Of a stretch of 64,000 nt of DNA, positions 1-64,000 are shown piece after piece. The notes under the pieces are model-generated. The model was not told the DNA's origin and did no database searches. It was given only the letters and a program-made list of their open reading frames with translations. The DNA is from Myxococcales bacterium (GTDB lineage Bacteria; Desulfobacterota; Binatia; HRBIN30), in contig JBBILD010000012.1 of the NCBI GenBank assembly GCA_037445065.1, forward strand, positions 53,624 through 117,623, read 5' to 3'. Numbering within the stretch: the first letter of the stretch is position 1; each line of letters starts with the position of its first letter. Made by a program: the position numbers and the translations under genes.

Positions 1-1
1 G

Positions 2-724
2 AACGGCACACCGCTCGCGCCCGAGGCGGTGTTGTCGGTGTTGCCGTCCGGCACCGGGCACGATTTCGCGCGCAGCCTGGGGATCTCCTCCTTGCGGGCT
101 GCCCTGCGGGCGTTAGAGAGCGGTGAGGTTCGCTCCATTGACATCGGTGCGGCCACCTTCCGAAACGGTGGCGAGACCCGCGCGCGGTACTTCGTGAATG
201 CGGCGGATGTGGGGCTCGGTGCGGCAGCCGCGGCGCGCGTGAACCGGTCGCGCAAGTTGGTGGGTGGACTTCTCACTTACATCGCCGGGGCCATCGGGGC
301 GCTGGTGTCCTTTCGCTCACAGGCGCTGCGGGTCACGGCGGACGGCGAAACGCTCCTGCAGGGCCCGAGCGACATGGTTTTGGTTGCCAACGGCCGCTTC
401 CACGCCGGGGGGATGCGGATGGCGCCGGTGGCAGACCTGAGCGACGGCTGGCTCGAAGTGTACGCTCTTCGCCACGTGTCGCGCTGGAGACTGTTGCTCG
501 AAATCCTGCCACTGGCGGCTCTCGGGCGCCACGTCGGTCACCCGGCGCTTTGTTACCGCCGGGCGCGGCACGTGGAAGTATCGTGCGCCTCGCCGCTGCT
601 GTTCGAAATGGATGGCGAGCAGCCAGGAACCACGGATGTGCAGATCCGCGTGGTCCCTGCTTCGCTTCGCGTCCGCGCGGCAGTACTCAATCCGCAGGAA
701 GTGGTTCCCGGTGCGGTAAGCTGA
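2..724 (+). CDS. Diacylglycerol kinase family (YegS/BmrU-like) lipid kinase, 5'-truncated by the window edge
   Basis: Motifs PSGTGHDFARSLG (GTGND-like), YFVNAADVG, VANGRFHAGGM, DGWLEV and FEMDGE; frame is open from base 2. Overlaps the convergent GH38 gene by 38 bp. Confidence 0.9.
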   Translation, partial: NGTPLAPEAVLSVLPSGTGHDFARSLGISSLRAALRALESGEVRSIDIGAATFRNGGETRARYFVNAADVGLGAAAAARVNRSRKLVGGLLTYIAGAIGALVSFRSQALRVTADGETLLQGPSDMVLVANGRFHAGGMRMAPVADLSDGWLEVYALRHVSRWRLLLEILPLAALGRHVGHPALCYRRARHVEVSCASPLLFEMDGEQPGTTDVQIRVVPASLRVRAAVLNPQEVVPGAVS

Positions 725-3272
725 GGAGAAACGTCGCCGCTTCGTGCGCGCGCACGAAGGCACGTAAATACGGAAAATCGAAGTCCGCGGTACCGCAGGA
801 AGTGCGGCCATCGAGTCGCGTACGTTCCACGGCGGCGACCGGAAAGCCGAAGCGCACGCGCACTTCCTGCCCGCTGTCGGTCGGATTCAGGATCCGAAGC
901 ATGAGTGCAGACTCTGTCCACGGCCGGAAGGCACTCAACACCACGCTCAACGGCTCGATCTCGAGCAAGCTTTCGCCTGCAGCAAGGCCGGCGCCGGAAC
1001 CCGCGATCACCCCCCACAAACCGACTTCCGCGTCCAGTGCTCGGCGCGTGTCCACGCCAGGCAGTAGGTGCAGCGAGGCGGATTGGCGTCCGCGACACTG
1101 CGCCCCTGGCGTGGGAATCATCGGCCCGGCTAGTTCCGCCCGCGTCGCCAGACCAGGTAAGGACAACCAGCCGACGGCGCGAACGAGTGTGATGGCGATG
1201 GTCCCATCGCTGCGCACCTCGGCTTCCGGCAGGCCCGGAGCGACCACGGTGAGACCGTTGGCGTGAACCCAGCCTTGGTGGGGAATCGTGCACGGTGCGG
1301 GGTGAACCCACGTCGCATCGTCGGCCGGCTCGACTTTCCAGCGGGCAATGTCGAACGTCGAGGCAGCCAAGAATTCCCGGGTCGGCTTTCCGCTCGGAAA
1401 CAACAGGCGCAGGCGATGGTCGTCCGCCGTGTTGTCCCAAGCGACCTGCACGTCCACCCGCTCGAGTTCAGGCAGGAGTCGCACCCGGATCCACAGCGGC
1501 AGGGTGACCTCTTGCTCGCCCCGCCGCTCGCGATCGGCGGTGAGACCCATGGGTAGGCGCAGAACCTGGGCGATTTCGAGGATCTGGATTCCACTGCGAT
1601 GCCGCCGGCGCGTGATGCCCAGCGACTCGAGGGTCACCTTTCCACCAGGGGCGGGGTCGAAATCATACGTGTCGCCGCGGTCGCCCTGATCTTCGGTGGC
1701 GGCCAGCCCGGAAAACACCGTCCCATCGGCAAAGCGCACGCCGAACGTGCCGTCGTCGTCCGCCCAAACGCGCACCAAACCGTTGGTGATTTCCCGACCC
1801 GAGTCCTCCGCGTCCGGTTCTGCTTCGTTGGTCGGTCGAAGCGGCAGCCGCACACAGCCAAAGGGCGGGACGTTGCGGACGAAACACTCGAGCGCCAGCG
1901 GGGAACGATCCACACTGAGGCGCGTGCGAGCCGCCCCCTCCTCGTTCACGAGGCGTGCCGGTTGGCCACATACGCTGAACCCCGCGTGAACGACCGAGGC
2001 GGCCAGCAGCGGATGCACCGCAATCGCGTGCTGGGCGTCGTCGCTGAAGTCAATCCACGGTTCCGCATCGAGCGGAATCCGGACCACGTCACTGCGCCAA
2101 TGCGGCGAAGGGTTGAACACGACGACTTCCCATGGCTCGGTGGCGGGCGTGCGGCGCGCCACAGCATGGCCGGCAAAGCGCTCGAGGACACGGCGCGTGG
2201 TCTCCCGCGCCAACTCTTCGGCGGCCGCAAAGCGATAGCGCATCTGCTCGTGGACCTGGTCTTGCGAGCATCCGCAAATGGAGTCGTGGGCGTGATTTTG
2301 CAGCAACCAGCGCCAGGCGCAGCGCAGGGCGGCACGTTCGTCGAGCTGCAAGCAGGCTAGGGCCAGTGCGGCCCACGGCTCCGCCCAAGCAAGCAACAGC
2401 GACTCACAACGGCGGTTGTACTGTTTCAAATGAAGGCGGCTAGACCAAACGCCTGGCAGCAGGTTCGCCACGCGCGCCCCCAACATCGCGCCGCGAACCT
2501 GCTCCTGCGGCTCAGGCAACGCGGCTGTGAACTCATCCAGAGTAGCGACCTGCACCGGTGCCCCGAGTTCTGCCGAGAGCGCCTGCGCGACAGCACGGAC
2601 GTGCGGGTCCGGCGGCGCGTGGTCAATCCCGTTCATCAGCACAACCGCACCACTGCGGCTCTCGCGCCCCAGACGCTCCGCTACCGGGACGAGAAAGCGC
2701 ACCGCCTCGCTCACCTGACTGGGAAGGCGTGCGGCGCTGAAATACCCGAGGCGCAGGTGGTGCGCGCACACCGTGCTGCCATCCGGGGCCTGCCAGGCGA
2801 ATTCCGCCGGCAGCCGATCCAGCTCGCTTCCCAACCCTCTCCAAGACACGAACCAACGCAGCCCAAAGCCACGCAAAATCTGCGGCAACTGCGCCGGATG
2901 GCCGAAGGAGTCGGGTGTATACGCGACCCGAGACGGCGGACCGAAGGCGCGCGCGACGCGCTCGCCTTCTTCTAGATTGCGGATCAGCGACTCGCCGCTC
3001 GGCAGCAGGGTGTCCGGCTGCACGTACCAGGGCCCGACCGCCAAGCGGCCATCGTGGATGAGGCGCGCCAGCGTCGCAGCGCGCCGCGGTCGCAGTTCCA
3101 GATAATCTTCGAGTACAATGCTTTGGCCGTCGAGCACAAACCGGTCCTCGGGATCGCGTTCCAAGCGCTCCAGGACGAGCTCCACCGCGTCCACCAAGCG
3201 TGCACGAAACTCCTGGAAGGTGCGGTACCACTCGCGGTCCCAATGCGTGTGACTGACCACAAAGTACCGCAT
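687..3272 (-). CDS. Glycoside hydrolase family 38 alpha-mannosidase (MngB/mannosylglycerate hydrolase-like)
   Basis: N-terminal SHTHWDREWY, LDGQ, GPWYVQPD, PDSFGH and NHAHDSICGCS motifs; 861 aa. Confidence 0.92.
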   Translation of the reverse strand: MRYFVVSHTHWDREWYRTFQEFRARLVDAVELVLERLERDPEDRFVLDGQSIVLEDYLELRPRRAATLARLIHDGRLAVGPWYVQPDTLLPSGESLIRNLEEGERVARAFGPPSRVAYTPDSFGHPAQLPQILRGFGLRWFVSWRGLGSELDRLPAEFAWQAPDGSTVCAHHLRLGYFSAARLPSQVSEAVRFLVPVAERLGRESRSGAVVLMNGIDHAPPDPHVRAVAQALSAELGAPVQVATLDEFTAALPEPQEQVRGAMLGARVANLLPGVWSSRLHLKQYNRRCESLLLAWAEPWAALALACLQLDERAALRCAWRWLLQNHAHDSICGCSQDQVHEQMRYRFAAAEELARETTRRVLERFAGHAVARRTPATEPWEVVVFNPSPHWRSDVVRIPLDAEPWIDFSDDAQHAIAVHPLLAASVVHAGFSVCGQPARLVNEEGAARTRLSVDRSPLALECFVRNVPPFGCVRLPLRPTNEAEPDAEDSGREITNGLVRVWADDDGTFGVRFADGTVFSGLAATEDQGDRGDTYDFDPAPGGKVTLESLGITRRRHRSGIQILEIAQVLRLPMGLTADRERRGEQEVTLPLWIRVRLLPELERVDVQVAWDNTADDHRLRLLFPSGKPTREFLAASTFDIARWKVEPADDATWVHPAPCTIPHQGWVHANGLTVVAPGLPEAEVRSDGTIAITLVRAVGWLSLPGLATRAELAGPMIPTPGAQCRGRQSASLHLLPGVDTRRALDAEVGLWGVIAGSGAGLAAGESLLEIEPLSVVLSAFRPWTESALMLRILNPTDSGQEVRVRFGFPVAAVERTRLDGRTSCGTADFDFPYLRAFVRAHEAATFLLSLPHREPLPAD

Positions 3273-3290
3273 CGCGCCTACTACGTCCTC

Positions 3291-4487
3291 TTACTTCAAG
3301 CGCGCCACCAGGCGGTGCCCCTGCACCGTCTCCCGCCACGCTTGCTCCACTTGGCTGTGCTCCAGCGCGAGCAAGCGCGCCCCGACCTCGAGTGGTGAGG
3401 GCAGTCCGAGCACGGCGGCCTCTGCCAGCGCACAAGCCAACTCCAGGCGGTCTTCGATCAGCATTGCCTGGCGATAGCGGACTTTCTTGCGGGCGTGCTC
3501 GACTTCCTCGCAACTGAAACCGTCGCGCACCGTCCGCTCACAAATTCCATTCAGGACTTCTTCGAGTTGCCCGACTTGCTTGAGCGCGGTGCTCGAACCC
3601 ATGGTCACGACCGCCCAGTCGGGCCCCCACTGCAGAGAACCAGACACATCGTAACCCAGGCCGAACCGCTGGCGGACTTCCTGGAAAAGAATGCTGTCGG
3701 GACCGCCGGCAATGAGTTCCAAAGCCAAGCTCGTCGCCAGTAGAGCGTCCAATTCCAACGGCGGCGCCAGAAACAGGACCACAAAGCCTACGCTCGAGCG
3801 ACCCCGGTGTTCGACCAGCCCTCCGTTGCCAAGGCCGACGGCCGGCGTTTGCGGCGGATCCGCTGGATCGTGCCTTACAAAATGTCTCTCCACCGCTTCC
3901 CGCACTTGCTCGAGCCCTACGCCTCCAACCACAGCCAGTACCGTTTTGGCGTGCAAAAAGTGCGTGCGCAGAAATTCCAACACGGCCGCGCGCGAGGTAC
4001 GGCGCACGCTGCTCAGCGACCCGCAAATGGGATGAGCAATCGCGCCAGAAAAAAACGTGCACCAGGCGTCGCGGTGCAGCACCTCTACCGGATCGCTGTT
4101 GCGCCCGCGGATTTCGTCCAACACCACCAGTCGCTCGGAGCGAAAGCGCTCGGGCGGCACCTGGCTGTGATAAAACTGCCCGGCGAGCACCCGCACCCCG
4201 GCATCCAGGTTCTCGTTGAACACGTCCAGGGTGAGCGCCATTGTTTCGTAATTGGTGTTCGCATTATGGTTGCCGCCGAGCCCCGCAGCCAGCCGGTTTA
4301 GAGCAAGCTGGTCCAGCTCCGCCGTGCCTTGAAACAGCATGTGCTCGGCCAGGTGCGCAATGCCCGGGTGTAGGCCGTCGAACCGAGCCCCGGCGCGCAC
4401 GGTCAGCGACAACGCAGTCAGCGGCCCTGGCTGGTACACGTAAATCACATGCAAGCCATTGTGAAAAAAGCGCTCCTCCTGCCCCAC
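3291..4487 (-). CDS. M16 (pitrilysin/insulinase) family zinc peptidase
   Basis: Inverted zinc motif GIAHLAEHMLFQGT, NANT, ERxVVLDE and C-terminal LFQEVRQRFGLGY. Start moved to GTG 4487, just after the pyrE stop. Confidence 0.88.
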   Translation of the reverse strand: MGQEERFFHNGLHVIYVYQPGPLTALSLTVRAGARFDGLHPGIAHLAEHMLFQGTAELDQLALNRLAAGLGGNHNANTNYETMALTLDVFNENLDAGVRVLAGQFYHSQVPPERFRSERLVVLDEIRGRNSDPVEVLHRDAWCTFFSGAIAHPICGSLSSVRRTSRAAVLEFLRTHFLHAKTVLAVVGGVGLEQVREAVERHFVRHDPADPPQTPAVGLGNGGLVEHRGRSSVGFVVLFLAPPLELDALLATSLALELIAGGPDSILFQEVRQRFGLGYDVSGSLQWGPDWAVVTMGSSTALKQVGQLEEVLNGICERTVRDGFSCEEVEHARKKVRYRQAMLIEDRLELACALAEAAVLGLPSPLEVGARLLALEHSQVEQAWRETVQGHRLVARLK

Positions 4488-4497
4488 CGTGTACCCT

Positions 4498-5103
4498 TCA
4501 GACCTCGCTCTCTTGCAAGTAAGATCGGGCCGCGTTCCACTGTCGTTGGTCAATGTGACCACTGGCCAGCAAGGCCGCCAGCAACTCATCGACTTTCAGC
4601 ACGCTGTGCAAGCGCAAGCCGCGTTCGGCCAAAGCGGCGGCTGCGTTGCGCGAGCGGTCCACCACCACGAGAATGTCTTCCACGACCACGTGGTGCTCAC
4701 GCAACAGGGCCACGGCCTCCTCCTTTGCTCCGCCGCTGGTAATCACGTCATCAATCACCAATGCCCGATTGCCCGGCTCGAAGCGGCCCTCGATCGTTCG
4801 CGCGGTGCCGTATCCCTTGGCTTCCTTGCGCGGGTAAATCATCGGGCGATCCATCTCCAATGCTGTCGCCAGTGCCAGTGGTAGGCCGGCGTAAGGAATC
4901 CCAGCCAGAACGTCGAACGGGATCGTATTTGCCTTCTCGGCCAGTGCAACCGCGAGCCGGCGCAAGGCACGCGGGTACGACACGATGCTTCGCAAGTCAA
5001 TGTAAAAGGGGGAGGTACGGCCGTCCTTGAGGCGGAAACTGCCGAAGCGCACCGCTCCAATGTCAGCGAGAAGCTGAGCGACCTCCGCTTGGCTTCCGTT
5101 CAT
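4498..5103 (-). CDS. pyrE: Orotate phosphoribosyltransferase
   Basis: FGSFRLKDGRTSPFYIDLR, RKEAKGYG and PRPP motif LVIDDVITSG. ATG 5103 overlaps the upstream stop (ATGA). Confidence 0.93.
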   Translation of the reverse strand: MNGSQAEVAQLLADIGAVRFGSFRLKDGRTSPFYIDLRSIVSYPRALRRLAVALAEKANTIPFDVLAGIPYAGLPLALATALEMDRPMIYPRKEAKGYGTARTIEGRFEPGNRALVIDDVITSGGAKEEAVALLREHHVVVEDILVVVDRSRNAAAALAERGLRLHSVLKVDELLAALLASGHIDQRQWNAARSYLQESEV

Positions 5104-6836
5104 GCTCGACCTTGCGCACGGGCGCGGTAGCGGCCCCAGGCCGCAAAGGCAACCAGCAGCAGGCTTGCGGCCCATCCGGAAAAAGAGGACGCCTGGTTCG
5201 CTCCCTCGATGCGACAACTACAACCTCCACCGCCGTCGCCAGCGGCGGCAGTGCGGGTCGCAGTTGGGGTACTCGTCGTGGTGGGCACCGGCACGGTTGC
5301 TGTGGCCGTGGGGAGAGGCACCGTCGGAGATGCGGTAAAGGTAGGCGCGAGGGTAGCGGTCGGTGAAGCTGTGTGAGTCAGGGTCGGCGTCCGCAACGAC
5401 TCGGTCGCTGACGCAGTTGGGGTGGGAGAGGCTTCTGTCGTCGCCGTTGGCACTGCGGTCTCGGTTGGAGTAGGCTCTTCGAACACCTTGCTGTACAAAG
5501 GGTTTTCCGTGACGTAGGCATCCACCACGTTGTCCGGGTCATCTGCCGTGAGGCGAGCGGCAGAAAGAAACGTCACCCGCCGCCCATCGGCGCTCACCGA
5601 CGGCAGGAAACTATCTCCGTCCGCGGCACCGCCGGTGGCTGGCTGGCTCAGCAGAACGACTTCGCCGTCGGCCAGGTCCACCACGAACACGTCTACCCCG
5701 GGCCAGCGATCACCCGCCGCCAGGTTGCTGGCCGCAGACTGAAAGACGAGAAACCGTCCGGAGTCGTCGAGACTCGGGGCCAGGGCGGGTGCGTTGGCCA
5801 CCTCGCCGCTTTGACTGCGCGAGGCAAGGAAGGTGCGCCCCAGCGCGCGGTCACGCACAAACACCTGCGTGAGGCCGGTGGTGTCTCCGTCCAGGTTCGA
5901 CGCACGAGAAAAGAAGGCCACCCAACGGCCATCCGCGCTCATGGCCAAGTTGGCGAGCTCCAGTTGCGACGGCCCATTGGCTTCTTCTCCCGCGCTGCTC
6001 ACACTCACTCGTTCGATCGCGCCTGTGCAGCGATCGCGAACGAACACGTCGCGCACTTGGTTCCGATCGCCCGGCACCAGATTCCCCGCATCCGAAGCAA
6101 ACGCCACCAGACAACCATCTGCGCTGATTGCTGGGCCCAGGCTCGGTCCGTCCGCCGTCCGTGTTTCCGGTGCACCCAGAGACGTGTAGGTCACGACCTC
6201 GATGGCTCCCGTTTCTCGATCGACCACGAAAATGTCGCTGGCTTCGTTGCGGTCGTTGGGAGCAAGATCGTCGGCGCGCGATGCAAAGGCGATCCAGCGG
6301 CCCTCACCGGAGTCAACCGCAGGGGGAAGATCCGGTAAGGCGCCGCCGCCGCGGCCGCTTTGCGATAAGCTCAACGCACGCGTACGGCCGCTAGCGCGGT
6401 CGAAGAGAAACAGGTCGGGGCTGCTGTTGAAGTCGCCCGTGACCAGGTTATTTGCCGCCGAACCGAACACCGCAAAGCGCCCGTCGCGGCTCAGCGATCC
6501 CGGGAAACTCCCCTCGTTCGCGTCTCCACCCAAAAATGACCCGCTCACACGCTCGATCACGCCCGCTTGCCAGTCGGCCACGAAGACATCGGATTTCCCA
6601 TTCCGATCCGCTGGCACAAGGTTGGAAGCGACCGACAAGAACAGCACCAAGCTCCCGTCTCCATTCGGGCGAGCATGTAAAACCGGGCTGTCGAGGCTGC
6701 CGCCGCCCGGTGGGACACTGACACGGCGCACCTGCGGGGCCTCGCTTGCCACTGCCGCGCTTCCGAACACGAAGAGGCAAGCGAGGCTCACCACTCCGAC
6801 CCGCCACTCGACTCGCCCCGACCACGCTCGCCACAT
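5100..6836 (-). CDS. Secreted TolB-like (PD40) beta-propeller protein with Pro/Thr linker and MYXO-CTERM-like C-terminal anchor
   Basis: Signal peptide; repeated SxDGR-x-VAFxSxAxNL...DVFVxD blades; PT-rich linker; tail GDGGGGCSC, hydrophobic helix, then RYRAR. GGAGG precedes ATG 6836. Confidence 0.85.
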   Translation of the reverse strand: MWRAWSGRVEWRVGVVSLACLFVFGSAAVASEAPQVRRVSVPPGGGSLDSPVLHARPNGDGSLVLFLSVASNLVPADRNGKSDVFVADWQAGVIERVSGSFLGGDANEGSFPGSLSRDGRFAVFGSAANNLVTGDFNSSPDLFLFDRASGRTRALSLSQSGRGGGALPDLPPAVDSGEGRWIAFASRADDLAPNDRNEASDIFVVDRETGAIEVVTYTSLGAPETRTADGPSLGPAISADGCLVAFASDAGNLVPGDRNQVRDVFVRDRCTGAIERVSVSSAGEEANGPSQLELANLAMSADGRWVAFFSRASNLDGDTTGLTQVFVRDRALGRTFLASRSQSGEVANAPALAPSLDDSGRFLVFQSAASNLAAGDRWPGVDVFVVDLADGEVVLLSQPATGGAADGDSFLPSVSADGRRVTFLSAARLTADDPDNVVDAYVTENPLYSKVFEEPTPTETAVPTATTEASPTPTASATESLRTPTLTHTASPTATLAPTFTASPTVPLPTATATVPVPTTTSTPTATRTAAAGDGGGGCSCRIEGANQASSFSGWAASLLLVAFAAWGRYRARAQGRA

Positions 6837-6926
6837 AGAGCCCTCCACAAGGATGCGCCGCATAGCACAGCGTGATTCGCCGGCACAATGTGGCGCGCAC
6901 GTCGGAAAGCGCTAGTACAAGCCCCG

Positions 6927-7895
6927 ATGCAAGCGCGAAACGTGTGGCCGCGGACGCAAGCGGGCCTCGAGGAGGCGGTGACGGTGGACCGCCTCGTGCA
7001 CCGCTACGAAGATCGGGTGGCGCTACAAGAGGTGAGTTTTTCGGTACGCCGGGGCGAGATTTTCGCGCTACTCGGCCCGAACGGGGGGGGCAAGACGACC
7101 CTCTTCCGAATCTTGGCTACGCTGCTGCGGCCGACCGCTGGCAGTTTTTCCATTGCCGGTGTGCCAGCACAGCAGGCGCATGAGGTGCGCCGCCACTTGG
7201 GAGTAGTCTTCCAGAACGCGAGCGTGGATCCGAAACTCACGGTGTGGGAGAACCTGCTTTGCCACGGCCAACTGTACGGCCTGCGCCGCACCACGGTGGC
7301 GGAACGGGCCAGCGAGTTGCTCGATCGGTTCGCTCTGCGCGAGCGGCGCGACGATTTGCTGGAGACCCTCTCAGGCGGCATGCAGCGGCGGGTGGAGCTA
7401 GCCAAGGCGTTGCTGCACCGGCCACCCGTGTTGCTCCTCGATGAACCGAGCACGGGCTTGGATCCCGGCATCCGGCGCGAGTTTTTTGCTCTTCTGCAAG
7501 AGTTGCGCGCCCACATGGAACTCACCGTCGTGCTCACCACGCACTTTATGGAAGAGGCGGAGCGTTGCGATCGGGTAGCCATCTTGCACCGCGGCAGCCT
7601 GGTCGCGCTCGGAAGCCCAACGGAACTGAAAGCAGCAGTGGGTGGAGACGTGCTGATGCTGCAGGGTTCGGACCCCGCCCGCCTCGCCGAGCGCCTGCGG
7701 CAGGAGTTAGGACTGGCAGCACGCGTGGTGGACGGTGCCGTGCGGGTCGAACGAGCGCAGGTGCATGAACTCGTGCCGCGCATTGTGGCGGCTCTGGGCG
7801 ACGATCTCACCTCGGTCACCTACGGCCGCCCGACCTTGGAAGACGTGTTCGTGCACCACACCGGGCAGCGCTTTTGGATCGAGGAGCCGCGATGA
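6927..7895 (+). CDS. ABC transporter ATP-binding protein (DrrA/ABC-2 exporter type)
   Basis: Walker A GPNGGGKTT, signature LSGGM, Walker B LLLDEP, TTHFMEEAE and C-terminal PTLEDVF. Confidence 0.92.
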   Translation: MQARNVWPRTQAGLEEAVTVDRLVHRYEDRVALQEVSFSVRRGEIFALLGPNGGGKTTLFRILATLLRPTAGSFSIAGVPAQQAHEVRRHLGVVFQNASVDPKLTVWENLLCHGQLYGLRRTTVAERASELLDRFALRERRDDLLETLSGGMQRRVELAKALLHRPPVLLLDEPSTGLDPGIRREFFALLQELRAHMELTVVLTTHFMEEAERCDRVAILHRGSLVALGSPTELKAAVGGDVLMLQGSDPARLAERLRQELGLAARVVDGAVRVERAQVHELVPRIVAALGDDLTSVTYGRPTLEDVFVHHTGQRFWIEEPR

Positions 7896-8689
7896 GTCCG
7901 TCTGTCCCGCCGCTGTTTTGGCTCGGAGCGTGGGCACTTTGGCGCCGCGAAATCTTGCGTTTTGTACGCCAGCGCAGCCGGCTTACTGGCGCCTTTCTCC
8001 AACCGCTGGTCTTTTGGCTGCTACTCGGCGGAGGCTTTAACGCCTCCTTTCGCCCCGCAGGCGCCAGTGGGAACCTATCGTATGTCTCGTATTTCTTCCC
8101 CGGCACCGTGCTGCTTGTGCTCCTCTTCACCGCGATTTTTGCGACGATCTCTACCGTGGAAGACCGCAAATCTGGGTTCCTCCAAGGCGTGCTGGTCGCG
8201 CCTCTGCCGCGCTGGATGATCACTCTCGGGCAAACTGCTGGCGGAGCCACGCTCGCATTACTGCAAGGCGTCATCATGCTGAGTCTCGCCCCACTGGCCG
8301 GGGTTCCCTTGAGTCCGATGGGCTTTGCTGCGGCAGTCGCAATTCTCGCCGTGTTGGCCACGGCGCTAACCAGCATGGGGCTGGTCATTGCCTGGCGGAT
8401 GGATTCTACCCAGGGCTTCCACGCCATTATGAACTTGCTCTTGTTGCCCTCGTGGTTCCTATCCGGCGCCTTTTTCCCCGAAGCCGGTGCTCCCCTGCCG
8501 ATCCGGGTATTGATGCACCTAAACCCCCTCACCTACGGCATGGCGGCGCTACGGAGAGCCCTATATTGGTCCGAACCGCACCTACTGCCCCCCCTACCTG
8601 GTTGGCCACTGGCGCTCAGCGTGACCGTGGCCTTTGCCGCAACCAGTTTTGCAGCGGCGGTGTGGAGCTCAGAGCGACGCCCGGCTTAA
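7892..8689 (+). CDS. ABC-2 type permease (DrrB-like)
   Basis: About six hydrophobic helices, EDRKSGFLQGVLVAP and NPLTYG; ATGA overlap with the ATPase stop. Confidence 0.9.
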   Translation: MSPSVPPLFWLGAWALWRREILRFVRQRSRLTGAFLQPLVFWLLLGGGFNASFRPAGASGNLSYVSYFFPGTVLLVLLFTAIFATISTVEDRKSGFLQGVLVAPLPRWMITLGQTAGGATLALLQGVIMLSLAPLAGVPLSPMGFAAAVAILAVLATALTSMGLVIAWRMDSTQGFHAIMNLLLLPSWFLSGAFFPEAGAPLPIRVLMHLNPLTYGMAALRRALYWSEPHLLPPLPGWPLALSVTVAFAATSFAAAVWSSERRPA

Positions 8690-8757
8690 CCGCGGCGCGG
8701 CGAGTCCACGCTCAGTGCGCCGTGCGGCTCGCTTGTCTACAACGCAAGCGTTTCCGC

Positions 8758-9951
8758 TCACGCCAACGCCAATGCCAGACTGTCTGCCAGACGGAGGCCC
8801 GCTTGGGTAACCCGCCACGCTTCTGCGTCCGGCCGAAGCAGACCCTTCTCGGCCAGCTCGTGCAGCAGCGGCATCTCTTCCTCCGGATCTTCTCCAAACC
8901 GTTCCCGGTACCGGCGGCGGTCAATCCCATCCACACAGCGCAGGCCGACCATGCAAAACTCCAAACGGGCCTGCTCCCGAGTGAGGTCCTCCCTCCAGGC
9001 ATGCGCGCATCCGTTCGAACGCACCAGCTCCAGATAGCGAGGGGGCCACTGCGCATTCTTCCAACGCCAGCCAAAACCATGCTTCCCGCCCGGGTAGGCG
9101 TAACCGGCGGCACCCGCACCGACGCCCACGTACGGTAACCCATGCCAGTAGCTCAAGTTGTGCCGCGAGCGGTACCCAGGCTGCGCAAAGTTCGACACCT
9201 CGTAATGCTCGAACCCAAACTTCTCCCGGAGGATTGCCGACAAATAGTCGAACAACATCGCTTCATCGCGCTCCGACATCGGTGCGAGCTTCCCATCCTC
9301 CTTCAATCGGAAAAAGGGCGTCCCAGGTTTGTAGGTCAACACATACGCCGAAATGTGGGTGGCCCCGAGGCGGACCGCCGTTTGGACGTCACTCTCTACG
9401 CGCCACGTGCCGTCGCCGGGCACGCAATAGATGATGTCCACATTCACCGCATCAAACCCGCATTCTTGCGCCCACAGCAGAGCCTGAACAGCGTCGCGAG
9501 CCTCATGGTCACGCCCCAACAGCGCGAGAACTTCGTTGCGGAAGGACTGGACCCCCACACTCAGCCGATTCACCCCAATTTTACGGTATCCGCGCAGCTT
9601 CTCGACCGTGAGCGTGCGCGGGTTTGCCTCGAGCGTGATTTCCAAGTCGAAGCGAGTGGGCCAGAGTTGCCGAATCTTGCGGATGACGGCTGCGAAGGAT
9701 TCGGGCGCGAATAACGACGGCGTACCGCCGCCAAAGTAAACGCTCCGCACCCACCCAATGCCAAACGGCATCACCTGCGCGTAATACTCCAGCTCGCGGA
9801 GAAGCGCCTCCACGTACTCCTCTTCCGGCCACGCATCCACAGCGAACTTGGGGAAATCGCAGTACGGGCACTCCTTCAAGCAGTACGGGATGTGCACATA
9901 TACCCCGAAGTCGCCGTGCGGACCCGTTGGCCCCGCGGGTGTTTCGCTCAC
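8758..9951 (-). CDS. hemW: Radical SAM heme chaperone HemW (HemN-like)
   Basis: YVHIPYC-x3-C-x2-C, YFGGGTPS, EANP, HYEVSNFA and HNLSYW; lacks the HemN N-terminal extension. Confidence 0.88.
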   Translation of the reverse strand: MSETPAGPTGPHGDFGVYVHIPYCLKECPYCDFPKFAVDAWPEEEYVEALLRELEYYAQVMPFGIGWVRSVYFGGGTPSLFAPESFAAVIRKIRQLWPTRFDLEITLEANPRTLTVEKLRGYRKIGVNRLSVGVQSFRNEVLALLGRDHEARDAVQALLWAQECGFDAVNVDIIYCVPGDGTWRVESDVQTAVRLGATHISAYVLTYKPGTPFFRLKEDGKLAPMSERDEAMLFDYLSAILREKFGFEHYEVSNFAQPGYRSRHNLSYWHGLPYVGVGAGAAGYAYPGGKHGFGWRWKNAQWPPRYLELVRSNGCAHAWREDLTREQARLEFCMVGLRCVDGIDRRRYRERFGEDPEEEMPLLHELAEKGLLRPDAEAWRVTQAGLRLADSLALALA

Positions 9952-10550
9952 GCGTACCTCCGCAACACGGCAATCACCACGCCGCGGATCGCTACGTCTT
10001 CAGCCCGGGCGACGATCGGCGGCATCGTGGGATGGGCGGGCACCAAACGCACCTGCCCGTGTCCGTCGTGGTAGAAGCGCTTTACTGTCGCTTCCCCGCG
10101 CACCAAAGCTACCACCGTCTCGCCGTTTTCTGCCGTAGCCCGCTCCTCGACGACGATGTAGTCGCCGTCGAAAATGCCGTCCTGAATCATCGAATCGCCT
10201 CGAACTCGGAGCACGAAGCTGTTCGGACGGCGCACGAATGACTCTGGCACCGCAAACGTATCGTCCTGCTCCAACGGCTCGATCGGCTGACCAGCCGCCA
10301 CGTAGCCCAGGAGCGGCAGCTCGACCGCCGCGGCCCGTCCGCCACGCGGCACGATTTCGATGGAGCGGCTCAGGTTGGAGCGGCGGCGGATCCAGCCCCT
10401 TTGCTCGAGGTTCGTGAGGTGTTTGTGTACCGTAGCCACCGAAGAAAGGTGGAAGCGCTGGCCAATTTCTTCCAGGGTCGGCGCATACCCGTTGCGTTCG
10501 ATGAACTCGCGGATGAAGTCGTAGATTTCCTTTTGCCGCTTGGTGACCAC
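9948..10550 (-). CDS. lexA: SOS repressor LexA
   Basis: TKRQKEIYDFI winged HTH, cleavage site VAAG, catalytic Ser (VRGDSM) and Lys (ATVKR). Confidence 0.96.
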   Translation of the reverse strand: MVTKRQKEIYDFIREFIERNGYAPTLEEIGQRFHLSSVATVHKHLTNLEQRGWIRRRSNLSRSIEIVPRGGRAAAVELPLLGYVAAGQPIEPLEQDDTFAVPESFVRRPNSFVLRVRGDSMIQDGIFDGDYIVVEERATAENGETVVALVRGEATVKRFYHDGHGQVRLVPAHPTMPPIVARAEDVAIRGVVIAVLRRYA

Positions 10551-10589
10551 GAACCGCCTCTTCTGTACCCTGGCCGCACCTGCTGTGCG

Positions 10590-10614
10590 CTTCGGCTAGC
10601 GAAGGAACAGCGAA
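10590..10614. promoter_or_regulatory. Candidate LexA operator
   Basis: Direct repeat AGCGAA-N5-AGCGAA (10598-10614, 11-bp period) overlapping the inverted repeat CTTCG-N5-CGAAG (10590-10604), 40-64 bp upstream of lexA. Confidence 0.4.
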
Positions 10615-10673
10615 ACCGCAACCAGAACGGCACCGTTGCAGCCTGGCGGGGGCAAAGGTATCGGCCTTGCGCC

Positions 10674-12491
10674 ATGACCACAGCCAGCACTCCCGGCTCA
10701 CGGGCAGCACGCGAACCCCGCTGGGATCTTCGCGCTCTCTACCGCGGACTCGATGACCCCCAATTAGAAAGCGATCTCGACCACTCGCTGGCTTGGGCCC
10801 TCGACTTCCGCCAGCGACTGAGCGGCCGGATGGCCGAACTCGACGCCACCGCTCTGGCGAGGGCGGTGGAGGAACTCGAGGCCATTTCCGAACTGGTCGG
10901 CCGTTACACTGCGTTTGCAGAGCTGTTGCATGCGGCGGACGCCCGTCCTCCGGCGCATGGCGCCCTCTTGTCACGGGTCCAGACGCGCGCCTCGGAAGTG
11001 CGCCAGGCGCTGCTGTTCTTCGAACTCGAATGGATACGCTTGCCTGAGAACCAAAGCCAGGCCTTGCTCGCCGATGACGCGCTGGCTCGCTACCGGCACT
11101 TCCTGCGCCGGCTGTTGCACTACCGCCCACACGTGCTGAGCGAAGCCGAGGAGCGGATCTTGGAGGAGAAGGCCAACACGGGGGCGCGCGCCTTTGCTCG
11201 TTTGTTCGACGAGGAGCTGAGCCTCTCGACGTTCCGTGTGCGTCACGATGGCGGGGAGCGCGAACTCACCGAGAGCGAGGTGCTGGCCTTGCTCTACGAA
11301 CCGGATCGCGAGTTGCGCCGCGCGGCGGCCGAGGGACTGAGCCGCGGGCTCGAACAGCAAGCGCGCCGCCTCGCCTACATTTGGAACGTGCTGGTGCAAG
11401 ACCACGCTTCCGACGACCGCTTGCGCGGTTATTCCGACCCCATGCAGGCGCGCCACCTCGCCAACGAAGTCAGCGCAACCGTGGTCAACACCCTGCTTTC
11501 CACCTGCGAGCAGCATTACGAGCTCGCCCAACGCTATTACCGGCTCAAGCAACGGCTGCTCGGGCTCGACACCCTTTTCGATTACGACCGCTACGCGCCG
11601 GTCGCCGCCGCGTTGCCGAGCGCGGACTGGGAACAGGCGAAGCGCACGGTCCTGTCAGCCTTCGCTCGCTTTTCTCCAACTATGGCCGACATCGCCCGCC
11701 GCTTTTTCGAAGGGCAATGGATTGACGCCGAGCCGCGTCCCGGCAAGCGCGGGGGTGCTTTTAGCTCGGCCACCGTTCCCTCCGCGCACCCGTTCGTGCT
11801 GTTGAATTTTACCGGCCGCCTGCACGACGTCATGACCCTGGCTCATGAACTGGGGCATGGCGTCCACCAGTACCTGGCGCGCAAGCAAGGGTACTTGCAG
11901 ATGGATTCGCCCCTTACGCTGGCGGAGACCGCAAGTGTGTTCGGGGAAATGCTCGTGTTCCAGTCGCTCAAGGCGGAACTCGAGACCCCCGCGCAACGTT
12001 TGGCACTGCTCTGCCACAAACTCGAAGACACCATCGCGACCGTGTTCCGCCAGGTCACCCTCACCCGCTTCGAGCAAAGGGTGCACGCGGAATATCGGCA
12101 ACAGGGCGAACTCGCGCCCGAGCGCTTGAGCGAGCTGTGGCAGGAAGAAAACGCCCGCCTGTACGGAGACGCGGTGCGGCTCAGCGAGGGCTACCGGTGG
12201 TGGTGGTCGTACATTCCGCACTTCGTCCACACACCTTTTTACTGTTACGCCTACGCCTTCGGTGAACTGGTCGTGCTCTCACTCTTCGAACTGTACCAGC
12301 AGCAAGGCTCTGACTTTGTGCCCCAGTACCTGGCCCTGTTGGAACGCGGCGGGTCTGCTTCACCCGATGAACTACTCGAACCGTTCGGCATTCGGCTCGA
12401 GCAGCCCGACTGCTGGCGGCTCGGACTCAGGCCCTTGCAGCGCTTGCTAGCCGAGGCCGAGGAGCTGGCCGCGGCAGTGATGGGCGGCTGA
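10674..12491 (+). CDS. pepF: M3B oligoendopeptidase F
   Basis: WDLRALY start, GKRGGAF, zinc motif TLAHELGH, LAETAS and WSYIPHF...FYCYAY. Confidence 0.92.
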   Translation: MTTASTPGSRAAREPRWDLRALYRGLDDPQLESDLDHSLAWALDFRQRLSGRMAELDATALARAVEELEAISELVGRYTAFAELLHAADARPPAHGALLSRVQTRASEVRQALLFFELEWIRLPENQSQALLADDALARYRHFLRRLLHYRPHVLSEAEERILEEKANTGARAFARLFDEELSLSTFRVRHDGGERELTESEVLALLYEPDRELRRAAAEGLSRGLEQQARRLAYIWNVLVQDHASDDRLRGYSDPMQARHLANEVSATVVNTLLSTCEQHYELAQRYYRLKQRLLGLDTLFDYDRYAPVAAALPSADWEQAKRTVLSAFARFSPTMADIARRFFEGQWIDAEPRPGKRGGAFSSATVPSAHPFVLLNFTGRLHDVMTLAHELGHGVHQYLARKQGYLQMDSPLTLAETASVFGEMLVFQSLKAELETPAQRLALLCHKLEDTIATVFRQVTLTRFEQRVHAEYRQQGELAPERLSELWQEENARLYGDAVRLSEGYRWWWSYIPHFVHTPFYCYAYAFGELVVLSLFELYQQQGSDFVPQYLALLERGGSASPDELLEPFGIRLEQPDCWRLGLRPLQRLLAEAEELAAAVMGG

Positions 12492-12534
12492 GGCAGCTTG
12501 TGACTCTGCGCGGCGAGGACTACAGGACACACCC

Positions 12535-12861
12535 ATGCAGATCCTCATGGTCAAGAAGCGCCTTGCGGACGGCTCCGAGTGCCGCAAGTGCCGAGAGGTG
12601 ACGGAACTTCTCCAAGGGAAAGGCCTATGGGCCCGCATTGACGAGGTGGTGTGGGCCGACGAGCGCGACCCGCAAAGCCCTGGCATGCAACTGAGCCGCA
12701 CGCTCGGAGTTGACCGCGCGCCGTTCTTTGTGGTGCGCGACGACACGACCGAGACGGTCTACACCAACGTCTTGCAACTCATCCGGGAACGGCTCCGCAC
12801 AAGCCTCACCAGCACAGAAAAAGCCTGTGCGATCGACCCGGATGACGTCGGCGGGATCTAA
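12535..12861 (+). CDS. Small thioredoxin/glutaredoxin-like protein
   Basis: 108 aa with CRKC near the N-terminus and a later cis-Pro-like GVDRAPFFVV; convergent with cysH. Confidence 0.55.
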   Translation: MQILMVKKRLADGSECRKCREVTELLQGKGLWARIDEVVWADERDPQSPGMQLSRTLGVDRAPFFVVRDDTTETVYTNVLQLIRERLRTSLTSTEKACAIDPDDVGGI

Positions 12862-12928
12862 CGGGCACGGGCACTAACCAGCGGGGAGTGGCGGGGCGGG
12901 GCTTCCCCCTGATCCACCCGACCTCCGC

Positions 12929-13657
12929 TCAGCGCACGTTGCCCGCGTGCAGACCGCACTCTTTTTGCGTTTCCTCTTCCCACCACCAGCGCCCCGCTCG
13001 CTCGTGCTCTCCTGGATTGGTCGGGCGAGTGCACGGTTCGCAGCCGATCGAAATGAAGCCGCGGTTGTGCAGCTCGTTGTAGGGAACGCGGTTCTCGTTG
13101 ATGTAGGCCCACACCTGCTTCGAGGTCCAGTTCGCGAGCGGATTGAACTTCACGAGAGGCCGCTCCTCTGACCCGAACGTGGGGTCCACTTGAATCACCG
13201 GCACATCGGCGCGGGTGCCCGGGCTTTGGTCGCGCCGCTGGCCGGTCACCCAAGCTTTGAGCGGTGCTAGTGCGCGTACCAAGGGCTCGACCTTGCGAAT
13301 GCCGCAGCACTCCTTGTGGCCGTCTTTGTAAAAGGAAAACAGCCCTTTTTCGCGGACCAGCTTCTCCACTGCCTCCGGACGAGGGAAATACACTTCGATC
13401 GGAATCCCATAGTGCTCGCGAACCTTCTCCAGAAACCGGTAGGTTTCCGCATGCAGGCGACCGGTGTCCAAACTGAACACGCGGAAGTTCCCGCCAATCT
13501 TGTGCGCCATGTCCACGAGCACGACGTCTTCCGCACCGCTGAACGAGATCGCAATTTCTCCCGGATACTCTTTCAGCGCGAGTGCCAAGATGTCGCGCGG
13601 ATGACGGTCCGCGTACTGTGCTGCCAACGCTGAAATCTGGTTCAACGCAATCGCCAT
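12929..13657 (-). CDS. cysH: APS/PAPS reductase, [4Fe-4S] APS-reductase type
   Basis: [34 protein letters not shown] and catalytic ECGLH. Confidence 0.94.
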
Positions 13658-13979
13658 TCCCTGGACTCCTTCTCCTGATCTTCTGCGAGGTTCTCGCCGC
13701 TCCAACGAAGGCGTGTTACCTACGCCCGTGCTCCCTCGCAAGGGCCACGCTTCGCCAGTCGTGGATCGCGCAGCCGACTCGGTTCGTGGCCCCGCAACGC
13801 GGAGGGGCTACTCGGGGTTCGCTGACCCTCTCACGACCGATTTCCACCGCGTTCGCGCTCACGGTAGCCCGGCCGCCGCCCGCTCTCTGCTTCTCCGACT
13901 GCGCCCTCCAGAGACCACCCACTGGGTCTGCTTCCGCGGACGGGCACTCCATCACCTCATGTAAAAATCGGGCATGACG

Positions 13980-16133
13980 TTAGCCCCTAGCCTGCTCCCC
14001 GCAGCGATCCTGCTGGCCGCCGCATCCCTGCAAAGCGTGCAGCACCGCACAAACGACGTGTGCCACATGGACTTCCCCGTCAGGAGCCCCGGCTTGGCAG
14101 ACCGCTGGTGGACTACCGAAAATGCGGTTCACGAGGCGGATGATTTCGTCTACGGTCACGCTGCCGTCCCCGTTGCAGTCTCCCACGCAGCTCACCCGGT
14201 CACCTGGCCCATAGCCGTCGTCCGTGGCTGTCGCACTCGCTGTGGCGACCGGCGAGGGCGTCGGCGAAGCCGGTTCGATCGTCGGACTCAGGGTCACAGA
14301 GGCAATTAGGGTCGGATGCGATCCGGGCGATGCGCTTGGTGTCTGTGTGGCGATCACGAGCGGTGACTCCACCGCTGGCGGGGTCGGAGACAGCACCGGC
14401 GTCGGCGACCGACGCGGCTCGACGCTCACGAGGCCAGTTCGCTCGCTCACCACCACCCATGCGTTTGCGGGCAGCGGCCCCCAACTCTCGACCCGCCCGC
14501 TCGGCCAGCGGACGCGCAGTTCGTCCACGCGGTGTGCCATTCCCAATCCAAAGTGGGCTTCGGCCGGGTCTTGCGAAACGAAGTTGTTCCCACAGCGCAG
14601 CTCGCGCATTTGCTGCAAATTGCCGGCTCGAATCCAGACCCGTGCGCCGATCGCTTCGCGGTTTGCACCGGAGCCGCGCAGGCGCACGGAGAAAAAGTTC
14701 CCGGGTGGCGCGTCGTTTCGATAAAAGCGCGCTTCGCCCGCAATGTTGCCGACAAACACATCGAGGTCCCCATCCCGATCCGCATCGAAGGCAACGACGG
14801 CGCGCCCCTGCCCGCGGTCGTCGAGGCCAAGAGCCTGCGCCTGCTCGATAAAACGGCCGTTCCCTTGATTGACGAACAGCCGCGCAGGGTCTGCGTGGAA
14901 CTCGTGTGCGTTGGGGTCGTCGCTTCGCCAGCCGTTCACGTGAAACAGGTCGAGCCAGCCGTCGTTGTTGAAGTCGGCAAAGGTGGCAGCCCAGCCCCAG
15001 TAGCCTTCCCGCACTCCGGCCAGGTCCGTGACATCGTCAAACGAGCCATCGCCCCGGTTGCGATACAACCGGTTGCCACTCACATACCAGTTGTTGCCGC
15101 GGTTGTCTTGGTCTGGATCCCAGATGCTACTCACGAACCAGTCCAAATCTCCGTCGTTATCGTAGTCTCCGACCGCGGCACCCATCCCGTTCTCGTCCGA
15201 GATCGTTGCATCGGTGATCTCCGTAAACTGCCCTGCCCCTTGGTTGCGGAACACTTTGCTTTGGCGGAAGTCCCCCGCCACCAGCAAGTCCAGCCAGCCG
15301 TCGCTATCGAGGTCGGCGAAATTGCCAGTAAACGAAAGATCGCCGATCTCTCCGGTCGAGAACGTGTATGCCGCCGTGATACCGCTCGGCACGCTGATGT
15401 CCGTAAACGTGCCATCTCCGTTATTGCGCCACAGATGCTCGCTCGAGCCCGGGGGACGAAACTCGCCCCAGTGGGTGAGGAACAAGTCCAAGTCACCATC
15501 ACCGTCCACATCCCCCCAGGAAGCGGAGAACGTATCGCGCGTGGCGCGCAGCCCCGAGCGTTCCGTGACGTCCTCGAACGTACCGTTGCCGAGGTTGCGA
15601 AACAGCCGGATTTGCCCGCGCTGGGGGGTGCGCACCCCGTCACAAAAACCCGTCTTCTGCGGGCAAACCAGCGCGCCTACGAAGAGATCCAAGTACCCGT
15701 CGCCGTCGAAATCCACAAAGCTCGGGCCCACGCTGATCTGGCCCGACAGGTCAACCCCGGCCTGACGGCCGACCTCGTCGAAGGTGCCATCGCCGCGGTT
15801 GCGGAAGAGCCGATTCGGCGCCGCGCTGCCGCCGACCACGTACAAATCGAGCCAGCCGTCACCATCGTAATCGCCCGCTGCCGCTCCCCCGCTGCTCCAT
15901 TCCACACCACTGAGCGTCTCCTCCGCAAAACCGTGAAACGCTACCAAACCACTGGCCGCCGTGTGGTCTTCAAAGCTCCAGTCCGCACGCGCCACCGGTA
16001 CTGGAAGAAACTCGAGGCAAATCCACAGCACCTCGCTCGCGAGCGTCCCCGCCACCCGCAGCCGCCCGCGGCGGAAACGCTGCGTCGCGCGCAGCATCTG
16101 CCCTGCTGGCCAGAGGCGACGTGCCCAGCTCAT
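13980..16133 (-). CDS. Secreted CRTAC1-like protein (FG-GAP propeller plus ASPIC/UnbV) with PT linker and C-terminal dockerin-like module
   Basis: Repeated DxDxDGxLDLxV...NRLxRNxGDGTF units, ASPIC-like AIGARV...HFGLG...VRWPSG, and C-terminal [16 protein letters not shown]. Start codon uncertain. Confidence 0.87.
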
Positions 16134-16333
16134 GCCACTGCACCCCGCTTCCCGCTTGCATACTCCGCAGGAAGAACGGATGGCAAGGAACAAAGTGCAG
16201 CCTATGCCACCCCGCACGCCCCCCTGCCGAGCAGCTCCTCACCGTTTCGCCGGCCACGCCCCTCAACCCGGCTGGGAAACAATTGCGGCCCGGCGCGAAA
16301 GCATTTAGATCGCTGGCTCTGCGAGGGAGGAAC

Positions 16334-16963
16334 ATGGCCAATCTCAAGTCGAAGCACGTGGTGTGGCACCCGGGGATGGTGACCAAAGAAGACCGCGAGG
16401 CCATCACCGGGCATCGCGCGTGTACGATTTGGCTCACGGGGCTTCCCGCCTCTGGCAAATCCACCATTGCCGTGGCACTCGAGAAAGCGCTGTGGGAGCG
16501 TGGCGTTCACGCTTTTGTGCTCGACGGCGACAACATCCGCCACGGCTTGAACCGTGACCTGGGTTTCTCCCCCAAAGATCGCGAGGAAAACATCCGCCGG
16601 ATCGGCGAAGTCGCCAAGCTGTTCACCACCGCGGGGGTGATCAACATCACGGCCTTCATTTCACCATACCGTGCGGATCGTGATCGCGTGCGGGCGCTCA
16701 TGCAGGCCGGAGAGTTCATCGAAGTGTTCGTGGACTGCCCGCTCGAGGTTTGCGAGCAGCGCGACCCCAAGGGCCACTACAAAAAGGCACGTGCTGGAGA
16801 GATCCCGGAATTCACAGGAGTCTCTGCACCCTACGAGCCGCCGCTCCACCCCGAACTGATTTTGCACACCGATCGCGAATCGGAAGCCGAGTGTGTGGCC
16901 CGGGTTCTCCGGTACTTAGAAGAGCACCAGTACATCCCCCCAGTAGAGGATGCTCAGCGTTAG
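16334..16963 (+). CDS. cysC: Adenylyl-sulfate kinase
   Basis: [34 protein letters not shown] and [16 protein letters not shown] before the ATG. Confidence 0.96.
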
Positions 16964-17018
16964 GCCGGAAACCAACGCTCCCTTGACCGCCGCTCACAAC
17001 GGTTGGTAACGCAAGCGC

Positions 17019-18260
17019 ATGTCCCCACAGCTCGGCAACCTCAGCGGTATCCGCATTCTCGAGCGAAGCGGGGAGTGCGCCGCGTTAGCTGGAAAGTTTC
17101 TCGCGGAACTCGGCGCCGAGGTGATCAAGGTGGAACCACCACAGGGCGAGCCGAGCCGCCGTCGTGGTCCCTTCATCGGGGAGGAGAACCCTGAACGCTC
17201 CGTTCCCTTTCTGGCTTACAACACCAGCAAGCGTGGCATTACGCTGGCTAGCCACCATCCTCGGGCCCGTGCTGTCTGGCGGGCGTTGGTCGAGAGTGCC
17301 GACGTGGTGCTCTACTCCGTAGGCGACGAAGACTCCCGGGCTTGGGGACCTCTCCCCGCCAGCGACGAGGACATGCTGGCGTGGAACCCGCGACTCGTGG
17401 TTTGCCGGGTGAGTCCGTTTGGCCACGGAGGGCCCTACGCAAGCCGCCGCGGCTCCGATCTGACCGTGGTCGCCCTCGGCGGAAACCTCTATCCAACCGG
17501 GAATCCAGACCGTGCTCCGGTGCGTTGCAGCCTTCCCGTTTCCCACTTCCACGGCGGGATCGAAGCCGCCGTGGCGGTCAGTTTTGGACTCTGGGGAGTC
17601 GCCACACGGGGCCACGGCGACACTCTCGATGTCTCGCTGCAAGCGTGCATGGTCATGCCAAACATGACGACACCGATGCAGTTCCCGTTTACGGGTTTCG
17701 CCGGTAAGCGCGTGGGCGGCGGGTTTCGCGGCGCACGGGCGTTCTTCCGCGAGCTCTGGCCCTGCAAAGACGGCTACGTTTCGTTCGCCCTGCGCGGCGG
17801 TCCGGCGCGCATTCCTGGCATCAAGGCTCTGGTGCAATACATGGACGAGTGCGGCATGGCCCCACCGGCGCTGCGCGACCGCAACTGGGACGAATACAAC
17901 CACAACGTGATCACACAAGCAGAGGTGGACGAAATCGAAGAGGCTCTGGCCGCGTTCTTTCGCACCAAGACCATGCAGGAACTGTTCGAGGTTGCCTGCG
18001 CGCGGAACTTGCTTTTGGCGCCGGCGAACACGGCGCGCGAAATTGTCTCCTCTCGCCAACTTGCCGCGCGCGAGTTTTTCGTGCGCATCGAGGACCCCAA
18101 ACGCTCCCTCACCCTGTTGTACCCGGGCGCTTTTGCCCGCAACAGTTTGGGCAACATCCGCGTGCGCGGTCCTGCGCCCATGCTTGGCGAGCACAACGCC
18201 GAGGTGTATGCCGCTCTCGGCTTTGACCCCGTGGGGCTCGCCAAGGAAGGTGTGATCTGA
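17019..18260 (+). CDS. Family III (CaiB/BaiF) CoA-transferase subunit, probably non-catalytic
   Basis: LAELGAEVIKVEPPQG, NTSKRGITL and APMLGEHN; catalytic Asp position reads His (VSHFHGG). Confidence 0.88.
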   Translation: MSPQLGNLSGIRILERSGECAALAGKFLAELGAEVIKVEPPQGEPSRRRGPFIGEENPERSVPFLAYNTSKRGITLASHHPRARAVWRALVESADVVLYSVGDEDSRAWGPLPASDEDMLAWNPRLVVCRVSPFGHGGPYASRRGSDLTVVALGGNLYPTGNPDRAPVRCSLPVSHFHGGIEAAVAVSFGLWGVATRGHGDTLDVSLQACMVMPNMTTPMQFPFTGFAGKRVGGGFRGARAFFRELWPCKDGYVSFALRGGPARIPGIKALVQYMDECGMAPPALRDRNWDEYNHNVITQAEVDEIEEALAAFFRTKTMQELFEVACARNLLLAPANTAREIVSSRQLAAREFFVRIEDPKRSLTLLYPGAFARNSLGNIRVRGPAPMLGEHNAEVYAALGFDPVGLAKEGVI

Positions 18261-19492
18261 TGGCAGCCGCGCCTTCGTGGTTCGAAGGGATCAAGATTCT
18301 CGAGTTCGGCGGTGGTGCGGCTGGCCCGCTCGCCAGCCGCTACTTTGCCGACTTTGGCGCCACGGTGGTACGCGTAGAGAGCCGCCTGCGGCCCGACTTT
18401 ATTCGCTTGCTGCGCTACAAGCCCGGCGATCCGCACGGTTTCGACGGCAGCCACATGTTCGCGATGGTAAATCCGAACAAGCTGGGCATTGCCCTCAACA
18501 TGAATCACCCGCGCGCACGGGAGGTGGCGCTGCGCCTGGTCGATTGGTGCGACGTGTTGGCGGAAAACTTCGCCCCAGGAATCCTGGCGCGCTGGGGCCT
18601 GGATTACCCGACACTGGCCGCGCGCAAGCCCGAGCTGATCATGATCAGTACCTGCCTCAATGGGCAGACCGGTCCGGACCGCAACTACCCAGGTTTTGGC
18701 GGCCAAGGCTCGGCGCTCGCTGGGTTCAACCATCTCACCGGCTGGCCGGACCGCGAACCGCTCGGCCCCTACGGTACGATTACCGACTCGCTCGCACCCC
18801 GCTTCGTCGCCCTCCTCGTGGCTTCTGCCCTTCTCTACCGGCAGCGCACTGGCAAGGGGCAGTACATTGACTTTTCCCAGGTCGAAGGCGGGATCGCCTG
18901 CTTGAGCGAGAACATCCTGACCTTCACCGCCACCGGCGAAGTGCTGACCCGCCGCGGAAATCAATCCCGCTACGCAGCCCCGCACGGGGTTTACCGGTGC
19001 GCGCCGCGCGGCGACGACGACGATCGCTGGCTTGCCTTGGCCGTGCACAACGAGGAAGATTGGCGCACGCTGCGCCGCATCATGGGTGAGCCGGGTTGGG
19101 CGCAGGACCGTCGCTTCGACACCGTGGCCGGCCGACTGCAACACGCCGCCGAGTTGGATTGCGCCATCGAAGGCTGGACCCGCCAGCACGACAACGAGCG
19201 GCTGGCAGCGCAGCTTGCGGAGGCCGGTCTCGACGCAGCACCGGTGTGGAACTTTCCTGAACTGCTGGCAGATCCGCAACTGGCTCACCGGCGTCACTTC
19301 CGTTCCGTGCAGCATCCCGTGATCGGAGAACACCTGTGCGAGCGCCCCGCCTTTCACTCCGCGCGGATGGACGCCGAGATTCGCCGCCCCGCACCTTGTT
19401 TGGGGGAGCACACCGAGCTGGTTTGCCGCGAGCTACTAGGGATGAAGCCCGAAGAGTTCGAAGAGCTGCGCGCCGCTGGCGTGTTCGAGTGA
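18260..19492 (+). CDS. Family III (CaiB/BaiF) CoA-transferase subunit
   Basis: FADFGATVVRVES, ENFAPG, ITDSLAP (Asp retained) and APCLGEHT; TGATG overlap with the previous gene. Confidence 0.9.
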   Translation: MAAAPSWFEGIKILEFGGGAAGPLASRYFADFGATVVRVESRLRPDFIRLLRYKPGDPHGFDGSHMFAMVNPNKLGIALNMNHPRAREVALRLVDWCDVLAENFAPGILARWGLDYPTLAARKPELIMISTCLNGQTGPDRNYPGFGGQGSALAGFNHLTGWPDREPLGPYGTITDSLAPRFVALLVASALLYRQRTGKGQYIDFSQVEGGIACLSENILTFTATGEVLTRRGNQSRYAAPHGVYRCAPRGDDDDRWLALAVHNEEDWRTLRRIMGEPGWAQDRRFDTVAGRLQHAAELDCAIEGWTRQHDNERLAAQLAEAGLDAAPVWNFPELLADPQLAHRRHFRSVQHPVIGEHLCERPAFHSARMDAEIRRPAPCLGEHTELVCRELLGMKPEEFEELRAAGVFE

Positions 19493-19504
19493 ACGAGAGC
19501 GACA

Positions 19505-20161
19505 ATGCCGATGGAAGGAGCCACCTTACAGCCACAGGCGGCCGCGCTGTGCGTGGTCGAAATGCAAAACGACATGGTGCACGAATCGAACATTGGCCAG
19601 CGCGGCATCGGTGCCGCCTTAGCCGGGGCAGTCCAAGAGCGCGGCGTCATCCCGCGCTTGGCGGCGGTGATTCAGGCAGCGCGCTCGGTAAAGGTTCCGG
19701 TCTTTTACATCAACGTCGCGTTGCGGCCCGATTTACCCCGGCCGAACACCCTGCTGCACCGGCGGGCGCAGCGGCGGCCAACCTTGATCGCGGGTACGTG
19801 GGGGGCGTTAACGCACGAGGCACTGGCGCCTCAGGAAGGCGATTTCGTGCTCGAACGCACCGTCGGCATTGACGGCTCTTACGGCACGCAACTCTACCCC
19901 TTGCTGAGCCTTCTGCGCCGCTCGCAACTGGTGGTCGCCGGCGTGTCCACCAATCTCGCGGTCGAAGGGTTGGTGCGCGCCTCGGTAAACCGGAACTTCG
20001 AGGTGTTCGTCATCGAAGACTGCTGTGCCAGCTACCCACCCGAGTGGCACCGCTTCTCAGTGGAAAACATTTTGCCCCTCATTTCAACTGTGACCAACAG
20101 CGACGCCGTGTTGCAGTGCTTCGCAGCGGTAGCTGCCACTACGGTTCCCACTGACTCGTGA
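19505..20161 (+). CDS. Isochorismatase-like cysteine hydrolase family protein
   Basis: VVEMQND, AGVSTNLAVE and VIEDCCAS; the usual nucleophilic Cys (TNxCV) reads Ala. Confidence 0.8.
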   Translation: MPMEGATLQPQAAALCVVEMQNDMVHESNIGQRGIGAALAGAVQERGVIPRLAAVIQAARSVKVPVFYINVALRPDLPRPNTLLHRRAQRRPTLIAGTWGALTHEALAPQEGDFVLERTVGIDGSYGTQLYPLLSLLRRSQLVVAGVSTNLAVEGLVRASVNRNFEVFVIEDCCASYPPEWHRFSVENILPLISTVTNSDAVLQCFAAVAATTVPTDS

Positions 20162-20197
20162 CGCGAGGTGCAAGCATCTGCTCTGGCTTTGCCGCCT

Positions 20198-20959
20198 TCA
20201 GTTGGCACGCGCGCGCAGGGTGAGGTGGTGGACGCTTGCCGGGTCACGCTGTGCCAGTTGAAAAACGACCGCCTGTGCCGCAGCGTCGGCTTGCAACATC
20301 CCGCTACTGCGGCGCAACAAACCCAAGGTTTCCCAGCGGGCCACCGCTTCCTTCATCACGGAAGGATCGAAGTTCGCGGCAAACCCAGTACCGCCAATGT
20401 TGTGCACCTCGAGCGTCATCACCCGGATCCCGTGCTCTGCAACCTCCGCGCGCAGCCCCTGCGAGAGGGCGTGCACCGCAGCTTTGGTGGCCGCGTACAC
20501 AGAGAGATACGGCCAAGCTTCGTAAGCCGCTGCCGAGGTGACGTTCAAAATGTCCCCGCTGCCACGCGGCAGCATGTGGCGGAGGGCGGCGCGGCAAGCG
20601 AACAGGACACCGAGGAGATTGGTCTCCACCATCGCCCGCCATTCCTCGGTTCGACCGTCAGCCACTGTGCGCACGTACCCCACGGCGGCGTTGTTCACCA
20701 GTGCATCCACGCGCCCGTAGCCCTCCACAGCGGTTGTCATCAGATGCTCGACACTTTGCTCGTCACGCAAGTCGAGGCGCACGGCGGTCGCCTCGCCCCC
20801 GCCGGCACGAATCTGTTCGCAAACTCCCCGTAACAGTTCCTCGCGCCGCGCACCGAGTACCACGCGCCCGCCCGCTTGCGCCACCGCCCGCGCGGCTGCA
20901 GCGCCAATGCCAGTGGAGGCACCGGTGATCACGACCACCTTGTCCCTGAGCGGCTGCAT
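20198..20959 (-). CDS. Short-chain dehydrogenase/reductase
   Basis: TGASTGIG, VNNAA and YAATK. Confidence 0.92.
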   Translation of the reverse strand: MQPLRDKVVVITGASTGIGAAAARAVAQAGGRVVLGARREELLRGVCEQIRAGGGEATAVRLDLRDEQSVEHLMTTAVEGYGRVDALVNNAAVGYVRTVADGRTEEWRAMVETNLLGVLFACRAALRHMLPRGSGDILNVTSAAAYEAWPYLSVYAATKAAVHALSQGLRAEVAEHGIRVMTLEVHNIGGTGFAANFDPSVMKEAVARWETLGLLRRSSGMLQADAAAQAVVFQLAQRDPASVHHLTLRARAN

Positions 20960-21088
20960 GAAGGCGCCCATACTGGCTCGAAGGGCAGCGGGTCAAGCGC
21001 TTTGCCCCCACCGCGCCCTCCCGCATCCGGGCCACTCCAGGTCTTTGCCTTCCCGTGTCCGCGCACCTTCGGTATGGTGTGCCGCCCA

Positions 21089-22246
21089 ATGGAGTTGCGA
21101 ATCGCGGTAGCGGCAGTGCTCGTTATGGCGAGCAGCCTCTTTGCAGGCCCCGCGCGCGGTTGCGCGGGCGATTGCAATGGCGACGGAGAGGTAACCGTTG
21201 ACGAAATCGTTCGTGCGGTGGCCATTGCACTGGGCAGCGTTCCGGTCGAATCGTGCCTGGCTGCTGACGGCAATGGCGATGTGGAAATTACCGTGGATGA
21301 GATTGTTGCGGGCGTAAACGCGGCGCTGCGCGGGTGTGCTACCTCCTCTCCCACGCCGGGCCGCTCGCCCACTGCGAGCGCCACACCGTCCGCCTCGCCC
21401 ACACCGCGCCCGAACCGGGCTCCTCGACTCGAACTCCCGTATTGGTACCGCGCCTACGCTGGCTTCGAGATCGCCTATGCGGTGCGTGTCGTGGACCCGG
21501 ACGGCGACCAGGTGCATTGCACGATCTCCGACCTCCCGCACGCCGCGCAGTGGAGCGACGAGGAGAAACTGTTCCGCTGGCTACCCCGGGAAGCCGATGT
21601 GGGCACATACACGCTGCCCGTCCGCTGTGAAGACAGCGGAAGCCCACCGCTTGCCACCGAGGCGGTACTGGGCCTCACCGTGGATGCGGTGGACTCGTGC
21701 AGCGAGCCCGCTTGCGACGCCGCGGTTGGTTGCTCGCGCCTACTCGCTTCGGTAGCGGCTCCTTGCTGCGGCGCCGCGCAACCACCGCGGTCTCTGCCCC
21801 CGCCGTTGCCCTGCCCAGCTGGGCGAGAACTGTGGGTCAGCGAAGACATTGATGCCGGCTTCCGTGTGCTCCAGGACTGCGACCTCAAGTACTTGCAGAA
21901 CAACCTCCAGCAAAGCGCGCAACTCCGTCTCAAGTTGGGCGGCCGTTGCTTTAGCCTCGACGACCGCATCCGCGTGCGCGTGCGCCTGGAGACCGCCACT
22001 CGTGGCCTCAACGGCACCGAGCCCGCAGTGAACGATGAGTACCTGGTTCGTTTCTCATCAGCCGAGGATGAGCGAGTCTTCTCGGGGCCGATTGCGTTCA
22101 GCATTCGAGGGGCCCGGCCCTATTTCGACTTGCAAGATGCGGAGGCCAACCTCACCGTGCAGGTTCGCGATGCGCTCAACAACACCGCTGCCGAATCACT
22201 GCGCTTGCGCCTCACGTTTACGCCGATCCCGACCCCGGGCCCGTGA
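21089..22246 (+). CDS. Secreted protein with dockerin-like module, PT linker, He_PIG/Ig-like domain and Cys-rich C-terminal region
   Basis: Signal peptide, CAGDCNGDGEVTVDEIVRAVAIALG...DGNGDVEITVDEI and NRAP...DPDGD...FRWLP. Confidence 0.75.
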   Translation: MELRIAVAAVLVMASSLFAGPARGCAGDCNGDGEVTVDEIVRAVAIALGSVPVESCLAADGNGDVEITVDEIVAGVNAALRGCATSSPTPGRSPTASATPSASPTPRPNRAPRLELPYWYRAYAGFEIAYAVRVVDPDGDQVHCTISDLPHAAQWSDEEKLFRWLPREADVGTYTLPVRCEDSGSPPLATEAVLGLTVDAVDSCSEPACDAAVGCSRLLASVAAPCCGAAQPPRSLPPPLPCPAGRELWVSEDIDAGFRVLQDCDLKYLQNNLQQSAQLRLKLGGRCFSLDDRIRVRVRLETATRGLNGTEPAVNDEYLVRFSSAEDERVFSGPIAFSIRGARPYFDLQDAEANLTVQVRDALNNTAAESLRLRLTFTPIPTPGP

Positions 22247-22255
22247 CTGCAGCCC

Positions 22256-24109
22256 TTATTGGTCGTCGGCACTGGGAAGCTCGCCCCCGAGGCAGCGTGC
22301 GACCTCCATGACCCTACCGTCGCGCACCGCCTGGTACTTCTCCCAAAAAAGCGTGTCAATTTTCTTGAGGGCCGCTTTGGTATTCGCCCGCCGGTAGCGG
22401 GCCAGGTGGCCGGGGCCGCCGTTGTACACGGCGTAGGTGGCGCGTGCCAAGTTATCGAGTCCGCCCGGTTGTTTGTGCTCGCCGCGTGCCAGGGCAAAGT
22501 CGAGCAAGTAGTGGCGCGCGATTTCCGCGCCAGCACGGCCGTTGTAACGGATGTCCCAGCGGATCCCGCGCAGATCGTACACACCCCGCCACACGCGTTC
22601 GTTTACTTGCATGAGTCCGGACGAACCCACCGCGGAGCGGATGTACGTGATCTGTCCGCCGCTTTGCACGAATTGGCGCCAGCAGCTCTCCTGCCAGGCG
22701 GTGGCAAAGACGATGTTGCGGTAAACCACTTGGATCTCCTCCTCCATCCCGCCCAAGCGCAACGCCTCGCTCGCTACCTCGTCGAGCAAGGCGCGCACTC
22801 GTGGCAAGTACGTCGAAAGGTTGTCTCGGGTCGCGAGCCACTGTGCCAACACCTGCTGAGAGGGCGCATCGGCGGCCCAAGCCGCGGGCAAAAGCCAGTT
22901 CCACCAACTGAGCGGCATCCCACTCAAGTCGGGCGGCGGCAGCGGCGGGCCGAAACCGAGCAGCGTGCGTAGCTCGGGGTCCACCGCAGTGTCGAAGCGA
23001 AGCGGATCGGAAGCGTCGGCCGGGGCAAGCATTCTTGCCAAGCGACGCAGTCCGTCGGCGCTGAGGTCGAGGCCGACACTCGGTCCGATCTCCTGCAACG
23101 CAGCCAAGGCATCCCCAGCTTGAATGAAACTCAAGTAGCGCAGCGCCTCTGCCCCGGGCTCCCGCGCGGCAACCTGGCGCAGGAGGGGAGCCAAGCGCTG
23201 CCAGGTTTTCACGAACAGCGCCGGAACTGGATCGGGGGCCCCCGGCTCGCTCGGTGCCAATGCTTCGACAATTTCGTAGCGGCCCTCCAGCAAAACCTCG
23301 GCAAGAGGCTGACGCAACTCGTGGATCAAGGAATCGGCCCAAACGAATTTGATCGTGTACGTGAGAAAGGCATCCCAGCGATCGACTGCCTCTTGCCAGC
23401 GAGCCAGCTCCTCTGGGGTGAGAGTCGGCTCCGCCACCGGAGTCGGGCGATCGAGCAGGGGTACGGTGACGGCAAGGGCGGCATCCACCCCTTGGGCTGT
23501 CACACTGGCGCGCGCAAACCGCAAACTGCTCAGCATCCGCTCGATCGCACTGCGCTCGTGCGCGGGCAAGAAAAGGGGCAAGACCTGCCGCAGCTCCTCT
23601 GCCGACTTCCGCAAATCAATTTCCACGGTCTCGAACTTCGGTTCCACTTGCTCGCGAATGACGTTCCACACACGCCCCGCGATCCAGGCGCGGCTTCCGT
23701 CTTCGTCGTACAACCCAGACTCCACCACTTCGAAACGCACCGCTTTGCCATCGGTGCGCAGCACCGGTTCTTCCAACAGCTCCAGCCATCCGTCCCACTG
23801 CACCGGCGCCAAGCAGTTGCGACCTACCAAGGTACCCACCCGTATCTCTGCACGCGTGCGCAAGCGCAGCCGGGAGGCGCGCGAATCCACGTGCGGCTCC
23901 CGCAATTTGACGAAGTTGCACCCACTGCCATCGTCCCACACCACCGCCTTGCCGGTGGCTGTCGTGTACAATTGTGCCAGCAGCGCCTCGCGCACGAAGG
24001 CGTGATCCAAGTGCAGGGGCACCTCGATCGTGCGCTCCGCTGCAGCGTACGCTTGCCCGATCGCCAGGAACACCACCAAGGCAGGGACGAGCCTGCCGAG
24101 CCGGCTCAT
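22256..24109 (-). CDS. Secreted protein with C-terminal lytic transglycosylase (SLT) domain
   Basis: Signal peptide at ATG 24109; SLT motifs AWQES, GLMQV and YNGGPG. Confidence 0.82.
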   Translation of the reverse strand: MSRLGRLVPALVVFLAIGQAYAAAERTIEVPLHLDHAFVREALLAQLYTTATGKAVVWDDGSGCNFVKLREPHVDSRASRLRLRTRAEIRVGTLVGRNCLAPVQWDGWLELLEEPVLRTDGKAVRFEVVESGLYDEDGSRAWIAGRVWNVIREQVEPKFETVEIDLRKSAEELRQVLPLFLPAHERSAIERMLSSLRFARASVTAQGVDAALAVTVPLLDRPTPVAEPTLTPEELARWQEAVDRWDAFLTYTIKFVWADSLIHELRQPLAEVLLEGRYEIVEALAPSEPGAPDPVPALFVKTWQRLAPLLRQVAAREPGAEALRYLSFIQAGDALAALQEIGPSVGLDLSADGLRRLARMLAPADASDPLRFDTAVDPELRTLLGFGPPLPPPDLSGMPLSWWNWLLPAAWAADAPSQQVLAQWLATRDNLSTYLPRVRALLDEVASEALRLGGMEEEIQVVYRNIVFATAWQESCWRQFVQSGGQITYIRSAVGSSGLMQVNERVWRGVYDLRGIRWDIRYNGRAGAEIARHYLLDFALARGEHKQPGGLDNLARATYAVYNGGPGHLARYRRANTKAALKKIDTLFWEKYQAVRDGRVMEVARCLGGELPSADDQ

Positions 24110-24215
24110 ATGTGGGCGCCAAGGTAACCAAGCCGCGCCTGTGGCGATAGGCTTGCACCGCGTGTGGCAAATTGAGAGAGTACGGGTCCGACTTCGATCC
24201 ATAGAGGAGAGTTCC

Positions 24216-25403
24216 ATGCGTGAAGCAGCAATCGTAGCAGTGGCTCGCACCGGCTTGGCCAAGTCGTTTCGTGGCTCGTTCAACAAGACCCGGCCCGACG
24301 ACATGGCTGCGCATTGCGTGCGCGAGGCACTCAAGAAGGTGCCGCAAATTGACGCGAAAGAGATTGACGATGTGGTGATGGGCACCGGTTTCCCCGAGGG
24401 ACCGCAAGGGTTCAATGTGGGGCGCAATGTGGCGGTCATGGCGGGTCTGCCGGTGGACGTGCCGGGCTGCACGGTGAGCCGCTTTTGTTCCTCTGGGCTA
24501 AACGCAGTGATGGTGGCGGCCCACATGATCCAGATCGAGGGGGCCGACGTAGTGGTGGCTGGCGGGCTCGAATCAATCACCATGCTGCAAAACGACTTCA
24601 ACAAGAAAGACCTTTTCAATCCCTGGCTGCTGGATCACAAGCGAGAGATTTACATGCCCATGGGGCTCACCGCCGAGGTGGTGGCGGAGCGCTACAAGGT
24701 TAGCCGCGAAGCGCAGGACCTGTATGCGTTGACTTCGCAGCAACGCACGGCGGCGGCGCAAGCAGCGGGGAAGTTCAAAGACGAAATCGTGCCGATGACC
24801 GTGCAAATGGAAGTGGTGGACAAAGCCACCGGCGAGCGATCCATGAAGACGGTGACGGTCGACCGCGACGAGTGCAACCGGCCTGACACCACCCTAGAGG
24901 GTCTGGCGAAGTTGCCGCCGGCCTTCAAAGAGGGCGGTACGGTCACGGCTGGCAACGCCTCGCAATTCGCCGATGGGGCAGCGGTGGTGGTGATGACATC
25001 GCTCGAGCGGGCGAAGGCGCTCGGGATCGAGCCGCTCGGCTTCTTCCGCGGCTGTGTGTACGCTGGCTGCGAGCCGGACGAGATGGGCATCGGGCCAGTG
25101 TTTGCCGTGCCGAAGCTCCTCAAGCGTCACGGCAAGAAGCTCGACGACATTGACATCATCGAGTTGAACGAGGCGTTCGCCTCGCAAGTCGTGTACTGCC
25201 GCGATCGCTTGGGGATCGATCCGAACAAGCTGAACCCAAATGGCGGGGCGATTTCCATCGGCCACCCGTACGGCATGACGGGGGCGCGCCTGGCCGGGCA
25301 TATCTTGCTCGAGCTGCGTCGCCAGAAGAAGCGCTGGGGCATCGTGACCATGTGCATCGGTGGCGGCATGGGCGCAGCCGGCCTGTTCGAAGCGAACGTC
25401 TAA
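24216..25403 (+). CDS. Acetyl-CoA C-acyltransferase (thiolase)
   Basis: RFCSSG, NEAFA, GGAISIGHPYG and MCIGGGMG; GAGGAG RBS. Confidence 0.96.
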   Translation: MREAAIVAVARTGLAKSFRGSFNKTRPDDMAAHCVREALKKVPQIDAKEIDDVVMGTGFPEGPQGFNVGRNVAVMAGLPVDVPGCTVSRFCSSGLNAVMVAAHMIQIEGADVVVAGGLESITMLQNDFNKKDLFNPWLLDHKREIYMPMGLTAEVVAERYKVSREAQDLYALTSQQRTAAAQAAGKFKDEIVPMTVQMEVVDKATGERSMKTVTVDRDECNRPDTTLEGLAKLPPAFKEGGTVTAGNASQFADGAAVVVMTSLERAKALGIEPLGFFRGCVYAGCEPDEMGIGPVFAVPKLLKRHGKKLDDIDIIELNEAFASQVVYCRDRLGIDPNKLNPNGGAISIGHPYGMTGARLAGHILLELRRQKKRWGIVTMCIGGGMGAAGLFEANV

Positions 25404-25420
25404 GCTCGCGCTCGAGGAAC

Positions 25421-25446
25421 GGGGGGCCGCTATACGGCGGTTCCCC
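25421..25446. terminator. GC-rich hairpin between convergent genes
   Basis: GGGGGGCCGC-N6-GCGGTTCCCC just after the thiolase stop; no U-tract. Confidence 0.35.
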
Positions 25447-25454
25447 CGGTGCTC

Positions 25455-25967
25455 TCAACTTGCCGCCTCGTCTACCAGACGGTGGTAGCGGCCGCGGTAA
25501 TACAGCAGCGGCCGGCTCGCTGTCGCAGCGCCACCGTCGTCTGCCGCGCACGCCGCATCCACGACCTCACCGATAAAAATGGTGTGGTCCCCCGCCTCGA
25601 CGATGTTCTGCAGGCGGCACTCGACGTAAGCCAGGGTGCCCGCCAGCAACGGCGCACCGGTGACACCCTTGCGATACGCAACGCCGGCGAACTTGTCTCC
25701 TCCGGAGACCGCAAAGCGCCGCGACTGTTCTTCTTGCCCCTCAGCAAGGAAATTCACCGCGAACACCTTAGAAGTGGCGACGTGTGGGTGTGTCTCGGAC
25801 TTGCGGTCTACGCACACCAGCACCAGCCGCGGTTCCAGCGACACCGACGTAAAAGCCGTCGCCGTGAGGCCGTAAGGCCTTCCCTCCGAGTCGGTCGTAG
25901 TGACCACCGTTACCCCGGCCGCAAAGTGACCGAGAACGCGCCGAAACGTCTCGCTGCTTACGGGCAC
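25455..25967 (-). CDS. Flavin reductase family protein (HpaC/DIM6 type)
   Basis: FRRVLGHFAAGVTVVTT, FTSVSLEP, GDHTIFIGEV and PLLY; GGAGG before GTG 25967. Confidence 0.92.
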   Translation of the reverse strand: MPVSSETFRRVLGHFAAGVTVVTTTDSEGRPYGLTATAFTSVSLEPRLVLVCVDRKSETHPHVATSKVFAVNFLAEGQEEQSRRFAVSGGDKFAGVAYRKGVTGAPLLAGTLAYVECRLQNIVEAGDHTIFIGEVVDAACAADDGGAATASRPLLYYRGRYHRLVDEAAS

Positions 25968-25989
25968 GACCTCCCTCCACTCACTGCTT

Positions 25990-26385
25990 TCACCCATGGA
26001 ACGCCAGCAGGCCGAGTAGAACGGCAGCGAAATACGTCGCCACGACCGCGGCACCCGCGTAGTCTTTGGCCAGGCGCTGGCCGAAGAGCAGGCACAAGAG
26101 AGCCACGCCGCTGAGCACCAGTCCCCACCCAGCCAGGCGTAACCCGGGGGAACGAAAATCGAAGGTGATGATTCCCAAAGCGCACATGCTGCCCGCAAGC
26201 AGCTCGATCACAGTCAGGGCAGTCAGCAGCCCGGGAACGAAGGGCGCGAGCGGAGAATTCCGGAAGTGCTCTTCCAGGTACGCCCGGTTCCCGTCGCGAT
26301 CCACCACTTTGTCCAGCCCTGACTGTAAAAAGGTGATGGCAAAAAACGCCGTCGCCAAAAACCGAATCACCAAGGCCGCGTCCAT
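25990..26385 (-). CDS. DoxX family membrane protein
   Basis: FLQSGLDK, ELLAG and FGQRLAKDYAGA; four hydrophobic segments. Confidence 0.8.
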   Translation of the reverse strand: MDAALVIRFLATAFFAITFLQSGLDKVVDRDGNRAYLEEHFRNSPLAPFVPGLLTALTVIELLAGSMCALGIITFDFRSPGLRLAGWGLVLSGVALLCLLFGQRLAKDYAGAAVVATYFAAVLLGLLAFHG

Positions 26386-26483
26386 CGTTCCTCCCTGTGG
26401 CGCGCAGGCTTACGGCACTTTGCCCGGTGGCGCAAGGGGCGCTCCGCGGGACGGCTTCGTGCACCTACACCTTGCAAAAGGTG

Positions 26484-28070
26484 TTACGGGACCTCGACCG
26501 TCAGCGTTTCTGAAGAATCGTTCCAAAAGACGAGCTGGTAGGTGCGGGCATGCCCTGACGGCACCCGCCAGGTCGCAGCGAGTTCTCCGTCGCCGGGCCA
26601 GTCGTCAGCCCCTTGCCCTTGGTCATCGAGTGTGAATGTGCCCGCGTCTTGCACGCTCGGGCGCACCTGCCAGACCTGAACGCGGAGAGGTCCGTTGCTC
26701 GCCGCGCAGGTGACATCCAGAGCGCGCACCGGCAGGACCGTTCCCGGCTCAGCGGTAACGACATCTACGCTCGGCTCGAGGCGACGCCGCACGCGCTGCC
26801 CGCTGCAGGTCAACGAACCATTGCCAGTCGCGCCTGCGGCGAGCACGGCCCGCCCGGTGATGGTAGCCGGCGCGAGGGATGGACGCGGCAGTCCTCCTGC
26901 CAGCAGTAAGTTGCGCAGTGCGATCCACCCGCGGCTTGCATCTTGTGCGGCCAACATGGCGAGCACGGCGGTGGCGTGGGGCGCGGCAAACGAGGTCCCG
27001 CCGGGCATAACGGTTTTCCCCCCGCCAGTCGTGAGCACCGGAATGCGTTGGCCCGGGGCAGCAATGTGGACACTCCGCTTGCCCTTCCGACCCATCACGT
27101 TTCCGTACGGATCCATGCCGGTGACCGCGATCACGTTGGAGCGCGGCAGAGAAGCGGGATACCACGGGCAACCTTGTGGCGCATCATTGTCCTGGTTGGC
27201 GTTGCCCGCCGCCACGACCAGCAACATCCCGCGTTCGCGCAAGCGCTGTACCTCGAAATCCAACTCGCAACTGCAGCAGGGCCCTCCAAAGGACAGATTC
27301 GCCGCCACCACTCGGATGCCCTGCTGCTGAAGCTCGCCGAGCCAGGCCAGGCAAGCGAGGAGGGCGGCATGGCTCGCAAAGGCAGAGCCCGCCATCTTGC
27401 AGGGGACGATGGTGGCGCCCGCCATGGCGCCGTCAATTCCGTAGGGCACAGTGTCGTCGTTGCCGATCAGGGCCGCCACAATGCTGCCCACAGCGGTGCC
27501 ATGGCTCGAGTCGGAACTCGTATCCGCATTCGGCGGAAAAGCGGTGAAGTTGACGCGTTCCGCAGCGACGCGCCCGGCAAGATCCGGGTGGCCATCGGCA
27601 AGACCCGTATCCACCACCGCCACCGCGACCGTGCGCGCATCCAGAGGCACGAGAGGCCAGCCCAACGCTTGCCATCCTGCCGGAGCGGCGATCGCCTCCA
27701 GGTTCCACGCCAAGGGCGCCTCGCCCGGAGCTTGCTGGGAGCTGTACGCGCACAGCGGCTCGAGTGCAGCGACTCCCGGCAAAGCGCGCACGGCATCTTG
27801 TTCGACCTGCCCAGCAAGCGTAAGCGTGTAGCGGTACGTGCTCCCTGAGCCCACGCGCTGGAGGTTGGACGCATGCTGCTCTACTTGCGCGAGCAGCGAA
27901 GCCGTCGGTGTGCCCGAAAGGCGCAGGATGAAGTCGCCAGGACCCTTTGCCACCGGGCGGCAGCGGAGCGGACACCGGCACGCATCGCCGGCGCTCGCAG
28001 CCCAGCACGGAGCCGCGCTCGCTGCAGCCAGCAGAGCGCCGGCCAGCCAGTGCAGCGAGTGCTTGTGCAA
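26484..28070 (-). CDS. Secreted S8 subtilisin-like serine peptidase
   Basis: Triad VAVVDTG / HGTAVGS / GTSFAAPH, oxyanion AAGN, signal peptide, propeptide and C-terminal beta domain. Start uncertain (TTG 28070 to ATG 28208). Confidence 0.9.
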   Translation of the reverse strand: MHKHSLHWLAGALLAAASAAPCWAASAGDACRCPLRCRPVAKGPGDFILRLSGTPTASLLAQVEQHASNLQRVGSGSTYRYTLTLAGQVEQDAVRALPGVAALEPLCAYSSQQAPGEAPLAWNLEAIAAPAGWQALGWPLVPLDARTVAVAVVDTGLADGHPDLAGRVAAERVNFTAFPPNADTSSDSSHGTAVGSIVAALIGNDDTVPYGIDGAMAGATIVPCKMAGSAFASHAALLACLAWLGELQQQGIRVVAANLSFGGPCCSCELDFEVQRLRERGMLLVVAAGNANQDNDAPQGCPWYPASLPRSNVIAVTGMDPYGNVMGRKGKRSVHIAAPGQRIPVLTTGGGKTVMPGGTSFAAPHATAVLAMLAAQDASRGWIALRNLLLAGGLPRPSLAPATITGRAVLAAGATGNGSLTCSGQRVRRRLEPSVDVVTAEPGTVLPVRALDVTCAASNGPLRVQVWQVRPSVQDAGTFTLDDQGQGADDWPGDGELAATWRVPSGHARTYQLVFWNDSSETLTVEVP

Positions 28071-28246
28071 CCAATCTACCCGGCCGCGCAACCGTACGGG
28101 TCTAGGCCCGTACCGCGTCGCGGGCCCCTGCGCACCTGTTGGGCCCAGCAAGCGAAAATAAAGTCGTGTGGCGAGTTGCCCGTTCATTTCTTCGCATGGT
28201 ACCTGCACCGGTAACAGCGCACCAAGTGCGGAAAGGAGAAAATCCC

Positions 28247-28924
28247 ATGCCCCTCGGAAACCTGGCTCGCCTGCTCGAGCGCCTCACCGCTTCTCCTCCC
28301 AGTAGCGGCTTGGCCAATCGCAAGGCGTTCAACGCGGACCCTACCACTTATGTCAACGGCCTGCAGGCAGCGGAACTCAAGGCCCTGCTCAGCTTCGAGA
28401 AAGCCAACATCGCGCTCGCGGTGCTCGAGCAAATCGCCCGCCCGGATCCGAGCCTGCGCAGCTCTGGAAACGACGTGCGCGACTTCATCCTTTGGCTCTA
28501 TGAGTTGTCCCGCTGGGACTTCGATCCTAGCGAGGAGAGCGAGTACGCTTTCGGCTTCACTCCGCCTGCGGCGGGTCTTCTTGCCGCATATCCGGACCCC
28601 GTTTGCGAAATTACCGCGGTGCGCATTGCCAGCCAAGGCAGCGCTGGCCCCCAGGGAACGCAGCTCGACCTCGAGATCTACGGGCAAGGGTTTTTGCCGG
28701 GGAAAAGCATTGTCACAATCGTGGCAGAAGGAAGTGGAGCAACAGTTTTCCAACAGCGCATCGAGCCTGACGCCGGGTCCACCTTCCGTGGCGCACGGAT
28801 TCAGGTGAACAAGATGACGCTGCCACAAGGCACGTACCGCGCTTCGGTCGGGATTGATCTCGGCGACGGCTCTCTGTTCCCGATCGAACGCCCAGTTGCC
28901 AACACCCGTTTCACTGTGTCGTAA
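28247..28924 (+). CDS. Hypothetical protein with RiPP-leader/LigA-like helical N-terminus and Ig-like (IPT-like) C-terminus
   Basis: Strong AAGGAG RBS; N-terminal LxRLLERL...RKAFNADP...GL...ELKALLS; C-terminal beta-rich region with LEIYGQGF and PQGTYRASV. Confidence 0.7.
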   Translation: MPLGNLARLLERLTASPPSSGLANRKAFNADPTTYVNGLQAAELKALLSFEKANIALAVLEQIARPDPSLRSSGNDVRDFILWLYELSRWDFDPSEESEYAFGFTPPAAGLLAAYPDPVCEITAVRIASQGSAGPQGTQLDLEIYGQGFLPGKSIVTIVAEGSGATVFQQRIEPDAGSTFRGARIQVNKMTLPQGTYRASVGIDLGDGSLFPIERPVANTRFTVS

Positions 28925-28941
28925 GTCGAATCGGCCGCGCC

Positions 28942-30006
28942 TTGCCTTCCGTCCAGGCCCTGCTCGAGGCGGCGCAGCCGCTCGTCGGGAAGACCTTGTT
29001 GCCGCCGGCGGCATGGGCACACGTCTGGAAAGCTGCGGCGGGGGTGCCGTCGTTTGCCGACGGAGTCGGAGTCGAGTGCCGCCTGGCAGGCGGGAAGGAG
29101 CAAGTGGATTTAGGCGTGGCACTGCACGGGCGTGGTCGCGCCCCGCGCTGCTTGCAGGAGCCAACTGTGCGCCAGGCGCTGGCCGCCTGCGCCGGGCGCG
29201 ACCCACGCTGGCAACCCATTCGTGCCTTCCTGCACGAGTGGAGCGAAAAGGGTTCGCCGTTGGCTCAGCGCGTGCCGTACGTGTTCTTGGAGTTCGACTG
29301 CGTCGGGCGCCGTACGGACGGTCCGGCCGGTATGTTCGCCGCACTGGACTGGGCGATGACCGAACTCGCCGCAGAACCCGCGGGCAACCGCCGCACGGCG
29401 GCGCTGTGCGGCGCAGCGATCAGCAGCATTGGCACACGGCTCGGCTGCAGCCTTAGCGATGCTGAGCGCAGTCTCCTGGAGCATGCAATCGGCACGCTGC
29501 CGGCTGGGGGCCTGGTCGCGAATGCTGGCCTCTTTCTGGGGCGAACGCCACGCTCGCTCCGCCTCTCTCTTCTATTGCCGCGGCGGAGCGTCCGTACCTA
29601 TTTGCACGGGCTACAATGGCCCGGGTCGGGGGAATGGATCGAGCGGCACCTAGCCAGGTACGCACCGCTCTGCGGTTTCGCCGAATCCACTGCGCGCGTG
29701 CAAACCGATTTCGACCTGCCGGCTCGAGGATGGGGCTCGGTGGGCGTTTCGCTCTACCCCCGCACGAGCACAGGATGGCCCTTCTTGCTCGCCCTCTTGG
29801 TTGCCGACGGCTCCTGCGACCCAGAAAAACTGCTCGAACTTTTTGCCTGGCCTGGTGTCACGCCAGGCAAACGCGAGCCCAAATCCACGCTTTGCCGCTA
29901 TTTGAGCCACGTCAAGCTGAGCCTCTCCCCCAGCGGGGCCCTGAGCGCCAAGGCGTACCTGGGCATCGTGCCAACCTCCCAGTCCGGCGCCGATCCGTGG
30001 CGGTAA
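28942..30006 (+). CDS. Putative ABBA-fold peptide/protein prenyltransferase (RiPP-associated type)
   Basis: Motif series GVECRL..VDL, WxxIxxFxxEW, FLEFD, RxLRL, DFDL, LVxxGxCxxEK..WPG, LSHVKL..AKAYL, recalled from prenyltransferases in lanthipeptide clusters. The ORF is well supported; the function is not verified. Confidence 0.55.
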   Translation: MPSVQALLEAAQPLVGKTLLPPAAWAHVWKAAAGVPSFADGVGVECRLAGGKEQVDLGVALHGRGRAPRCLQEPTVRQALAACAGRDPRWQPIRAFLHEWSEKGSPLAQRVPYVFLEFDCVGRRTDGPAGMFAALDWAMTELAAEPAGNRRTAALCGAAISSIGTRLGCSLSDAERSLLEHAIGTLPAGGLVANAGLFLGRTPRSLRLSLLLPRRSVRTYLHGLQWPGSGEWIERHLARYAPLCGFAESTARVQTDFDLPARGWGSVGVSLYPRTSTGWPFLLALLVADGSCDPEKLLELFAWPGVTPGKREPKSTLCRYLSHVKLSLSPSGALSAKAYLGIVPTSQSGADPWR

Positions 30007-31605
30007 CCGCCAGCCTGTACCTAAAGGCACACGCCACGCACCGGGCGTCCAACCCTACCACCGGCGACCACAAACGCCGCCCGTCAAATCGGGGCTGACC
30101 ACTGTGGGCCCTCCTCCCGCTTTCGCGCGGAGCTGTGACGTACTGCTGACCTCGCCGCGCGCCAGGTTGCATCCGCGTAAGTTCCGTCCGCTCCCCGTCG
30201 CAGTTGTCGCAAGCGCCTCCCAACGGAAGCCATGGCCACACGGAGTGCGCAGCTAGCGGTTGGCGTCACCCCTTTGGTCGCTTGCACCATCTCGCCTACC
30301 TTGCAGCGTAGGGCCGCGGCTTGTGCCTTCCGCTGCCGAAGCAGGAAAGAATCAGCGCATTGCAGCCCGGGCAACTACCCGGAGTCGTCCTTACGACGTG
30401 GTCGGCGCGGCCCACAACAGTTCGCCACGCGAGTTGAACCAGCACATCCCGCAGCAAGCCGGTGCGCGGGGAGCCGGTGCGAATCTGTGGGCATGGACAC
30501 AGCATCCTCACAGTTCCCCTACCTCAGCAAAGTTCTACGGGGCTCTTGCACCCACTCTCCGCCGACGACTGCATGAATCTCCACAGCGCAGCGCGCGAGT
30601 ACAACGGTTGCCCACAAGGTTCGCGTTCCGCGCAGGGTGGTTCTCGGCCGTTGCCCGCCACCGCTCGGGCAGGCACTCGAGTACAGCCGAGTCCCCACGC
30701 CAACCTGCCTGCGTTGTGGCATGGTCTTCCATTGTCAGGGCAGGCCCGTGCTTGCCATTGACGCGACGGAACCACTACTCCACAACCAGCACCACCGGTG
30801 CCCACAGGAGTTGTCCCCACACGCAGCGAGCTTCAGCGATCCACCAGATCTCGTAGACGCACGGATAGGGCCGGCCGCGTGTACTTCGCCTTGTACATTC
30901 ACGCTGCTGGCGCGCGAAGGACCGGAAGGCTCGCTCCCATGAGATGGGCAGTGGGCGCGTCGCCTGGAGCGAGGTGAGTGCATCGAAACGGGCTCTGCGC
31001 CCTGTTGCAGCGCCTTCACAAGGGCAACACAGGCAAGCGGGAGAGTTACCCCGACATCGCAGCGGGCCGTTGGTGCACGTGGACCCGAAAATCCCAGACG
31101 CACTGCCGCGTCCGCAAGGCGCATCTGGACGGAACCTGCTGCTCGAGCGCGCGAGACTGCGGCTCGTCGTGGAACAACACAATGCGCGGATCGCAGCAAC
31201 AAGGCGGCTCTACAGGTCGGCACGACCGGATCTGCGGCGGTTGCGTTGCGGGCTTTTGCCGCAGGCCACTTCGCGCGCGGCTGTTCCCGGCCGGACCAGA
31301 GCCCCGGGCCACTCGGCACACGCGCTCGCTGCCTGTGCGACCAACCGGACTCGGTTGGGCCTCCCAAGCTGCCAGTCGGGCGTGCTCGTAGCCTTCGGTC
31401 TGTTGGCAAGGCGGAGGAACTGTGGCGCAAGGCACCTGGTCTGCCCCAGAAAACGCTCGCCGGAGCCATCGCTGGCGTACAAAACAACCGGGGCGCGAAG
31501 CTCCTCGATCTTAAGCCGCTGCTTCCGGTGTGTGACTCAGCGCCAGCACAGAGCCGACCGCGCACACGTTCACGTACGCGGCCGCACCGGCAGCACATCC
31601 GTGCC

Positions 31606-33156
31606 TCAGATCTTGCGCTCGCGGCCGGCCCAGTAGGGATCGCGGAGCTTGCGCTTGTACAACTTGCCGTTGGGGTCGCGCGGCATCTGGTCGATGAAGT
31701 CTACCGAGCGCGGGCACTTGTAATTGGCCAGCCGCTCGCGGCAAAAGTGGATCAGCTCCTCAGCGAGTGCGGGGCTGGGCTCGACACCCGGCGCCGGCTC
31801 CACCACTGCCTTCACTTCTTCGCCCCAATCTTCGTGCGGGATTCCGAACACCGCCACGTCGGCAACCTTGGGGTGCGTGAGCAGCACATTCTCCACTTCG
31901 GCCGGGTAAATATTAGCCCCGCCGGAAATGATCATGTCAATCTTGCGGTCGCAGAGAAACAAGTACCCTTCTTCGTTGAGGTATCCGACGTCGCCTACGG
32001 TGAAGAAGCCCTCGCGGCGGTTCGCTTCGGTCTTGGCCTTGTCCTTGTGGTACTCGAAGTCGGCCTGGCCGAGTTTCATATACACGGTTCCCGGCACACC
32101 CGGTGGGCAGTCACGGCCTTCGTCGTCGAGGACGCGGATCTCTGCGCCTGGCCAAGCGCGGCCAACCGTCCCTGGGTACTTGAGCCACTCCTCTGGAGTC
32201 ACGATCGTGCCGCCCCCCTCGCTGGCAGCGTAGTATTCGTAGATCACCGGGCCCCACCACTCGAGCATCCGTCGCTTCACTTCCACTGGGCAGGGCGCTG
32301 CAGCGTGGATCACGTGCCGCCAAGAAGATACGTCGTAGCGGCGCTTCACTTCCTCGGGCAGCGCGAGCAAGCGATGGAACTGGGTGGGGACCATATGCGT
32401 AGTGGTGGTCCGGTACCTCTCCACCACTTGCAGGCAGCCCTCGGGAGTCCACTTGTCCATCAGCACCACCGCGTGGCCGAAGTGCAAAGACGCGCCGGCA
32501 AAAAGCAGCACTGCGGTGTGGTAAAGGGGCGAGCCGGTGAGGTGGACGTTGTCGTTTTCAGGCTGGATCCCGAACATGGCCAAGAACCAGCCGTACATGG
32601 AGAACACCGTGTCCGGGTCGTAGGGCGATAGGGGCCGGCGCACGCCTTTGGGCCTGCCCGTGGTGCCCGAGGTGTAGTTCATGACTTGCCCGGCGGTGCG
32701 CTCTTCGGGCAGCGAACTCGGCTGCCCAGCCTCCAAGTCGTAAACGGGGCGAAACCCTGCAATGGTGCCGGCCGCAAAACAGCGCGCCTCGGGTAGCCCC
32801 GCCTCGCTGGCAGCGGCCCGGCAACTGGCAGCAAAGCGCTCGCTCGCAATGAACACGCGGGCCTCGGAGTCCTGCAAGATGTAGGCGATCTCGCTGGCAG
32901 TCAGATGCGTATTGATCGGCACCAGGTACCACCCAGCCTGGCCGGCGGCCAAGTACAGGGCGATCATGTCAGCGGTATTCGGCAGCACAACTGCCAGGCA
33001 ATCCCCCTTTTGCATGCCCGCAGCGCGCAACCCGTGCACTAGCCGGTTGGCACGGGCGAGCAGCTCCGCGGCAGTCCACCGCGTACCGTCCGGCTCCACA
33101 AGTGCGAGCCGTTCGGGGTTGCGTTGCGCCATGCTCCAAAAGCCGTACTCGGACAT
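31606..33156 (-). CDS. Acyl-CoA synthetase (long-chain fatty-acid-CoA ligase type)
   Basis: YTSGTTGRPKG, EYYAASE, GDVGY, SGGANIYPAEVE and NGKLYK. Confidence 0.95.
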   Translation of the reverse strand: MSEYGFWSMAQRNPERLALVEPDGTRWTAAELLARANRLVHGLRAAGMQKGDCLAVVLPNTADMIALYLAAGQAGWYLVPINTHLTASEIAYILQDSEARVFIASERFAASCRAAASEAGLPEARCFAAGTIAGFRPVYDLEAGQPSSLPEERTAGQVMNYTSGTTGRPKGVRRPLSPYDPDTVFSMYGWFLAMFGIQPENDNVHLTGSPLYHTAVLLFAGASLHFGHAVVLMDKWTPEGCLQVVERYRTTTTHMVPTQFHRLLALPEEVKRRYDVSSWRHVIHAAAPCPVEVKRRMLEWWGPVIYEYYAASEGGGTIVTPEEWLKYPGTVGRAWPGAEIRVLDDEGRDCPPGVPGTVYMKLGQADFEYHKDKAKTEANRREGFFTVGDVGYLNEEGYLFLCDRKIDMIISGGANIYPAEVENVLLTHPKVADVAVFGIPHEDWGEEVKAVVEPAPGVEPSPALAEELIHFCRERLANYKCPRSVDFIDQMPRDPNGKLYKRKLRDPYWAGRERKI

Positions 33157-33187
33157 ATCTCGATTCCCTCCAGCTAAGAAACGTTTG

Positions 33188-34372
33188 TCACGCGGACCGC
33201 GGCAGACCCAAGATCCGTTGCGCGATCACGTTACGCTGGATCTCCGAGGTGCCGCCCATGATCGTTTCGGAACGCGCGTACAAGTACTCGCGCACCATGC
33301 GCTCCCACTCCTTCTCCTCTCCCTCCGGGCAAGCATTGGCCCACGCGCCGAGCACCCGCATGGTTACGTCTTGCAAGCGCTGGTCGGTCTCGCTGCCCAT
33401 GACTTTCTCGATCGAACTCTCGCTCCCGGGCTGACCGCTGCGGCACAGCCGCGTCATGCTGCGGTACCCGCTAACGCGCAGCATTTCGACTTCGATGAAG
33501 GCTTGCGCCAGCCACTGCCGAATCAGCGGGTCGGCCCCCAGTTTGTGTCTCCGTACAAAAGCGAGGAGCTGATCCAAACTGCGCCGAATCTTGCGCTGGA
33601 AGGTAAACGTCCACACCGGACCTCGCTCGTGCGCCAAGATCCCCATCGCAATCGCCCAGCCGCTGCCGGGCTGGCCAACGAGATTCTCCGCGGGCACGCG
33701 CACGTCTTCGAAAAACACCTCGCAAAACTCCGCTTCACCGGTGATCTGGCGCAGAGGCCGCACCGTGATCCCGGGGGTGTGCATGTCCACCAACAACAGG
33801 CTCAAGCCGCGGTGCTTCGGCGCTTCCGGTTCCGTACGGCAAAGGAGGAAACACCAATCGGCGAGGTCGGCGTGGCTGGTCCACACTTTCTGCCCGCTCA
33901 CCACGAACTCATCGCCGTGCCGCTCCGCGCGGGTGCGCAGCGACGCCAGGTCCGAACCAGCGCCGGGCTCCGAGAAACCTTGGCACCACAGTTCCTCGCC
34001 GGACAGCAGTGGCCGGATGAACCGCTTTTGCTGCGCGGGCGTACCATGCTCGAGCAGCGCGGTGCCGATCAGATCTACCGCACCACTGCTCGCAATCGGG
34101 CGCGGAGCGCCAATGCGATCTAGCTCCTCCTCGAACAGCCAGCGCTGCACAACGCCTGCACCACGCCCGCCTCGCTCGCGCGGCCAACTAATGGCAGCCC
34201 AGCCGCCCTCGAACAACAATCGTTGCCAGGGACGCGCAATTTCCACCCAAGCTGGGTCGTCCGCTCGGGTCCACAAGCGGTCCCGGCGCCAAGCCTTCGG
34301 CAGGTTGGCCTCCAGCCACGAGCGCGCCTCTTCTGCGAACGCGAGATCCTCCACGGAAAACGACAGGTCCAT
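33188..34372 (-). CDS. Acyl-CoA dehydrogenase
   Basis: WCQGFSEPGAGSDLA, GQKVWTS, EFCEVFF and TIMGGTSEIQRN. Confidence 0.95.
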   Translation of the reverse strand: MDLSFSVEDLAFAEEARSWLEANLPKAWRRDRLWTRADDPAWVEIARPWQRLLFEGGWAAISWPRERGGRGAGVVQRWLFEEELDRIGAPRPIASSGAVDLIGTALLEHGTPAQQKRFIRPLLSGEELWCQGFSEPGAGSDLASLRTRAERHGDEFVVSGQKVWTSHADLADWCFLLCRTEPEAPKHRGLSLLLVDMHTPGITVRPLRQITGEAEFCEVFFEDVRVPAENLVGQPGSGWAIAMGILAHERGPVWTFTFQRKIRRSLDQLLAFVRRHKLGADPLIRQWLAQAFIEVEMLRVSGYRSMTRLCRSGQPGSESSIEKVMGSETDQRLQDVTMRVLGAWANACPEGEEKEWERMVREYLYARSETIMGGTSEIQRNVIAQRILGLPRSA

Positions 34373-34389
34373 CGGCACGCTTTGTGGCC

Positions 34390-34410
34390 TGACAAACAAC
34401 TGTTTGTCAA
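34390..34410. promoter_or_regulatory. Perfect palindromic operator overlapping a TTGACA -35 box
   Basis: TGACAAACA-AC-TGTTTGTCA (34390-34409), 18 bp upstream of the acyl-CoA dehydrogenase ATG; minus strand reads TTGACA at 34410-34405. Confidence 0.7.
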
Positions 34411-34675
34411 GCACGGCAACCTCGGCCGGCCGCTTTCCCAGCACATCACGGGAGCGCCGGCCCGACCAAGTTGGTTCGGTCGCGCGCGTGTTCTCCCTTG
34501 GCATTCGTCCCGACTCACAGTGAGCCAGAGAGCGCGTGCGAACGAGACCGCCTGCGAGAAGAATCGTTCGCCTGTGGCCGTTCCCTGCGCCAGATCGTGG
34601 GCGCTGCTTTCTTGGCACGGCTTTCGATATAGAGCGGCTGCAAACGGCGATCGCTCAAAACAAGGAGGCAAACAC

Positions 34676-36088
34676 ATGTCCGGCGATGGAGTTGCGGGAA
34701 TCGTGCTAGCGGCGGGTCTGGGAACGCGGATGCGGTCTCGGCGTCCCAAGGTGTTACACGAGCTTGCTGGCGAACCGCTGATTACGTACCCACTGCGCTT
34801 GTTGCGGGGGGTGGGGGCAGACCCCATCGTGGTGGTCGTCGGGCCCCATGCCAAGGAAATCCGCCAGGTCGCTGAGCCGTTCGGGGTGCGCTTTGCCGTA
34901 CAAAGAGAACCCCGCGGCACCGGGGATGCCGCGGCGGCGGGGATGGCCGCCATTCCGAAGTTTTCCGGGAACGTTGTCATTCTTCCGAGCGATCTGCCCC
35001 TCATCAGCGAGGACACGTTGCAGCGCGTCATCCAAGCACACACCCAGCAACGAGCAGGGTTGACGCTCCTCACCAGCGTGCTGCTCGACCCAACCGGCTT
35101 TGGGCGCGTTGTCCGCGATCAGTTCTCGGGTTTGGTGGCCTGCATCGTCGAAGATGCCGACTGCACTCCGCAGGAGCGCGCCATTCAGGAGGTAAACGTT
35201 GGTGTCTACTGCGTGGAAGCGAACTTCCTCAGAACTGCGCTGACCCAACTCGATGCCGCCAACGCCCAGGGGGAATTTTATTTGACCGACATTGTCGGCC
35301 GCGCGCGCGCTGCCGAACTGCATATCGTTCCCATTACCGCCGAGGAAAAAGAGGTTGCTCAGGTGAGCAACCGGGTGGACCTCGCGCGCTGCGAGCAACT
35401 GTTGCGCGAACGCCTGACCACTCGTTGGATGCACCTGGGGGTCACATTCATTGATCCGTCCTCTGTGACCCTAGGGCCGCTGGTCGAGATCGGGACCGAC
35501 GTCGTGATTGGTCCGAACGTCACGATTTATGGCCGCACTTCCATCGGTCCCCTCACGACGATCGATGGTACGGCACGCATCGGCAACTGCCACATCGGTG
35601 CGCGCTGTCACCTCAAGCTGGGGGTCGTCCTGGAGGAAGCCGAAGTTGGGGACGACGCCGTGGTCGGCCCCTTCGCTCAGCTCCGTCCCGGTACGCGTCT
35701 CGGAGCGCGGGTGCGGATCGGCAACTTTGTAGAAACCAAGAACGCGGTCCTGGGCTCGGGAGTCAAAGCTAACCACCTCGCCTACCTGGGCGACGTGGAA
35801 GTGGGAGAGGATACCAACATCGGTGCGGGCACCATCACCTGCAACTACGACGGCTTCCGCAAGCACAAGACGATTATCGGCGCCCGCGTGCAAGTGGGGA
35901 GCGATTCGCAATTCGTTGCTCCGGTGCGCATCGGGGACGACGCGTACATCGCGACTGCAACCACGGTTCGTAAGGACGTGTCTGCGGGCGCGCTGGTCTA
36001 CAACCCAAGGTCCCAACGAGAACGGGCGGGTTGGGTGGCGGCCCGCCGTGCCAAAGAGCAAAGCGGCGGCGAGCACGGGGGAGACTAG
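34676..36088 (+). CDS. glmU: Bifunctional UDP-GlcNAc pyrophosphorylase / glucosamine-1-phosphate acetyltransferase
   Basis: LAAGLGTRM..PKVLH, NAQGEFYLTD, hexapeptide repeats, GNFVETKN, HLAYLGD and CNYDG; AAGGAGG RBS. Confidence 0.97.
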   Translation: MSGDGVAGIVLAAGLGTRMRSRRPKVLHELAGEPLITYPLRLLRGVGADPIVVVVGPHAKEIRQVAEPFGVRFAVQREPRGTGDAAAAGMAAIPKFSGNVVILPSDLPLISEDTLQRVIQAHTQQRAGLTLLTSVLLDPTGFGRVVRDQFSGLVACIVEDADCTPQERAIQEVNVGVYCVEANFLRTALTQLDAANAQGEFYLTDIVGRARAAELHIVPITAEEKEVAQVSNRVDLARCEQLLRERLTTRWMHLGVTFIDPSSVTLGPLVEIGTDVVIGPNVTIYGRTSIGPLTTIDGTARIGNCHIGARCHLKLGVVLEEAEVGDDAVVGPFAQLRPGTRLGARVRIGNFVETKNAVLGSGVKANHLAYLGDVEVGEDTNIGAGTITCNYDGFRKHKTIIGARVQVGSDSQFVAPVRIGDDAYIATATTVRKDVSAGALVYNPRSQRERAGWVAARRAKEQSGGEHGGD

Positions 36089-36228
36089 AAGAAGATTCCA
36101 CTGCTCGCGTCGGCGGTGATGTTCCTCGCGATCCCACAGCCGTGGCGCAAGAGTGTCGGTGCGAAAAAAAGCGAGCTGGAGGCACGACGGCAAGCTTTTC
36201 CTTTTTCACCTCGAAGAACCGAGGAACG

Positions 36229-36780
36229 GTGGTCCTACTAACCGGAGCAACAGGACAACTCGGCAAGGCAACGATCGAATTTCTGCTGAAGAAAACCTCG
36301 GCAAACCGACTTGGAAGCCGAAGCGGCCCGAAAACCGGCAACAGCGCGGCATACAGGTTCGCATCGCCGAGTACAGGGAGTACGCGCCCCGTCCAGCCGT
36401 TCAAAGACGTCGAGAAACTTCTTCTCTTTTCATTCAACGACGTTCTCTACCGCACGTGGCAGCATCCCAACACCGTGCGCGCCGCACCGAAAGCCGGCGT
36501 GAAGCACGTCGCCTATGCAAGCGTTCAAAGGCGATCAAGCGGATCGCCGGGCTTGCCGTTGTCATGGAAGCACACGTCCGAACCGGACAGTCATTGAGCG
36601 AGTCGGGGCCTCCCTACTCCTTCTTCGAGGACGGCTCCTATATGGGCACGGTGCCGGATCTGATCGGGTGAAACGTTGTGCAAACGGGCACAACCTTTTT
36701 CCCTGCCGCCACCGGTGAGCTGAAGTTCCTCCTCCGCCACGACATAGACGAAGGGCTAAGGGCTTCGTTGATGCATCATG
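36229..36780 (+). pseudogene. NmrA/YtfG-like NAD(P)H-binding SDR pseudogene
   Basis: Fragments across frames: LTGATGQLGKATIEFLL / GIQVRIAEY / DVEKLLLFS..QHPNTVRAA.KAGVKHVAYAS / EAHVRT..LSESG.PYSFF.DG.Y. Confidence 0.8.
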
Positions 36781-36803
36781 CGGCACCGCGTTCGACAAAG
36801 TAG

Positions 36804-37217
36804 CCGCGGCTACGAGTACAGGCCGTTGACTTTACTCGGAACGAAAATCTCATCCGCGATGGGAGCGGTACAAACGACCGTCCAACCATTCTGCCCCGAT
36901 CCATCGGGCGACCGATGGAAGAGCACTGGCGCAGGATGAAGCCCGTGCATCAGAAAGATTTTGCTGACGGCTTGGGGCGTGTCCCACTGGCCGATGCGGG
37001 ATCGAGCAAGTATCCGAATGCCTCTCGTGAGTGCCCCTGCTCGCCGGTCCTTCCGCAAGAAAACCGGTGGAAGGAACGAAACAACAGGAGGGCGGCGACC
37101 GCAGCAAGCGGATGAACCGGTCCTGAAAAATGCGTTCGAGCAGACAGTGAACGCAGGCCGGGACTTACCGAGCGCTCGACGCGTCACACGCTGAGGCACT
37201 CGGCCGCGACGCACTGG
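36804..37217 (+). pseudogene. intI: Integron integrase IntI remnant (internal fragment)
   Basis: RLRVQAVDFTRNENLIRDGSGTNDRPTILP, the IntI-specific insertion (VHQKDFADGLGRVPL..KYPNASRE..PQENRWK) and, after frameshifts, HTLRHSAATH at 37185-37214. N-terminus and catalytic Tyr region are absent. Confidence 0.85.
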
Positions 37218-37289
37218 ATTTACGGACACTCGCAGATGAGGTCTTTGGTGCCATCGACAAGGACACGGTATTTCAGGAAGCGCTGAACC

Positions 37290-37804
37290 TTCTCTTCACG
37301 CTCCTGGTGCTCTTACGTTCGGGCTAGCACTGGCACAGTCCGCAACCACCCTGGCCTTTGTCGAGTACGCGCGAGGCCTCGCTGTCCCCGCGCTTCCCAT
37401 TGTCGCAGTCGGGCATCTTCTCAGCGACGGGGTCACCACGTACGTATACATCGAACGCGGCATTGGCCGCTCCGCGACTCTGGTAGGAGAGAGATTGGTA
37501 GGGTTTCTCGAGTTGGCGGGGTTCGTTCGCCTTTCCTGGGACGCCGTCTTTATCTCCGTCATTACCGCCAGCCCTCTCCTCTTCGTGGGCGTCCTTCTCA
37601 GGGGAGGTGCAGTGGTCCCTTTACTCAGCTCGTGCCACCCACCGTTCGGATCGAATGCGTTCCTGCGGCCGGCCTTTCTGGTTGCTCTGCTGTCGCCGTG
37701 CTGATCTTCTTCCCGAGCTACTGGGTCCCAAAGTTCCTGGATCTTTGGGCCTCGATGGCCACTGACCATGGGCCATGCCGACTGGCCAGGCCCATGGTGC
37801 AGGT
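37290..37804 (+). pseudogene. 5'-truncated, frameshifted membrane-protein gene cassette
   Basis: Hydrophobic open frame about 37290-37704 with no start codon until TTG 37495; a second frame runs into attC-1 (NKTLQPT). Confidence 0.45.
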
Positions 37805-37859
37805 GTGCAACAAGACGCTGCAGCCGACACCTCTGCGCGGCTGACCACCGGCGTTAGAT
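37805..37859 (+). mobile_element. attC site 1
   Basis: R'' GTGCAAC (37805-11), L'' region GCTGCAGCCG, L' region CGGCTGA, R' GTTAGAT (37853-59). Confidence 0.7.
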
Positions 37860-37890
37860 CCGCGAAGCAACGCCAGACAGAGGGTAATAC

Positions 37891-38487
37891 GATGCCGCGA
37901 AGCTGCTAGCTGTTGCTGCTGCCGCCCCGCACCGGCCCGATGGCAGGCTGTTCCCATAAACCGGACGGTTCCGCCTACTTCTGGGCCTCATCAGGATCAC
38001 GTCAGAGTTATGACGTGAAGGTGCTCATTTCTTTGGTGGAAGTTGTCGAGGGAACTAAGATCGTGCGCGAGGATGGCACAGCGAACATCAACGGTAACAC
38101 CTGTCATAAGATCCTCGCTACCATCGATGAAATTCCGGGTGCTAGCTCCCATTTGTCCTATCTACGTCTCGCAGCAGATGGTATTTACTCGTGCCAGTCC
38201 ACCGACCCGAAGGCGCCCGAGAGCTTGGAGCTCCCTCAGCCCCTGAGGTCGGCCGGAAATGGACATTCGTGCAGGGCGCCCTGACGATCGAGATGGAGAT
38301 CTCTGCGAGCGAAGACTGCGACAGTGCCGAGCAGACCTACAGGCGATGCATTACGGCTAATGGGAGCGGAACGACGGGCCCGCACCCAATCAAGGCCGTT
38401 TTCTACTACGCACCGAAGACTGGTCTGGTAAAGATGAACATGGAAGAAGGCCGCTTTCTCACGGATTTGAAACTCCGGATCGAGTAG
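37891..38487 (+). pseudogene. Gene cassette encoding a frameshifted putative lipoprotein
   Basis: ..AGCSHKPD..YF..ELPQPL, frameshift near 38243, then EVGRKW..FYYAPKTGLVK..IE*; lies between two attC sites. Confidence 0.65.
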
Positions 38488-38493
38488 CCACGC

Positions 38494-38553
38494 ATCTAAC
38501 AACCGCTTGCAGGGGCCGGCGCTGCGCGCCGGCTTTCAAGCCGCCCGCTATGG
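38494..38553 (+). mobile_element. attC site 2 (R' mutated)
   Basis: R'' ATCTAAC just after the cassette stop, L arms CGCTTGCA/TTCAAGCC, perfect central stem GCCGGCGC-tgc-GCGCCGGC, R' GCTATGG (GTT changed to GCT). Confidence 0.8.
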
Positions 38554-38589
38554 GGCTTGACCACAACTCCTGCTGAACGAGCGGCCAGA

Positions 38590-40675
38590 GTGGCGGGGAA
38601 AGATGCTGCAGCCCGGGTCAAGATCGGCAAGCTAATCGCAGCAGCGGGTTGGCGCTTCTTCCCGAACGGCGGTGCGCCGGCCAACATCCAGCTCGGGCCG
38701 ACCCTGGCCATCAAAGCCGCCGATCTCGACGCCCTGGGCGAATACTTCGAGAAAGCCACGGGGAGGGTCCCTCGACTTCCTTCTGCTCCACGCCCGCGGC
38801 GTCCCGCTGATCGTCCTGGAGGCCAAAGCGGAGGACAAGAACCCTCTCGTCGGCAAGGAGCAGGCCAGCAAGTACGCCCGTTCCCAGAATCGCCGTTTCG
38901 TCATCCTCCTCCGAGGGCAACCTGCACTAGCTCTGGGATCTGGAACGCAGGAACCCCCACGTCATCGCTTCGTTTCCGACCTCGGATTCGGTCACTGGCT
39001 AGAAGTAGCTCACGCCCAATCCACAGCGCCTGGTCGAGGAGCGCGTCGGAGGATGACCACACCGCCCTGACCCAGCGACCGACCTATGGATTCGAGACGG
39101 GCTGGACGAATCCGAGCGTGCCGCCCGCATCCAGACCCACAAGCTGCGCTTTTTGCGCCGGACCAGGTCAGGGCCATCCACCAACCTCAAGCCGCCGTGC
39201 GCGAGGGCAAGAAGCGCTTCCTGTTCGAGATGGCCACCGGCACCGGCAAGACGCTCAGCGCGGCCGCGGTTGTAAAGCTCTTCCTGTGTTCCGTCAGCGC
39301 TCGGCGCGTGCTCTTCCTGGTGGGCCGTCTCGAACTACAAGATCAGGCTGCCAAAGCGGTCGAGGAGTACCTGAAAAACGATTCCACCGGCGTCATCTAC
39401 AAGGAATATTGCGAGGATTGGCACGGCGCCGAACTCGTAACCACGACGGCGCAGTCCGTGCTCTTCCACAACAAGTACCGGCGGCTGTCTTCGCCGACGG
39501 ACTTCGATCTCGAGATCTCGGACGAAAGGCACCGCTCGAGCGGCGGCAACCCCGGCACCGTTTTCGATTACTCCATCGGCTGCAAACTGGGTCTGGCCGC
39601 TGCGCCCAAGAAATACCCGGGCGGCTTCGACGCTATCAAGGGCGCGCACTCGCGACCCGCGAGAAACCGGGCGCCGCCGGCTTCTCTACACCTACCGTAC
39701 CTTTGGCTGGGAGAGTGGCCAGCCGACCTTCGGCTGTTCCCTACTGGACTCGGCGGGGTCAGAGACGACTATCCGCTCAGCCCGACCATCGTAAAGGCGG
39801 ACACGGGAGTGACGACCCAATTGCTCTGCGAAGAGGGCGTCATCGTCTCCTTCACCAGCGAGGACCAGCAGGACACCTTCGAACAGCGCGAGTTCGGAAG
39901 GCGTTTCTTCTCGCACGCGGCCAACGCCGTGTTCTGCAAGTGCGAGACCTCGTTCGAAAACTCCCTCCGCGACCCGGTGAGTGCCAAGATCGGTTAGTCT
40001 GTGGTCCTCCCAATGAGCGAGAGCCACGTCGCCAAACTGGCCCAGAGCTTCAACCCGATGGCCGCGAGCGTGTTTCCCGGCAAGTACCAGTCGGATCTCG
40101 CCGTGCAGGTCACCTCACCCTTGCCCGAGGCCCAGCAGTTCACCGCCAACTTCGTTAACAACAAAGTGATGGGCTCGGGCAATTTCATCTTCATCCCGGT
40201 GGGCAAGAGCAGCAACGCACGCGTGTGCCCCACCGTGGGCACGATGACCTCCGGCTACGATTGCAGCGCCCTCCTGAACCCCAGGCCGTTCCGCCCCGTC
40301 CTCTCGCCGGCGGACTTCATCCAGATCAAGGAGCGGGGTACGCGCAAGCACGATTTCCGCAAGCAAGTCTTCGAGGACGCGCTGCGCAAGAGCACCCCCC
40401 AGCCGCACCACACCGCCTTCAATCTCTTCGACTTTTCCGACCACTGCGAGTACTTCGAGGCCGAGTCCAACCACGACGAGGGGTTGAGGCTCCGGGCCCG
40501 AACGGCGCCCATCACGAAGGCCGCGGACGCGCGCCTCCGGCTGTGTACTTGGGCGCGTACGAGCACCTCGGCGCCGGCATCCTCTCGTCTGCGCGGGAAG
40601 AGGCCATCGGCTACGATGGCATGAACATCGACCGCATGTTCTCCGGGCGGCTCGAGCAGACGGTTCGCGAGGACA
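38590..40675 (+). pseudogene. hsdR: Type I restriction enzyme R subunit pseudogene
   Basis: Nuclease DFLLL..LEAK..GKEQA, Walker A EMATGTGKT, degenerate DEAH (ISDERHRS) and QIKERGTRK; multiple frameshifts and stops, 3'-truncated. Confidence 0.87.
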
Positions 40676-40681
40676 AGGAAT

Positions 40682-41383
40682 ATGGAAGCAAACTGGATGA
40701 CAGTAGTGGGCGCCGGCGTGACGCTGGGGTTTAAACACGCGCTCGAAGCGGATCACGTCGCCGCGGTGGCGGTTTTGGCAAGCGAGCGGCGTACCTTGTG
40801 GGGCGCAGCCTTAGTGGGCGCATTTTGGGGCTTCGGCCACACGGTGGCTCTGTTGGGGGCAGGGGTGTGGGTTCTCGCCTTAGGGCTTCACCTGCCAGAG
40901 GACATGGTCCCGTACCTCGAGCTGGTGGTAGCCGTGGTTTTGATCAGCCTTGGCTTCCGTGGGGTACTGCGCTGGTTGCGCAGTGACCACCTGCACGTGC
41001 ACACGCATCGGCATGGCGCGCGCGTGCACGTGCACCCGCACCTTCACACACGCGCGGGACAACACTCGGCCAAGCCATTTCATCATGGCGAGGCCCGCTT
41101 GCGGCCGTTCCTGGTCGGGCTCCTGCATGGCCTCGCCGGTAGTGCCGCCCTCTTTTTGTTTTTGTTGGCAAGTCAGCCAGCGCCTTGGCTTGCGTGGGCC
41201 TACTTGCTCGCTTTTGGGCTAGCCTCCATTGGGGGGATGGCCCTTCTCAGTTGGCTCACCTGCCTGCCTCTGCAACTCACAGCGATGCGCTTTCACTCCC
41301 TCTACCGCGCTCTCCAGCTTACGGCGGCGGTGCTCAGCCTCGTCGTCGGGTTCGGGCTCGCGACAGAGCTGCTCCGCGCGTGA
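40682..41383 (+). CDS. UreH-like / NiCoT-family nickel-cobalt transporter
   Basis: GFKHALEADHVAAV, WGFGHT, His-rich loop HLHVHTHRHGARVHVHPHLH and GLLHGLAGSA. Confidence 0.85.
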   Translation: MEANWMTVVGAGVTLGFKHALEADHVAAVAVLASERRTLWGAALVGAFWGFGHTVALLGAGVWVLALGLHLPEDMVPYLELVVAVVLISLGFRGVLRWLRSDHLHVHTHRHGARVHVHPHLHTRAGQHSAKPFHHGEARLRPFLVGLLHGLAGSAALFLFLLASQPAPWLAWAYLLAFGLASIGGMALLSWLTCLPLQLTAMRFHSLYRALQLTAAVLSLVVGFGLATELLRA

Positions 41384-41386
41384 GTC

Positions 41387-42331
41387 TTACGAGGTCGCCA
41401 GTACCGGTGCCGTGCTGCTGCGGCGGGCTTCGGCGAGCACTGAAGCGGGCGGCTCGCGCAAATCCCACACGAGTCCCAGCCACGACATAGCTTTGAGGAC
41501 GTAATGCGTGATGTCTATCTCCCACCAAAAGAACCCCTGACGCTCCGACCCCGGGAAACGGTGGTGGTTGTTGTGCCAGCCTTCGCCGAAGGTGATCAGT
41601 GCCAACAGAAAGCTGTTGCGGCTCGTATCCCGGGTGGCGAAGCGGCGCTTCCCGAACACATGGGCGAGCGAGTTCACGCAAAAGGTGACGTGCCAGAGAA
41701 GCACCGTGCTGACAAAAAAGCCCCACACGAGCAGTTGCCAGCGCGAGGTCTCGAGCGAGGGGAGCTTCACTTCGAAGAGCCAGCCAAGGGCAAACAAGCC
41801 CACAGCCAAGACGATAGGCGGGAGCAAGTGGAAGCGATTGAGGAAGCGAAGTTCACCAAAGCGGGCGAAATCGCGGATCGCTTCGAATCGCGTACGCTCG
41901 TACAGCGGCGAAAGAATCCAGCCCACGTGCGCCCACCAAAAGCCCTTGACCGTGGGCGGATGGATGTCCTCCTCAGTGTCGGCATAGCGGTGGTGGTGCC
42001 GGTGCAAGGCTGCCCACCACAACGGTCCTTTTTGCAATGCGGTCGTTCCGAGCAACGCAAAGAGGAATTGCATCGGGCGGCTCGTTCGGAAGGAACGGTG
42101 CGAAAAATAGCGATGGTAGGCGGCCGTCACCGCGAACACGCGCAGCGCGTACAAGATGGCGCAGGCAGCGAGCGCTGGCCAAGACCAGCCCACCCAGAGC
42201 ACCGCGACACACGCCACATGCACGCTCCAAAACGGCAACGAGGTAAGCACCGCTCGCCAGCGCGACACGGGAGCCCGCGCCGGTTCGGAACCCGCTCTGT
42301 TTTCCTGCTCGACTAATTGGATTGCTTTCAC
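41387..42331 (-). CDS. Acyl-CoA (delta-9 type) fatty acid desaturase
   Basis: Three His boxes HRYFSH, HRHHH and HNNHH; start uncertain (GTG 42331 or 42337). Confidence 0.92.
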   Translation of the reverse strand: MKAIQLVEQENRAGSEPARAPVSRWRAVLTSLPFWSVHVACVAVLWVGWSWPALAACAILYALRVFAVTAAYHRYFSHRSFRTSRPMQFLFALLGTTALQKGPLWWAALHRHHHRYADTEEDIHPPTVKGFWWAHVGWILSPLYERTRFEAIRDFARFGELRFLNRFHLLPPIVLAVGLFALGWLFEVKLPSLETSRWQLLVWGFFVSTVLLWHVTFCVNSLAHVFGKRRFATRDTSRNSFLLALITFGEGWHNNHHRFPGSERQGFFWWEIDITHYVLKAMSWLGLVWDLREPPASVLAEARRSSTAPVLATS

Positions 42332-42516
42332 ACTCACCACCCTTTCTGACTCGATCTTTGGCGCAGGCTTGCTGCCCTCGGGTAAACCCGCGCCGTATCG
42401 GGGCACGACCCAAGCACCTGCACCGCCTCTTTCCTACCCACAGGTCGCGACGAGGCAAGCCTTCATAACCGCCCCTTTCCTCGCCCACAAGCCGTGCCGA
42501 AGGCCGCATCGCGGCT

Positions 42517-43539
42517 TCATTGCCAGCGAAGCTCGCGGCTGAGCTTGCCGGCGCGCTCGAGCTCCTCCAACTGGGCGAGGCGCTCGAAGCGCTTGGAGAG
42601 AAGTTCTTCCTGGCCGAGCCCGCGCTCGCGAAACCGCTGAATGAGATCGCGCACACCTTCCCTCAGAGCGACCCTCGGCACAGCAGCCGGAAACGCACGA
42701 GCCCAGGCTGCAAAGCTCACCCGATACGTGCGCTGATCAGCGGCCGCCCCCGGTGCGATGAGAACACGGGTGCCAGGGCACACTGCGGCCACCAAAGAGG
42801 CGAGATCGCGCACGCGCACGTTCGCATCGTCACGTCCGACGTTGAGGATCCGTGCACGGATCTCGCAGGCCGGTGCCTCCAAGACGGCGGCCACCGCTCG
42901 GGCAACATCACTTGTGTGCACGAAGGGACGCCACGCGGCACCGTTCGACCGCAAAACGATCTGCTCGCTGGTGACAGCGAAGGCCGCGAACTGGTTGACA
43001 ACCAAATCCAAGCGCAAGCGCGGCGACGGACCGTACACAGTGGCAAAGCGCAGCACCACAGGACAAAAGTGGGCGCTGGCCAGAGCCAAAATCTCTTCCT
43101 CGGCGGCTACCTTCGCGCGCGCGTACGCAGTCAGCGGTTTGGCAGGGGTTTGCTCGTTCGCTTCCTCGCCGTCGCTGACTGCGCCGTAGACACTGCACGA
43201 AGAGGCAAACACAAACCGCTCCACTCCCACTCGTGAAGCGGCGCGGGCAAGACGAACGGCAGCGGCGTAGTTGATTTCCCAAGTGACCCGCTCGTCGCGA
43301 TCTCCGAGCGGGTCGTTCGACAGAGCTGCCAAATGCACCACTGCCTCGGCGCCAGCGAGGTCACGATCATCGAGGTCGCGGACATCCTTGCGCGTCCAGG
43401 CGAGTTGTGGAAGCGAGTCGAAGTCATGCCCCTCGAACCAACCGGCGTCGAGGCAGACCACTTCATGGCCACTTTCCACTAGACGGGGCGCCAAGACAGC
43501 GCCGATGTACCCGCGGGCACCTGTGACATGCACCCTCAT
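42517..43539 (-). CDS. NAD-dependent nucleotide-sugar epimerase/dehydratase
   Basis: TGARGYIG, HLAALSNDP, ASSCSVYG and YARAK. Confidence 0.92.
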   Translation of the reverse strand: MRVHVTGARGYIGAVLAPRLVESGHEVVCLDAGWFEGHDFDSLPQLAWTRKDVRDLDDRDLAGAEAVVHLAALSNDPLGDRDERVTWEINYAAAVRLARAASRVGVERFVFASSCSVYGAVSDGEEANEQTPAKPLTAYARAKVAAEEEILALASAHFCPVVLRFATVYGPSPRLRLDLVVNQFAAFAVTSEQIVLRSNGAAWRPFVHTSDVARAVAAVLEAPACEIRARILNVGRDDANVRVRDLASLVAAVCPGTRVLIAPGAAADQRTYRVSFAAWARAFPAAVPRVALREGVRDLIQRFRERGLGQEELLSKRFERLAQLEELERAGKLSRELRWQ

Positions 43540-43609
43540 GCCGCGGTCACGGTCCCCCTCCGAGACGGCGCATCAAGGGTGACTTCTCTTTGCGCTGTCT
43601 CGCCCCGAT

Positions 43610-44422
43610 TCATCGTGCCACGGCCGGCAGCGGTAGAGCTCCCGGAATCGGGCGCACCGGTGACACCTCGAATTTCTCGACCCGGCGCCAGCCGTGCTTG
43701 TGGAGCCAGAATTCGGCCATGGTCCACAAGATGTCCAAGCCGTACTTCCAGATGTTCACGTAACACTTTTCGCTTCCGTAGTACGTCGGAATGGTGCGCT
43801 CGACAACGCGCAGGCCGGCGAGTGCAAACTGAACCAGGATCTCGGTGTCGAAATGGTACGCGTCGGAGCACTTATGGAACGGGACCTTTTTCAAAGCCTC
43901 GCACGAGTACACCCGATAGCCCGAGTGGTACTCGGAGAGGTTCCAGCCCAGTACCCAATTTTCCACCTTCGTCAAAAAGATGTTCCCCAAGTAGCGGTGC
44001 AGCGGCATGCCGCCGGCGCGAGGATCGCCTGTCATGCGCGATCCGAAGACCATGTCCGCTTCGCCGAAAAGGAACGGCTCCAGCAAGTAGGGGATTTTTT
44101 CCGGCGCGTACTGGGCGTCACCATGGAGCATGACGACCAGATCGAAGCCGTGATCAATGCAGTGCTGGTAAGCGAATTTTTGGCTACCGCCGTAGCCGCG
44201 ATTCGTTTCGTTCCGGTACACGCGCAAGTTCGCCAAGCCTTTCTGAGCAGCGTAGCCGAGGCCGACCAGGTAGGTATTGTCGGGGCTGGCGTTATCCACG
44301 ATGAAGATCTCCGCTGCGATGCGGCGGATGTGCTCTGGGATGCGGTCCAGCACGATCGGGATTGTGGACGCACCGTTGTACGCCGGGATGTAAATGGCGA
44401 TCTTGAGGTCCTCGACCTGCAC
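43610..44422 (-). CDS. GT2 glycosyltransferase (polyprenol-phosphate glycosyltransferase-like)
   Basis: IPAYN, VDNASPD, NRGYGG, HGDAQY, GSRM and FDTEI; start uncertain. Confidence 0.9.
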   Translation of the reverse strand: MQVEDLKIAIYIPAYNGASTIPIVLDRIPEHIRRIAAEIFIVDNASPDNTYLVGLGYAAQKGLANLRVYRNETNRGYGGSQKFAYQHCIDHGFDLVVMLHGDAQYAPEKIPYLLEPFLFGEADMVFGSRMTGDPRAGGMPLHRYLGNIFLTKVENWVLGWNLSEYHSGYRVYSCEALKKVPFHKCSDAYHFDTEILVQFALAGLRVVERTIPTYYGSEKCYVNIWKYGLDILWTMAEFWLHKHGWRRVEKFEVSPVRPIPGALPLPAVAR

Positions 44423-44556
44423 CGGGCAGTCGCGACTCGCCTGTTCCAGCCTGGATTTGGACCGCATACGCACGCACTCCAAGGTTTGTCCTGACAAGGC
44501 AAATCGCTACCACGAGCGAAAAGCCGATGGCAAGCGACGGCGTTTGGCCGCCTCCC

Positions 44557-45633
44557 TCAGTTGCGCCGGACCACGGCGAGAGATGGCTGCGCCGGAGGCG
44601 CTTCGAAGACCGAGCGGGGCACCCCGATGATGGACTCGGCTTCTTCGAGCAGGCGTAACCAGCGCAGGTTCTCGAAGCGCGGGTGGGTGAGGTCTTCGAA
44701 TTCCGGGCGGCGTAACTGACGGAGCATGTCGCGCACCGCGTCTTCCACCGACACCACAGGACGAAAACCTAAACGTTCCTGGATCTTGTGCGTGGTCACG
44801 CGGTAACTGCGCACGGCGCGATACGAGTAATCTGGCGCCACATCCACGGAGACACCGGCAGCGCGCAGGGTCTCACGCACGCGCAACGCTAGTTCCGAGA
44901 TCCGCATGTTGCAGTACGCCACATTGAAAATCTCACCACACACCAAGCGCTCCTCAGCGCTCAAGCAGGCTAAATACGCCCGCGCTACGTCACGCACATC
45001 GATCAAAGGCCGCCACATTTCGCCGCCCCGGTACACGACGATTCTGCCACTGGTGAGCGCATCGCGCACGAAGGTGTTGACCACCAAGTCAAAGCGCATG
45101 CGCGGCGAGAAGCCGTACACGGTGCCCTTCCGCAAAATCACCGGGCAGAAATCCGGCCCGGTCATCGCCAACAGCTGCCGCTCAGCCTCGTATTTCGAGG
45201 CCGCGTATGCCGCGCGCGGCTCCACGGGCGCGGTCTCGTCGTAAAGTGTGTCGTGCCCGTCGTCGCTTGCCCCACGATCGTACACCGAGCACGAAGAGGC
45301 GAACAGGTAGCGCCGCACCCCAGCCGCTCGTGCCAGCTCTGCAAGGCGCACCGCGGCACGGGTGTTCACCTCGAAGTTCGCAGTCGGGTTGTATTCGGCG
45401 GTAGGGTCGTTGGACAGGCCGCCCACGTTGATCACCGCCTGCACGCCGTCGAGATGCTGGGGCTCCAGGCGGCGCATGTCCGTCACCACGAGTTCCACCC
45501 GCTCGCGCACCGGCGCCAGTCCCCGCTCCCCGAAGTAGAGCCGATCCACCACCCGCACCGAGTACCCGCGGTCGAGCAATTCGGCGACCAGCACCGAACC
45601 GACGTAACCTGCGCCACCGACCACGAGGATCAT
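44557..45633 (-). CDS. NAD-dependent nucleotide-sugar epimerase/dehydratase
   Basis: GGAGYVG, LSNDP, ASSCSVY, YAASK and SPRMRFDLVVN; paralog of 42517-43539. Confidence 0.92.
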   Translation of the reverse strand: MILVVGGAGYVGSVLVAELLDRGYSVRVVDRLYFGERGLAPVRERVELVVTDMRRLEPQHLDGVQAVINVGGLSNDPTAEYNPTANFEVNTRAAVRLAELARAAGVRRYLFASSCSVYDRGASDDGHDTLYDETAPVEPRAAYAASKYEAERQLLAMTGPDFCPVILRKGTVYGFSPRMRFDLVVNTFVRDALTSGRIVVYRGGEMWRPLIDVRDVARAYLACLSAEERLVCGEIFNVAYCNMRISELALRVRETLRAAGVSVDVAPDYSYRAVRSYRVTTHKIQERLGFRPVVSVEDAVRDMLRQLRRPEFEDLTHPRFENLRWLRLLEEAESIIGVPRSVFEAPPAQPSLAVVRRN

Positions 45634-45643
45634 ACGGATGTCC

Positions 45644-46129
45644 TCAGCGCCCTTTCACAACCCAATGGTCGCCAAAACGATCGGGGGGAATACGGACTTC
45701 GTCCGGATTGCCGCGGCGGTACACTTCCGTGGCCGTGCTGATCATTTGCGTGTCGTCTTCGAGCGACATCCAGCCGTGATACACGCCCGGCGGCACCACG
45801 ATCAGCGATGGATTCCGCGCACTCAGCACAAAGGTGTCAACCGCGCGGTAGGTCGGGCTATCAGGACGATCGTCCACCAGCACGAACTTGGCAGCGCCGT
45901 GACTGATGAAAAACAAGTCCCACATCTCCTGGTGTTTGTGGAAAGCCCGCACGGTTCCCTTGGCAAAGTTACCGACCAAGTACACTTGCCCGAACTTGGG
46001 CAAATGCGGGTCGGTGGCGCGCACGATTTCAATCAAATAGCCGCGGTCGTCCACGTGGGCAGTCAGGGGAATACACTGCACGTCACGAATCACGGCCGCC
46101 CCAATCGCACATGCAACGGGCCTTTGCAA
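45644..46129 (-). CDS. RmlC-like cupin (sugar 3,5-epimerase family)
   Basis: DDRGYLIE, VRAFHKH, DDRPDSPT and VPPGVYHG; GTG 46093 is an alternative start. Confidence 0.85.
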   Translation of the reverse strand: MQRPVACAIGAAVIRDVQCIPLTAHVDDRGYLIEIVRATDPHLPKFGQVYLVGNFAKGTVRAFHKHQEMWDLFFISHGAAKFVLVDDRPDSPTYRAVDTFVLSARNPSLIVVPPGVYHGWMSLEDDTQMISTATEVYRRGNPDEVRIPPDRFGDHWVVKGR

Positions 46130-46147
46130 TCAGAAGATGAGCTCGGA

Positions 46148-47809
46148 CTACCGATCCCGCGGGCGGGAGCGGAACCACTCCCCCAGCACTTGCGCTTCGC
46201 GCCAGTTCGGGAACCGAGAAGCCAAAAATACCGCGAGGGATGCGGCGCGATCGAGGTGTTTGTTTTCCGACAAGAGTGCAACGGCGTGCAGCAAGCGGAC
46301 GTCGGGATCGAACTGGCGCGGCGGGTCCAAGATCAGTTGGTCCACCTTCCATAGGGCCGGAGGGGCAGCTCCGGAGGCGCGCAGCAGCTCTGCCAATAGG
46401 CCATTCCTTCCAAGTGACGCAGAGGGCAACCGCTGATAGGCAAGATGGCGGAGCGAAAGATCGGGGCCGCTCCTTTCGTACCGGAACACGTTCACGTCCG
46501 GATCGGGAGACACGTCCACGGCACGAAACCGCTCTGCCCAGCGGGGAACCTGATCGAATCCAGGGTAGAGGCGCGCCGCGGGAGCCACCACCAGCCACCC
46601 CGACCGCGCCGAGGGGAAGTACGCAAGCGCATTTGCCGGGGGTGCGTCGGGCTGCGCCCAAAATGCAAGCTCCGGCTCGTAAAACACCAGCACTCGCCGG
46701 CAGAGCGACGGGGCCAGTACCGCGTCTGGCTGGCGCAGGTCGAGGAGCGTGCGGGCCACCAGCTTCCAGTTCGGGCGGGGCCGCTGCAATTCGGACCACG
46801 CTGCAGGTAAGAGTGCACCGCCCACGCCGGCAAGAGTCACTGCCGCCCACAGTCCTAGCCGCCATCCCGCACCTGCTCCCCAAGCGCCCACCGCCTCAAT
46901 CCCTCGGGCGACAAGTAAGATGGCTGGGAGGGCAAGGAGCAGCTGCGTCGACAGGTCGAGGTGCCACCGCTCTATGCTGGCAGTGAGGAGAAGCCCTAAC
47001 GCGGTTAGAGCGCCTGCCACGAGCCAGCGCCACTGAGGCTCGCGGGTCGAGGCGACCGCTCCGGCCAGCACAAAGAGCCATGCGACAATCCCGAGCGGCC
47101 GAGGCAACGTCTCCCACCAGCCGCTCCAGTTCTGGAGATCGAGACGGACGAAGAAAAAGCTCGGCGCTGGAAGGCCCAACCAGGCCTGCCAGCCGGCTAG
47201 ACACGCTCCCCCTAGCCCCCACAGTATCAGAGCGTAACGCCGAAATGTTTTCGCCTGCGTCCCCACTGCCGCTGCCACGCTTGCCCACACCCACCAGCCG
47301 CCGACCGAACCCCACAACGTCGCGGCAAGGAGCGACAGTGCGACAAGTAGCGCTAGGATCGACGTGCGTTTCGTCGAGCAGCGAGCGGCCGAGAGCCCGA
47401 ACGCCAGAGCCAGGATACCGCCGAGCAGAACAAACGGGGCTGGATCCAGAAAGCGAGCCGAACGGATGTGGAGCGGCCACAATGCGACGACCCACGCTGC
47501 CGCGACGGTGGCCATTCGTGCCCCGAGGAAGTGCAGGAGAACCATGCACAGCACCAGTGATGCCAAAGCAGCGAGCGCTCCCGGGAGGCGGACAGCGCCT
47601 TCGGACAACGTATACGACCAAAGCGGCCCGCATAGGTGTGGCAATACGGAGGCGCTCGGCGGCTCATTCCCTACAGCCGCAAGCAGCGGGATTGGGAGCC
47701 AACGAACCTCCGTGGTGTCGAGGCTCGCGCCCAGCCCCACCAAACGCAACAGTGCCGCTGCACAAAGCGCGATGACGCTCGGGCCCCAAAATTGGTGAAC
47801 TCTTTCCAT
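46148..47809 (-). CDS. Polytopic membrane protein, probable GT-C (PMT/ArnT-like) glycosyltransferase
   Basis: LRLxxLG..LDTTE N-terminus, PP, SEGAVRLPGALA, about 10 TM helices and a C-terminal soluble domain; sits in a glycan cluster. Confidence 0.6.
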   Translation of the reverse strand: MERVHQFWGPSVIALCAAALLRLVGLGASLDTTEVRWLPIPLLAAVGNEPPSASVLPHLCGPLWSYTLSEGAVRLPGALAALASLVLCMVLLHFLGARMATVAAAWVVALWPLHIRSARFLDPAPFVLLGGILALAFGLSAARCSTKRTSILALLVALSLLAATLWGSVGGWWVWASVAAAVGTQAKTFRRYALILWGLGGACLAGWQAWLGLPAPSFFFVRLDLQNWSGWWETLPRPLGIVAWLFVLAGAVASTREPQWRWLVAGALTALGLLLTASIERWHLDLSTQLLLALPAILLVARGIEAVGAWGAGAGWRLGLWAAVTLAGVGGALLPAAWSELQRPRPNWKLVARTLLDLRQPDAVLAPSLCRRVLVFYEPELAFWAQPDAPPANALAYFPSARSGWLVVAPAARLYPGFDQVPRWAERFRAVDVSPDPDVNVFRYERSGPDLSLRHLAYQRLPSASLGRNGLLAELLRASGAAPPALWKVDQLILDPPRQFDPDVRLLHAVALLSENKHLDRAASLAVFLASRFPNWREAQVLGEWFRSRPRDR

Positions 47810-47864
47810 GCCACGTTCGGGGCTTAGCTTGGCAGGCACGGCGCCTGCAGCACGGGAGGCACGG

Positions 47865-48167
47865 TTAGAACTGGCGCCGAGCGGCTTCGAGGCTCGTCTC
47901 GTTCTCCGGATGCGGAATCCACAAGGAGCCCTGCGGTGGCTTGAGACGCAGACGGTCCTGGCGTTTTCCGATGATGAGACCTAATGGCAGCACGAACAAG
48001 CAGTACATCAAGATCATGAGGAAGCGGGTTTGCACGACCCCCACGGCGTGGGCGACTTGTTTCCAACGCTCCCAAGTTGCCCTGTACCAGGGCAGCCTCT
48101 CTTGCCTCTCAACTCCGACCGCAGTGCTCACGAGCGAATGGTCCCGGCCTGTCATAACCAAGCTCAT
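47865..48167 (-). CDS. SxtJ-family small membrane protein
   Basis: WKQVAHAVGVVQTRFLMILMY..VLPLG..DRL..SLW..RRQF pattern; start uncertain. Confidence 0.7.
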   Translation of the reverse strand: MSLVMTGRDHSLVSTAVGVERQERLPWYRATWERWKQVAHAVGVVQTRFLMILMYCLFVLPLGLIIGKRQDRLRLKPPQGSLWIPHPENETSLEAARRQF

Positions 48168-48243
48168 TGGGCGGAAGCTTATGGCCTAGAGCCGGCGGCG
48201 TGGCAAGTCACCGCGCCACTAACCAATTCTACCCCGCGAAGAG

Positions 48244-48684
48244 TCAGGCAATCCGAATGACGAGCCGTTGAAAATGAAACACCTTTGACGCTCCTGGCCC
48301 ACCCGCTCCCCGCACCACCAGCTTCCACGTGTGCGGGCCGTCGCGCCCCACCTGAAACCGCAGTTCCCGCCGCTGCTCGCCTTGGCCGGCAACAAACTCG
48401 GTGGTACCCACCAAGCGTCCGTCGAAATAAATCTCCACAGTGACCGTGCCTGCCGCTAGCGAGGACCCAACAATCGCGGCTTCCAATGCACCCTGCGGGG
48501 CGTAAGCAGTCGTGGTGGCGCTGCTGCCGGGAGCAAGTAGAGCGGTGCCATCGTCCTGCGCGCTCGCTCCCTCACTGAGCATCATGCCGGCCGGGGCAAG
48601 GGTCAGGACTCCGGCGAGGCGCGGCTCGCTACAGGACGCAGCCGCGAACAGCAGCAACAGCGCGGCCCCGCCCCGACAGGTCAA
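48244..48684 (-). CDS. Hypothetical lipoprotein
   Basis: Hydrophobic signal ending AASC (lipobox), beta-rich body; TTGA overlap with the purU stop. Confidence 0.65.
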   Translation of the reverse strand: MTCRGGAALLLLFAAASCSEPRLAGVLTLAPAGMMLSEGASAQDDGTALLAPGSSATTTAYAPQGALEAAIVGSSLAAGTVTVEIYFDGRLVGTTEFVAGQGEQRRELRFQVGRDGPHTWKLVVRGAGGPGASKVFHFQRLVIRIA

Positions 48685-49559
48685 GCCGATCCTCCTGTGG
48701 CCAGACCGGGCCGAAAGATGACCTTCTTATCCTTCACAACCAATTGGTCGTTGAGGAACAACTGTACAGCCTGCGAGAGAACTTTTGCTTCGAGGCGCTG
48801 CCCGCGCGCCTTGACTTCATCGAGCGTGTCCTCGCCCACCCGGATGTGGAAAACGTCCTGCAGGATAACCGGCCCCTGGTCCAACTGCTCGGTCACGAAA
48901 TGGGCGGTACAGCCTGAGACCCGCACTCCCTCTTCGAACGCCTGCCGGTATGCGTTCGGCCCTGGGTGGTAGGGCAACAGAGATGGATGAATGTTGATTA
49001 TGCGATTCCGGTACTTGTCCACCACACGCGGCGAAAGGATTTGCATGTAGCGCGCCAACACGACCAGGTCGGGCTGAAACTCCCCCAACTTCTCGAGCAA
49101 AAACTGCTCGTGCGCCGCCTTGTCCGCCGAGGGGTACCAAAAAAATGGAATGCCTGCCTCCTCTGCCAACGAGCGCAGGAGCTCATGGTTGGAGAGCACC
49201 GCGACCAGGTCGCCGTTGAGCCGGCCGTGATTGCGATCTTCGATCAGCTGGCGCAAGCAGTGCGGTTCGCGGCTTACAAGGACAACCACCCGCTTGGGAT
49301 CCCTCTTGCCCTGCAAGCGCACCGAGACTTCCATATGGATTTCTTCCCCGATGCGCTTGAGGCCAAGAACCAGCTCGTCGAGGTTGATGTTCAATTCGCT
49401 CAGGTCAACGAGCATGGTCATGATGAACAGCCCCTCCATGACCCGCTGCTCGATGTCCTCGATGTTGATGTTACAGGAGGCAAGATACGTGGAAATCCGC
49501 GCCACTACCCCTTTTTGGTCGCGCCCAATTACGGAAATGACCGCCTTTGGTCCCACCAT
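48681..49559 (-). CDS. purU: Formyltetrahydrofolate deformylase
   Basis: N-terminal ACT domain, VSREPHCL, VLARYMQILS, INIHPSLLP and HFVTEQLDQGP. Confidence 0.93.
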   Translation of the reverse strand: MVGPKAVISVIGRDQKGVVARISTYLASCNINIEDIEQRVMEGLFIMTMLVDLSELNINLDELVLGLKRIGEEIHMEVSVRLQGKRDPKRVVVLVSREPHCLRQLIEDRNHGRLNGDLVAVLSNHELLRSLAEEAGIPFFWYPSADKAAHEQFLLEKLGEFQPDLVVLARYMQILSPRVVDKYRNRIINIHPSLLPYHPGPNAYRQAFEEGVRVSGCTAHFVTEQLDQGPVILQDVFHIRVGEDTLDEVKARGQRLEAKVLSQAVQLFLNDQLVVKDKKVIFRPGLATGGSA

Positions 49560-49772
49560 CGTCTCTCACTCCGAAACGCGCCTTTTAGGTGCTCGCCACG
49601 GCGCGGTCAAACCGAGCTAGCACAGCAGGTCACATCGTCTATTAGAATTTTTCAAGTAAAGTTCGGTCCTGTTCAGTTTGCGTTTGGAGTGCACCTCGGG
49701 TAGTTTGGGCCGCGGTCTAGATTGGCCAACGACAACTAGAACCCCAACGGAGAAGGAGCGATCGAAAGAACG

Positions 49773-50969
49773 ATGGATCACGGTTTAGGGTCTTTGGCTC
49801 TCAAGCTGCAGGAGGAAGCCGCAAGCGCGGAGGAAATCGAGCTAGAGGCAACGCTCGAGATCCTCGAGTCTGCGGACAGTGTAACGGAGGAGGCGGAAGG
49901 GCAGGAACGAGTCGGAGATTACGACCTGCCGGGTCATTTCTTCCACGACGTCAGCAACACCCAGTTGTTGACACCCGAGGAAGAGCAGGAGGTGGCGCGC
50001 AAAATCGTGCGGGCGCGAAACCGCATCCGCCGCCTGCTCCGCCGCTTTCCCCGTTTGGTCGCCGCGGCGTTGCCGCAACACGGGCGCAGTGTGATCCATC
50101 CGAGTGAGGACTTTCGTGAGCGGGAAACCGTGATGGTCCTCGACTTTGCCAAAAAGCAACTGCGGAGTCGCCGCCGCGTAGACGCGATGATCGGCGACCG
50201 CACCAAGCTCAAGAAGTTCGTCGAGGAACTCGAGCGCGACCTAGGCGCCTACCGGAAGTTGCGCGACCGTATGATCGAAGCCAACCTGCGCTTGGTGATT
50301 TCCTTTGCCAAGCGCTATCGCCGCGCGGGCGTGTCGTTCCTCGACATGGTGCAAGAGGGAACACTGGGGCTCATTCGCGCGGTCGAAAAGTACAACCCGG
50401 AAAAAGAGGTCAAGTTCGGCACCTACGCCGTATGGTGGATTTGGCAGCAGATCGGCCGTGCGGGCGACATGCACAGTGGCCTGATCCGCACTCCGGTACA
50501 CTGGAACCAACTCCGCCGCAAAGTGGGCCGAGAAACCCAGAAGCTGCAAACGAAGTACAACGGCGAGGTGGACAAACACTTGCTCGCCGAAGCCAGCGGT
50601 GTGGATGCGGCGCGACTGGAGACCATGACGCAGAGTTTTCACTGCGTCTCGATCGATGCTCCTCTCAGCTCCGATGACGACCGGACATTAGAGGAGCTAT
50701 TGGCCAGCGACTCGCAGGACCCGGAGTCCGAGGCAGCGCAAGGGGATTTGCACGCGCAGTTGGAGGCCGCGCTGCGTCAGCTCCCGCCGCGTGAGGCGGA
50801 AATCTTGCGCTTGCGCTTCGGCACCAACGACCGCCAGCCCCTGACCCTGGAGGAAGTCGGGCGCATCTACGGCGTGAGCCGCGAACGAATCCGACAATTA
50901 GAAGCGCGTGCGCTCAAACAGCTCCAACCGATTTGCGAGAAGCAAGGACTTCGCGCGTACGTGGACTGA
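49773..50969 (+). CDS. Sigma70-family factor (RpoD/RpoS-like paralog)
   Basis: LLTPEEE, EANLRLV, DMVQEG.LGL.RAVEK, TYAVWWI and TLEEVG..VSRERIRQLE. Confidence 0.93.
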   Translation: MDHGLGSLALKLQEEAASAEEIELEATLEILESADSVTEEAEGQERVGDYDLPGHFFHDVSNTQLLTPEEEQEVARKIVRARNRIRRLLRRFPRLVAAALPQHGRSVIHPSEDFRERETVMVLDFAKKQLRSRRRVDAMIGDRTKLKKFVEELERDLGAYRKLRDRMIEANLRLVISFAKRYRRAGVSFLDMVQEGTLGLIRAVEKYNPEKEVKFGTYAVWWIWQQIGRAGDMHSGLIRTPVHWNQLRRKVGRETQKLQTKYNGEVDKHLLAEASGVDAARLETMTQSFHCVSIDAPLSSDDDRTLEELLASDSQDPESEAAQGDLHAQLEAALRQLPPREAEILRLRFGTNDRQPLTLEEVGRIYGVSRERIRQLEARALKQLQPICEKQGLRAYVD

Positions 50970-50985
50970 GTCCCTTGCACCGAGG

Positions 50986-51022
50986 AGGGCAGCCGGTAGA
51001 CACCGGCTGCCCTTTTTGTTTT
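50986..51022 (+). terminator. Rho-independent terminator
   Basis: 12-bp perfect stem AGGGCAGCCGGT-agac-ACCGGCTGCCCT followed by TTTTGTTTT. Confidence 0.88.
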
Positions 51023-51059
51023 GGGAGAAAGGCGGGATGAACCCGCGAAAGGAGAATTC

Positions 51060-51725
51060 ATGAGACGAGTGTTGATGTTGGCCGCCCTGTTGCTGGCCTC
51101 GGCCGCGGTTCGGGGCGGCGCTGCGGAACTCAAAACGGAGGAGGAGAAGGCGCTCTATGCGCTCGGAGTCCTTCTCAGCCAGAATGTCAGCACCCTACGC
51201 CTCACCCCCGCCGAAGTGGACCTGGTCATGAAGGGGTTCGTAGACGGCGCGACAGGCAAAAAGCCGCAAGTGGATGCAGACCAGTACCGCGCCAAGTTAC
51301 AGGAGCTCCTCCAAAAACGGGCGCAAGCCAGCGCGGCGGAGGAGAGGGAAAAGGGCAAAGCCTTCATCGAGAAGATGGCCAAAGAGAAGGGCGCGGTGAA
51401 AACCGACTCGGGTTTGGTCTTTATCGAACTGACTCCTGGGAAGGGAGATTCACCGAGTGCGGAAAGCAAAGTGAAAGTGCATTACACGGGCACGCTGACA
51501 GACGGCACCGTGTTCGACAGCTCTGTGCAACGCGGCGAGCCGGTGACCTTCCCGTTGAACGGCGTGATTCGCTGCTGGACCGAAGGCCTGCAAAAAATGA
51601 AAGTGGGGGGTAAAGCAAAGCTCATCTGCCCCTCCGACCTCGCGTACGGGGACCGGGGCTCACCTCCCAAAATCAAGCCCGGAGCCACGCTCGTATTCGA
51701 AGTCGAACTGCTCGGCATCGAGTGA
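51060..51725 (+). CDS. FKBP-type peptidyl-prolyl isomerase (FkpA/Mip-like, exported)
   Basis: Signal peptide, YALG dimerisation domain, [23 protein letters not shown] and [18 protein letters not shown]. Confidence 0.94.
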
Positions 51726-51733
51726 CCGCGACC

Positions 51734-51761
51734 CGGGGGCAAGGGGCCGCCCTTGCCCCCG
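51734..51761. terminator. Hairpin between the convergent FKBP and rmlC genes
   Basis: 12-bp perfect stem CGGGGGCAAGGG-gccg-CCCTTGCCCCCG. Confidence 0.65.
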
Positions 51762-51797
51762 TTCGCCTCGCAGTTGCAATGCGGAGCGCAGCTACGG

Positions 51798-52367
51798 CTA
51801 GCCCCGAACTTGCGCGCCTGCCTGCTGTCCTAAGTAATGCTCTAGCTCGCGCAGGGGCAGGGCCGCGCGATCCTTGGGCGACAGAATGGGGTCACTTACC
51901 GGCCACGGGATTCCCAACTCCGGGTCATTCCAAAGGATGCGCAGCTCACCCTCGGGGTCCCAGTAATCCGTAACCTTGTACTCCACCTCTGCAACATCGC
52001 TCAGCACGCAAAAGCCGTGCGCGTATCCAGGGGGAACGTACAACAGGCGGAAGTTTTCGCTACTGAGTTCCACCGCCACCCAGCGGCGGAACCGGGGAGA
52101 GCTGGGGCGGATGTCTACCGCAACGTCCCAAATTGCCCCGCGCAGTACGCGCACCAACTTGCCCTGCGGGCGCCGCCATTGGGCGTGCAGCCCGCGGACG
52201 GTGCCGCGCACCGATCGCGAGTGGTTGTCCTGTACAAAGCGGTCCGCCAAGCCGTGCTCAGCAAAGCGAGCGGCGTGAAACGCTTCAAAGAAAAAGCCGC
52301 GCTCGTCGCGAAGCACTTCCGGCTCGATCACCACAACCCCAGGGAGTTCCGTAGAAAGGAAGCGCAT
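51798..52367 (-). CDS. rmlC: dTDP-4-dehydrorhamnose 3,5-epimerase
   Basis: DERGFF, FVQDNHSRS, RGLH, QGKLVRV, DVAVDIR, GYAHGF and LSPKD. Confidence 0.95.
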   Translation of the reverse strand: MRFLSTELPGVVVIEPEVLRDERGFFFEAFHAARFAEHGLADRFVQDNHSRSVRGTVRGLHAQWRRPQGKLVRVLRGAIWDVAVDIRPSSPRFRRWVAVELSSENFRLLYVPPGYAHGFCVLSDVAEVEYKVTDYWDPEGELRILWNDPELGIPWPVSDPILSPKDRAALPLRELEHYLGQQAGAQVRG

Positions 52368-52961
52368 AACGCCCTACCTGTCACTCCTTCCTGCGCGTTG
52401 CAATGCTGAACATGGCTGCGCAATGCCGGCTCCCCCCACCTCCAGCGAGTTTGCCGAGCCATACGGCCCGCCCGGGAGGAAGCAACGAAGCCGCCGCCAC
52501 CATCCCCACCTTTTGCATGGTGCAAAACGAGAAAACTGCGGGCCACTGGGGACACCTCGCGATGTCTGGAACACTCCCACGGAACGGAGGCGCGTGCAGG
52601 CGGAACGTGTCCTCGCGCGGGCAACGCCTGGGGGAAACAATCCAACCAACAGCGGCTCCCGGTGGAGCGTTCTCTGCCCCACCTCACTGGCTCTCTACCG
52701 CCACCCCGTCGCCGCTGCCAATGCCGCCACGGGTAAACATGACGGCGCGCTTACGCTCCTGCCACTGGCGGCAGGGTTCCGGTCAGGCCACAGGGCGGGC
52801 ACCTGTGCCGGCGCCGAGGCCCAGTTGTTCTGATCTTTGCTGCTGTCGGTGGTGTGCGCCTTGCAAGAACCAGAAAAGACCGGCGAAAAAACTGTTGAAT
52901 CGCTCAGGCAGCGCGATCGGCACAAAGTGTGTTGCACGCAGAGTCATGGGAGGGAATGCCC

Positions 52962-54458
52962 ATGACTGTGCCGTTTCGCAACGAGCCGTTACCGCTGCCC
53001 CCACAAATGCTGCCGTCGGATGCCCTGTTTTGGTACGCGGAGGAGGCTACTCCTGGCATCCGCCCGCTAGTCGCTGGCCTGTTTGTGCTGGACCGACCAC
53101 CGAATCCGGCAAAGTTCCACCAGGCCATGACACGATGGGTAGCCCTGATCCCACGCCTGCGACAAAAGGTCAACGAGGTTCCCTTGAGCCTCACCCTCCC
53201 CCAATGGGTGGACGATCCCGCCTTCGACTTATCGTACCACCTACGGGAGATGGAGCTGCCCGCGCCAGGCAATCGGAAGCAGTTGTTCGATCTGGCCAGC
53301 GCCGTTTTTGCTACGCCGCTGGATCGCGAACGACCACTGTGGGAAGCATACGTCTTGCGCGGCTTCGAGGGTAACCGCGCCGCGATCTTTGTGAAGGTGC
53401 ACCACTGCGTCATGGACGGGGTCGGCTCCATGGCTGGCTTCGACGCCATGACCCAACGCCGCCGCAATGAGCCCGTGCCTCCCGTGCGGCTACGCCGCCA
53501 GCGCCCTCTGCTTCCCCCGGCCTTCGAAGCTGCCCGCGCTCTTGCCGTCACTGCGGAGCGGGCCACTCAGCTTGCGACTCAAGCGGGAAGGCTCGCCGTG
53601 CACATGCTGCAAGATCCAGCAGGCGTACTGGAGAGAGCGCGCGCCGCAGCACGTGGGCTGCGCGGACTCTGGCAAGATCTCACCGCACCAGCGGTCGTGG
53701 ACCCGCTCGGCGAAAAGGCGACGGGCGTTGGCCGCCGCCTCGACGGGCTCACCCTGGATCTCGATCGCTTGCGCGGCGCAAAACAAACGCTCGGCGTTAC
53801 CTTGAACGACCTCATGCTCGCCATTTTCGCTGGTGCCGTGGGGAGGTACTACCGCAGTCGGGGGCTATCCTTGTCGGAACTCCATTGCATGGTGCCAATC
53901 AGCCTACGGCAAGAAAACGAACGCTATCAATTGGGGAACCGGGTGGGGATGTGCAACGTTCGCTTACCCATCGCGGAACCCGACCCTCAACAACGCCTAA
54001 GGATCGTCTGCGAACAAACCCAAGCCGCCAAACAAGACCGCAGGGGAGCCGCGTACCCCCTCCTTATGCAGCTCCTCGCAGTCACACCCGGGTTTGTCTT
54101 TCGCCAGCTCGCTCGGGTGGCAACTGGACAAATCAATCTCATTATCACGAACGTGCCGGGACCCAACGAAATCCGGTACATCGCCGGCGCAAAAATCGAA
54201 GAGATTTACCCCTACGCGCCGGTGGCAGAAAAACTCCCGCTGGCGATCGCTCTTCTTTCCTACGGCAAGTTGTACGGGATCGGAATCGATACGGACCCGA
54301 ACGCCATTCCCGACCCGGATCGGCTGCGCACGTTCATCGGCGAGGCAACAACCGAGATGCTCCGCTTCGCAGCCGCTCAGACCAAGCCGCTCTCTCGCCG
54401 AAAGGGATCGAGCAAATCTCCGGTGCGCCGGAGGCGCCGCGCCACCCAACGCGCGTAG
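52962..54458 (+). CDS. Wax ester synthase / diacylglycerol acyltransferase (WS/DGAT)
   Basis: FDLSYH, PLDRERPLWE, catalytic HHCVMDG, TLNDL and TNVPGP; GGGAGG RBS. Confidence 0.93.
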   Translation: MTVPFRNEPLPLPPQMLPSDALFWYAEEATPGIRPLVAGLFVLDRPPNPAKFHQAMTRWVALIPRLRQKVNEVPLSLTLPQWVDDPAFDLSYHLREMELPAPGNRKQLFDLASAVFATPLDRERPLWEAYVLRGFEGNRAAIFVKVHHCVMDGVGSMAGFDAMTQRRRNEPVPPVRLRRQRPLLPPAFEAARALAVTAERATQLATQAGRLAVHMLQDPAGVLERARAAARGLRGLWQDLTAPAVVDPLGEKATGVGRRLDGLTLDLDRLRGAKQTLGVTLNDLMLAIFAGAVGRYYRSRGLSLSELHCMVPISLRQENERYQLGNRVGMCNVRLPIAEPDPQQRLRIVCEQTQAAKQDRRGAAYPLLMQLLAVTPGFVFRQLARVATGQINLIITNVPGPNEIRYIAGAKIEEIYPYAPVAEKLPLAIALLSYGKLYGIGIDTDPNAIPDPDRLRTFIGEATTEMLRFAAAQTKPLSRRKGSSKSPVRRRRRATQRA

Positions 54459-54630
54459 AAGACTGCTGGCCGCAAGGCGAGCGGCTCAGAGCCCTGCTGA
54501 AGGAACGAAACCGCTTCCTGGTCGTTGCTTGGCACCCGAAAACGGAAGCCCAACCGACCAGCCAAGACGACCTTTCCGGGTGCCAGCGCGGTCCTGCGTG
54601 CCGTTGATGCGAAGCCGCGTGCGCGCCTGC

Positions 54631-56001
54631 CTACGCCACGCTGGGCAAACCGGCGAGGGCAAGTGCGATCTCGTGTTCCGGGTACTCGAAGTTCTGTAGC
54701 TTCCCGGCCAGAAAATCCATGTACGCCTGCATGTCGAAGTGTCCGTGCCCACACAGGTTGAACAAGATGACGCGTGGGGTTCCCTCCGCCTTGCACTGCA
54801 AAGCGAGGCGGCGCACCCCAGCAACGGCGTGGTTCGCCTCTGGGGCCGGCAAGATACCCTCGGCACGCGCAAACTCGACGCCTGCCTCGAACGCCTCCAG
54901 CTGCTGGACCGCTTGAGCCTCGATTGCACCCAGGTGGAGCACGTGGCTCACCAGAGGGGCCATGCCATGATAGCGCAGTCCGCCAGCGTGGATGCCCGGG
55001 GGTACGAACGTACTGCCGAGGGTGTGCATCTTCACCAGCGGGGTGAGGTGCGCCGTATCACCGTAGTCGTACGCGTAGCGTCCCTTGGTGAGGCTCGGGC
55101 ACGCCGCTGGTTCGACCGCCACCACTCGTACGTCTCGCTCGCCGCGAAACTTGGCGCCGAGGAACGGGAAGGCGATACCGGCAAAGTTCGAACCGCCGCC
55201 GGTGCATGCCACGATCACATCAGGCCAGTCTCCGACCTGTTTCATCTGTGCCATCGCCTCGAGGCCAATCACCGTCTGATGCAACAGCACGTGGTTGAGC
55301 ACGCTCCCCAAGGCGTACTTCGTCTGCGGATCATTTGCCGCAACCTCCACCGCCTCGGAGATGGCGATGCCCAGCGAGCCAGTGCAGTGCGGATCGCGCT
55401 CGAGCACCGTGCGGCCAGAGGCCGTCTCCGTGCTGGGGCTTGCTACGACCCGCGCACCGTACGTTTCCATCAGGGCTCGCCGGTAGGGTTTCTGCTCGTA
55501 ACTGACCCGCACCATGAACACCGTGCACTCCAAGCCAAAAAAGTTACAGGCCAGGGCGAGCGACGAGCCCCACTGCCCGGCGCCGGTTTCGGTGGCAAGG
55601 CGGCGAACCCCGGCCTGCTTGTTGTAAAAGGCTTGCGCCACAGCCGTATTCGGTTTGTGGGAGCCAGCAGGGCTGACGCCTTCGTATTTGTAGTATATGC
55701 GCGCTGGGGTCCCCAACGTTCTTTCCCATCGGTGCGCCCGGTACAGGGGGGTGGGCCGCCAAAGCCGGTAAATGTCGCGCACCGGTGCCGGAATCGGGAT
55801 TTCACGCTGCGTGGCCACCTCCTGTTCGATCAGCACGGGCGGAAAGAGCGGCTCTAGATCGGCTGGTTGAAGAGGATTTCCCGTAGCCGGATGCAGAGGG
55901 GGAGGCGGTGGTTTGGGCAGATCGGCAACAATGTTGTACCACCTAGTCGGAATATCCTCTTCAGCGAGCAGAATCTTCACGTCAGAAAGCGATGCACCCA
56001 T
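54631..56001 (-). CDS. trpB2: TrpB2-type tryptophan synthase beta-like PLP enzyme
   Basis: [46 protein letters not shown] and LCGHG. Confidence 0.94.
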
Positions 56002-56134
56002 ACTGCCTGCAAAGCCGGTTTTGCGGAAAAGCGCAAGCAGGTACTCGCGCACCACATGCTCACTCATCCACACGCACTACCCGCAGCGGTCGCGGTGGCG
56101 GATCGTGGGGGCGCCCACCAGTACGCGCGCCGCC

Positions 56135-56827
56135 TCACGGGGACACGGTAATGACGTGCAGGCTACTGGCCACCCCATCGCCGCTGCGAGCGTTGTTGCA
56201 GTTCGCCGCAACCGCAGCCACCCAAAGCCGATACGTTCCCGCTTCCGGTGCCCTCCAAGTGCCCCACCATTCGAACGGGGATTCCACGAACAACCGCCGC
56301 GTTAGCTCGACGGTGTCTGCCTCATCCACGGCGCCATCGCCGTTCGCGTCGCCCAACTGGCAAGCCGCCGCCGACATCTCTGCACTCGCCGCGCCCGCCA
56401 CGCGAACGAGGTCCGCCACGCTAGCGACTCCATCCCCATTTATGTCGGTGCGGTGCTGGGGGTAGCGGTGGGTAACTTCTTCCTCTTCCACCCTCAGCCC
56501 CGCACTCCTACCGACGAGCTGCCCGTCCTCTGCGGCCAAGTTGAGTCCTGCCGCGACCTGGCGGTTCGAGGCAGGCCAGACGAGCACCCTCCATACGACC
56601 TCCTCTCCAATTCGGGCGTTCGCAGGGGCCACAAGGTCGACCCGAGGTGGATTGCCGCCGCTGTGGCATTGGTCGGCGCAGGTCACACCGGCCTGCCCTG
56701 AGACACCCGTCACACCAGTCTGGTAGGCCGAAACTGGCGCGAGCCATGTGACTCCGATCCAGAAAAGGAGCGAGGCCGTCCGACACACAAGCGACGCCGC
56801 CCGAGGGAGCCCTGGTCCAAGACTCAT
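56135..56827 (-). CDS. Secreted Reeler/choice-of-anchor-V-like protein with CX3CH motif and internal dockerin-like insert
   Basis: Signal peptide, SG..G.TCADQCHSGG, THxxP, two DxNGDG repeats and WRAP..AAN..SGD. Confidence 0.6.
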   Translation of the reverse strand: MSLGPGLPRAASLVCRTASLLFWIGVTWLAPVSAYQTGVTGVSGQAGVTCADQCHSGGNPPRVDLVAPANARIGEEVVWRVLVWPASNRQVAAGLNLAAEDGQLVGRSAGLRVEEEEVTHRYPQHRTDINGDGVASVADLVRVAGAASAEMSAAACQLGDANGDGAVDEADTVELTRRLFVESPFEWWGTWRAPEAGTYRLWVAAVAANCNNARSGDGVASSLHVITVSP

Positions 56828-58644
56828 GGCTGCGGCGGTAGATCACACTGGCCGCCTCGACAGCGGCCCGGGCCGGTGCTCCGGTTCGGGCATAAGATCC
56901 CGTCCGGTGCCGGCTCGCTGCGGCAACCGGCTTGCGTGTAAAAGTCGTAGGTACACGCATCACCGTCGTCGCATGGCGACTCCGGGCAGTCCGCCGCGTC
57001 CGGCAAGCACCAGGCGCTCACGTCACTAGGTGAGAGGGAACTCAGGTAGGCATCGCTGTTGGGATTCGAGCGGTCGCCGATCCCAGAGCCGTAAAAAATC
57101 TCGCCGTCGAGGACGGTGACCGCAGAAGCGACCGGCGCGAAGGGCGGTAGTATGCGCAAGACCTCGCCTGTCTCAGCATCGCGCACAAACACTCCGGAAA
57201 ACAAACTCCCCATAAAGACCAGCTCTGGGGTTGCCGTGGCCGCCGCGTAGCTCGGCAGGGCGGCGCGATCTCCCCAAAGGATGCTGCCGTCATGAGCAGC
57301 GAGGCCATGGGCGGCTGGCCGCTGCGGACGATTGAAGCTCTCCCCGATGGCAGTGCTGAAAAAGATCCTGCCCGCGCCCACGGCAGCGCTCCCAATGATT
57401 CCCCCGATCGCTCCACCCGCAACCACTTGAGTCTGCCAATACGGTTCGATGCGGCCGGTAAGAGCATTTCGCCCGTCGCGGTCGAGTACGTAGTACGTTC
57501 CATCCTTGTTCCCCACACCCACGACTTCGCGGCGTGCGCCGGCAACCTCGATTTCGAACAGATTCGGCACTGCGCCAAAAGCCAAATCTTGGTTGTCCAC
57601 TTCGCGGGGGCGCCAGATCCACTTGACGTTGCCGTCGAAGTCCAAGGCGATCAAAGCCTCGTCGAGCGGCGGCATAGGCGGGAACGGATCCACCGTTTCC
57701 GGATCGTCGTCGGTATCGCAATTACTGGAAGCGATGTAGATCGTACGCCGCTTCCCATCCACGGCGAACGACGACCACACGTTACCGCACGCGGTCCAGG
57801 TGCGCTCGAAGTTACAGCCCGGGCGTGTCGCGAAGAAATCATCGGGTAATCCCAGCTCAGCCGCACTGTGATACCCGTCGAATCGAAAGATACGGTCCGA
57901 CGGAAGCGGCCGGCAGGTCGCACCGAACGGCCGCTGCTCCAGGTCCACATACCAAACGAGAAAACCCTCACGTGCGTCCACAGCAAACAGTCCGCCTTTC
58001 CCCGGCTCGCGGTCGTTCACGTCCATGCCGAACACAATGCGGTCGCCCGCTAAGGCAGGGCTCGCCTCGATCTGATTGCGCTCCACGTTGGGGCCGCAGG
58101 TCGTGCAACCTGTTCCCGCATCGAACTGCCAGCGCAAAGCCCCAGTGGCCGCGGCCAAACAATAGAGGGTCATCCCGCCGCCCACGTACACGCGCATCTC
58201 CCCATCGATCTCGGCAACCAGGGGAGAAGACGCCTGCGGGTACGAGGCCCCGGGGTGTGGTTTCATCCGAAACGACCACAGCCGACTGCCGTTGCTAGCG
58301 CGAAGGGCGTACAGGTGGCCATCCCACGAGGGGATGTACACCACCTTGATCCTTCCCTCGCCTGCCACGTCCACCCAAGCAACCGCCGGTGAAGCCGTTA
58401 CCACAGCGCCCGTGCGGTACGTCCACTTGGGCCGCAGCAACCCCACGGTGCTACGAGTCAGCCTGCGTTCCTCCGAGTTGAAGAACGCGCGCTCCGGGTT
58501 CGCGCCGTACATTGGCCAGCCGGCGGCGAGGCGTGCCGAGGGTGAGGAATTTTGCCGAGGGGGCTCCGAGTCGTCACCGCATGCCGCCAAAAGGCAAGCT
58601 GCCGTCGCCAACAAGAGGCCCACTGCTGCACTGGATCGGTGCAC
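56824..58644 (-). CDS. PQQ-binding-like beta-propeller lipoprotein (polyvinyl-alcohol-dehydrogenase-like)
   Basis: Lipobox LAAC, WPMYG, repeated LYAL.A..G...W blades, VWSS, DLAFG and C-terminal CDDGDACT repeat; start estimated at GTG 58644. Confidence 0.78.
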   Translation of the reverse strand: MHRSSAAVGLLLATAACLLAACGDDSEPPRQNSSPSARLAAGWPMYGANPERAFFNSEERRLTRSTVGLLRPKWTYRTGAVVTASPAVAWVDVAGEGRIKVVYIPSWDGHLYALRASNGSRLWSFRMKPHPGASYPQASSPLVAEIDGEMRVYVGGGMTLYCLAAATGALRWQFDAGTGCTTCGPNVERNQIEASPALAGDRIVFGMDVNDREPGKGGLFAVDAREGFLVWYVDLEQRPFGATCRPLPSDRIFRFDGYHSAAELGLPDDFFATRPGCNFERTWTACGNVWSSFAVDGKRRTIYIASSNCDTDDDPETVDPFPPMPPLDEALIALDFDGNVKWIWRPREVDNQDLAFGAVPNLFEIEVAGARREVVGVGNKDGTYYVLDRDGRNALTGRIEPYWQTQVVAGGAIGGIIGSAAVGAGRIFFSTAIGESFNRPQRPAAHGLAAHDGSILWGDRAALPSYAAATATPELVFMGSLFSGVFVRDAETGEVLRILPPFAPVASAVTVLDGEIFYGSGIGDRSNPNSDAYLSSLSPSDVSAWCLPDAADCPESPCDDGDACTYDFYTQAGCRSEPAPDGILCPNRSTGPGRCRGGQCDLPPQP

Positions 58645-58709
58645 GAAGCGGGCGTCTACTCCAAAGGCGGCGCACAGGTCAATCCGCAACGCGCCCAATG
58701 GCGGTGCCC

Positions 58710-59306
58710 CTAGAACCAGTGAAACAGGGCGAGAATGCCGAGCCATACCAAGTCGAGAAATGCCCAATACCAAAGCAGGCCGGTCCAACGGGCCGCAACG
58801 TTTTGCCTTCGCTCCTCGCCGAGAGCGACCCACACGGCAAGCGCCATCCCGGCCAGCACGTGGGCAGCGTGCAAACCAGTGAGGAGGTAGTAAAACTGCC
58901 AGAACGGTCCCCGCCCCGGGTGCAAACCGTGCTCGAGATCCTGGCTGTAACCGTACCCTTTCAGAGCGAGGAACACGGCCGCCCAGAGTATTCCCATCCA
59001 GAGCCACACTCGCCGTTGCCAGACGCTGCGCTCTGCACTGCGTTTGCCCATGTATAAGCTCGCGCTGGCATAAAGTAAAACGACCGTGGCAACGTAAAGG
59101 TGCGTCCAACTCCACAGCTCCCGGCCGTCATCCCAATTGATCAGCCGCGTGGCGAAGAACGAGTAAAGCGCGAGGAGCGTCCCGAAGAGGGTCGCCTCCG
59201 ATGCGAGGAACCATGTCATTCCGGTGCGCACCAGGGAGGTCGCCTGCGAACTGTGCGCGGCTTCCCAGGGCTGACCGGAGCAAGCGCTACCCGCTCCCGC
59301 CTTCAC
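58710..59306 (-). CDS. coxC: Heme-copper oxidase subunit III
   Basis: WFLASEATLFG, FYYLLTGLHAAHV and YWAFLDLVW; GTGA overlap with the subunit I stop. Confidence 0.9.
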   Translation of the reverse strand: MKAGAGSACSGQPWEAAHSSQATSLVRTGMTWFLASEATLFGTLLALYSFFATRLINWDDGRELWSWTHLYVATVVLLYASASLYMGKRSAERSVWQRRVWLWMGILWAAVFLALKGYGYSQDLEHGLHPGRGPFWQFYYLLTGLHAAHVLAGMALAVWVALGEERRQNVAARWTGLLWYWAFLDLVWLGILALFHWF

Positions 59307-60970
59307 ACCGTGTCCTCCTGCCATTGTGGGACGGGCCTCTTCTCGCCTCCCTCGACCGCTCGATACACGTATGGCGGACCGACCACACGCGCTGTGGAAG
59401 AAAAATTTTCTACTGGAGGTGGTGAAGGCACGCTCCATTCCAGGGTTGTGGCTCCCCAGGGATTCGCCCCCGCCTGCGGACACTGGCGATGTGCGCCGAC
59501 CAAAGCCCAGACGAACACCAATTGGCTCGCAAACAGGACGCCCGCACCAATGGTCGCGATCACATGTAAAGGCTGCAGCGGCTCGAGGAACGGATAATAG
59601 AAGAGGCTGGGGATGCGCCGCACGTGCCCGTGCACGCCGAGCCAAAACAACGGCAGGAAGACGAAATGGAACGGTACAAACGTCAGCCAAAAATGCAGCC
59701 GCCCCAGACGCTCGTCGAGCAGGCGGCCGAACATCTTCGGATACCAAAAGTAAATCCCCGCGAAGCCCGCCAGAATCACCGAAGGGAACAAAGTGTAATG
59801 AAAGTGGGCGACCACGAAGTACGTATCGTGGAGGTGAACGTCGAGCGCTGCCGAGCCCAAAAAGACGCCGGTGACTCCTCCAAGGAGAAACGCGGATAAC
59901 GTGCCCGTCGCAAAGCACATCGCGGTGGTCAGGCGAAGCTGAGACCGCCACAACGTCCCGAGCAAGGCGAAGACGACGATCGCAAATGGCACCGAGATGA
60001 CGATCGTTGTGATGCTGAAGGGCGTCGCCAAGCGAACGTTCATCCCGCTCACGAACATGTGATGCGCCCAGACGAGAAAGCTCAGCACGCCGCCCAGCAA
60101 CAGCGATCCCACAATCAGCCACGGTGCGGGCAGGCCACGGCGGGCGAAGGTCGGGAACACTTCGAGCAGGATCCCCAATGCAGGGAGGAGAATCACGTAA
60201 ACCTCGGGGTGACCAAAAAACCAGAACAAATGCTGCCAGAGCAAAGGGTCTCCGAGCTTTGCCGGAGAGAAAAACCCTGCCTCCCAGTGGCGGTCGAACC
60301 AAAGCATCAAAATCGCCGCCATCAGGGGCCCAGCCGAGAGCAAAAACAGCACCGCGGCGATGCACTGGGTCCACACCATCAGTGGCAGCCGGCTCCAGGT
60401 GAGCCCCGGAGCACGGAGATTCCACGTCGTGGTGAGCACGTTCACACCGCTCATCAATACCGCAACAAAGTCGAGGAACACCGCCGCCAACCACAAGTCG
60501 AAGCCAAGGCCAACACCGGAAAACCTGTACTCCGCCGAGAGCGGCGGGTAGTTGGTCCAGCCGGCGGCTGCAGGTCCTTCAGGAACGAACCAGGAGGAGA
60601 CAAGGAGCACACAAGCAAGAAAGAAAATCCAAACCGAGGCTCCGTTGAGGCGCGGAAACGCCATGTCGTTTGCCCCGACCATCAGCGGCACCAGGTAGTT
60701 CCCAAAGCCGCCGAGCAGGACCGGCATGGCAACGAAAAACATCATGATTGTACCGTGCATGGTGAACCAAGCGTTGTACTGCGGAGGCTCGACGACGCCG
60801 TAGAGGGGCAGTGGCGCCTCGGGGAAAGCCAATTGCCAGCGCATCACCAGGGCGGAAATCCCCCCCAAAACGGCCATCGCGCCGCCGATCGCGAGGTACT
60901 GCTTCCCAATGACCTTGTGGTCCGCCGAAAAAACGCGTCTTAGAAAGCGCAAAGCCTCCCCCTTCGGCAA
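59303..60970 (-). CDS. coxA: Heme-copper oxidase subunit I (A1-type motif)
   Basis: DHKVIG, TMHG, DMAFPRLN, GWTNYPPL, WFFGHPEVY, WAHHMF, HDTYFVVAHFH and RR; helix VIII reads VPFAIVVF. Confidence 0.95.
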   Translation of the reverse strand: MPKGEALRFLRRVFSADHKVIGKQYLAIGGAMAVLGGISALVMRWQLAFPEAPLPLYGVVEPPQYNAWFTMHGTIMMFFVAMPVLLGGFGNYLVPLMVGANDMAFPRLNGASVWIFFLACVLLVSSWFVPEGPAAAGWTNYPPLSAEYRFSGVGLGFDLWLAAVFLDFVAVLMSGVNVLTTTWNLRAPGLTWSRLPLMVWTQCIAAVLFLLSAGPLMAAILMLWFDRHWEAGFFSPAKLGDPLLWQHLFWFFGHPEVYVILLPALGILLEVFPTFARRGLPAPWLIVGSLLLGGVLSFLVWAHHMFVSGMNVRLATPFSITTIVISVPFAIVVFALLGTLWRSQLRLTTAMCFATGTLSAFLLGGVTGVFLGSAALDVHLHDTYFVVAHFHYTLFPSVILAGFAGIYFWYPKMFGRLLDERLGRLHFWLTFVPFHFVFLPLFWLGVHGHVRRIPSLFYYPFLEPLQPLHVIATIGAGVLFASQLVFVWALVGAHRQCPQAGANPWGATTLEWSVPSPPPVENFSSTARVVGPPYVYRAVEGGEKRPVPQWQEDTV

Positions 60971-60994
60971 ACCGCACCCACTGCCGTCATCCGA

Positions 60995-61681
60995 TCATCT
61001 GTTGACCACGGCCGCATCGTGCGCTGCGTCGGCCTCCCACTCCTGCGCTTGCCATTCTCGATAATCCTGGGGGCTATGCACGATCAGGAAGCCACGCATG
61101 GTGTAATGCGCAAACCCACACAGTTCCGCACACGCGATCTCGAATCTGCCCTCTCGCTCGAGCCGTAAGGACACCGACGTTTGCCGCCCCGGCAACACAT
61201 CCTGTTTCAAGCGTGCGGCCGGCACAAAGAAGCTGTGGATGACGTCCTCGGACTGGAGCACAACTCTCACGTTCGTACCACTCGGCAGGTGCAATTCACT
61301 GTCCAAAGAACGGTCATCGTCCGTGCCAAAGCGCTGGTCGGGCCCTGGGTAGACAAAACGCCAGCGGAACTGTTTGGCTACGGCTCGTACCTCTATCGCC
61401 GCGGGTGGCAATTCCTCCTTCATCGCTCTCCACACCGGCAGACTGTATGCCTCGATCGCGAAATCGCAGGCCAGCACAGCCACACCCAGTCCCAGCAAAA
61501 CCGCACCAGGCCTGTGGCCGTTTCTGCTCTGGCCATCCGCGCCTGGTCGCCGGAACCGCCACAAACAGAACACAAGGAAAGCCTGTGCGCCGACAAACCA
61601 CATTCCGGTGATGGCAAGCACGAGCCAAAACAGAGCATCTACCTCACCGGCCACGGTCGTAATGCGCAGAGGCCACTCCAC
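60995..61681 (-). CDS. coxB: Heme-copper oxidase subunit II (CuA)
   Basis: Two TM helices, QFRWRF.Y, DVIHSF and CAELCGFAHYTM; no cytochrome c domain. Confidence 0.93.
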   Translation of the reverse strand: MEWPLRITTVAGEVDALFWLVLAITGMWFVGAQAFLVFCLWRFRRPGADGQSRNGHRPGAVLLGLGVAVLACDFAIEAYSLPVWRAMKEELPPAAIEVRAVAKQFRWRFVYPGPDQRFGTDDDRSLDSELHLPSGTNVRVVLQSEDVIHSFFVPAARLKQDVLPGRQTSVSLRLEREGRFEIACAELCGFAHYTMRGFLIVHSPQDYREWQAQEWEADAAHDAAVVNR

Positions 61682-61802
61682 GTCTGCTCGCTGCTCCTCT
61701 CCTTCCCGACTCTGGCAGCTTACGGTGCCAAAGTGGCTGGCGCCGCGCAATGTGTATCGGTCACTCTTGCGGCTCCGGATCGCTCACGGTATGCGGCGGC
61801 GC

Positions 61803-62258
61803 ATGAGCGAAGTCGGGCATTTTGCGCGCATTCTGCTTCCGGTTGATTTCTCCCAGCACTGCGGCGATGCCGCACAACACGCGGGATGGTTTGCACGCGT
61901 GGGTGAGGGCCAGGTTCACCTCGTGCACGTCATCGCCAATCCGCTCGACGACCTTTACGAGACCAAAGAAGTCCCACCTCTGGAGGTTGTGGACCACGCG
62001 GAGGCGAAGGCGCGAACTCTTCTCGAGGATGTGGCGCGCAGCTGCCTGCCGCCGGGGGTCCCTTATCACCTACACCTCCGCCACGGCGATCCGTTCGAAA
62101 AAATCATCGCGGTCACTGCAGAGGTCCAGCCGCAACTGATCGTTCTTTCCACTCATGGGCGGGGCGGGCTGCTGCATTTGGTCATGGGGAGCGTGGCAGA
62201 AAAGATCGTCCGCTACGCCCCCTGCCCCATTTTTATCGTCCCCAGACGGCGCCACTGA
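61803..62258 (+). CDS. Universal stress protein
   Basis: ILLPVDFS, GDP, THGRGG..GSVAEKIVR.APCP. Confidence 0.93.
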   Translation: MSEVGHFARILLPVDFSQHCGDAAQHAGWFARVGEGQVHLVHVIANPLDDLYETKEVPPLEVVDHAEAKARTLLEDVARSCLPPGVPYHLHLRHGDPFEKIIAVTAEVQPQLIVLSTHGRGGLLHLVMGSVAEKIVRYAPCPIFIVPRRRH

Positions 62259-62295
62259 ACAGCACCCGGGAGCAAGCGAAAAAATCTTTTGCATG

Positions 62296-62325
62296 TTGAC
62301 GTAAGGAAGGGCGCCGTTGTAGCTT
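62296..62325 (+). promoter_or_regulatory. Candidate sigma70 promoter
   Basis: TTGACG-N18-TAGCTT in an AT-richer spacer; in-frame ATG at 62334. Confidence 0.4.
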
Positions 62326-62357
62326 CGTGTGTTATGGGGGATTCAACCAACTTGGGC

Positions 62358-64000
62358 ATGATGGTTTTGCGCTATGAGAGCTCGCCGCGCCAGGGCCGCG
62401 GCTGCTGCCTGGCTGCCCGTCTGCGCGCCTGGAGCATGCCGTTGGTCCTGTGGGTGTTCGCGGTTTCGCCGGCACTCGGCACCACCTTCTCCCTCCCGTC
62501 GGGGAGCGGGCCGCGCGGCATCGTCAGCGGACCCGACGGGGCCCTGTGGTTCACCCAACAGGCGAACAAGATTGGCCGTATCACAACCTCCGGAACGATT
62601 ACCGAGTTCGCCATTCCTACGGATCTTTCGTCGCCAGACGCGATCACGTTGGGGCCGGACGGCAATCTGTGGTTTCTGCAGACGGCGGCCAACAAAATCG
62701 CACGCATCACTCCCGCCGGGGTGGTCACCGAGTTCCCCGTGCCGACCAGCTCCGCTGGGCTGGCGGGCATCGCCGCGGATTCGGCCAACGATCGCATCTG
62801 GTTCACCGAGTTTGCAGCCAACAAGATCGGCTTCATTGGCGTGAGTGCGCCGAACACGATCACGGAGCTGTCGCTGTCCGTTCCCAACTGCAAGCCGTAC
62901 TTCGTGACGGTCAGCGGTGGTGTTGCGTGGGTCACTTGCAACGGGGCAAACCGCGTCCTCCAAGTGCCGCTGAACGCGCCCTTTGTCATTACAGAGTACT
63001 TGGTGCCGGCGCCGGCCATTGGCCCTACTGGGATTACCGCTACCCCTGCCGGGTTGATTTGGTTTCTCACCGCCAACCACGCCGCCCGACTCGATCCCAG
63101 TAAGGCACCGTCAGACCCGACGGCAATCACCCTGTTTGGGTTACCCTCGGCCGGAACGGGTCCGTTTCAGATCATTTTCGGTCCGGAAAGCGCACTCTGG
63201 TTCACAGAACAGAGCGCGCACCGAATTGGGCGCATCGGCTTGAGCCCAAACGTCTCGATCACTGAGGCGAGCCTCCCAACCGGAGTTCTGGGTCCGCGCG
63301 GAATTGCAGGAGGCCCCGACGGGAACATCTGGGTGGCGGCACAGTCCTCCAACCACATCGTGCGGCTGGAATTGCCTCTGCCGACTCCGACGCCAACTCT
63401 CAGCCCCACCCCGTCCGCCACAGCGACGGCAACCGCAACCGCCACTCCGACTCCCTCTTCCACCGCCACGGCGACTGCCACGACCACCCCGACACCGACA
63501 GCGACGGCCACTTTCTCGCCAACCCCAACGGGGACCAGTACACCCACAGCGACCGCGACCGCGACGTCCACCGCTTCCCCTACCCCCACGCACACACCGA
63601 CCAGCACATCCACGCCCACGCCAACACCCACGGATACGCCGACGTTCACTCACACGCCGAGTGCCACACCCACCAGTTCCTTTACCCCAACAGAGACCGC
63701 CACGGTGACCCCGACTCCCACGCCATCTGACACGCCGACCTGGACCCCGACAGATTCACCGACACCTGCGCCGACTCCGACCGAGACTGCCACAAACACA
63801 CCGACGGTTACGGCCACCGATACACCAACGGAGACACCCACCCTCACGCCAACAGAGACGCCAACCGAAACCCCGACGGAGACGCCTTCGCCAACCGCAA
63901 CAGCCACAGAAACGGCGACGCCAACCGAGACCGAGACGCCGACTTACACACCCACTTCTACCCAGACTCCGACCCCGACAGAAACCGAGACCCCGTCTCC
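62358..64000 (+). CDS. Secreted Vgb-lyase-like beta-propeller with a very long Pro/Thr linker; runs off the window and is absent from the ORF track
   Basis: Repeated PxGIxxGPDGxLWFT...NKIGRIT..G..TEF blades; no stop before the window end; start at 62334, 62358 or 62361. Confidence 0.87.
63381..64000 (+). repeat. Low-complexity Pro/Thr (TPTxTPT) coding repeat, over 200 codons
   Basis: Continuous ACx/CCx codon run encoding [20 protein letters not shown]...TETPTETP. Confidence 0.9.

Follow-up and report, generated by a model that had tools for sequence, protein, structure and literature searches.

An A1-type cytochrome oxidase without K-channel residues belongs to a clade with its own polar signature

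The window, the whole stretch of 64,000 nucleotides of DNA that was analyzed, carries an operon encoding an A1-type cytochrome oxidase whose subunit I has lost the K-channel residues and keeps all the metal ligands. This subunit I falls in a fully supported clade of 371 distinct sequences, none of which possesses K362 (Rhodobacter sphaeroides numbering). Judged from these sequences, the loss of the lysine is ancestral to the clade and not a chance event in this copy. The features of the locus are the following:

58710..59306, minus strand: coxC, a single short subunit III of 198 aa (Pfam COX3)
59303..60952, minus strand: coxA, subunit I of 549 aa (Pfam COX1), with an A1-type active site and without K-channel residues
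59792..59794, minus strand: Thr at V423, adjoining the heme a ligand H421, a clade signature
59975..59986, minus strand: helix VIII codons, with Phe at T359 (59984-86) and Val at K362 (59975-77)
59993..59995, minus strand: Ser at A356, clade-invariant and on the predicted subunit I/II interface
60164..60166, minus strand: Leu at S299, an additional lost K-channel position
60458..60472, minus strand: helix IV, upper D channel, with Asp at S197 (60470-72) and Val at S201 (60458-60), placed by the ungapped offset of +30
60995..61681, minus strand: coxB, subunit II of 228 aa with a GTG start (Pfam COX2) and an intact CuA site
61451..61465, minus strand: subunit II helix 2 acids, a buried Asp (61463-65) and a Glu four residues on (61451-53)
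61499..61504, minus strand: subunit II E101 position, Ala/Val here
61803..62258, plus strand: a universal stress protein gene (Pfam Usp), divergent from coxB

The coxB product has no fused cytochrome c, and an identical 228-aa protein is present in the protein collection. The coxC gene overlaps the coxA stop at the junction GTGTGA, and the coxA product matches TIGR02891 below the cut-off. The Usp gene beside coxB is common to five close relatives; Usp, CBS or PAS/sigma-54 regulators also stand beside several Phe-type operons (see below), an observation made with no control set. A horizontal newcomer with odd codon use was considered and rejected, as GC3 is unremarkable (0.748 against 0.72 +/- 0.045 for the genome). 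All 246 matches to plasmid records were below 60% identity, and a promoter scan found none, with 1.0 expected.

Residues 240-343 of subunit I align with residues 270-373 of R. sphaeroides subunit I with zero gaps. Given this constant offset of +30, F329 corresponds to T359, V332 to K362, L269 to S299 and A335 to S365, so that the enzyme carries T359F, K362V, S299L and S365A; in Paracoccus denitrificans numbering, Lys354, Thr351 and Ser291 are Val, Phe and Leu. The preliminary description of this DNA had read Thr to Phe and Lys to Val in helix VIII, and both the minus-strand codons (TTT at 59984-86, GTC at 59975-77) and the alignment, which places no Lys at K362, bear this out. Since the alignment is ungapped, misalignment or a frameshift was rejected as the cause. 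A lesion of one genome was likewise rejected, because Lys was found at 362 in 0/120 of the best homologues (119/120 have Phe at 359). The best-scoring PDB chain for subunit I was the K362M mutant structure 3om3, on which the AlphaFold model (pLDDT 87) superposed with a Z of 46.0 and an rmsd of 2.0 Å over 500 residues. In subunit II, the E101 site has no acidic residue, as first described, and W104 and P108 are also missing; the best PDB match for this segment, 6ci0_B, has Ala at E101 too. Glu is present there in 14/25 Phe-type, 9/38 Glu-type and 109/109 K-bearing subunits II, and these counts indicate that its absence is a trait of this copy, variable within the clade and not clade-wide. The earlier argument from a loss in both subunits thus holds for this copy and is weaker than claimed, since many relatives keep E101.

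By contrast with the K channel, the active site is complete. The six His ligands of subunit I (H102, H284, H333, H334, H419 and H421), the helix VI Tyr288 (Tyr-I) and the Glu of the GHPEVY motif (E256, equivalent to E286) are all present, as are seven of eight D-channel residues, among them N121, D132, N139 and N207, in agreement with the preliminary description, which had named the D-channel motifs GGFGN and DMAFPRLN. The set D132, N207, N121, N139, Y33 and S142 (124, 199, 113, 131, 35 and 134 in P. denitrificans; PMC3084760) is complete; the missing residue is Ser193 (S201 in R. sphaeroides), replaced by Val here and by Phe in most clade members, one turn from the acid at S197. The CuA ligands His, Cys, Glu, Cys, His and Met are unchanged in 37/37 aligned subunits II. 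In a group of 378 members, set by identity and including 7 K-bearing outsiders, D132, N207, H284, E286, Y288, H333, H334, H419, H421, R481 and R482 are invariant.

The search for a clade sharing the K-less helix VIII, proposed in the preliminary description, recovered one with a support of 1.0 in FastTree (41/189 rows) and an SH-aLRT of 100 in IQ-TREE (26/64 rows), with K362 in none of its members. One tree included the mostly empty row P0167; the later trees omitted P0167 and P0237. A K-less LAHPEVY group was placed as sister with a support of 90-92 in IQ-TREE, a position that FastTree does not recover. The clade nests among K-bearing A1 enzymes with two-COX3 operons (A1 subtype a-III, or 'Gemmatimonadetes' subclade, of Degli Esposti) with a support of 99.8-100, which places its descent in the A family. 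A second K-less paralog of the same clade is encoded in the same genome. Judging by the names of the matches, clade members come from non-acidophile phyla. One member is encoded by the cultured Puniceicoccaceae K14, which has cbb3 and bd oxidases as well.

Four positions mark the clade: S197 is Glu or Asp, A356 is Ser, V423 is Thr, and helix 2 of subunit II holds a buried Asp, which is found in 63/63 clade and 0/109 K-bearing subunits II. Its two subclades, Phe-type and Glu-type, differ by mutually exclusive features: a second helix 2 acid at +4 in 25/25 Phe-type and 0/38 Glu-type subunits II, against a His at +8 in 38/38 Glu-type subunits II with Glu361 on the cytoplasmic side of subunit I. 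We rejected Glu361 as an ancestral stand-in for K362, the earliest branches on that side being without it. Arg is found at position 343 in 220/240 and 138/138 clade members. As columns 197, 242 and 356 had defined the groups in one comparison, which made it circular, counts were taken from an alignment of 706 distinct subunit I cores: K362 occurs in 267, an acid at 197 in 373, and both in none. The acid at 197 is absent from 66 other K-less sequences, and only two K-less sequences outside the clade carry it (P0203 and P0237), too few for an argument from convergence. Since the signature arose once, its co-occurrence with K loss counts as a single event.

Two COX3 genes were found in 31/38 K-bearing loci of this coxMNOP-like operon type, in 19/19 Glu-type and in 14/25 Phe-type loci. 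No functional neighbour proved to be conserved apart from genes for oxidase subunits, one for a small membrane protein with a Cys-Pro-x-Cys motif and, in the Glu-type, one for a multi-heme cytochrome c, which lies upstream in 17/20 loci. Five genomes encode a clade member as their sole recognisable heme-copper oxidase and show no bd oxidase. The Phe-type enzyme is the sole PF00115 match in two genomes that encode heme A synthase, G132 (99% complete) and G197 (94%); in G132 it belongs to a complete five-gene operon. The Glu-type enzyme is the sole match in G051, G078 and G079, the latter two with nearly the entire genome on a single contig; gene absence in metagenome assemblies is no proof of absence. 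In G278 (97% complete), only eNOR-like pieces accompany the Phe-type enzyme. A search for alternative oxidase gave 0/5, its positive control also giving no match. A further match scores as A-family, by score and not by sequence, in 14/19 Phe-type genomes. The sole-oxidase genomes speak for O2 reduction rather than for chemistry on peroxide or NO, and the different substrate offered as an option in the preliminary description is disfavoured.

The reading we prefer, with moderate confidence, is that of an intact CuA oxidase that has hydrophobic residues in place of the K channel and likely still reduces O2 to water, in which a modified D channel would supply the cytoplasmic protons and a predicted new polar site, next to the active-site tyrosine, would take over from K362. 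The acid at 197 would add a protonatable group just below Glu286, and the D channel could then serve the reductive steps that are normally K-fed. The subunit II Asp is predicted to point towards helix VIII, level with Ser356, and the Asp-Ser356 pair may buffer charge or protons at Tyr288. Pumping would probably be below four protons per O2. The R. sphaeroides K362M mutation fully blocks oxidase turnover and spares peroxidase activity (PMC7601700), so that supply through the D channel would need a hypothetical compensating fix. The complex model of subunits I and II scored 0.90 against 0.00 for the best control, above a mark passed by 116/157 solved and 2/215 mismatched pairs; contact overlap between its runs is 93% or more, with a partner pLDDT of at least 83. 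As the two subunits are a textbook pair, this pass shows likeness only. The predicted interface includes D79 and E83 of subunit II and S326 of subunit I; the Asp-Ser356 contact itself is deduced from the helix register (334 with 71, 330 with 75) and is not among the listed pairs.

The same acids could instead feed the active site from outside. An O2 reductase taking its two reductive-phase protons from the periplasm through an inverted K channel, with the charge separation for them given up, is a less likely reading, in which protons would reach Ser356 and Tyr288 by way of the second, more outward acid and the Asp of subunit II. The presence of both acids in all Phe-type subunits II, the exclusive alternation of the second acid with the His and Glu361 of the Glu-type, the orientation of both acids towards subunit I in the complex model and a Phe359 that would block entry from below are all consistent with it. 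However, the acids could be structural, for instance as partners of the clade Arg343, and helix 2 exceeds its counterpart in K-bearing enzymes by one turn, which leaves the depth of the Asp uncertain by four residues. It is similarly doubtful, though conceivable, that the subclades diverged in mechanism, the Phe-type with an inverted K channel, Phe359 as a plug, the Tyr fed via two subunit II acids and Ser356, and a D channel retuned by 197, and the Glu-type with a cytoplasmic path rebuilt from Glu361 and the subunit II His. If so, comparing the two subclades would amount to a natural experiment on the purpose of the K channel.

We also considered, as rather improbable, that the clade is functional and this copy a redundant paralog in slow decay. 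Among six related genomes, its amino-acid identity is 65-85%, compared with 91-97% for the Glu-type paralog and 90-99% for the A2 paralog, and its dN/dS is several times that of its paralogs. In 6/6 related genomes the operon lacks subunit IV and the additional subunit III that its relatives carry, subunit II has lost E101, W104 and P108, and 24/210 positions conserved in other Phe-type members are altered. The deposited coxA protein starts at a TTG (60952) in a frame open to 60970, the upstream ATG at 60990 being out of frame. Nevertheless, a 97%-identical relative is called with the same 549-aa length, the frame is intact in 6/6 genomes at a saturated synonymous divergence (dS 1.4-3.7), and dN/dS, a check suggested at the outset, is purifying at 0.055-0.125 in the 14 of 15 pairs for which it could be computed. 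Every ligand is retained, as is the complete clade signature, with 74/85 family-conserved sites against 76-79 in other clade members. By these sequence measures, selection on this copy is purifying yet partly relaxed relative to its paralogs, and in this genome, which has three other oxidases, the copy is accessory and evolves faster. The preliminary description favoured an adapted variant over decay, and set against it close homologues retaining Lys together with relaxed selection here. For the lineage, the adapted variant stands, because the loss is old, extends to the whole clade and goes together with new polar residues that do not vary; the homologues lack Lys, and the relaxation is partial and specific to this copy. 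Finally, an enzyme that handles NO or acts like a cytochrome c peroxidase, running the D-channel half of the cycle only and reducing no O2, would fit the peroxidase activity kept by K362M and the presence of another oxidase in most Phe-type genomes and of three here, and is very unlikely given sole-oxidase genomes in both subclades, the invariant Tyr288 and three CuB His with no FeB glutamate, the absence of any conserved peroxide- or NO-pathway neighbour in 37 loci, and the lack of the tyrosine in characterised NORs (PMC11214002).

Compared with A1-type aa3 oxidases (R. sphaeroides 1m56 and 3om3, P. denitrificans 1ar1, Mycobacterium smegmatis CtaD 7rh6), the window enzyme has the same fold, heme and CuB ligands, Tyr288, Glu286, D132/N121/N139/N207/Y33/S142 and a CuA subunit II. 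It differs by the absence of S299, T359, K362, S365 and E101, a hydrophobic S201 position, the replacement of S197, A356 and V423 by an acid, Ser and Thr, respectively, and the buried helix 2 acids. Like B-family ba3 of Thermus thermophilus, it has one proton-input channel recognisable by sequence, except that the B family keeps a K-like path without D and this enzyme keeps D without K. It is not B-family, as the sites of the alternative K channel (Thr/Ser/Tyr) hold Val, Phe and Leu and the D channel is present (25% identity to the B-family copy of the same genome), nor a NOR, as Y288 is invariant and no glutamate ligand replaces it. The 'KC-channel' class of A-family COX1 of Degli Esposti is without K354 and has polar residues at the helix VII positions that correspond to those of cbb3; at these sites, mapped by inferred columns, Ser stands at A319 and G327 here, and in 68/267 and 107/267 K-bearing sequences, respectively. 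The a-III operon groups are tabulated with a K channel 'yes' or 'generally yes' and a COX3 doublet, whereas this clade has no K channel and the window operon has one COX3. K-less A-family oxidases are already known: acidophilic iron oxidisers, CyoCAB, Elusimicrobia, Methylacidiphilum, Bacteriovorax and bacterium HR19 are tabulated (PMC8239418, supplementary table), which have in common with the window enzyme the A-family active site, a hydrophobic replacement of K362 and, in many cases, the loss of E101. Their rows mostly have Ser or Thr at 359, none shows the L/F/V/A pattern of the window enzyme, and neither position 197 nor the subunit II Asp is among the columns of the table; the HR19 enzyme (F299, T362, F359, S365) may belong to this clade. 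We found no description of the present signature and no biochemistry on the clade in the literature. As K loss is tabulated for many lineages and also recurs often in family A within our sample, the surprise is tempered.

It has long been asked why A-family oxidases depend on two proton channels, and the question has been studied almost only through inactive point mutants. The clade described here is a large natural A1 lineage without any K-channel residue, which appears to be the sole terminal oxidase in some bacteria, and its invariant replacements, Glu/Asp197, Ser356, Thr423 and the subunit II Asp, make up a short list of testable candidates. For many uncultured bacteria of soils, the sea and hot springs, it would be unsafe to assume the usual A-family yield, in which four protons are pumped per O2.

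The oxidase is encoded by a three-gene operon with the following neighbours:

60995-61681, minus strand: coxB, subunit II (gene calling and domain match in the window)
59303-60952, minus strand: coxA, subunit I, same operon as coxB
58710-59306, minus strand: coxC, single copy, same operon as coxB and coxA
56135-58710, minus strand: PQQ-like beta-propeller gene and choice-of-anchor V / dockerin-like gene, immediately downstream of coxC
61803-62258, plus strand: Usp gene, divergent from coxB
62289-64000, plus strand: virginiamycin B lyase-like propeller protein, then a long Thr/Pro repeat, extending past the window end

Residues 240-343 of subunit I aligned without gaps to R. sphaeroides 270-373 and helix IV showed an identical offset, so the R. 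sphaeroides numbering used here is firm. T359 is replaced by Phe, K362 by Val, S299 by Leu and S365 by Ala, which bears out the two helix VIII codon changes reported in the preliminary description. From the A-type K-channel set in the accessible part of PMC3084760 (Lys354, Thr351, Ser291 and Tyr280, P. denitrificans numbering), the tyrosine alone survives. D-channel retention, also claimed in the preliminary description, holds for 7/8 residues of the set in the same source, Ser193 (S201) being Val. The alignment shows no acidic residue at the E101 position of subunit II, and the CuA site is intact; loss in both subunits thus stands for this copy (K362, T359 and E101 gone). The AlphaFold model of subunit I (pLDDT 87) matched the K362M structure 3om3 with a Z of 46.0 and an rmsd of 2.0 Å over 500 residues, wild-type chains scoring equally well.

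Among the 120 best homologues of subunit I, Lys is absent from position 362 throughout, and Phe occupies position 359 in 119. When we compared 706 distinct subunit I cores (duplicates and short rows removed), K362 was present in 267, an acid at S197 in 373 and both in none, while 66 K-less cores had no such acid. In both trees (FastTree, 189 rows; IQ-TREE fast mode, 64 rows), the acid-197 sequences formed a single clade, with support of 1.0 and 100, respectively, so that the K-less helix VIII clade suggested earlier does exist. According to trees and operon counts, it is nested within K-bearing A1 enzymes of two-COX3 operons, named subtype a-III in the accessible parts of PMC6431628 and PMC4013037. 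The clade comprises a Phe-type part (Phe at 359; 233 sequences, including the window protein) and a Glu-type part (Glu at 361; 138). Names on the matches included Binatia, Deltaproteobacteria, Poribacteria, NC10, Nitrospira, Limnocylindria and Alphaproteobacteria in Phe-type-centred searches, and Myxococcota, Bdellovibrionota, Gemmatimonadota and one cultured Puniceicoccaceae in Glu-type-centred ones. Of 201 genomes sampled from the window's class, 28 encode the Phe-type oxidase.

K loss per se is common: in a set of 150 representatives at 50% identity, many unrelated lineages are K-less. One separate A1 lineage without K, from acidobacteria, has Ala359 and Thr356 but lacks the acid at 197 (L035, L075, L135, L155, L164, L193, L203); it too is nested within K-bearing enzymes. 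Another K-less group (L224, P0123, P0161), with LAHPEVY in helix VI, fits the Elusimicrobia rows of a published table and is possibly the sister of the acid-197 clade; genome G037 has it together with a Glu-type enzyme. In several relatives, a heme-copper subunit I that is divergent and C-family-like carries His-Asp in helix VI (L237:2720-4222, L239, L243). As for neighbouring genes, the propeller and dockerin-like genes are syntenic in five close relatives only and therefore probably lie outside the oxidase system. Usp, CBS or PAS/sigma-54 regulator genes stand beside several further Phe-type operons, and two have molybdopterin reductase genes beside them, as counted without a control set (L001, L117, L119, L127, L361, L362, L366, L368).

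Signature residues were counted in a 378-sequence group set by identity alone, including 7 K-bearing outsiders. For the Phe-type and Glu-type parts, respectively, we observed an acid at 197 in 232/239 and 138/138, Ser at A356 in 233/240 and 138/138, and Thr at V423 in 228/240 and 136/136; the exceptions at 197 and 356 are the outsiders. S197 lies near E286. An S197D mutant of R. sphaeroides (Namslauer et al. 2007) reportedly turned over at a reduced rate without pumping. Helix 2 of subunit II has a new Asp in 25/25 Phe-types and 38/38 Glu-types (0/109 K-bearing enzymes). A second acid lies four residues periplasm-ward in 25/25 Phe-types; Glu-types have instead a His closer to the cytoplasm (38/38). 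E101 is kept in 14/25 Phe-types, 9/38 Glu-types and 109/109 K-bearing enzymes; across the clade these sequences indicate that it is relaxed, not uniformly lost as in the window copy. The predicted subunit I/II complex scored 0.90 (best control 0.00) against a mark passed by 116/157 solved and 2/215 mismatched pairs, but because the pairing is a textbook one, the score is evidence of likeness only. The model runs had at least 93% of contacts in common, with a partner pLDDT of at least 83. In the interface, Ser356, position 361 and both acids of subunit II point towards the partner; judging by the contact pairs 334-71 and 330-75, the Asp (79) would sit at roughly the height of Ser356 (326).

On balance, we lean towards an O2-reducing cytochrome c oxidase in which the old K path would be sealed, cytoplasmic protons would enter through a D channel that differs at 197 and 201, the subunit II Asp-Ser356 site would stand in at Tyr288 for K362 and T359, and proton pumping would be reduced. 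What is established here is the sequence itself, its conservation and the distribution of the genes; we infer all proton steps. Periplasmic proton supply via the two subunit II acids is an unlikely alternative.

Decay of the window copy was also considered. Pairwise dN/dS of this copy among six related genomes (14/15 pairs computable) was 0.055-0.125, compared with 0.016-0.060 for the Glu-type and 0.009-0.062 for the A2 paralog, values that are rough because synonymous sites are near saturation. Amino-acid identity was 65-85% for the window copy, 91-97% for the Glu-type and 90-99% for the A2 paralog. In 6/6 of these genomes the operon has lost subunit IV and its second subunit III gene, and the window protein deviates at 24/210 positions conserved in other Phe-types. 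The coxA start is the deposited TTG at 60952, and the gene of a 97%-identical relative is likewise called at 549 aa. Within 60950-60995, 38 bases upstream of this TTG, an ATG at 60990 is one base out of frame and lies roughly where relatives start. Taken together, these results indicate a maintained, accessory and partly relaxed copy, and outright decay is quite improbable. The preliminary description had opposed its reading to Lys-bearing close homologues with relaxed selection: the homologues are K-less (0/120), and the selection is partly relaxed.

The window's genome encodes four heme-copper subunits I, and a search found no bd oxidase in it. The canonical oxidase asked after earlier is present as an A2 enzyme with both Lys and E101 (contig C16), and contig C39 carries a B-family enzyme. 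The fourth, 52% identical to the window subunit I, is likewise without K362 and carries Glu at 361:

C15:74576-79640: second K-less operon, Glu361 subclade (di-heme cytochrome c, coxB, coxA, coxC, subunit IV, second coxC)

Its conservation equals that of the canonical A2 enzyme, and in helix IX its oxidase has a Glu at 390 that is shared by 124/138 across the subclade.

In the accessible part of PMC7601700, K362M abolishes oxidase activity and keeps peroxidase activity, and a peroxidase role therefore needed weighing. In 19 of the 28 genomes with a Phe-type enzyme, we looked for every heme-copper and bd oxidase, the other 9 being already in an earlier family sample. The Phe-type enzyme was the sole match, with heme A synthase and no bd, in G132 (99% complete, 40 contigs) and G197 (94%, 400 contigs). 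Beyond it, G278 (97%) had eNOR-like pieces only, G265 a match cbb3-like by score, G209 fragments, and 14/19 a further match, A-family by score alone. In G006 (100%), which has bd, it is the only A-family enzyme. Among 41 genomes of a Gemmatimonadota family, the Glu-type was sequence-confirmed in 16 and the sole match in 4 of these, 3 without bd (G051, G078, G079), G078 and G079 having nearly the entire genome on a single contig. O2 reduction is the simplest reading of such genomes, absence from assemblies not being proof. Peroxide or NO as substrate is very unlikely despite the K362M phenotype, since a K-less enzyme is the sole oxidase match in several genomes, e.g. G132, G197, G078 and G079.

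A record titled Klebsiella pneumoniae (L006, label doubtful) likewise had a Glu-type oxidase as its sole heme-copper match and no bd oxidase. Subunits I with HSSQQ or HPSQQ in helix VI, which we take to be eNOR-like (L232:1381-3156, L356), occur alongside the K-less oxidase in G027 and G278. In the single-contig genome G032 (L233 / L249), the canonical A2 gene is broken across several frames, by assembly error or decay, and the K-less oxidase is intact.

Channel roles and NOR definitions follow the accessible parts of PMC7196763, PMC6934443 and PMC8509429, and of PMC11214002, respectively. K-less A-family enzymes, including several A1 lineages, are described or tabulated as 'KC', 'hybrid' or 'modified' in those of 10.1101/2020.03.01.968255 and PMC8239418. 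The K-less tables compared from PMC8239418 have no row matching the window protein's residue pattern; the HR19 row shares Phe359, and by this residue its oxidase might be a relative. Searches of the openly accessible literature gave neither an account of the signature (197, 356 and the subunit II Asp) nor any biochemical work on the clade. Loss of K is not rare in family A and has been recorded before. Overall, K-channel loss in the window oxidase is a real, conserved feature, and the clade offers a well-defined natural system for tests, with specific residues as candidates.
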